Origin: a virus
Taxonomy: Duplodnaviria; Caudoviricetes
Length of the DNA: 30,113 nt
IMG/VR virus record: IMGVR_UViG_3300032303_001407
Location: 1 to 30,113 of that record
Direction: 5' to 3' (one strand)
Shown: in pieces, positions 1 to 30,113 of the stretch
Layout: each line of letters begins with the position of its first letter
How positions within the stretch are numbered: position 1 is the stretch's first letter
Notes under the pieces: generated by a model
The model's input: the letters and a program-made list of their open reading frames with translations, nothing else
Database searches by the model: none
What the model was told of the DNA's origin: nothing
Position numbers and translations under genes: made by a program

Positions 1-1
1 T

Positions 2-214
2 CGCTCTTGGAATAACACTCTTAATGTTGATTTTGACATCATCACTAAAGAGGGAACTTTCCCATCAGAACCTGAGAAGGACTACGAAGTAATCCACCGC
101 CACTCATACAATGAGATGAAAGAGGAAATGGAAAACGCAATTCGTATTCTTAAAATGACAGATGAGGAAGTAGTTAGCACTTCTACTTACAATGCTGTTG
201 CTCGTTACCTATAA
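2..214 (+). CDS. Hypothetical phage protein, 3' part (truncated by window edge)
   Basis: Frame 2 is open from the edge to TAA 212-214 (...RILKMTDEEVVSTSTYNAVARYL*). Confidence 0.75.
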   Translation, partial: RSWNNTLNVDFDIITKEGTFPSEPEKDYEVIHRHSYNEMKEEMENAIRILKMTDEEVVSTSTYNAVARYL

Positions 215-230
215 CTAAATAACGAAACAG

Positions 231-430
231 GGGCAGTTTAGAGAGTGTTCTCGCCCAATGTCGTAAGTAAGAACTCTCACAATTTTCTCCCCTGCGTTCC
301 ACGCTATTTATAGCAAGAGTCCCCTGGGGGGATTTCGCCAGGCTGATTAGGGCGATAATAGAAATACTATAGAGCAGGGGTACTGCAGCCCCAAAGAAGC
401 AGACATCCTGAGCAGGATCCAAAAAGGCTC
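231..430. ncRNA. Structured intergenic region containing several H-type pseudoknots
   Basis: GGGG-TACTGCAG-CCCC-AAAGAA-GCAG (377-402,+); ATC-CTGAGCAG-GAT-CCAAAAAG-GCTC (405-430,+); long-loop variant on - strand at 231-278. Confidence 0.5.
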
Positions 431-443
431 CCCGCAAGGGTCC

Positions 444-473
444 TTGACAATTGTCAGTGGTACCTAGTACAAT
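444..473 (+). promoter_or_regulatory. Sigma70-like early promoter with TGTCAG spacer element
   Basis: TTGACA 444-449, 18 bp spacer, TACAAT 468-473; TGTCAG at 452. Confidence 0.65.
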
Positions 474-504
474 TAATTTAAACAACAAACAGAAAGAGGC
501 CCCC

Positions 505-930
505 ATGGACCAGAATACAATATACCCAACAGTCATAAATGCAACAGAAGATTTTCTTAAGTCAGAAATTGCAAAGAAAGATGAACGTATTGCTCAACTT
601 GAAGAGCACATTCAAAAAGTAACTCAGCGCTCATATGCGGATTCTGCAGACCGTAACCGTCTAACAGAAGCAATGCAAGAATGGACACTTGAAGCGTTGG
701 CCCAAGGTTCAATTAATGAAACAGAAGCAGAAGAAATTGCAGAAATTGTTGGCTTTGATTTAACAAAAGAATTTGAAGTTGAAGTCACAGTTATGTATTC
801 AGTCACCGTTAATGCACGTGACGAAGAGTCTGCACAGAATGCAATTCATGATATCGATTTTGATACCGTTGATTACAACAGTGATTCAATTGCTTATCTA
901 TCATCTTCAATTGATAGAGTAGATTTTTAG
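505..930 (+). CDS. Hypothetical phage protein (acidic, coiled-coil N-terminus)
   Basis: ORF; ATG 505 follows AGAAAGAGG SD and lies downstream of the promoter. Confidence 0.8.
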   Translation: MDQNTIYPTVINATEDFLKSEIAKKDERIAQLEEHIQKVTQRSYADSADRNRLTEAMQEWTLEALAQGSINETEAEEIAEIVGFDLTKEFEVEVTVMYSVTVNARDEESAQNAIHDIDFDTVDYNSDSIAYLSSSIDRVDF

Positions 931-946
931 TAGGGGGCTACTAAAT

Positions 947-1006
947 AGACATGTCGGATGTCTCTAAACTAGGCAAGGGACCTAAGCACGTCCACGTAAA
1001 CTGCTT
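947..1006 (+). ncRNA. Tandem small pseudoknot motifs
   Basis: GGAC-CTAAGCAC-GTCC-ACGTAAAC-TGCTT (978-1006) preceded by a degenerate copy (947-975) and a TTTAGTAG/CTACTAAA hairpin. Confidence 0.6.
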
Positions 1007-1061
1007 TTTTGTTTTAAAATTTGCCAGCCCATTTTTTTAGAAATGTCAAATGAAACGCCGA

Positions 1062-1077
1062 TGTGTTTAAGATCACA
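1062..1077. promoter_or_regulatory. CRP/GlxR-like box
   Basis: TGTGT-TTAAGA-TCACA, one mismatch to TGTGA-N6-TCACA. Confidence 0.5.
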
Positions 1078-1117
1078 CCTAAAAATGTCCATATTGTCTA
1101 TGTTTAACTATACCGAT

Positions 1118-1146
1118 TTGCATATGTCAGCCCAGACTGCTACACT
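1118..1146 (+). promoter_or_regulatory. Sigma70-like promoter with TGTCAG spacer element
   Basis: TTGCAT-17bp-TACACT; TGTCAG at 1125, same offset from the -10 as in the 444 promoter. Confidence 0.6.
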
Positions 1147-1177
1147 TAGAATATCAACAACAGAAAGAAGGAAAATC

Positions 1178-2200
1178 GTGGCTCACGACTTAGAAACACA
1201 AAACGGCGTTGCATCTTTTGCATCATTCCGTGAACCTGCTTGGCACGGATTGGGAACAGTCTTCACCGAGGAAAAAACAACATCGGAAATGCTTTCATTA
1301 GCAAATCTTAATAATTGGAATGTTCGCTTAGAGGATTTGGAAACCCCTACACATTTAACAAGCGACAAGAATTACCAATATGTATTGCGAACAAATCCTA
1401 CCGATAACTCTCAGACCGACATTCTTGGTGTCGTTGGTGAGCGCTATCACGTTCTGCAGAATGAAGATTTATTCTCATTCGGTGATAACATTCTTGACGG
1501 TGGTGGTCGTTGGGAAACTGCTGGTTCAATTAAGGGTGGTCGTGTTGTGTTCGGTGCTTTAGCACTAGAGCGTGAAACAATTCTTGACCCTAATGGTGTA
1601 AGCGATAAGGTAAAAACTTATTTGCTCATCAACACATCTCACGATGGTTCTATCGCTATTCAAGCAAGTATCACACCCGTTCGTGTTGTATGCGCTAACA
1701 CTCTTAACCTTGCTCTCGGTGGCGTAGGTCGTAAGAAGAATAAGGGAATCAAGCAATCATTCAAGATTCGCCACACACAAACCGCTAATGGTAAAGTTCA
1801 AATTGCTCGTGAGACTCTTGGTCTTGCTAACGCATACATGGACGAATTTGATATTATGGCAAAAGCCATGATTGAAAAGGAAGTCAATGCGATTGATTTC
1901 AACAAAATCATTCTTGCTGCTTATCCTAAGCCTGAAAAAGATGCTAAGGGTGCTTTCAAGAAATGGGAAAACAAGGTAGATGTCATCAACGATATTTACA
2001 CTGGTGAATTTAATGGAATGATTGCGGGTAATGCGTGGGGTGCGTTCAATGCACTAACTGAGCGCCTTGACTGGTATCGTTCTGCTCGTGGTGGTTCTAA
2101 CGAATCCATTCTCGCATCAGCATCAGGATTTGACCCTGCAATTAACGCAGAAAAAAATCGTTTGCTAAAAGTTGTGCAAGGCGTAATGTCTCTCGCATAA
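1178..2200 (+). CDS. DUF932 family phage/plasmid protein
   Basis: Motifs REPAWHGLG, WETAGS, NTSHDGS, TPVRVVCANTL, IRHT; GTG start after AAGGA SD. Confidence 0.9.
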   Translation: MAHDLETQNGVASFASFREPAWHGLGTVFTEEKTTSEMLSLANLNNWNVRLEDLETPTHLTSDKNYQYVLRTNPTDNSQTDILGVVGERYHVLQNEDLFSFGDNILDGGGRWETAGSIKGGRVVFGALALERETILDPNGVSDKVKTYLLINTSHDGSIAIQASITPVRVVCANTLNLALGGVGRKKNKGIKQSFKIRHTQTANGKVQIARETLGLANAYMDEFDIMAKAMIEKEVNAIDFNKIILAAYPKPEKDAKGAFKKWENKVDVINDIYTGEFNGMIAGNAWGAFNALTERLDWYRSARGGSNESILASASGFDPAINAEKNRLLKVVQGVMSLA

Positions 2201-2205
2201 TAAAA

Positions 2206-2233
2206 AATTCCTGAGCAAGAATTAAAACTGCTC
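2206..2233 (+). ncRNA. Small H-type pseudoknot motif
   Basis: AATTC-CTGAGCAA-GAATT-AAAAC-TGCTC, between the DUF932 stop and tRNA-Asp. Confidence 0.65.
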
Positions 2234-2238
2234 CGCAT

Positions 2239-2312
2239 GGTCCGTTAGAATAGTTGGTTAGTTCGCCACCCTGTCACGGTGGAGGTCACGGGTTCAAGTC
2301 CCGTACGGATCG
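2239..2312 (+). tRNA. tRNA-Asp(GTC)
   Basis: Acceptor GGTCCGT/ACGGATC, anticodon arm CCACC-CTGTCAC-GGTGG, GGTTCAAGTCC T arm. Confidence 0.95.
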
Positions 2313-2355
2313 CAATTAAATAAATATGCATCGCAGTGCATAAACGGGCCAGCCA

Positions 2356-2371
2356 TGTGATCAAATTCACA
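2356..2371. promoter_or_regulatory. CRP/GlxR-like box
   Basis: Perfect TGTGA-TCAAAT-TCACA upstream of the promoter at 2401. Confidence 0.6.
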
Positions 2372-2400
2372 TTTTTAAATAAATTTGATTACGTAAGAAC

Positions 2401-2429
2401 TTGACATTTCCCGAAAACCATGCGACAAT
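2401..2429 (+). promoter_or_regulatory. Sigma70-like promoter, leaderless transcript
   Basis: TTGACA-17bp-GACAAT, ATG 6 nt downstream. Confidence 0.65.
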
Positions 2430-2435
2430 TAATAC

Positions 2436-2600
2436 ATGACCCAAACAATAAGAACTATTGACGAATTAGTCAATGAGATGTACATGGACAATGAGGCACA
2501 TCTCGAATACATGGAGAACATGAACGGTGGGGATTGTGATTGTAACATCCACACTACCTTAAATACAATTGTCAAATACTGGTGGGATGAAAGGGAATGA
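2436..2600 (+). CDS. Small hypothetical protein (54 aa)
   Basis: MTQTIRTIDELVNEM...GGDCDCNIH; leaderless start; stop overlaps next start. Confidence 0.65.
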   Translation: MTQTIRTIDELVNEMYMDNEAHLEYMENMNGGDCDCNIHTTLNTIVKYWWDERE

Positions 2601-2749
2601 TGTTAGGATATACTAAAATAGAGTTAGATGAAATGATTAACTCAGTTGGTACCGCTCATGATTACACAACAGATAAAACTGTTTCTGATGGTTTGGCTAA
2701 GACCTATGCATTCCTCCAGGGGCTATGGGCAGAAGGGTACTTTGACTAA
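2597..2749 (+). CDS. Small hypothetical protein (50 aa)
   Basis: MMLGYTK...FLQGLWAEGYFD; coupled to both neighbours. Confidence 0.65.
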   Translation: MMLGYTKIELDEMINSVGTAHDYTTDKTVSDGLAKTYAFLQGLWAEGYFD

Positions 2750-2988
2750 TGTGGACTAAGTTTACTTATCTATGTACCGACTGTGATGCTCTTATAGAGA
2801 TTACTGCATCTGTTGAGCCTCAGATTGATCCCGCCTGTATTTGCCATGCATCATCACATGTAATCTTATTAAACAAGTTTGATGCTACTGTTACTCATGT
2901 AGACGAAGATCCAACTCCTGACTATGAACCTGTGATTAAGGTCACACCCTCTCGGCTTGTAAAAATCAACTCAAACCCCTATAATTAA
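2749..2988 (+). CDS. Hypothetical Cys-containing protein
   Basis: ORF with CTDC and CIC; TAATG coupling. Confidence 0.65.
   Translation: MWTKFTYLCTDCDALIEITASVEPQIDPACICHASSHVILLNKFDATVTHVDEDPTPDYEPVIKVTPSRLVKINSNPYN
2931..2985 (+). promoter_or_regulatory. CRP-like box plus leaderless promoter
   Basis: TGTGA-TTAAGG-TCACA (2931-2946); TTGTAA-17bp-TATAAT (2957-2985); ATG at 2992. Confidence 0.6.
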
Positions 2989-2991
2989 TAT

Positions 2992-3144
2992 ATGGACCTA
3001 GAAACCTTTAAGCAATACCTAAACCTGCACCTTATAAGTCTTGAACAAGACCTTGAAGAAAACCCTGCTTCTATTCATGTGGTAGATATTGAGGGACAAA
3101 TCTATGCTGTTAAACATCTGATTGAGGTTATCAATGAGCGATAA
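2992..3144 (+). CDS. Small hypothetical protein (50 aa)
   Basis: MDLETFKQYLNLHLISLEQDLE...; leaderless start. Confidence 0.65.
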   Translation: MDLETFKQYLNLHLISLEQDLEENPASIHVVDIEGQIYAVKHLIEVINER

Positions 3145-3373
3145 GTATCCCTTCATCCCCGACTATTTAACTAAAGCATTAGAGGACACATCTATACCAC
3201 TAATAGATCTAATGCATGGTTACTTAAAGCAAGAGATGTTAGTAGTTGAAGAAGAGATGAAAAATAACCCTGATAGGTTTTTTCAGGGGTACATAGAGGC
3301 CTTGACAAATTGCTATGTTATGACCTATAATTTATCTATAGACAGAAAACACATAGAGGAGACCCAAGTATGA
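3134..3373 (+). CDS. Hypothetical protein
   Basis: ORF with GAGG SD; part of an overlapping gene run. Confidence 0.7.
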   Translation: MSDKYPFIPDYLTKALEDTSIPLIDLMHGYLKQEMLVVEEEMKNNPDRFFQGYIEALTNCYVMTYNLSIDRKHIEETQV

Positions 3374-3609
3374 CCCCACAAGAAAAACTTAAACATCACA
3401 TTGATGAATCATGGGATGTGTATGTTCGTCTACATAAGGCTGAGATTGAATCAGGTTACGATGATGCAATGGATGGCTTTGAACGTAAAGAAGCAGAGGG
3501 CTACGCATGTGGTCTTGAAGCAGCATATCAAATAGTCTATGGTGAAATCTACGAGGGAGAAGCAAGAGATTTTGACCCTTATGAATTTGAGGATTCTTTA
3601 AATGGATAA
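3370..3609 (+). CDS. Hypothetical protein
   Basis: ORF with ATGA overlap and GAGGAG SD. Confidence 0.7.
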   Translation: MTPQEKLKHHIDESWDVYVRLHKAEIESGYDDAMDGFERKEAEGYACGLEAAYQIVYGEIYEGEARDFDPYEFEDSLNG

Positions 3610-4036
3610 CTTCATTGAAATGGATTTTGATGAGTGGTTTGATAAATACAAGCCAATCCCTAATAATATAGACAAGAATGCTTCATTCGATGGACACATG
3701 TTTGAAACATATGGAGCAGAGGTAGAGTTTGTTAAGAAGGCCCACCCTGATTATATCTGGATGTATGGGGATGGAGATGACGGTGGTACCTATATTTGGA
3801 GTGGTTGGCATTTTGTTAATCGAATAGGATACTTTATCACTGAGGTACCGTGCCCACCTGACACGACCATTCAGGTCTTGGTTGGTCATAACTGGTTTTA
3901 TTGCGAGAATTGTCAAGCAGAGTTTGAGGACCCTGATAATATAATCAGAGATGCCTTTGATGAGCACGATTTGGAAAAATGTCCTAACTGTGCTACACTT
4001 GATGAAATGACCCTAGTAGGAATGGATAAAAAATGA
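3602..4036 (+). CDS. Hypothetical protein with C-terminal zinc ribbon
   Basis: GWHFVNRIGYFITE motif; CENC...CPNC. Confidence 0.75.
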   Translation: MDNFIEMDFDEWFDKYKPIPNNIDKNASFDGHMFETYGAEVEFVKKAHPDYIWMYGDGDDGGTYIWSGWHFVNRIGYFITEVPCPPDTTIQVLVGHNWFYCENCQAEFEDPDNIIRDAFDEHDLEKCPNCATLDEMTLVGMDKK

Positions 4037-4368
4037 AAACATCAATTAGTGGGCTAACATACATTGGCTCTTTCTCAGTAGACTCAGGACAAGCAATTGT
4101 TGGTGACCCTTGCTACCTTGACGAATGGAAATCTTGGGACGACAAGGAACCATTTGAAAATCACCCAAAACATCAAGGTGAGTATGGCTATCTTGGTGCC
4201 TCAAACGCAACATTAACTGAAGGCTTTGGTGACTTAGGTATTGGTCGAGCCGTTGCCTTCTCTACTGGTTATGGTGACGGTATTTATCCTGTCTACGCAG
4301 AACTAGACGGAACTCGTGTTCTAAAGATTATTATTGATTTTGATAATGAAGATGAGGATGATGAATAA
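4033..4368 (+). CDS. DUF4241-like protein
   Basis: VDSGQ...DPCY and FSTGYGDGIYPVY motifs. Confidence 0.65.
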   Translation: MKTSISGLTYIGSFSVDSGQAIVGDPCYLDEWKSWDDKEPFENHPKHQGEYGYLGASNATLTEGFGDLGIGRAVAFSTGYGDGIYPVYAELDGTRVLKIIIDFDNEDEDDE

Positions 4369-4553
4369 TGCCTAAGTATATTATAACTGCAACACGAGAA
4401 ACTTACTATGAGATTGATATTGACGCTGACAGTGAAGATCAGGCTATAGCAGAGATTGAACGTATTGAACGTGATGAAGATATTGAAATTTATGCCAGTG
4501 ACTGGTATCCTTTAGAAGTACAATCAGTTGAAGAATTAGACGAAGAGGAATAA
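4368..4553 (+). CDS. Small acidic hypothetical protein
   Basis: ORF with TAATG coupling. Confidence 0.65.
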   Translation: MPKYIITATRETYYEIDIDADSEDQAIAEIERIERDEDIEIYASDWYPLEVQSVEELDEEE

Positions 4554-4554
4554 A

Positions 4555-4905
4555 ATGGGAGCACGGATTAATTACGTATTCAAGGATTCTCTAGAGGGTC
4601 CTAGTGTAGTACTTTATAGCCACTGGGGACAGGATGGCTGGGAGACTGACATTGCTGCAGCGCTAGAGCATGCCAAACCCCGCTGGTCGGATTCTTCATA
4701 TGGCACCCGCATGATGATTAGTTATCTTATTCAACACAATGTATTGGATGAGACTGGATTTGGTATCTATGCAGTCAATGGCGAGAACTATGACCTAGGT
4801 GAACAAACCGTAGTTATCGACTTTGTTAATAAGACTGTTACTGATAATGTACCTGTATCATGGGATAAATTTGTGGCCGCTTATTCGCCACTTATCAACG
4901 CCTAG
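4555..4905 (+). CDS. Hypothetical phage protein
   Basis: ORF with GAGGA SD; MGAR...LYSHWG. Confidence 0.75.
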   Translation: MGARINYVFKDSLEGPSVVLYSHWGQDGWETDIAAALEHAKPRWSDSSYGTRMMISYLIQHNVLDETGFGIYAVNGENYDLGEQTVVIDFVNKTVTDNVPVSWDKFVAAYSPLINA

Positions 4906-4932
4906 AGAGGGGTCTACTAGGCTGATACAAAG

Positions 4933-4978
4933 GTGGGGCGTAGGACTGTTGCCTGTCTTGCGCCCCCCTTACTTTTTT
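4933..4978 (+). terminator. Probable intrinsic terminator
   Basis: GGGGCG...CGCCCC stem followed by a T tract. Confidence 0.5.
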
Positions 4979-5002
4979 GGTATAATGGAATAGAGGAGAG
5001 AT

Positions 5003-5224
5003 ATGACTTACAGTCTACGCAGAAAGCCTGAGATGACTAAAGAGATTCGTTACGCAGAAAGAATTGCCAAACTCCTCAACGAGGATATGGGATTAAACCT
5101 AGAAGCGGTTGGATTTCATTTAGTTCGCAACAACCCTATAATTTCATACAAAAGACTAGAAGTTTTGAGTTTGATGGCAGGGGAAGAATATGATACACTT
5201 ATGGAAGAGATGAAAGGTAATTAA
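5003..5224 (+). CDS. Hypothetical protein
   Basis: ORF with GAGGAG SD and upstream TG-TATAAT. Confidence 0.7.
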   Translation: MTYSLRRKPEMTKEIRYAERIAKLLNEDMGLNLEAVGFHLVRNNPIISYKRLEVLSLMAGEEYDTLMEEMKGN

Positions 5225-5227
5225 ATT

Positions 5228-5518
5228 ATGGCAACACCTAGCGCAGACAAGGCAGCAATACTATCCCAATTTTGGATGGAATTTAGAGATGACGCAGCAC
5301 TAAAAGAGTTTGTTGAGTTCAATGACATGGGCTTACCATTAGCATTTTTTATTGCATCAGGAATTGTACAAGAGTCACCAATGTCAGAAACTTACATAGC
5401 AGAAACATTTGATTTATTTTTAATTGCTTTAGAAATCACTGAAGATGAAATTGAAGGTTTGCAATCGCTTAATGAAGTATTAGATTATGCAAGATCTAAA
5501 AAAGAAGGCGACGTCTAA
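5228..5518 (+). CDS. Hypothetical protein
   Basis: ORF of 96 aa directly after the previous gene. Confidence 0.7.
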   Translation: MATPSADKAAILSQFWMEFRDDAALKEFVEFNDMGLPLAFFIASGIVQESPMSETYIAETFDLFLIALEITEDEIEGLQSLNEVLDYARSKKEGDV

Positions 5519-5593
5519 CAAGTTTGGCACACATCCTGCTACGGCAGGAGTGGCGCCAGCCACACTATCATATCAAACCATATTTGTCAAACC

Positions 5594-5719
5594 TTATTAC
5601 GAACAAACTTTATTTTTTCCAGATCGCTGGCTCAAACAATTTTTGTAAAACTTTATTACGAAATTGAAAAAATTTTCCAGATTCATGGTTTATTACGAAA
5701 AGTCTAAAATTTTCCAGAT
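5594..5719 (+). repeat. Three bipartite direct repeats TTATTACGAA-N10/11-TTTTCCAGAT (iteron/operator-like)
   Basis: Copies at 5594-5624, 5653-5682 and 5690-5719. Confidence 0.8.
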
Positions 5720-5800
5720 TCCTAGCCAAACCTTATATCATACAAACCTTTGTTTGTCAAACAACATATAAAAAATAATATATAATGTTATACTGTATAT

Positions 5801-6016
5801 ATGTCTAGAGATCACTTTGCAAAGATGTATAAAAGCACATCAAAAAGGCATGATTCTTTATCTGACTCAGAGCAATTTAATTCTGATGTCAAACATCTAT
5901 GTGGTATGTTGTATAGTGTTATAACTCTTAAGGCTTTCTTTCCTAAATCCCCTGCCAGCGCAATGTCTAATAATACTATCGAAGATCCCGCTGCAGTCGG
6001 GGATCAAAAAGAATAA
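5801..6016 (+). CDS. Hypothetical protein within putative origin region
   Basis: ORF with leaderless TATACT-N6-ATG. Confidence 0.55.
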   Translation: MSRDHFAKMYKSTSKRHDSLSDSEQFNSDVKHLCGMLYSVITLKAFFPKSPASAMSNNTIEDPAAVGDQKE

Positions 6017-6171
6017 CCAAACCTACCATAAACAAACACTATAGTATCTGAAACAAACCTTTTGAATTGTTTTGGATATTTTTTATATCTTTTGAAATAA
6101 AACATTACGATAATAAAACATTTTTCCCCAAATTTGGATATTTTGTCATAGTGTTTTGTATCAAAACATAC

Positions 6172-6200
6172 TTGACAAACACAATTGTTTGGTATATAAT
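6172..6200 (+). promoter_or_regulatory. Consensus sigma70 promoter
   Basis: TTGACA-17bp-TATAAT. Confidence 0.7.
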
Positions 6201-6381
6201 GCATGCCCCATATATGATTTGACAAAGGTTTGGATATGTGATAGGAGGTTTGGATGTTTGGGGATAGGAGAAAGATTGTTTGGGCATTACGAAGCGCCCT
6301 CTTAAAAATGTTCCAGTCTCCACTATCCTCCACTTCACTCCACTTCTAACATATCTAATAATGTTATCAGTAACATATTTC

Positions 6382-6402
6382 TGTGGATAAACCTGTGGAT
6401 AA
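6382..6402 (-). promoter_or_regulatory. Two perfect DnaA boxes (TTATCCACA); putative replication origin
   Basis: TGTGGATAA at 6382-6390 and 6394-6402, next to an AT-rich tract and three CTCCACT repeats. Confidence 0.7.
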
Positions 6403-6422
6403 CTTTATGCTATGATAGATAC

Positions 6423-6530
6423 ATGCCTATCGTATTATGCTTTGACTGTGGGGGTACTTATGAAGTTTCCTATGGACAAGAAAAGCCAACCAAACAGTGC
6501 CCTAAGTGTCATGGTATACTGAATAAATGA
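6423..6530 (+). CDS. Zinc-ribbon microprotein (35 aa)
   Basis: MPIVLCFDCGG...CPKCHG; leaderless start. Confidence 0.55.
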   Translation: MPIVLCFDCGGTYEVSYGQEKPTKQCPKCHGILNK

Positions 6531-6643
6531 AAACAACATATAAATGTCCAGAGTGTAAGACAACTATCGCTATCTCAACAACAGTTCATACACTACCAGA
6601 ATCAATTATCTGTCCTTGTGACGCAGTAATGCCAAAGTCATAA
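6527..6643 (+). CDS. Zinc-ribbon microprotein (38 aa)
   Basis: MKTTYKCPEC...ICPC; leaderless start. Confidence 0.55.
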   Translation: MKTTYKCPECKTTIAISTTVHTLPESIICPCDAVMPKS

Positions 6644-6958
6644 ATTACCTTTAATTGACTTATTAACCAAACGGATCAAACTCTTCTTACTTATTCGTGA
6701 TGCATCAAATGTCTCTGTATAACCACCTTGTGGCATATCTTCCTTACTTAAAAATGGTTTATGTTTCTTACTAAGTATATCTATTACTATGGATTCTATG
6801 GCTCTTGCCTTATCCCGTTCGAAAAAATGCCAATAGGCTACTAATACCCACCCCTTGGTCTTGTGTGCTGCAAACCTCTTGCCTGATATGTCTGATATGC
6901 CTACCTTAACAGCCTTGTGAATAGGACTGTATAAAATATATAAAATTGCCTCATCCAT
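6638..6958 (-). CDS. GIY-YIG superfamily (T5orf172/MUG113-like) nuclease domain protein
   Basis: LYILY...VKVGIS...R, A.AIE, GYTETF. Confidence 0.65.
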   Translation of the reverse strand: MDEAILYILYSPIHKAVKVGISDISGKRFAAHKTKGWVLVAYWHFFERDKARAIESIVIDILSKKHKPFLSKEDMPQGGYTETFDASRISKKSLIRLVNKSIKGNL

Positions 6959-6980
6959 AGGTTTATGGTATCATTGTTAT

Positions 6981-7115
6981 ATGGTATGCACACATTCATA
7001 TGAATTAGATCTTGATGGATTGGTAATTTGTGCTGTCTGCAAACATGTAGTTGATGAACCTAAAATATATCAAAATGTAGATATTTTTGAAAGTCAAATG
7101 AGTTTTGAGGAATAA
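6981..7115 (+). CDS. Cys/His microprotein (44 aa)
   Basis: MVCTH...CAVC; leaderless start. Confidence 0.55.
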   Translation: MVCTHSYELDLDGLVICAVCKHVVDEPKIYQNVDIFESQMSFEE

Positions 7116-7116
7116 T

Positions 7117-7248
7117 ATGGAAAATCAAGAAAAATGTAAAAAGTGTGACTTACCAGCAAAATATAATGATATTGATGAAACTGAAGATGGCAAGTATGAG
7201 GTAGTTGGTTTTTGCCAATGCCATTTAAAAAACTATCTAGTTTCTTAA
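7117..7248 (+). CDS. Cys/His microprotein (43 aa)
   Basis: CKKC...CQCH; GAGGA SD. Confidence 0.55.
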   Translation: MENQEKCKKCDLPAKYNDIDETEDGKYEVVGFCQCHLKNYLVS

Positions 7249-7430
7249 TCTATAGATACTACTATATTTGATCCTTCAGAACATTTATTGCAGTAAGACT
7301 TAGGCTGATCCTTATATCTTTCTTTATACCCTGCTAGGATAATTTTGCCCTGTCTCTGTAATTCTAAATGCTTGTCATCCATATATCCATACAGAATTGG
7401 TATTAATTTACTATTGCATATTGGACACAT
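7245..7430 (-). CDS. Zinc-ribbon small protein
   Basis: CPIC..IPILYGY...CNKC; leaderless TAAACT-N6-ATG. Confidence 0.65.
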   Translation of the reverse strand: MCPICNSKLIPILYGYMDDKHLELQRQGKIILAGYKERYKDQPKSYCNKCSEGSNIVVSID

Positions 7431-7496
7431 AGTATTAGTTTACCATATTGACTTATACGGTGCTTTAGTATACAATAGTTATATAGGAGGTTTACA

Positions 7497-7589
7497 ATGA
7501 TTCATTCTTTATTTTTAATTCCCGCTTTTATTATGGGATATGTTGCTTGTTATGTTGCTATGACATATAAGGTTGATCAAAATGATTGA
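7497..7589 (+). CDS. Small membrane peptide (30 aa)
   Basis: AGGAGG SD; hydrophobic LFLIPAFIMGYVACYVAM. Confidence 0.55.
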   Translation: MIHSLFLIPAFIMGYVACYVAMTYKVDQND

Positions 7590-7788
7590 TCTAGAAATAC
7601 CAGATCCATTTACTGCTTTTCGTATTGAAAAGTATAATCGCACAAAAGGATTACGATACGACTTCTTTTCTGGTGAATGGGATGTGGAGTGTGCAGCCTG
7701 TAAAGAGCCTCTCAATGCCCCTACCAAAAAAATCATGAATAAGATCAGACTATACCATACAAGAAATGAGTGTCTTGGTGGTTGGTAA
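7582..7788 (+). CDS. Hypothetical zinc-binding protein
   Basis: CAAC...H...C. Confidence 0.65.
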   Translation: MIDLEIPDPFTAFRIEKYNRTKGLRYDFFSGEWDVECAACKEPLNAPTKKIMNKIRLYHTRNECLGGW

Positions 7789-8014
7789 GTGTTGTACAAT
7801 TAGCAAAGAAGATGATGCTTTTTGGGATACCCACCAAACCATGTCCGATGGACATATCTGGTGTGCTACCAAATCTATTGTAGATAAGGCTAAGGCTCAG
7901 GTTAAGAGTCGTTACGGAAATAAAAGGAGACATAGACAATGATGCATTTTGCACAAGGACTTATATGTGGCATGGTACTAATTACTGCCATTATCTGGTT
8001 TGCTACAGGATCAG

Positions 8015-8140
8015 ATGAGTAAAGAACCTAAGATTGCCCAGATGGATTGGCGTAGCCTAGGCTATTGGCCTGTCTGGAAAAATGGAAAGAAAGTGTGGGT
8101 CCCTAAAGATGAACAACTTGACAACAATTCAGAAGACTAA
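8015..8140 (+). CDS. Small hypothetical protein (41 aa)
   Basis: MSKEPKIAQMDWRSLGYWPVWKNGKKVW; AGGA SD. Confidence 0.5.
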   Translation: MSKEPKIAQMDWRSLGYWPVWKNGKKVWVPKDEQLDNNSED

Positions 8141-8453
8141 TATCCTTCCATTACGATGGATAGGAAATTTCTGTGGGGAATATGCTGGTAATCACCTTAT
8201 TAAGGCTATTGATTTAGATGAAAAGTTAGATAGTCAGTTGGGGCTACGATTTAAATACCATGCAAAAATGTGGAATTATCTTAATAAGCCTTACCAATGG
8301 TGGGGAACATATTACAGCATAGATATGGATGCATGGAAAAAAGATTTAGATCAGATGAAGTTGGATATGTCTGGTGATGGCTGGAATGATTACGATGAAT
8401 TTGGTGTAGCATATTGGGATAAAGAAACAGATAGCGAGTCGAAGGACTCGTAG
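8109..8453 (+). CDS. Hypothetical protein
   Basis: Trp-rich ORF; start position uncertain. Confidence 0.6.
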   Translation: MNNLTTIQKTNILPLRWIGNFCGEYAGNHLIKAIDLDEKLDSQLGLRFKYHAKMWNYLNKPYQWWGTYYSIDMDAWKKDLDQMKLDMSGDGWNDYDEFGVAYWDKETDSESKDS

Positions 8454-8529
8454 GTTTGTTTTAGCATCTCTATTTTGCGCCGAACTTTAAACCGCCGTGC
8501 TATACTTATTATAAACAAAAGGAGAAAAA

Positions 8530-9156
8530 ATGACATATATAGAACCAAAACCACACAAGTTTTTTGAAAGACATTTAGATAATAACCTAGATGATTTGTC
8601 AAAGTATTTGCTAAAGCAATACGAAAGAATTGAAAAAGGCGAAATCATAAAGGGCAAACTTTTTACAGACGGAATGTTTTCTGAAACAAATAGTGACTCA
8701 ACAATGCACTGGCGTAGTTACAATGCTTTTCAATTTTATAATCAATCTATCAATAAACTTTATAAAGAAGTGGTTTCCATGGCTAAAGAAGCATGTGAAT
8801 ATCATGGAATAAATTTTGAGGAACAAAACTATTATACTCAATCTTGGTTTAACATTAATTATTCAAAGACTGGTAAGTTAGATTGGCATAATCATGGTAA
8901 AGGAACAGAAGGTGCACCATTTTTTCATGGTTACTACTGCGTAAGTGCAGAGCCATCAAACACTCACTACAGGGTTAGAGGTAAAGAGATCGTAAATGTA
9001 AATAAAAATAACCGTGCAGTGCTTGCAGAGATGAACTATCCTCATGCTATGGCAGACTGGGACTGGGATGGTCCACGAATTACAATTGCCTATGATTTGG
9101 TTCCACTAAAATATATTGTTAAAGAGTGGGAACAACACTGGATTCCAGTTTCATAG
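8530..9156 (+). CDS. Putative 2OG-Fe(II) oxygenase (HxH type)
   Basis: SWFNIN...WHNH...GYY...H...RITIAYD pattern; AGGAG SD. Confidence 0.75.
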   Translation: MTYIEPKPHKFFERHLDNNLDDLSKYLLKQYERIEKGEIIKGKLFTDGMFSETNSDSTMHWRSYNAFQFYNQSINKLYKEVVSMAKEACEYHGINFEEQNYYTQSWFNINYSKTGKLDWHNHGKGTEGAPFFHGYYCVSAEPSNTHYRVRGKEIVNVNKNNRAVLAEMNYPHAMADWDWDGPRITIAYDLVPLKYIVKEWEQHWIPVS

Positions 9157-9159
9157 TAT

Positions 9160-9633
9160 ATGAATCTTTCATCTGAACTAAAAAACAATAAAAAAACAGC
9201 CTATATTTTTGATGTTGATGGAACATTGGCAAATGTTGATCCATTTTTGCATTATGTTCGTGGTGACAAAAAAGATTACGATGCATTTCATATGTCATCA
9301 ATTGATGCCTTGCCAAATATAGAGGTTGTACAGATGCTAAATAATGCTGTTAGCGACGGCTATTCTATTCTTATTGTTACTTCCCGTAAAGAAAAATGGA
9401 GAGGTCTAACATCCATGTGGCTTGCTGTGAACAATATACGATCTCATGCACTTTTTATGAGGGAAAACCATGATAATCGATCAGACTATGAAGTTAAAAA
9501 AGACATCCTTAATAATATAAACAAACTATGGGATGTTATACATGCGGTTGACGACAATCCTCATGTAATTAAACTTTGGGAAGAAAACAACATAAATACA
9601 ACAAAAATTGGAGATTGGGATGGAAGCCGTTAG
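9160..9633 (+). CDS. HAD-family phosphatase resembling the polynucleotide 3'-phosphatase domain of T4 PNKP
   Basis: DVDGTLA, VTSR, LFMR...D.R.D..VK, VDD motifs. Confidence 0.85.
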   Translation: MNLSSELKNNKKTAYIFDVDGTLANVDPFLHYVRGDKKDYDAFHMSSIDALPNIEVVQMLNNAVSDGYSILIVTSRKEKWRGLTSMWLAVNNIRSHALFMRENHDNRSDYEVKKDILNNINKLWDVIHAVDDNPHVIKLWEENNINTTKIGDWDGSR

Positions 9634-9666
9634 CAATTTAGTGCTGTATGGTGTATACTTATTAAC

Positions 9667-9849
9667 ATGATAACAATTCTTTCAATTTTAATTACATGGT
9701 ATGCTACTAAGATTTTTTACACAAAATCTTTTAATTTAGATGTCAAAGATTCTGGACTTTCTGAGGCTGTTTGTGTAAGGTGTGCAAAACGCTCATTTAT
9801 ATACCCACAGAACCTTAGAAACCCATACTATTGTCCAACTTGTGAATAA
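9667..9849 (+). CDS. Membrane-anchored zinc-ribbon protein
   Basis: N-terminal hydrophobic segment; CVRC...CPTC. Confidence 0.6.
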   Translation: MITILSILITWYATKIFYTKSFNLDVKDSGLSEAVCVRCAKRSFIYPQNLRNPYYCPTCE

Positions 9850-9869
9850 TTATAGGGTATAATACTAAT

Positions 9870-10556
9870 ATGTTCATAAATGATCCTAACCTAGAAACCA
9901 TAATAGATGGTGTTTATATTTATCGCAATTTTATTCCAGCCAAATTAGTAGCAAAAATTAATGGCATAGCCAATGATAGAGTAAATATTGGACTTGATGA
10001 GTTCAACAGTTTAATTCCATGGTACCGTGATAAAAGCACATCAGAAATACCTCAACTCTATGAGGTTTGGGAACTTATGTCAAAGTTTTTGCTTCCAACC
10101 CATGTTATTCACCCAATGCTTCACTTAAACATTATGCGTCCTGGAGATGGTGAAATGTTTGTTCATGAGGATAGCCCTGGAGAAGGAAATGAGCACACAC
10201 TAACAAACGTAGATAGATGGTCAACTTGTTGTTTATTAGACTACGGAGTTATCACTTATTTTGGAGAATTTACTGGAGGAGAAACATTTTACCCAGAACT
10301 TGGAGTAGAGGTTGCTCCACAACCAGGAGATATGATTATTCATGGAGCACATTCAAAGCATAAGCATGGAGTTAGAGAAGTAACTTCTGGAATTAGATAT
10401 GCTTTTTCTAATTTCTCTCTTAAACCAGAAAAAAATCCTGGAACGTTTTCAAATTATGGAACAAAAGAACACGAAGAACAACTATCTAAAGGACTGGATA
10501 AATGGATGACACCATATATTCACAACGATAGAGAATATGCAAAATTAGAAGATTAA
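9870..10556 (+). CDS. 2OG-Fe(II) oxygenase (prolyl-4-hydroxylase-like)
   Basis: HED...FTGGETFYP...PQPGD...HGVREVTSGIRY. Confidence 0.85.
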   Translation: MFINDPNLETIIDGVYIYRNFIPAKLVAKINGIANDRVNIGLDEFNSLIPWYRDKSTSEIPQLYEVWELMSKFLLPTHVIHPMLHLNIMRPGDGEMFVHEDSPGEGNEHTLTNVDRWSTCCLLDYGVITYFGEFTGGETFYPELGVEVAPQPGDMIIHGAHSKHKHGVREVTSGIRYAFSNFSLKPEKNPGTFSNYGTKEHEEQLSKGLDKWMTPYIHNDREYAKLED

Positions 10557-10582
10557 TTCTAAAATAAAAAGGTTGGTTTTAA

Positions 10583-10696
10583 ATGAAACAATGTACTTGT
10601 GGAAGATCAAAGTCATATCCTTATTGTGACAATACACATAAAATAAAAAAAGAATCTTTAGAAATAACTAATTCTGAAAATAAGGATCAGCAATAA
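10583..10696 (+). CDS. CDGSH-type iron-sulfur mini-protein (37 aa)
   Basis: MKQCTCGRSKSYPYCDNTH matches C-x-C-x2-S-x3-P-x-C-D-G-[S/T]-H except G->N. Confidence 0.75.
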   Translation: MKQCTCGRSKSYPYCDNTHKIKKESLEITNSENKDQQ

Positions 10697-10735
10697 TGAT
10701 TTGACAATCTTTTACTGAGATGCTAAAATATAATT

Positions 10736-10870
10736 ATGGAAAAAGAAAATATAAGTCAAAAAATAAAAGATCAAATAATTAAAGAATATATGCTTAGATC
10801 TTATCATTGGACATTTGCAGTTTCAGGTTTGATCATTGGCTTTTTACTTGGTATCATAGCAGCAAAATAG
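10736..10870 (+). CDS. Small membrane protein (44 aa)
   Basis: TTGACA-17bp-TAAAAT leaderless promoter; C-terminal TM segment. Confidence 0.6.
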   Translation: MEKENISQKIKDQIIKEYMLRSYHWTFAVSGLIIGFLLGIIAAK

Positions 10871-10878
10871 CATGTTAT

Positions 10879-10952
10879 GCACCAGTAGCCAAGTTGGTTA
10901 AGGCCCCGAACTCATAATTCGGTTATCGTAGGTTCAAGTCCTACCTGGTGTA
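10879..10952 (+). tRNA. tRNA-CAT (elongator Met or Ile2)
   Basis: Acceptor GCACCAG/CTGGTGT; CCGAA-CTCATAA-TTCGG; lacks initiator features. Confidence 0.9.
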
Positions 10953-10965
10953 CAAAAGGAGTATT

Positions 10966-11643
10966 ATGAAAAAGTTTTACTTGATTGGTGACTGCCATAG
11001 TGCAAGAATTTTGGAACATCACAAAAGAAACAGTTCTAACATTGATCTAAAAATATGGGGACGTCGTGGATTAAAATGTTTTGGACTAGACCTTGAATCA
11101 ATGAATCAAAATAAAGATTTATCTTCTGGAACAGAGGTAGGATGTGGCGATTTCAATACACATGAAGAAACAATTTTAAAGTTTGATGAAGTAAAAGATG
11201 ATGGTGTAATTGCTGCTTGGATTGGCTATGTTGACATTAGACAGTTTTTGCCAAAGTATAAAAATACTCAAGAAATTGTAAAAACTTATGTTGAAGATTT
11301 GCTATCTTTTTATCCTAAATCACAAATTTTTTTTATTGAACCACTTCCGCAATTTACAGAGATGTTGTTAAAGTATGAAGGAATAAGCCCATCTTATACT
11401 TATGAAGAACGTCTTTTACAAAACAAAGAGTTTATATATTATCTAAATCAAGAAATAAAAAGTAAAAATTTATTGAGTCCAATAACTCAAGAAGAAATAT
11501 TAAATGCTGTAGGTGTAACAGAATTTACAACAGATCTAACACCAAAAGATAGGCCACATCCAGTAGATTCTCTTACACCAGAATTAATGAAAAAAATATA
11601 TGATTTATTTATTAAAAGATTTGAAATGATGAATTCTTTATGA
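10966..11643 (+). CDS. SGNH/GDSL-fold-like protein
   Basis: IGDCHS block I-like motif, G.VD, C-terminal DRPHP (DxxH); AGGAG SD. Confidence 0.55.
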   Translation: MKKFYLIGDCHSARILEHHKRNSSNIDLKIWGRRGLKCFGLDLESMNQNKDLSSGTEVGCGDFNTHEETILKFDEVKDDGVIAAWIGYVDIRQFLPKYKNTQEIVKTYVEDLLSFYPKSQIFFIEPLPQFTEMLLKYEGISPSYTYEERLLQNKEFIYYLNQEIKSKNLLSPITQEEILNAVGVTEFTTDLTPKDRPHPVDSLTPELMKKIYDLFIKRFEMMNSL

Positions 11644-11659
11644 TAAACTAGTATAGTAT

Positions 11660-11732
11660 TGGGCTGTAACTCAGTTGGTAGAGTGGCGAACTGTTAATTC
11701 GCAAGTCGTAGGATCGAGGCCTACCAGCCCAG
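11660..11732 (+). tRNA. tRNA-Asn(GTT)
   Basis: Acceptor TGGGCTG/CAGCCCA; GCGAA-CTGTTAA-TTCGC; atypical T loop ATCGAGG. Confidence 0.9.
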
Positions 11733-11774
11733 CAAAGCAAATGTTTTATTTAATACTAAAATGAAAAGGTGTTT

Positions 11775-12344
11775 ATGTCATTTAATTCGAATGGATTTAA
11801 AGAAATAGGAAAAGATATTTTTTTGTGTAAAAATTTTATATCTAAAGAAAATGCACAAAAACTTTTTGATTTAGCAATGTCATACAGTGAAGATCAATGG
11901 TCTGATAAGGTTCATCATTCAATAGCGGAATTTCATGTTAAAGAATTACATAACTATTTAAAAGTATTAAAGGAAAGATTTTTAGATGATGTTGTACTAG
12001 ATGAATACTGTTATTTTCAAAAATATGATATTGGACAACACATGTCAGATCATCAAGATGATAATAAAGTTTTAAAAGATATAGAAAAATCAAAAGATTA
12101 TAAGGATGGCATGGAGTTTAACTTTGTGAACCAGCCAGTATATGGAATTGTTCTTTATCTAAACAAAAGTGATGGTGGAGAACTTTATTATGGTGAACAG
12201 GACATAACTTATTTTCCAGAGCCTGGAGATCTAGTTATTCATAGTGCAGAAAAACATTGTTTACATAGATCTAATCCTATACAGAGTGGTGTAAAGATAT
12301 GTTCTCCAACATATGCGTACAAAAAAATAAAAGTTCCAGTATAA
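11775..12344 (+). CDS. 2OG-Fe(II) oxygenase
   Basis: HQD, VLYLN..DGGELYY, PEPGDLVIH, H. Confidence 0.85.
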   Translation: MSFNSNGFKEIGKDIFLCKNFISKENAQKLFDLAMSYSEDQWSDKVHHSIAEFHVKELHNYLKVLKERFLDDVVLDEYCYFQKYDIGQHMSDHQDDNKVLKDIEKSKDYKDGMEFNFVNQPVYGIVLYLNKSDGGELYYGEQDITYFPEPGDLVIHSAEKHCLHRSNPIQSGVKICSPTYAYKKIKVPV

Positions 12345-12356
12345 AGTTAAAAACAG

Positions 12357-12430
12357 GCATCTGTAACTCAGTTGGTTAGAGTACCTGCCTTATATGCAGA
12401 GAGCCGTAGGTTCAAGTCCTGCCAGATGCA
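12357..12430 (+). tRNA. tRNA-Ile(TAT)
   Basis: Acceptor GCATCTG/CAGATGC; anticodon arm CCTGC-CTTATAT-GCAGA; GGTTCAAGTCC T arm. Confidence 0.85.
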
Positions 12431-12463
12431 CAATTCTGATATAATGATTTTAGGAGGAAGAAA

Positions 12464-13264
12464 ATGATTGATATAGTACCAATTGAGTTTACAAGCATTA
12501 AAGAAATAAAGGATAATATTAACTTTTATAAAAATAAGTTTATAGAAGATTCTGTTATTGTTTTAAGGGGAGCAAACCTAACACATGAGGAACATGTAGA
12601 TTTGCATAAGTTCCTGGGAGAAAATTTTGGATGGTCAACATTTGATGAAGAAAATGGAGAAACTGCAAAATATATAGAGGATCATGGTCATAACAAAAAC
12701 CTTAAAACATCTACAAAAGATGATGTAATGCTTAGTTGGCACATAGAGCATGTATATTACGAAAATCCAATTGTTGGAGCAACATGGAATATGGTTGTTT
12801 TTAATACAGACAACAATAATGGAAAAACATATTTTGTTGATTCAGAAAAACTTTATGAAAAGTTACCACTCAAATGGAAAAACTTTTTAAATAATTGTGT
12901 TCTTAGTCCTAATGATTTTAATCTTTCTAATAGTTTTAAAAACTACCTGCCTGTAAAAAATCACTGGATCACAAATAATCCAGTTATTAGAATGAAAATA
13001 TCTTATAGCAATGAAGAAATAAATAGTCTTGTTTCTGTAAATGATCAAGAGCCAACCGAAGAGCACAAGGAGATATTTAAAGAAATTGCTGTATGGTTTG
13101 GTGATCAAGTAATGAATAACAAAGATATAAGATTAGTTCACAAATGGCAAAAGGGTGACCTTGTAATACCAGATATGTTCAAACTTGCACATGCAGTTAC
13201 TGGTGGTTTTGATCCAATAGATAGAAAGTTTGTTGGAATTTGGGGATATCAAAATCCTAAATAA
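12464..13264 (+). CDS. TauD/TfdA-family 2OG-Fe(II) dioxygenase
   Basis: WHIEH, GKTYFVD, HKWQKGDLVIPD...H; AGGAGG SD. Confidence 0.85.
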   Translation: MIDIVPIEFTSIKEIKDNINFYKNKFIEDSVIVLRGANLTHEEHVDLHKFLGENFGWSTFDEENGETAKYIEDHGHNKNLKTSTKDDVMLSWHIEHVYYENPIVGATWNMVVFNTDNNNGKTYFVDSEKLYEKLPLKWKNFLNNCVLSPNDFNLSNSFKNYLPVKNHWITNNPVIRMKISYSNEEINSLVSVNDQEPTEEHKEIFKEIAVWFGDQVMNNKDIRLVHKWQKGDLVIPDMFKLAHAVTGGFDPIDRKFVGIWGYQNPK

Positions 13265-13269
13265 AAAGT

Positions 13270-13343
13270 GCGGATGTTGCATATTGGTAGTGCCTCTGCC
13301 TTCCAAGCAGAAGGGGTGAGTTCGATTCTCATCATCCGCTCCA
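13270..13343 (+). tRNA. tRNA-Gly(TCC) with encoded CCA
   Basis: GCGGATG/CATCCGC; TCTGC-CTTCCAA-GCAGA. Confidence 0.95.
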
Positions 13344-13345
13344 AG

Positions 13346-13418
13346 GTCCCCATCGTCTAGAGGCCTAGGACATCGCCCTTTCACGGCGGTAACACGGGTT
13401 CGAATCCCGTTGGGGGCA
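13346..13418 (+). tRNA. tRNA-Glu(TTC)
   Basis: GTCCCCA/TGGGGGC; TCGCC-CTTTCAC-GGCGG. Confidence 0.95.
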
Positions 13419-13427
13419 CAATACCGT

Positions 13428-13498
13428 TCCTAGATCGTCTAAAGGCAGGACAGGGGCCTTTGAAGCCCTTAATCGTGGTTCGAATCCATGTCTGGGAG
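13428..13498 (+). tRNA. tRNA-Gln(TTG)
   Basis: TCCTAGA/TCTGGGA; GGGGC-CTTTGAA-GCCCT. Confidence 0.93.
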
Positions 13499-13503
13499 CC
13501 CAT

Positions 13504-13574
13504 GGGCCTAAAGCATTAAAGTGATGCTCAGGACTTTTAATCCTGAGAAGAAGGAGCGTTACCTTCTAGGCCTA
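13504..13574 (+). tRNA. tRNA-Lys(TTT), non-canonical D and T loops
   Basis: GGGCCTA/TAGGCCT; CAGGA-CTTTTAA-TCCTG; T arm GAAGG-AGCGTTA-CCTTC. Confidence 0.8.
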
Positions 13575-13578
13575 CTAC

Positions 13579-13651
13579 ACCTCTGTAGTTCAGTGGACAG
13601 AACGATGGACTTCTAAGCCATGCGTCGCAGGTTCGATTCCTGCCAGGGGTA
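13579..13651 (+). tRNA. tRNA-Arg(TCT)
   Basis: ACCTCTG/CAGGGGT; ATGGA-CTTCTAA-GCCAT; GGTTCGATTCC T arm. Confidence 0.93.
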
Positions 13652-13657
13652 CAAATG

Positions 13658-13915
13658 TTAAATATAAAAAAGAGACTCTAAAACATTTAGCCCACCTGCG
13701 CCAACATGTCTTGCATTTATCTCATTATCTATTTTTGATATAAAAGTTGGTATTGACGCAACATTATATTCTTTTAATTTTTCTATATTTGAATCAACGT
13801 CTATTTTAATATACTCAATGTTTGGGTTTTGATATAAAAAATCTTCAATAATTGGTTGCATCTTTTTGCAAGGGGTGCACCATTCACCAGTAAAATGAAT
13901 TAATTGCTTATTCAT
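13658..13915 (-). CDS. Thioredoxin family protein
   Basis: WCTPCKKM, IDVD, SIPTF. Confidence 0.9.
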   Translation of the reverse strand: MNKQLIHFTGEWCTPCKKMQPIIEDFLYQNPNIEYIKIDVDSNIEKLKEYNVASIPTFISKIDNEINARHVGAGGLNVLESLFYI

Positions 13916-14043
13916 TATTGTTTTGGATGTTTGACAATGTAAGGCTCAATCTTTGCCTTGATGGTTCCATCTTTACGCATCTTGACAATCCAACCATCTT
14001 TAATTTGAGTATCATTAAACGATCCCGCTTTTTTCTTTGGCAT
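13915..14043 (-). CDS. Small basic protein (42 aa)
   Basis: MPKKKAGSFNDTQIKDGWIVKMRKDG; TAATG-coupled on both sides. Confidence 0.6.
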   Translation of the reverse strand: MPKKKAGSFNDTQIKDGWIVKMRKDGTIKAKIEPYIVKHPKQ

Positions 14044-15317
14044 TATCTAAATAACCTATCTGTTCGTGTTTCTTTTGTATAATCTTTTCCAAATTCAGCA
14101 AACAAAGACTTATCTTTTTCACGATTAACAATTCCTCTTGACCATGAAAATCCTGCATCTCCGCCCCATGCAAGCCACATAATGTATCCGTTAGAAGGAT
14201 TTGCTGAGTTACCCCAGTCCTTACCCTTTTTATCTACTTCATGGCGTGAGAAGTATGAGTACATCCTCTTAACAGTACTAAGAGAGATTGATTCTCCTCT
14301 TGCTAACTGCCCTGCACGAGTCCAGCCAACTGCAGTTCCTGCACCGTTAGCCTTTCCATCTTCCTTAAACTTAATTGCTCTACGAGCAGCAGATCTTGCT
14401 CCTGCTGGTGGTGAGTATCCTTCAGCCTTAGACATCTTTTCTGTATCTTTATAGTCTTCTAAACTAATGTTTGGCATGTTAATTCTACTTATATCAGACA
14501 TCAAAGCACCAATAGAGTAAGGTGTGTAGTAGTATGTTCCATCTTCTTCTTCAAGCATTCTAACTGCAACTGCTGGATTATCTGGAGTAGACTCAACAGA
14601 ATAAGGATTTCCTGGCTGACCATATGTTCCGCCTTCAAGCATAACATGCTCTACTTGACCAACAACTGGACCTTCAGTTGTCATTGCAATAACAAAATCT
14701 CCTTCAACTATTGGTGCATCCATTTTTGTTACTGGAATACAATTAGGAACCATTCTGCCATTATCTCCTGGCTTCATACCTCTTTGTGTATATCCTTCCC
14801 AACAAGGATCTGCTTTACCAATTTGTGCATCATACATAGCCATTTGAGTTTCTGCATCCAATCCCCCACCACATTCAGGACAAGATGAACATGGAATATT
14901 TTGCTCTATGCACATTTCACACTCACACTTTTGATAAGTGTTAGTTGGCATTATTGGATTTTCTGGAAGCGGTGCATTGGCTTTCATTTCTGACATACCA
15001 TCTTCATCTGGTATTGGATTTGCACATACTGGACAATCTGGGCAATCTACATTCATTTCTTTGCAGGTTGCACAATCGCATCCTTGATATGTTGATGGTG
15101 CAATAACTTCTGAAGTAATTGATTTACCAAACGCAGAACCAGCCCAAATACTTACACCAGGCTTATTATGTATTCCAGGTCCTGTAGGTCTTGATTGATT
15201 TAAACTATATTGTGGCTTCTTCATACCAACTGATGGATTAATGTGTGATGAAGGGTTTGCTGGTGTTGGATCAGTTATAATTGCATTGTAAGATACATCC
15301 ATTGGTGTGTCAGACAT
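14043..15317 (-). CDS. Modular phage protein with two Cys-rich repeats, a DPCWEGY module and a C-terminal WLAWGG domain (possibly head-associated)
   Basis: ORF of 424 aa with visibly modular sequence. Confidence 0.7.
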   Translation of the reverse strand: MSDTPMDVSYNAIITDPTPANPSSHINPSVGMKKPQYSLNQSRPTGPGIHNKPGVSIWAGSAFGKSITSEVIAPSTYQGCDCATCKEMNVDCPDCPVCANPIPDEDGMSEMKANAPLPENPIMPTNTYQKCECEMCIEQNIPCSSCPECGGGLDAETQMAMYDAQIGKADPCWEGYTQRGMKPGDNGRMVPNCIPVTKMDAPIVEGDFVIAMTTEGPVVGQVEHVMLEGGTYGQPGNPYSVESTPDNPAVAVRMLEEEDGTYYYTPYSIGALMSDISRINMPNISLEDYKDTEKMSKAEGYSPPAGARSAARRAIKFKEDGKANGAGTAVGWTRAGQLARGESISLSTVKRMYSYFSRHEVDKKGKDWGNSANPSNGYIMWLAWGGDAGFSWSRGIVNREKDKSLFAEFGKDYTKETRTDRLFR

Positions 15318-15766
15318 TAGTCGTTGCCAACTTCTTTAAGTGATGCAGATAGCATCCAATGCCATCTCTGATGCATGTCCATGCGTTCTGCAAAGAAGTT
15401 TGCAATTGCATGTTGTCTATTTTGTGTAGCAAGATCAACAGCATCTGTAAGTTTTGCAAGAACCATATCATTAGCCATAAGTAAATCTGCAGACATCATC
15501 ATTGGATCTGAAGTAACATCAGGCTCTCCAACTTCATTTAATACAATAAATCTTGATAGTTTAAATGGTGCATAGGCATCTAACTTACGAAGCCACTCTG
15601 CATATGTATCTGTTGCTTCATCGTAGTCTGTGTAAATATTTTCAAATAATTCATGGTACTGAAGAAAATCATCGCCTTCTACATTCCAGTGATACCCATG
15701 AGCCTTAAGTTTAAGGGTAATATTATCTGCAAGCAGCACTTTCAGTAGATTAACTAGTTCTTCCAT
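15317..15766 (-). CDS. dps: Dps/ferritin-like DNA protection protein
   Basis: HGYHWNVEG.DF...HELFE..Y, D..AE, WML. Confidence 0.92.
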   Translation of the reverse strand: MEELVNLLKVLLADNITLKLKAHGYHWNVEGDDFLQYHELFENIYTDYDEATDTYAEWLRKLDAYAPFKLSRFIVLNEVGEPDVTSDPMMMSADLLMANDMVLAKLTDAVDLATQNRQHAIANFFAERMDMHQRWHWMLSASLKEVGND

Positions 15767-15805
15767 GATATGAGTATACCATATTTCTTAGTGTATAATA
15801 AAATA

Positions 15806-16357
15806 ATGAATATAACTAAACCATATAATAATGATATTTTTATAGTTGAAGATTTTTTGACAGAACAAGAGGTAATAATCCTTGAAAATCTTATTAAAAA
15901 ATCTAAAAAAGAATATATTAATGATAGTATAACTAATGATTATTTTAAAGGGAAATTAATTAAATTTAATTCAGATCAATCCTTGGGGGATGAAGTAACC
16001 TCAATAAATGCAAAAATATATCAAAGAGCAATATCTTGCATTGAGGGAATAACTAACAATAAATATGAGTATACCCATATTGATTCTATAATAAAAACAG
16101 GTGGTTCTGGAATGCCACCACATTCTGATGACAGCCCATTAGTAGAAGATTTAACAACAGATTATGGTGTTGTAATATATTTAAATGAAAACTATACTGG
16201 TGGAGAAATATATTATCCTAATCTAAATATAGAGTTTAAGCCCAAAAGAAAAAGTTTAATCATTCATCCAGGAAATGTTGAATATTCTCACGGTGTTAAA
16301 GATGTAATAAATGGAGAAAGATACTGTATTACATTCTTTGCTTTTACAAGAAAATAA
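15806..16357 (+). CDS. 2OG-Fe(II) oxygenase
   Basis: HSD, VIYLNENYTGGEIYYP, HGVKDV..GERY; leaderless start. Confidence 0.88.
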   Translation: MNITKPYNNDIFIVEDFLTEQEVIILENLIKKSKKEYINDSITNDYFKGKLIKFNSDQSLGDEVTSINAKIYQRAISCIEGITNNKYEYTHIDSIIKTGGSGMPPHSDDSPLVEDLTTDYGVVIYLNENYTGGEIYYPNLNIEFKPKRKSLIIHPGNVEYSHGVKDVINGERYCITFFAFTRK

Positions 16358-16600
16358 GCAGTTTATAGACGACTGCTCAGGTCTATTAGCCACGAAGATT
16401 CAACTCCTGCCAACCCTCCACTCATAGGAGCATCCGTTATTAAAACTTTCTTAAGGTCTTAAGCGGAATAATACTTATTATACTATAATTTTAATAGGCA
16501 GTTTTTTACAGTCATGCCTAGGACTATACCAGTTTTTATTGTCGCTGTCTCCCCCGACAAAATCTGCGACTCCTCAGTGACGAGGTGCAGAAATATATTG
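16356..16600 (-). ncRNA. Structured 3' region of hsp20 with pseudoknot motifs and a candidate small RNA
   Basis: AGTC-CTAGGCAT-GACT-GTAAAAAAC-TGCCTA (16525-16495); TAGAC-CTGAGCAGTC-GTCTA-TAAAC-TGCTT (16385-16356); several further stems. Confidence 0.6.
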
Positions 16601-16602
16601 TA

Positions 16603-17007
16603 CTACTGAATTTCAATAGTTTTTGGCAGTTTGTCTTCTGGAATCTGTTTTTCAAGTTTAATATCCAAGATACCATCCTTAAATTCAGCCCCAACTACTT
16701 CAACAAACTCAGGAAGAGTGAAGATATCTGTAAACTTACGAGCAGCAATGCCCTTATGTAGATACTCTGCACCCTCTGGTAATTCAGCATCCTGTTTTTC
16801 GCCCTTAATTGTAAGTTTGCGATTATCTAGCAATACTGAAACATCATCCTTAGAGAACCCAGCCAAAGCAAATGAAAGAATATATTCTTTGTCATTTAGT
16901 TTGACTTGATTATAAGGTGGATAGTTTGTTGTTGTTGTTACCTTCTGAAAATTTGAGAAGGTATTAAAAAATGGATCATTAAAAAGATCCAGTGCTGTTT
17001 TTACCAT
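16603..17007 (-). CDS. Hsp20/IbpA-like small heat-shock protein
   Basis: NYPPYN, ALAGF, YLHKGIAARKF, A.FKDGIL.I.L. Confidence 0.95.
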   Translation of the reverse strand: MVKTALDLFNDPFFNTFSNFQKVTTTTNYPPYNQVKLNDKEYILSFALAGFSKDDVSVLLDNRKLTIKGEKQDAELPEGAEYLHKGIAARKFTDIFTLPEFVEVVGAEFKDGILDIKLEKQIPEDKLPKTIEIQ

Positions 17008-17058
17008 GTTATTCCCCTTTCAAGCGAATAAGTTAATTTACCCCCCATATGGGCAGGT
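17008..17058 (-). promoter_or_regulatory. ROSE-like RNA thermometer candidate in the hsp20 5' UTR
   Basis: UUAUUCGCUU-GAAA-GGGGAAUAA hairpin sequesters the SD; UCGCU with bulged G; TGC-TATAAT promoter at 17073-17065. Confidence 0.55.
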
Positions 17059-17079
17059 ATAAATATTATAGCATAGAAA

Positions 17080-17108
17080 AACAGGCTAGTCAAATACCCT
17101 AGCCTGTC
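17080..17108 (-). terminator. Intrinsic terminator
   Basis: ACAGGCTAG...CTAGCCTGT stem followed by T's on the - strand. Confidence 0.65.
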
Positions 17109-17119
17109 AATCTAATTTA

Positions 17120-17389
17120 TTATTTCTTTGCTGCAGTCTTTTTGCGAGCAGGAGCCTTCTTTACTGTAGCCTTCTTTACTGCAGCATCGACAACTGCTAC
17201 ATCTGGAAGATTTCCAAATGCCGTATCATTTGGATTAATTGCTCTCAATGCTACTGGTGCAATTGCAGCCAATAGTGAGTATGCAAGAGTCTTAGGATCT
17301 GTTACCCCAGACATGTATAGTGCAAGAGCAGCACCAAGAACTGATCGTCCATATGATGCAAGCATTGCCTTTAGTTGTGTTGTATTCAT
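17120..17389 (-). CDS. Small membrane protein with Lys/Ala tail (holin-like)
   Basis: Two hydrophobic segments and a basic C-terminus; AGGAGG SD. Confidence 0.6.
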   Translation of the reverse strand: MNTTQLKAMLASYGRSVLGAALALYMSGVTDPKTLAYSLLAAIAPVALRAINPNDTAFGNLPDVAVVDAAVKKATVKKAPARKKTAAKK

Positions 17390-17399
17390 TGTATTCCTC

Positions 17400-17558
17400 C
17401 TAGGATATTATATTAGTTATTAATGTGAAACCAATCCATAAACCAATAATTCCTGCGACTCCCGCAAAAACTGGTGGTGCTGGTACTGGTAATTTGAATG
17501 CAGCAAATACTATGCCACATCCAAAACCTGTTAGTATTGATAAAACAATATCTTTCAT
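17400..17558 (-). CDS. XapX/DUF1427-domain small membrane protein (52 aa)
   Basis: G..CG.VFAAFKLPVPAPPVFAGVAGIIGLWIG; absent from the ORF track. Confidence 0.8.
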   Translation of the reverse strand: MKDIVLSILTGFGCGIVFAAFKLPVPAPPVFAGVAGIIGLWIGFTLITNIIS

Positions 17559-17944
17559 TAATCTTCCTTTGGCAATAGTTGTTTTAATTGATCATAAGAA
17601 TCAGCAATCTTTTTCATAGAGTAGTAGTTTGGACCCATTGAAGTAAGATCACTGTACTCCTTAAAATATTTAATTTCTGGTTCAATATCACTAATAAACT
17701 TATTTAGACCAACCTGAACTTCTTCTATGTATTTAAATGCATCTTGTCTTGATTGTTCAACAAAATTTAAAAATGATTTATTAGTATCATTATTAATTTT
17801 TTCAACTATAATGTTTTTATCTATATTGCATTGAATCAAATCACTTTTAATATTATTTAGTTTATGATTTGTTATAAAAAGTTTAAATGCTATAAATGTA
17901 AAAGAAAACGCAAATACAAAAAAAGAAATAAAATCAAGAATCAT
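17558..17944 (-). CDS. Membrane-anchored hypothetical protein
   Basis: N-terminal TM segment; coupled ORF. Confidence 0.7.
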   Translation of the reverse strand: MILDFISFFVFAFSFTFIAFKLFITNHKLNNIKSDLIQCNIDKNIIVEKINNDTNKSFLNFVEQSRQDAFKYIEEVQVGLNKFISDIEPEIKYFKEYSDLTSMGPNYYSMKKIADSYDQLKQLLPKED

Positions 17945-18180
17945 TGCAACTTGCCCCCTTCTCTAACTAATAAAACAATTGCTCCATTGTCTTCTAATGC
18001 TTTTTTTACACGAATCATATATTCGACTGCAGAAATACGGTCCTCTACTGTTAATCTCATAAACTCTGGCTCACTGGCTTTTACGGTAATAAAGTGTTCA
18101 TTGTCTACAAGAGTAAGGTTAAAGTTTTTAGGCGCATGAATAGAATGAAAGGCTCTTTTCATTTGATCTGTATACATCAT
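17941..18180 (-). CDS. Hypothetical phage protein
   Basis: MMYTDQMKRAFHSI; AGGAG SD. Confidence 0.7.
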   Translation of the reverse strand: MMYTDQMKRAFHSIHAPKNFNLTLVDNEHFITVKASEPEFMRLTVEDRISAVEYMIRVKKALEDNGAIVLLVREGGKLQ

Positions 18181-18344
18181 TCTCCTTTTACAACTGGATC
18201 TAGTCTGTCCCAGCAACCCTTTTCACTGCCTTGAAAAACTTGACCAGTTTCTCTATCAATTAAAAGCCACTTATTTGGAGATTTTGTGTAAACTTTAAGT
18301 TCTATTGCTGAATCAAGTTCATCAAACATAAAAGCATCTCTCAT
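18177..18344 (-). CDS. Small hypothetical protein (55 aa)
   Basis: VYTKSPNKWLLIDRETGQVF; ATGA overlaps on both sides. Confidence 0.65.
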   Translation of the reverse strand: MRDAFMFDELDSAIELKVYTKSPNKWLLIDRETGQVFQGSEKGCWDRLDPVVKGE

Positions 18345-18544
18345 TTACGACCCCATTTAATCTTATTCCACCCACGCTCATGAAAATAATAAAGGATAGT
18401 TTTTGTTAGCACTTCAAAACCCGCAATTGATGCTGCAGTGATTGCTTTGTGTGTTATAAAATATGACAATACAAAAGTATCTGCAGTTCCAACTATGCGC
18501 CATGTGATTGCCTTTAGTGCTGATCTTTGTTTAGTTACATTCAT
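18341..18544 (-). CDS. DUF2061 membrane protein
   Basis: RS.LKAITWR.VGT.DT...LYYFHERGW. Confidence 0.85.
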   Translation of the reverse strand: MNVTKQRSALKAITWRIVGTADTFVLSYFITHKAITAASIAGFEVLTKTILYYFHERGWNKIKWGRK

Positions 18545-18586
18545 TGCCCTGCCCCTATAGCCAACCAGGACAAAACTTTTTTTATT

Positions 18587-19345
18587 TTAGAGACCCATCT
18601 CTTTACGTTTTTGCGTAGCGCTAATAGCATGAATGTCTGCCCCCAAATCTACTTGTTCAATCTTATATCCTACATCACGACCATACACAATGTTAGTAAT
18701 GTTGGGTAGTCTTAATACTAATGCTCCATCCATAAATTCATCTTTGGCAATATACTCTTTTACCTGATCAAACCTAAGTGGATCTTTTTCACTTGTGTTA
18801 TAAGTATTACGGACTCCCAATAGTACTTGCTCTGTTCTTTTCCCCGCCTCTTTGTAAAGAGCATGGTGTCCTTCATGCCATGGTTGATATCTACCAAGCA
18901 TTAGGGTTGTAGGGGCTGTCCAGTCATGTAACTGGCAAGCAGCAAGTATAAGTTCTACCTCTTCCTCTACTGTCATTCCACAAGGAATTCTAATATCACA
19001 AGACTCTGGGTCTTCCCACATCTTGTTTGTGTCTTCAAATCTTCCAGATTCAATTCTGTCTACCCAGATTAGTACGTCTGGCTTACCAAATGCTGCACGG
19101 GTTAAATCTGTTGGACACACAAAGTCAACAACTACTGGAGCAACCCCTTGCTTTGCAATCAGTCTTGCCATCTCACCCATGCGTCGGGCTTGTTCAAGTC
19201 TATCTTCAGGTGTAAAACCTAAGTCAGAGTTTACTGTTGCACGAACCTCATCTGCATTTAGATGAATTGCATTAATTCGTTCCTTTAATGCTTTTGCAAG
19301 TTCTGTTTTACCTGAACCTGGCAGCCCAATAATTTGAATAATCAT
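18587..19345 (-). CDS. Fusion of an APS-kinase-like P-loop kinase and an HxGH nucleotidyltransferase
   Basis: GLPGSGKT, LNADEVR, DLGF..EDR; GRYQPWHEGH. Confidence 0.85.
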   Translation of the reverse strand: MIIQIIGLPGSGKTELAKALKERINAIHLNADEVRATVNSDLGFTPEDRLEQARRMGEMARLIAKQGVAPVVVDFVCPTDLTRAAFGKPDVLIWVDRIESGRFEDTNKMWEDPESCDIRIPCGMTVEEEVELILAACQLHDWTAPTTLMLGRYQPWHEGHHALYKEAGKRTEQVLLGVRNTYNTSEKDPLRFDQVKEYIAKDEFMDGALVLRLPNITNIVYGRDVGYKIEQVDLGADIHAISATQKRKEMGL

Positions 19346-19551
19346 TCTTCTTTTCTCCAATGAATATAAGATCTTATGTATATTGTAGCATAGGCAACTG
19401 CCATTGCTATAAAACCATATTGTTTTGTGGCTAGAGCATACATAATCCATAGGCATTCATTAACGCAAAGAATTAGCCAACCCCAAACTGTTTTTTGTCC
19501 AACTAAAAATATTCCACAAACACCTATAACTGCTAGTACCCAAGACCACAT
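19342..19551 (-). CDS. Small PnuC-like membrane protein
   Basis: Three hydrophobic segments; K..WGW...NE.LW..YA....YG pattern. Confidence 0.55.
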   Translation of the reverse strand: MWSWVLAVIGVCGIFLVGQKTVWGWLILCVNECLWIMYALATKQYGFIAMAVAYATIYIRSYIHWRKEE

Positions 19552-19552
19552 A

Positions 19553-19837
19553 TTATAAATCCATCGTTAGATATTGCCAAGTATTAGCCCAATTTTCTTT
19601 TGTTTTGTGGCTATTAAATTCTTTAGATATTGATCCACCCTCTAAATAAATACCACCCCAAACTCCCCACTCCTTACCAGAAATTCCATATGCAAAACAT
19701 GTTTTTGCAACTGGGCACTCAGAGCATAATTTATCTATTGCTAACCTTAGATCAACTTCTTCTTCGTATTTTTCAAAGAATATATTTGTATCATATTCGA
19801 AACAAGAACCTTGATCCTTCCAAGAATGTTTATTCAT
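19553..19837 (-). CDS. whiB: WhiB-family Fe-S transcription regulator
   Basis: Four Cys (C...CSECPV...C), FF and GVWGG turn. Confidence 0.92.
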   Translation of the reverse strand: MNKHSWKDQGSCFEYDTNIFFEKYEEEVDLRLAIDKLCSECPVAKTCFAYGISGKEWGVWGGIYLEGGSISKEFNSHKTKENWANTWQYLTMDL

Positions 19838-19839
19838 GC

Positions 19840-20049
19840 TTAATCTACAAACTTATCTGGTATATCCCAACCATCTTTGCTTGGTTCAAATCTTTTTGAG
19901 ATATACCAATTGCCATTAATGCATTTACCGAACTTAGAGGTTCGTGCACTTTCAGACTTTACAATGTTGAGAACTGTCCATCCATCCCACATTAATGATC
20001 TGTTCTTCTTTACTATGCTTTCCATTTTTTCAAGTTCTTTAATTTTCAT
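19840..20049 (-). CDS. Hypothetical phage protein
   Basis: L.WDGWTV...GW; AAGGA SD. Confidence 0.7.
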   Translation of the reverse strand: MKIKELEKMESIVKKNRSLMWDGWTVLNIVKSESARTSKFGKCINGNWYISKRFEPSKDGWDIPDKFVD

Positions 20050-20062
20050 AATAATTTCCTTT

Positions 20063-20413
20063 TTAATAGTTAAAAATTCCAACTTCAATATTTTTTTCTT
20101 GTGCTTCATATACTAATTTTGTCTTTGATTCATTTGGCTTAGATAAAAAAACAAAATAGTTTAACTGTTCCATATTTTCACTAATCCATGTTGGTGCAAC
20201 TTTGTACATCTTAATTTTTTTACCACGAGACTTCATACTGCGTTCCGATAAATTAACAAATTCACTCACCATTGAATTGATGCCTGAAGGCCCAGCAGAA
20301 TAAATATAAAAATATTCATCTGTATCTAAAAGATTAGAAAGAGCAACAGCAATACCTCTAAGAAAAATTTTATAATCATCAAAGGAATTAGTCCCCTGAA
20401 CTCCCACTATCAT
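20063..20413 (-). CDS. Hypothetical protein, possibly SLOG/DUF2493-like
   Basis: IVGVQGTNSFDDY resembles the N-terminus of SLOG proteins. Confidence 0.55.
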   Translation of the reverse strand: MIVGVQGTNSFDDYKIFLRGIAVALSNLLDTDEYFYIYSAGPSGINSMVSEFVNLSERSMKSRGKKIKMYKVAPTWISENMEQLNYFVFLSKPNESKTKLVYEAQEKNIEVGIFNY

Positions 20414-20807
20414 TGTCAAGCCCTTCTCTAAGTTTGTCCATTATAAATAACATCTTATCTAATTGTACCTTATCCATATTCATTGTGTCAACTGTAGTTG
20501 TTGATTCAGCATCGATTACTCCATCTTCAACGGATGAAACATAAAAAATATTATTTTTAATCCAATAAGCAAAATTATCCACTATTATAACTTTTATGTT
20601 TGTTTTTCTTTCATACTCAGAAGACTGTGTTCTTCTTTGTTTTTTATTAAAGTTAGAATACTGAAGCAATGGTTTAACAATACTAAAAATATGACTTTGA
20701 CTATACCTAATTTGCATAGAACTTTCTTTTTTATCTTCTTGCAAAAAAAATTTTCCAACAAAATAAATACTTATTAGTGTTATTAAAGATCCAACAAGAT
20801 ATTCCAT
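20388..20807 (-). CDS. Membrane-anchored hypothetical protein
   Basis: N-terminal TM segment; 139 aa ORF. Confidence 0.7.
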   Translation of the reverse strand: MEYLVGSLITLISIYFVGKFFLQEDKKESSMQIRYSQSHIFSIVKPLLQYSNFNKKQRRTQSSEYERKTNIKVIIVDNFAYWIKNNIFYVSSVEDGVIDAESTTTVDTMNMDKVQLDKMLFIMDKLREGLDNDSGSSGD

Positions 20808-21410
20808 CTATTCTCCAGGCTGAAGTTGCCAAAATCCTGGAGTCATGTACTTTGTACCACTAATCAATGTCTGTGATTCATGAAAGTATGGCTTCTTGGA
20901 TGGAAAAACAACAATGCTTCCTTCTTTTGGTTTAATTAAAATATCCTGATCTTTAAAATAAAGTTGTCCGCCCTCATAATTATCATTTAAATACAAAACA
21001 ACAGATATTGTTTTTAGTGGATCATCATCGTGAGAATCAACATGAGGCCCCATAGATCTGTCAATGTTGTATTTGCTTATAGATAATGGTGTTAGTTTTC
21101 CAATGTTTAGATCATCATGTTTTTTTGCATAATCCAAAGAAACATTAACAATTGCTTCATTTATTCTATTATAGATACTTATAGATTCTTTATAAAAAAT
21201 ATTTTTGTTATCAAATACTGATTCTAAAATTGTTTTTTGTGCTCCAAAAGAATAATCAGATTGATAGGCAACCCACTCTTTCCACTTAGTTATTGGAGTT
21301 GTCTCATCTGAAACTAAGTCTAAAGCCTCTATATCTTTTATTAATTGTTTAGGATTTTCTAAAACATTTTCATAATAATATATATTTGTTTCTAAAATAT
21401 TAAGATTCAT
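20808..21410 (-). CDS. 2OG-Fe(II) oxygenase
   Basis: GPHVD, SVVLYLNDNYEGGQL, FPS..PYFHES. Confidence 0.88.
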   Translation of the reverse strand: MNLNILETNIYYYENVLENPKQLIKDIEALDLVSDETTPITKWKEWVAYQSDYSFGAQKTILESVFDNKNIFYKESISIYNRINEAIVNVSLDYAKKHDDLNIGKLTPLSISKYNIDRSMGPHVDSHDDDPLKTISVVLYLNDNYEGGQLYFKDQDILIKPKEGSIVVFPSKKPYFHESQTLISGTKYMTPGFWQLQPGE

Positions 21411-21597
21411 CAACTATTTCTCCAATCTGTATTAAACTATTTAAAGTTTCTTTATCTAAAAATTTTATATCTTCATCAAAATTTTTCATTTTATCTGTAA
21501 AATTATATAAAAATTTACCAGTTTCAATGTCTATGCCATAAATCTCAACACCACCCTGAAGGATTAGATCATTTATGACATCATCATTTTGATTCAT
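21400..21597 (-). CDS. Hypothetical protein
   Basis: ORF overlapping the next gene. Confidence 0.6.
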   Translation of the reverse strand: MNQNDDVINDLILQGGVEIYGIDIETGKFLYNFTDKMKNFDEDIKFLDKETLNSLIQIGEIVDES

Positions 21598-21612
21598 TAA
21601 GGTTAAACCTAT

Positions 21613-22020
21613 CTACTTGCCACTCTTTTTTCTAGCCTTAGCCAATGCATCAAAATCCTTAACCTTTGTATCTCCTAAGTATCCCCATGCATAGCCATCA
21701 TTGATCATCATGTCATTAAGGGAAATGGTATTACCATCAACATATACCCAGCCCAGAATACGACCATACTTCTCAGACGAGTCAATCTTTTCAGTCTTAA
21801 TCACAACAGACTTAGCATCCTTTATATGCTTCTTGAGGTACTCCTTAGCCTCAAGACCAAGAGTCTTCTCAGCAAGATCCTTTGTTCGTGACTCAGGGGT
21901 ATCAATACCCGCCAATCTAACACGGGATGCAAATAGGATATCAAAACCTAAATCAATAAGAACGTCAATGGTGTCCCCATCTACTACATTCTCTACTTTT
22001 CTTACATAATATTCGTACAT
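21613..22020 (-). CDS. Thermonuclease (SNase-like)
   Basis: VVDGDTID, RVRLAGIDTPE, KYGRILG. Confidence 0.93.
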   Translation of the reverse strand: MYEYYVRKVENVVDGDTIDVLIDLGFDILFASRVRLAGIDTPESRTKDLAEKTLGLEAKEYLKKHIKDAKSVVIKTEKIDSSEKYGRILGWVYVDGNTISLNDMMINDGYAWGYLGDTKVKDFDALAKARKKSGK

Positions 22021-22045
22021 TGTATTCTCCTTAATATATACTCTA

Positions 22046-22837
22046 TTATACTCTATTCAAATTAGAAAGATCTTTGACAAGACTGTTTACTTGTAAAAAA
22101 TTATTGTCTGAATCAGTCATTGCAATCATTACATCTGAAACTTCTTGTTTGTTAATATTTAAAATATTATTTTTTATTTTTTCATATGTGCCATAAAATC
22201 TAGGATCCCACCCATGCTCTCCCGATTTTAATATAAAGTTTTCTGCTGCTTCTTCTGTATCCCTAATACAAATTTTAACCAAAACACCAATTTTTTTTAA
22301 ATTTGGAACTTTTGTTCTTTTTTGTTCATATGCACCATACTCAAGAAATAAAATATCTGCATACTTTTTTGCTGATTCAAAGATAGCATATGAAGAACCA
22401 CTAATTGCAATTTCTGCTAGGCCATTATTATTTTTTAAAAATATTCCTAAAAAATTATCAAGTGTTTGCAATCTTTCATCTTTAGAAATTTCTTTATAGT
22501 TATTACCAATGGCATGTGTTGGGGTTTTTTCATCTCCACCAATATTTCCAGCAATAAAATTTAACATCAATCTATCTTTATCAATAGAGTTAAATGCTTT
22601 GCACATCATTATACAATATTCTGGACTTATTGCATGAGTCCTTAAGGCAATGTTATATTTGATTTTTTCATTTTTTTTAATTATATTTGCTGACTGTATC
22701 CAACCATCTGGCTTATTTGAATTATAAACCATAAGTATTGAATAATAGCCACTAGTATCAAGTTCTGAAATAAAAGATTGTAAATCATATAAATTAAACT
22801 TTGAAACATTTCTATACATAAAATGAAAATCAAACAT
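22046..22837 (-). CDS. Luciferase-like (LLM) flavin-dependent oxidoreductase, SsuD-like
   Basis: GYYSIL, IALR...SP, RLMLNFIAG, ISGSS, IRDTEEAA, GT. Confidence 0.65.
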   Translation of the reverse strand: MFDFHFMYRNVSKFNLYDLQSFISELDTSGYYSILMVYNSNKPDGWIQSANIIKKNEKIKYNIALRTHAISPEYCIMMCKAFNSIDKDRLMLNFIAGNIGGDEKTPTHAIGNNYKEISKDERLQTLDNFLGIFLKNNNGLAEIAISGSSYAIFESAKKYADILFLEYGAYEQKRTKVPNLKKIGVLVKICIRDTEEAAENFILKSGEHGWDPRFYGTYEKIKNNILNINKQEVSDVMIAMTDSDNNFLQVNSLVKDLSNLNRV

Positions 22838-22843
22838 TTTATG

Positions 22844-23071
22844 TTACTTTACTTTTAGTCGTTCATCTACAATCGATATTGCAAAACTCATCATCTTACT
22901 ATATCCCATAAGATCATCCATTATTTTATTATAATGGTGTCCACAAAACATCAAATTGCCTTTTATTCCAGTAACTTGAACCAATGCTTCGGCAGCACAC
23001 TGATCGCATCTATCTGTTGCACCTAGCACCCATTCTTTATTTTCTACTATTGCATCAATCATCGTACTCAT
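22844..23071 (-). CDS. Small zinc-binding protein
   Basis: DRCDQC...LMFCGHH. Confidence 0.75.
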   Translation of the reverse strand: MSTMIDAIVENKEWVLGATDRCDQCAAEALVQVTGIKGNLMFCGHHYNKIMDDLMGYSKMMSFAISIVDERLKVK

Positions 23072-23077
23072 AGTATA

Positions 23078-23263
23078 CTACCTCTTTCTATTATCAGTGG
23101 AATAAAACCCAGAACCATTAAAAACGGCCCCTACATTAGAGTATACACGAACTAGTGGTGTATTGCAAGTTTCACATTGATACCCTGGATCATTATCTGT
23201 TACAGATCTTTGTTTCGTATACCGTTTTGCACATGGCATACAGTCATATTCGTACAGTGCCAC
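23078..23263 (-). CDS. FmdB-family zinc-ribbon protein
   Basis: YEYDC..C...C..C...FNGSGFYSTD. Confidence 0.88.
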   Translation of the reverse strand: MALYEYDCMPCAKRYTKQRSVTDNDPGYQCETCNTPLVRVYSNVGAVFNGSGFYSTDNRKR

Positions 23264-23264
23264 T

Positions 23265-23372
23265 TTAGTTTTTCTTCTTTGCTTTCACTGTCCAATAAGG
23301 AAGTTTTAGGTTGTCTCCGCCCCACTCATATCCTAGTATTTTAACAATAAACTTAATAATTTTAATACGCAT
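23265..23372 (-). CDS. Small basic protein (35 aa)
   Basis: MRIKIIKFIVKILGYEW; AGGAG SD and TAATG coupling. Confidence 0.5.
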   Translation of the reverse strand: MRIKIIKFIVKILGYEWGGDNLKLPYWTVKAKKKN

Positions 23373-23572
23373 TATTTAACTCCTTTCCCAAACTTTGCCC
23401 ATATTCTTTCATGTACATAATATCCTAATGCTTCTACACCAATATAAAAAAATGCACCAAGGCTTGCATACTCCCAATCACCAGTAAATACATAAATAAT
23501 ACTAGCAAGAACTACAAGGTGAAATGTTTCCCAACTAAATGTTTTAATTGTTGACTTCTTAATTGATTCCAT
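23372..23572 (-). CDS. DUF2061-like membrane protein (second copy)
   Basis: KS.IKTFSW...YYVHERIW. Confidence 0.75.
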   Translation of the reverse strand: MESIKKSTIKTFSWETFHLVVLASIIYVFTGDWEYASLGAFFYIGVEALGYYVHERIWAKFGKGVK

Positions 23573-23573
23573 T

Positions 23574-24365
23574 TTATGCCCCCAAAATTTTCTTATATGT
23601 TGCAATATCAACAACACCTGTGACTGGCAACTTAGACTTTTTTTGAAAAGACTTAACAGCCTTATCGGTTACTGGTCCAAAATTTCCTTCTGCTGGTTCT
23701 ACACCAAGAGCCATCTGAATCTTCTTTACAGATGATCCTTTTGCACCAATTTTAAACGACTTAAATTCTTTTTTTGCAGCATTTGCAGGAGTTATAATTG
23801 TTGGCTTAGTTGGCGCATCTGATGATCCTACCTTAGAAAGAAGTGGAAGGTTTTCTTCACCAGCATATACTGGACGACCCCAACCAACAATAGCATTCAT
23901 TAACTTAGGCTTATTGTTCTTTACATATGCACGAGTCTTTTCTACACACATTCCTCCATTGCGCTGGTCTCCCTTTGCAGTTCCAGATGTATTCCCTTCA
24001 ATAACTTGGATTGTTCCATCACCGTTGTTTTTAATGCAAAGACCAACATGTGAAATGCGATTTACGCCATCATCTGGAAAATCAAAATAGATCCAGTCTC
24101 CAGGGGTTGGGTCATCGTTACGAGCATCTGCCCAACGACCATCCTTTTTAAACTGATCTGCTGCTGCTACTGTTGATGCAGACTTCGGAAACTTTGCTAC
24201 ACCTGCTGTCATCGCACACCAAGAAACAAATGACTGGCACCATGGTTGGAAGTTTACCTTCATCCATGCTCCATACTTTGTTTCATTGTCCTTTGGACCC
24301 TCAATCGTTCCAATTTCTTTCTTGGCAACCTCAATAATTGCTTCTACTGATCCTTTTACTGCCAT
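23574..24365 (-). CDS. Endolysin: CHAP domain plus peptidoglycan-binding domain
   Basis: PWCQSFVSWC, HVG, IEGNT; C-terminal V..IQ.ALG...G.FGP.T..AVK.FQ. Confidence 0.9.
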   Translation of the reverse strand: MAVKGSVEAIIEVAKKEIGTIEGPKDNETKYGAWMKVNFQPWCQSFVSWCAMTAGVAKFPKSASTVAAADQFKKDGRWADARNDDPTPGDWIYFDFPDDGVNRISHVGLCIKNNGDGTIQVIEGNTSGTAKGDQRNGGMCVEKTRAYVKNNKPKLMNAIVGWGRPVYAGEENLPLLSKVGSSDAPTKPTIITPANAAKKEFKSFKIGAKGSSVKKIQMALGVEPAEGNFGPVTDKAVKSFQKKSKLPVTGVVDIATYKKILGA

Positions 24366-24412
24366 CTTTCCTCCTATTGTTTATAACTAATTATACCACT
24401 TAGTAAATATTA

Positions 24413-25756
24413 CTATTTGGCATTTTTTACTAAATATTCTGCAACTACAGAGTAAAACTCATCTTCTGATATTCCAATGCTTGACCTTAATGCAGAATCT
24501 AAAGAGTTTTCATTTGATTTTGCAACAAACATTTTTGTAACCATTTCAAAATCATACTTATCAAATAAAGATTCAACAATAAGCATTCCTAATGAATACC
24601 CCATGCCATTTTTAAAACATGCTGTTCTATCTAGGTCAATTGTTTTTAATACGTCTACCCATTGCTGCTTGTTGTAGGTTTTAAACCCTGGATACATATT
24701 TGAAATTCTTTCAATTTCATTTTGTCTATTCTGTTTTACATCCATTGTTTTAGATGATATAGCAAGGCCAAGCGCATTTGCATGACCTTCTGTTATCCAG
24801 CATGTTGGATGAGGATTATTAAAAATTGATTTTTGATAAACATGAACTGCTTCATGGTTTATATTAATTTCATTATTATTATTAAATGTAGACTTTGATC
24901 CAATAAATGCATAAAAAAGTGCATATGGTACAGAGTTGGTTCCATACCCACAAAAAGACATACTTGTTATTGGGCAGTGCCCACTTGTCCACCAAGACAA
25001 GTCTGCAGAACTTCCCTCTAATGAAGCAGACGTTGACCTCCACCACTCGTAGTCTGATTCGCTAATTAGAACAATTGTTATATTTTTTGTTATAAAACTT
25101 GAATACAACTTAATGGATTCTTTATACTTTAATAATAGAGTGTCTGCAGCATCACGATTTACTGTTGGGCTATAAATAGCATTAATAGAAACATTGCTTT
25201 TATTAAAGTTTGATACTGATAGTGTTATTTTATTATAAAGTTTATCAATTTCTAAAATAGAGTTTTGATTATTGTTTGCTGTAGATGATCCATTAGATGT
25301 TATTGGTAACTTAATATTAAAATTTTGATGCCATTTTAATTTTCCATTTTGATCTTGCATGCATAGCAGTTCACCTTGGGAGTTACTAATTCTATCAAGT
25401 AATGTCGTGCACTCTGTCATATTCCTTGGATCAAGAGACACCTTTAGAATATTTGCTTCTTCAAGCGTCATGGTCTTTACTTCTTGTGTAGAATTAGTTA
25501 TTTCTGTTGATGACTTTGGTGCCTCTAATTCTTTTACAGTTTCTACCGTGCTTGTAGTAGGTTTTTCTTCTTTTACTACAGGTGGCTTTAGTGCTACAGT
25601 AGGAGCCCACCTATATACACCATTAATCTTTTTACAAGTAAAACCAGAAACCGTTTTATTTAATTTACTTTTTGGACATGCCTTTAGTGTAGAAGCATTA
25701 GTAAATTGAATTGGCAAAAATATAAAAATTAAAATAATAGCAAAAAACTTTTTCAT
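24413..25756 (-). CDS. Secreted protein with HExxH zincin-like motif
   Basis: Signal peptide; Cys-containing N-terminal repeats; HEAVHVYQ...WITEGHA. Confidence 0.7.
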   Translation of the reverse strand: MKKFFAIILIFIFLPIQFTNASTLKACPKSKLNKTVSGFTCKKINGVYRWAPTVALKPPVVKEEKPTTSTVETVKELEAPKSSTEITNSTQEVKTMTLEEANILKVSLDPRNMTECTTLLDRISNSQGELLCMQDQNGKLKWHQNFNIKLPITSNGSSTANNNQNSILEIDKLYNKITLSVSNFNKSNVSINAIYSPTVNRDAADTLLLKYKESIKLYSSFITKNITIVLISESDYEWWRSTSASLEGSSADLSWWTSGHCPITSMSFCGYGTNSVPYALFYAFIGSKSTFNNNNEININHEAVHVYQKSIFNNPHPTCWITEGHANALGLAISSKTMDVKQNRQNEIERISNMYPGFKTYNKQQWVDVLKTIDLDRTACFKNGMGYSLGMLIVESLFDKYDFEMVTKMFVAKSNENSLDSALRSSIGISEDEFYSVVAEYLVKNAK

Positions 25757-25758
25757 TT

Positions 25759-25941
25759 TTACTCCTTAATTTTAAAAACTACTTGGCAGGGATCTCCGCC
25801 ATTTTCCCATTCTTGGGCCTCTTCGTCAGTCATGTATGGATCGCCATCATGAGTGTTACAAAACGGCTCTGTAATCCATCCCCGTTCAATTCCATTGTTT
25901 AACCAAATATCAAACTCTGCATAATCTTCTTCTTTTAGCAT
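25759..25941 (-). CDS. Hypothetical protein
   Basis: FCNTHDG...GGDPC. Confidence 0.7.
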   Translation of the reverse strand: MLKEEDYAEFDIWLNNGIERGWITEPFCNTHDGDPYMTDEEAQEWENGGDPCQVVFKIKE

Positions 25942-25956
25942 AATATAAGTATAGTC

Positions 25957-26481
25957 TTAAATGCTAACTATGTCAACTGGACCCATGCAAGATGGGTTAA
26001 ATTTAATTGCTGCATTTACTGCTTGTAAAACTCTATTACGTGCATTTTTTTGTTTATCTGTTGCATACAAAACACCAAAAGCATATTCTGCTCCTGACCC
26101 CATAGCAAGATATGGAAGTGTGTACTTAGATAAAGACATATCAGCAGAACTATGTTCATAAATTTGTCCACGTACTGCAATTATTAAGCCAAGATCTCCA
26201 TCTTTAGAAGTATCAACCCAAAACTCATTATAAAATTCACGAAGTTCTTTAATAAACTTTGTTTGCATAAACTTATCTGTATCTTTAATATTTGGTGCAG
26301 TTGGTTTAAAGTTGTAGCGAATTCTTTCTCCATCCATTGCTCCTGCATATCCAATTAAGTATGGGCCTATTTTCCAAACTTTTGGTGCTTCTAAAGCAAG
26401 AATAGTTCCATCATCTGATGCGCCACGATCTCCAGCCATGTAAATTTTATCTTCATGTTTTACTACAGCAATACAAGTCAT
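25957..26481 (-). CDS. Ntn-hydrolase, proteasome-beta/HslV-like
   Basis: N-terminal M-T-C, AGD, K, YLAMGSGAEYA.G. Confidence 0.8.
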   Translation of the reverse strand: MTCIAVVKHEDKIYMAGDRGASDDGTILALEAPKVWKIGPYLIGYAGAMDGERIRYNFKPTAPNIKDTDKFMQTKFIKELREFYNEFWVDTSKDGDLGLIIAVRGQIYEHSSADMSLSKYTLPYLAMGSGAEYAFGVLYATDKQKNARNRVLQAVNAAIKFNPSCMGPVDIVSI

Positions 26482-26557
26482 GACAAAGCCCTCTCCAGAT
26501 AGATATACTTAAGTATACCATTGCCCAAAGAGGGCTGTCAACTAAGGTCAATAATGA

Positions 26558-26842
26558 CTAATTAGCCTTTTTATCTACCGTTTTAAATGCATCATTGATC
26601 TCTGTCAATGTGAGTTTTCCATCGTCCAAAAAAGCCCTTGCCAGTCTTTCAATTACTGTTGCTACGCCTAATAGTCCTGCTAAGAATACTGCCTGCATAG
26701 TATCAATTCCTACTACTGCTCCTGCTCCTAGAACTGATAGACCTGATGCTGCAAATACCGCAAGAATTCTCATCAAGATATTAGTGATTGCCTTTTGTGG
26801 GTGCTCCTTCTTGGGAGGCTCTACTATCTTTTTAGTTGCCAT
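26558..26842 (-). CDS. Membrane protein (two TM segments, holin-like)
   Basis: GGAGG SD; hydrophobic helices; DDGKLT..EIN. Confidence 0.65.
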   Translation of the reverse strand: MATKKIVEPPKKEHPQKAITNILMRILAVFAASGLSVLGAGAVVGIDTMQAVFLAGLLGVATVIERLARAFLDDGKLTLTEINDAFKTVDKKAN

Positions 26843-26844
26843 AT

Positions 26845-27072
26845 TTAGTCCTCCTTTCTTAGCGGGATTGTGATAAGCCATATAACTGTGGTTGCAAGCA
26901 CTGCAATACCAACAATGTCTCTTGCTGATCCCGTCAAAGTTAACCATGCAATAAAGAAGCCAAGGAGGGTAAATGCCTGTGCAATTAATTCCATTCCTGC
27001 ATCTCTAAACCATTTAACTAATCCCTTTAGCATTTTGCCTACTAGGTTGATGGCTTTATTGATTATTTTCAT
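26845..27072 (-). CDS. Membrane protein (two TM segments)
   Basis: AGGAGG SD; ATGA overlap. Confidence 0.7.
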   Translation of the reverse strand: MKIINKAINLVGKMLKGLVKWFRDAGMELIAQAFTLLGFFIAWLTLTGSARDIVGIAVLATTVIWLITIPLRKED

Positions 27073-29198
27073 TTGTTCCTCCTTATCATTGCCCCTGCAA
27101 TTTGTGATGCAATGACCACTGGGACAATTACTTCTTGTGCTTTTTCTCTCTGATCATCTGTCATATCCATACCTAACTCAGAGAAATTAGATAACAATTC
27201 TATTGGGTCAACCGAAAACACTGCTCCAAGCGGATCTGCTAAGAATGCTTCTGTTTGTACTTCTGTTGTTGCATCTGCTAATGTAAATGGCATCGGTGTG
27301 TCTCCTGCATCCCCTGCTCTTTCTGCGAACTCAACAAATGCTGATGCTACTGCAGGATCTGACTTCATTGCCTCTGCCACCTTTGCAACTTCTGCTGCAG
27401 AAATACCAAGGTTTTTTGCAACCTCTGATTTGGCTTCTTGCGTTAAAGACTTAAGTGTTTGACTTACTGCTGCTGTCTGTTCTACAGAAAGTTTAACTAA
27501 TTTGTTATCCCTGCTTGTAAGGTTTGCAATAATGCCAGATAAATCTTCTGCATTTCCTGTACCCTTTTGTGGGATCAATGCTGCTAACTCTGCATCCTTT
27601 ATAACTGGATCAATATTTTCTGCTGGTTTAAAGTCTGGTCTTGGTAATGGTTTTGTCTCAGGTGGCTCTGGAGTAGGCTCTGGCTTTGGTTGAGGGCTTG
27701 GGGTGGGTGTAGGCTTAGGCTCTTCTGGTTTTGGCTTATCAGTAGGCTCTGGCTTTGGCTTGTCTGTTGGTTCTGGTTTAGGTCCTGGCTCTGTAGGCTT
27801 TGGTCCTGGCTGTGTAGGCTTTGGTCCTGGTTCTTCTGTAGCAGTATTGTTAGTTGGCTTTGGTTCTGGCTTCTCTGTTGGTGGTGCGGAGGGCTTTGGC
27901 TTTTCTGGTTCAACAGTTGGCTTTGGGGAAGGTTCTGGTTTTGGTTGATTTGCTGCAGCGTTTGCTGCTGCTTGAGCAATTGCTCTTTGAATTTCTCTTT
28001 GTGACTGCTCATAATAGTAACGCCATGCGTCATCAATTGCACTGTTAACATCAAGTATTGCGTTATTAAAATTAGATATAGAATTATTTTTTTCAGATAA
28101 AGCATCTTCTGTATCATTAACAGCATTTTCATACTCAGATGTTTTATTAGTTAACTCTTGACTATATGAATTTAATGTTGCAACCTCTTGATTATAAATA
28201 TTTAATTTATCATTATATTCTTGCTGTGCTACATTCTTTAGAATTAATGCTGATTGATAATCTGCAGTCTGTGTTGCACTTGCTCCAGACCCAGAAGAAA
28301 ATGTATTTAAATTACAACTAAAGTTTTGTCCCCATACTCTTGGGCTTCCAGAATAATCACACCCTGCACCAGTCCATCCTCCAGGGATAGCCCAACCAAG
28401 ATGATAAGATCCTGGTCCTCCACCGTTGTACCACCAAATCTCTACATTTAATGCTTTCTCTTCACTGAAATCGTATGTCCGTGAATATGCACTCCATGTT
28501 GTTCCCTGCTCCCGCCAATTGTTTATTGCTAACTCTCCATTGATATACATTCTAAAACCATCATCTGTATATCCTGCAAAATATGTTGATGTAAACCATG
28601 AAGGAACTGTTATTTTGCCAGTAAATTTAACAATAAAATTCTGATACCGATTTCCGCAAACTGGTAGTTGCATATAGTTTGAATTCCAGGTACCACTGCA
28701 CAGCAATTGATCTGTGGCTGCTTGTCCATTAACTCTAATTAAACTGTAGACATCATATCTTAAACCAGAACCATCTGCGCCACTCAATGCTTCCTGGGCA
28801 GTTGATAGATTAATGTTGGCTAAATCAAGAGCATCTTTAGCATTATTCTTATTTGTTAGGGCAGTGGCTACTATTGCTGTCTGACCATCTACATTAGACT
28901 GAGCAAGATCTTTTGCTTCCAGTGCTAGGTCTTCTGCATCAACTGCATCATCATAATTTTTAATTCCTAGGTCTCTGACATCCCGTAGATTTTTAGCATA
29001 CATAAACTTATTCTCTGCTATATCAATTAGGTTGATTAGACCATCTTTGTAGTCTAATTTATCCACTGCGCTATTAAGGTTTTCAATTTGTTTTGCTGCT
29101 ACTGTTAAGGAATCGTCAGAGTGAGCATCTTGTGGGGATATTAATAGCCATCCAAAAGCCAATATTGACGCTATTATTGTACGTACTAGTCTTTTAAT
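27069..29198 (-). CDS. Large exported protein: coiled coil, PA14 domain, Pro-rich linker, C-terminal hydrophobic anchor
   Basis: FTGKITVP, TDDGFRMYING, NWREQG, WWYNGGG (PA14); PEP/KP repeats; start is either ATT 29198 or TTG 29162. Confidence 0.8.
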   Translation of the reverse strand: MKRLVRTIIASILAFGWLLISPQDAHSDDSLTVAAKQIENLNSAVDKLDYKDGLINLIDIAENKFMYAKNLRDVRDLGIKNYDDAVDAEDLALEAKDLAQSNVDGQTAIVATALTNKNNAKDALDLANINLSTAQEALSGADGSGLRYDVYSLIRVNGQAATDQLLCSGTWNSNYMQLPVCGNRYQNFIVKFTGKITVPSWFTSTYFAGYTDDGFRMYINGELAINNWREQGTTWSAYSRTYDFSEEKALNVEIWWYNGGGPGSYHLGWAIPGGWTGAGCDYSGSPRVWGQNFSCNLNTFSSGSGASATQTADYQSALILKNVAQQEYNDKLNIYNQEVATLNSYSQELTNKTSEYENAVNDTEDALSEKNNSISNFNNAILDVNSAIDDAWRYYYEQSQREIQRAIAQAAANAAANQPKPEPSPKPTVEPEKPKPSAPPTEKPEPKPTNNTATEEPGPKPTQPGPKPTEPGPKPEPTDKPKPEPTDKPKPEEPKPTPTPSPQPKPEPTPEPPETKPLPRPDFKPAENIDPVIKDAELAALIPQKGTGNAEDLSGIIANLTSRDNKLVKLSVEQTAAVSQTLKSLTQEAKSEVAKNLGISAAEVAKVAEAMKSDPAVASAFVEFAERAGDAGDTPMPFTLADATTEVQTEAFLADPLGAVFSVDPIELLSNFSELGMDMTDDQREKAQEVIVPVVIASQIAGAMIRRNK

Positions 29199-29257
29199 TT
29201 GCCTTTCCCCCTTAGAGACAAGATGTCTACTAGGATGATTATACCATTTTATTGCAC

Positions 29258-29290
29258 AAAAAAGGGGCTACCGTAATTGGTAACCCCTTT
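29258..29290. terminator. Intrinsic terminator (possibly bidirectional)
   Basis: AAAAAAGGGGCTACC-GTAATT-GGTAACCCCTTT. Confidence 0.65.
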
Positions 29291-29303
29291 AGTGTTGGAC
29301 TAA

Positions 29304-30110
29304 TTACTTAACTAAAGTAACCTTAGCCTTTGGATTCTTTGCATTCCACTGTTTAGCAAGTGCATTGAATGATGCCTTAAGATTTGCAATTGTAGCAGCA
29401 TTATCTGCAGTCAACTTAGCAATCTGTGCATCCTTAGCAACTACAACTGCATCGTGTGCAGTCTTTGCATCAGCAAGTGCCTTTGCAGAAGCAGCCTTCT
29501 CTGCTGCAAGAGCAGCATCTGAAGCAACCTTAGCAGTAGCAGCATCAGCGTTAGCCTTTACAACTGCAGCATCTGCAATAGCCTTAGCAGCAAGTGCTGC
29601 ATCCTTAGCAGCAACCTGTGCAGCAAGTTCTGATACTAGATCACGAACTGCAATTTCTGCAAATGGTGCAAGTGCACGAGCGGGAAGACCAACTACATCT
29701 GCAGTTGTTGCATCAGATGATGTTGTTGGTGCAAATGTGATTAGTGAGCGTGTTCCAGTTGTTGGAAGTGTTGCCTTAAATGTAGCAACTCCAAAGTCTG
29801 AAAGTGTAGCGCCAGTTGTTGCTGTTGCTGTATCTAGTGTTGCTGTAGCAGCAAATACTGTTGCAGTAATTGACTTACCTGATACCTTGTTACCAAATGT
29901 ATCTGTTGCAGTTACTGTAATATCTTGCTTTGTACCAGCAGCACCAGCAGCAGGAGCAGATACTGTAAGATTATTAATCTTACCAGCAGTTCCCTGTACG
30001 TAGTATGTAAGTTGTGTTCCACCATTGGTGATTACAACTGTACCAATTGCTGTTGTCTTTGTGTAGACATAAAATGTTGCTGTTGTTCCTGTACCAGTTG
30101 CAACTGTCAA
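29304..30110 (-). CDS. Ala/Thr-rich surface-type protein with Ig-like beta region and Ala-rich coiled coil, 3' part (truncated by window edge)
   Basis: ITVTATDTFGN.V...G.ATF Ig-like motif; Ala/Lys-rich helix. Confidence 0.7.
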   Translation of the reverse strand: MTVATGTGTTATFYVYTKTTAIGTVVITNGGTQLTYYVQGTAGKINNLTVSAPAAGAAGTKQDITVTATDTFGNKVSGKSITATVFAATATLDTATATTGATLSDFGVATFKATLPTTGTRSLITFAPTTSSDATTADVVGLPARALAPFAEIAVRDLVSELAAQVAAKDAALAAKAIADAAVVKANADAATAKVASDAALAAEKAASAKALADAKTAHDAVVVAKDAQIAKLTADNAATIANLKASFNALAKQWNAKNPKAKVTLVK

Positions 30111-30113
30111 AGA

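Follow-up and report, generated by a model that had tools for sequence, protein, structure and literature searches.

A small coremin-type RNA pseudoknot, predicted from sequence, recurs behind genes of phages and bacteria

The locus

The window, by which is meant the whole stretch of DNA analysed, is a linear virus record of 30,113 bases, about 28% complete and with a G+C content of 36%. Its genes include those for WhiB, Hsp20, several 2OG-Fe(II) oxygenases, an endolysin and a DUF932 protein, alongside nine tRNAs (ARAGORN). The presence of WhiB suggests an actinobacterial host. Between 9870 and 21413 there are four or more genes for 2OG-Fe(II) oxygenases and one that is TauD-like, several of them interleaved with tRNA genes, and the minus strand at 27069-29162 encodes a protein of 697 residues with a PA14 domain and a long proline-rich repeat region.

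A preliminary description of the window had listed five copies of a small pseudoknot with two helices, P1 and P2. Four of these stand at the coordinates given, two of them extending further than described, whilst the fifth, at 405-430, is a degenerate variant. Each of the four full copies is apparent in the sequence itself and is found by a pattern descriptor and by a covariance model, R1. The canonical copy (2206..2233, plus strand) has the P1 strands AATTC and GAATT, the loop CTGAGCAA, the linker AAAAC and the P2 strands GAGCA and TGCTC. The top C of its P1, at 2210, lies 9 nt after the stop codon of the DUF932 gene (1178..2200, plus strand; PF06067, E 2e-45; phrog_1221), and the copy ends 5 nt before tRNA-Asp(GTC) (2239..2313, plus strand; ARAGORN; Rfam RF00005), as previously described. 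Of the assembled RNA contigs from relatives (share of words 0.05-0.10), which show neither strand nor transcript ends, two terminate at 2196, close to the stop codon of DUF932; this was given no weight.

A second full copy on the plus strand (978..1006) has a linker longer by 2 nt, with P1 GGAC/GTCC, the loop CTAAGCAC and TGCTT as the 3' strand of P2. Its top C lies 50 nt past the stop of an open reading frame at 505-930, and a T-rich tail follows it. Two short hairpins (928-965, plus strand) stand directly past the same stop; the first is kept in three relatives, where a knot lies directly behind it. Between this copy and the DUF932 gene the sequence reads as a promoter-like site, TTGCAT-17-TACACT with a TG extension (1118..1146, plus strand); the consensus scan lists a weaker site, 1124-1152, which overlaps it.

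The two remaining full copies are on the minus strand, downstream of the Hsp20 gene (16603..17007, minus strand; PF00011; phrog_432). The first (16495..16528) has a P1 of 7 bp, TATAGTC/GACTGTA, with the loop CTAGGCAT and TGCCTA; its top C is 80 nt past the Hsp20 stop and its 3' end lies 12 nt ahead of the -10 hexamer of a predicted small-RNA unit. The second (16355..16386) pairs ATAGAC with GTCTAT and has a junction of 3 nt (CTGAGCA-GTC), followed by AAAC and TGCTTA. It forms the 3' end of the small-RNA unit, has a T-rich tail, and abuts the stop of a converging 2OG-Fe(II) oxygenase gene on the plus strand (15770-16357). Across the four full copies P1 has 4-7 pairs and P2 has 5-6.

The degenerate variant (405..430, plus strand), read from the sequence, has a P1 of 3 bp (ATC/GAT) and the loop CTGAGCAG, and AAAAAG-GCTC replaces AAAC-TGCTC. 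The loop and the length register are kept, AAAC-U is replaced, and the R1 match is limited to the 5' part (positions 2-22; 8.1 bits, E 1.4). The same variant is kept in four related contigs. A promoter-like site, TTGACA-18-TACAAT (11 of 12 consensus positions; 444..473, plus strand), lies 13 nt past it, and is best regarded as a prediction because the region has 7 such sites against 5.1 +/- 2.3 in shuffles. A long imperfect hairpin with no Rfam match (222-300, plus strand) lies between the first gene and the variant; parts of it are conserved at the loci L066, L281 and L905 and in RNA contigs from a lake.

All five copies are therefore found at predicted 3' boundaries, being ahead of a promoter-like site, a tRNA or a converging gene, or closing a small RNA. 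The earlier claim that copies stand mostly just after stop codons holds in the window for the 2206 copy alone, the 405 and 16386 copies lying some 190-220 nt past a stop; it holds for the family, in which the median distance from stop to P1 is 9 nt among 155 viral copies.

A strict descriptor of the motif gives four matches in the window and none in 200 order-3 Markov simulations, whilst a looser one also gives four, against a simulated mean of 0.21 and maximum of 2 (order-3 Markov). R1 was trained on 90 copies from other genomes only (random draws of 45 from 87 and 45 from 120), and recovers the 2206, 16386, 16528 and 978 copies at 39.9, 30.9, 23.5 and 18.2 bits respectively (E 9e-9 to 0.0035). 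Its search of the window found no full copy beyond those four. Weak matches at 13510-13536, antisense to tRNA-Lys, and at 230-252 were rejected as lacking the full knot.

The small-RNA unit is a predicted non-coding RNA of about 115 nt (16355..16470, minus strand) with a TATAAT hexamer ahead of it at 16482-16477. In a consensus fold of 13 sequences the knot comes after three hairpins, each covarying or conserved and the middle one near-invariant. The unit occurs in about 170 viral stretches and has no match in Rfam. The 120 matches retrieved (L642-L761) comprise 71 distinct relatives, forming one homologous family, in 69 of which the knot follows directly; in several the unit comes after Hsp20, and in 53 another -10-like hexamer lies within 30 nt behind the knot. 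A reading of the unit as a micro-ORF was discarded, the candidate start codon not being kept in relatives.

Anatomy and covariation of the fold

Across the family the motif is 28-33 bases long and its pairing is that of an H-type pseudoknot. The 5' strand of P1 (3-5 bp, with C-G as the top pair) is followed by a C, the 5' strand of P2 (URRGYA), a junction base, the 3' strand of P1, the AAAC linker and the 3' strand of P2. Several unpaired positions are near-invariant. AAAC lies six bases past the top G in 329 of 355 copies, a spacing fixed by two of three source patterns and free in the first. The junction base, which is the last of the loop, is rarely G (8 of 479 copies; one of the four source patterns excluded G). 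The linker would pack on P1, making the knot hard to unwind.

The C-G top pair was set by the search patterns, and below it the three next positions of P1 pair in 342, 336 and 245 of 349 copies. With P1 unconstrained by the pattern, at least four pairs form in 103, and at least three in 126, of the 143 viral matches listed; at least three form in 111 of the 125 genome matches listed. Where P2 was left free, all four free positions are paired in 96 of 120 distinct copies; shuffling the partners 2,000 times gave 32 such copies on average and at most 45. The five strongest pairs by APC-corrected mutual information are predicted pairs in both sets of copies. In alignment A2, 93.3% of cells pair, against 75.5% in shuffles (none of 500 as high) and 25-40% in slid controls; pairs with two-sided change number 7, a value met by 201 of the 500 shuffles. 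Single-sequence folding predicts one helix at a time and is not counted as evidence. The covariation of both helices put forward in the preliminary description is thus confirmed on much larger sets, in tests made without correction for relatedness on carriers that are very diverse.

The wobble pairs are one-stranded. At one P2 pair U-G outnumbers C-A by 34 to 2, and at another G-U outnumbers A-C by 16 to 1, a bias which fixes the strand and fits an RNA. An element acting at the level of DNA, as a single-strand hairpin or a protein-binding site, would suit a motif that is multi-copy, intergenic and found in DNA phages; it is scarcely tenable given these one-strand wobbles, the sense orientation of the motif and the ribosome-sized exclusion zone before it (see below). 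The evidence supports the reading, already favoured in the preliminary description, of the motif as an RNA pseudoknot, conserved and specific to one strand, and not as a repeat in the DNA.

Occurrence and catalogue status

Pattern scans give an estimated 10,000 or so matching stretches in viral records (at least 134 loci in one of 64 parts), some 13,000 in metagenomes and some 660, from many phyla, in bacterial and archaeal genomes, all of these being counts of stored stretches, not species. Among the cultured carriers are Mycobacterium phage Labelle, Synechococcus phage S-EIVl (three copies), a Staphylococcus phage, a Streptococcus phage and the crAss-like phage cr7_1, and one Vibrio phage has a copy with no same-strand gene close upstream. 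A BLAST search of cultured phages with a window copy returned mostly chance matches and was set aside. Bacterial chromosomes carry the knot too, including behind a Cys-containing leader peptide. The original term, a phage RNA element, is apt for many phages and too narrow for the family as a whole.

No family in Rfam 15 covers the eight-base-loop knot of the window. Rfam searches left the knot unmatched in the window, in 51 bases around a canonical copy and in sets of 20, 18 and 16 carrier loci, in keeping with the novelty first proposed, and none of the Rfam ribozyme models matches the knot itself. The knot may bear some likeness to the Pistol ribozyme and to a luteovirus pseudoknot. Literature searches brought up no report of the motif in bacteria or phages, although Weinberg 2017 and Fremin 2023 may list it as an anonymous candidate; strings of the motif are absent from the Weinberg 2010 supplements and from the available part of the Fremin 2023 supplement. 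On this comparative evidence the knot is a real, widespread and uncatalogued RNA pseudoknot.

Position relative to stop codons

Open reading frames around the knots were called with a simple script of our own. The upstream frame is on the motif strand at 155 of 209 viral loci and on the opposite strand at 19, so that orientation relative to genes is far from random, as had been anticipated. The downstream frame is on the motif strand at 131 of the loci and opposite at 34; 29 loci were called inside a frame.

Measured from the last base of the stop codon, the position of the top C of P1 shows a sharp floor. Among 196 viral loci, 34 lie at 8 nt, one at 7 and none at 2-6, and the same floor is repeated in the metagenome (103) and genome (78) sets. 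When the upstream proteins of 396 loci are grouped into 263 clusters, 8-9 clusters lie at 1 nt or less, none at 2-6, 2-4 at 7, 39-45 at 8 and about 82 beyond 25, with a pile-up at 8-9 nt. Stop triplets other than gene ends are freely present 2-6 nt before the top C. Counted up to the first base that pairs, the gap behind the stop is in most cases 4-6 nt or larger, being 3 nt in 2, 4 in 18, 5 in 44 and 6 in 49 of the 396 loci. In annotated phages the distance from stop to top C is 9 nt (Labelle) and 8 nt (S-EIVl). Cousins of the knot with six-base loops share the floor, none of 71 lying at 2-6 nt. By contrast, spacing to the downstream start is loose, from 10 to 59 nt, with the start at least 16 nt from the knot in 135 of 141 cases.

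The ribosomal helicase acts near a point nine nucleotides on from the first base of the stop codon. RNA outside the entry tunnel is taken to begin at the same +9 position (PMC7518266), and the pile-up at 8-9 nt is where the edge of a terminating ribosome would lie. Presumably the knot forms on mRNA under translation, at a position where an elongating ribosome has no need to melt it.

A gap of 5-6 nt between the stop and the first pair also resembles the spacers of recoding signals. Coremin knots, discussed below, stimulate frameshifting (PMC10321173), and the knot might on these grounds promote stop read-through or -1 frameshifting. Such a role is hardly credible. The stops are mostly UAA (128 of 196; 80 of 103 at 5-14 nt), the frame beyond the stop closes after a median of 8 codons, and a slippery heptamer precedes 24 of 479 copies against a background of 3%.

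Neighbouring features

The placement of window copies at gene 3' boundaries and before tRNAs is general across the family, as the preliminary description would lead one to expect. A tRNA starts within 60 nt downstream of 22 of 355 and 6 of 139 copies, 26 of these 28 within 12 nt, against an upstream tRNA in 2 of 355 and 1 of 139; the cases come from a handful of related contexts, about half from one DUF932/tRNA-Asp lineage. Type III hammerheads begin 0-1 nt past the knot at L172 (twice) and L032, and would cut 5 nt past it. At L143 a type III hammerhead behind the knot is seen by pattern only, without Rfam confirmation. The DUF2800 RNA starts within a few bases behind five copies (L053, L152, L153, L212 and L380), and it and the knot may be a single element.

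A T-tract lies directly behind 33 of 238 viral copies (background 1.9%), 14 of 117 genome copies and 21 of 139 metagenome copies, or about 14%. Terminator-like hairpins precede 11 of 360 viral and metagenome copies, 3 of 111 genome copies and 20 of 100 copies with six-base loops, and one of the standard kind lies past the knot in 9 of 111 genome copies. It is distinctly improbable that the knot is itself an intrinsic terminator or pause signal in which P2 replaces the terminator hairpin. The T-tracts fit such a signal, as do the T-rich tails of the 978 and 16386 copies, which precede a promoter-like site or a converging gene. Against this, some 86% of copies are without a T-tract, many knots run into a tRNA, a ribozyme or a ribosome-binding site that needs co-transcription, and a normal terminator-like hairpin sometimes stands just before or after the knot.

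Promoter position across the family was tried as a means of telling the readings apart and abandoned: -35/-10 matches number 23 at 25-149 nt downstream and 14 in the 150 nt upstream, and extended -10 sites at 348 loci number 23 downstream and 9 upstream, without discrimination.

An operator for an RNA-binding protein of phage or host, like the small pseudoknots that serve as translational operators, would account for the near-invariant unpaired positions, the avoidance of G at the junction, the subset of copies in leaders of scaffold genes and the several copies per genome, as in S-EIVl. This explanation is nonetheless quite unlikely. The 263 protein clusters share no common neighbour gene, the hosts belong to many phyla, a ribosome-binding site is rarely overlapped, and the invariant bases are those needed for coremin's own tertiary fold (PMC6546385).

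Comparison with known RNAs

In its anatomy the knot has as its closest relative the coremin motif, or xrRNA-C, of beny-, cucumo- and other eukaryotic RNA viruses, a likeness which the preliminary description does not name, whilst being found itself in phages and bacteria. Both have a first helix of 3-5 bp closed by C-G, a C as the first and an A as the next-to-last base of the loop, and exactly six bases followed by AAAC-U; a coremin sequence with this six-base register is printed in PMC10520033. For coremin, as in the knot, a pseudoknot between loop and spacer has been proposed (PMC6546385, PMC10520033). However, the coremin loop consensus is YGAD or YGNNAD, whereas the window copies read CURRGCAH with U at position 2, and the eight-base loop of the family (CURRGYAH) and its covarying Watson-Crick P2 of 5-6 bp set it apart. 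Resistance of coremin to Xrn1 requires the AAA, the CU, the closing C-G pair and a second hairpin, hp2 (PMC6546385). A hairpin of this type is not enriched behind the knot (it follows 96 of 478 copies, compared with 251 of 958 in the background and 83 of 478 after shuffling), and none is clear in the four full window copies. The knot is therefore coremin-type by anatomy, rather than a member by published criteria, because its loop departs from the consensus and the second hairpin is lacking. As predicted from its sequence, it is a new, prokaryotic variant of the coremin fold.

Forms closer to the published loop are found at sites of like kind. When the loop length was left free, a scan listed 47 six-base loops among 116 distinct matches, 40 of the 47 being YGNNAD, and YGNNAD copies are estimated at about 310 viral stretches. 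The loop CGAAAU, which stalled scanning ribosomes in vitro (PMC10520033), is present in carrier contigs. A weak match to the GIR1 branching ribozyme (L485:328-485; 29 bits, E 0.002) ends just ahead of a six-base-loop knot.

The xrRNA-WCC class shares with the knot a Watson-Crick pseudoknot stem between loop and spacer, but needs G as the first loop base and a G8-C18 pair (PMC10321173); in the knot the first loop base is C, which was fixed by the pattern and is present in all window copies, and the last is G in no more than the 8 of 479 copies given above. Such Watson-Crick variants of coremin came out of an E. coli screen that selected for frameshifting (PMC10321173).

GP20-b (RF03003) precedes phage scaffold genes, as does a subset of knots, though no copy in the window. 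In phage head modules a terminator-like hairpin is followed by the knot and then the scaffold gene, most of these downstream frames having been identified by visual inspection; loops of both lengths, six and eight bases, alternate at this scaffold-leader site. The Rfam model of GP20-b matches six-base-loop cousins at three loci (L497, L500 and L490), starting at the knot, and also cousins with longer loops. L435 is a further locus where GP20-b overlaps a six-base-loop coremin-type knot. At its gathering score GP20-b has no match in the window, in eight-base-loop carriers or in any of four cultured phage records. It differs in having a second hairpin added and a single gene context. The 5' consensus of GP20-b can be read as the knot's pairing of loop with spacer, its 5' hairpin looking like P2, and the model may thus capture no more than part of the fold.

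The ribosome termination structures (RTS) described in PMC7518266 are stable structures that start at the edge shielded by a terminating ribosome, as does the knot, and are proposed to be translational insulators; in E. coli such structure right behind stops limits re-initiation (PMC7518266). RTS is a statistical folding signal without conserved sequence or fold, whereas the knot is defined, covarying and present also where no open reading frame is near. STAXI (RF01728; PMC2864571) is likewise a small repeated pseudoknot of mobile DNA. It is found in tandem, two to three times, its published rows are unrelated in sequence to the knot, and its model has no match in the window at E 10.

Leader peptides in bacteria

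At 29 of the 130 genome matches listed, the knot stands at the end of a short Cys-containing frame with a strong ribosome-binding site (L136, L139, L148, L178, L191 and 24 further genome loci); L528, L545 and L627 are of the same kind. The predicted peptides have 20-30 residues and a C-terminal motif, H-C-x-E/D-G-C/H, whose spacing to the knot is fixed. The last conserved Cys or His codon ends 10 nt before the top C in 29 of 36 matches, so that a ribosome with this codon in its P site would reach the knot with the same edge as a terminating one. The stop codon of the peptide usually lies inside the knot. Downstream are genes for Rrf2 and PerR regulators, efflux permeases and PrdB-like proteins. 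Neither of the two leader peptides tried had a match in NCBIfam. The conserved stretch that precedes many bacterial copies was at first taken for a twister ribozyme, wrongly: it has no Rfam match and is the peptide-coding frame.

These redox and metal genes downstream, together with the compact H-type topology and A-rich linker, might point to a riboswitch aptamer. PreQ1-I aptamers are small H-type pseudoknots with an A-rich linker. The knot has no Rfam match to preQ1-I (down to E 5-10) or to any other riboswitch, and no queuosine gene context, in agreement with the preliminary description's separation of the two; STAXI, too, falls away as a match. The knot is placed behind genes, unlike the preQ1-I riboswitch, and is tied to upstream stops, phage copies have no common downstream pathway, and no expression platform is seen. 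A ligand-binding role, of preQ1-I type or for another small molecule, is very improbable.

Proposed function

The leading reading, tentatively held at something approaching an even chance, is that the knot is a roadblock which would mark the 3' boundary of a gene and cap the upstream message against 3'-to-5' exonucleases, a 3'-exonuclease block being among the functions put forward in the preliminary description. The knot would sit just beyond the mRNA entry channel when a ribosome has the stop codon in its A site, such that elongation never has to melt it. The RNA would end or be cut just behind the knot, by RNase P, ribozyme cleavage or termination, and the knot would then be left with a tail too short for loading of a 3' exonuclease. 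Such a cap is favoured because an RNase P or hammerhead cut would leave the knot on the upstream piece. A number of observations count in its favour: the sharp tie to the upstream gene as against the loose tie to the downstream start; knots before tRNAs and hammerheads and at the end of the non-coding unit; the T-tracts; and the position of all window copies before a promoter-like site, tRNA or converging gene. Furthermore, hp2 is not enriched and some carriers show no RNase J, which falls below the cut-off in all five carrier genomes searched from Bacteroidota and Polynucleobacter (their completeness being unstated and mis-binned phage DNA possible) and is present in two of five leader-peptide genomes.

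Other evidence counts against a 3' cap. At 118 of 209 viral loci, a majority, the flanking genes run in the same direction and no cut site is known, and in the best-called subset of 95 loci convergent and divergent settings are equally frequent (7 each). Terminator-like hairpins stand behind some genome copies, as noted above, and in head modules the knot follows such a hairpin, where a 3' cap would be redundant. Leader-peptide stops mostly lie inside the knot, and the only relatives assayed block 5'-to-3' movement (PMC6546385, PMC10520033). Finally, the stop-codon floor fits any ribosome-resisting structure, whichever direction it serves, and the caveats of a simple ORF caller and of the RNase J genomes apply.

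The close rival, itself somewhat unlikely, is that the knot acts as a prokaryotic coremin, blocking RNase J and ribosomes that slide on after termination, both moving 5' to 3', and so shielding the downstream gene or structured RNA. Coremin relatives stop both Xrn1 and scanning ribosomes (PMC6546385, PMC10520033), and the knot keeps the core register of six bases to AAAC in the great majority of copies. YGNNAD copies with six-base loops share its stop floor and scaffold-leader site, and the stalling by CGAAAU (PMC10520033), the frameshift-selected variants (PMC10321173) and the RTS precedent for limiting re-initiation (PMC7518266) lie in the same direction, as does the spacing of the leader-peptide Cys/His codon, which would put a paused ribosome at the knot's edge. 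On the other hand, nothing downstream would be left to shield after RNase P or hammerhead cleavage, and some copies lie upstream of promoter-like sites or at the end of a non-coding unit. Some carriers have no detectable RNase J, and the knot lacks the hp2, loop consensus and G8-C18 pair of the assayed variants. Ordinary frameshift pseudoknots, moreover, did not stop Xrn1 (PMC10321173). The 3' cap and the 5'-to-3' block both rest on a knot that resists processive machines, and each may hold in different places.

A wider proposal is conceivable, though rather more apt to fail than to hold in full. A single roadblock fold of about 28 bases, that of coremin, would be common to phages, bacteria and eukaryotic RNA viruses. 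Prokaryotes would park it behind stops, at the entry channel of the ribosome, as a message boundary, and some bacteria would use this register a second time, to make ribosomes pause on a leader peptide that contains Cys and regulates redox and metal genes.

Implications

If these predictions are true, few structured RNA elements of phages are smaller or more widely used than this uncatalogued knot, and coremin, a nuclease-resistant RNA, has in it a first counterpart among prokaryotes. The structure of coremin was described as unsolved in 2023 (PMC10321173); an all-Watson-Crick form with hundreds of natural variants would offer a direct route to it. The exclusion zone behind stop codons would provide a natural ruler for the downstream edge of the ribosome. 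Finally, a 28-base message cap or insulator that works in many hosts would serve the design of operons.
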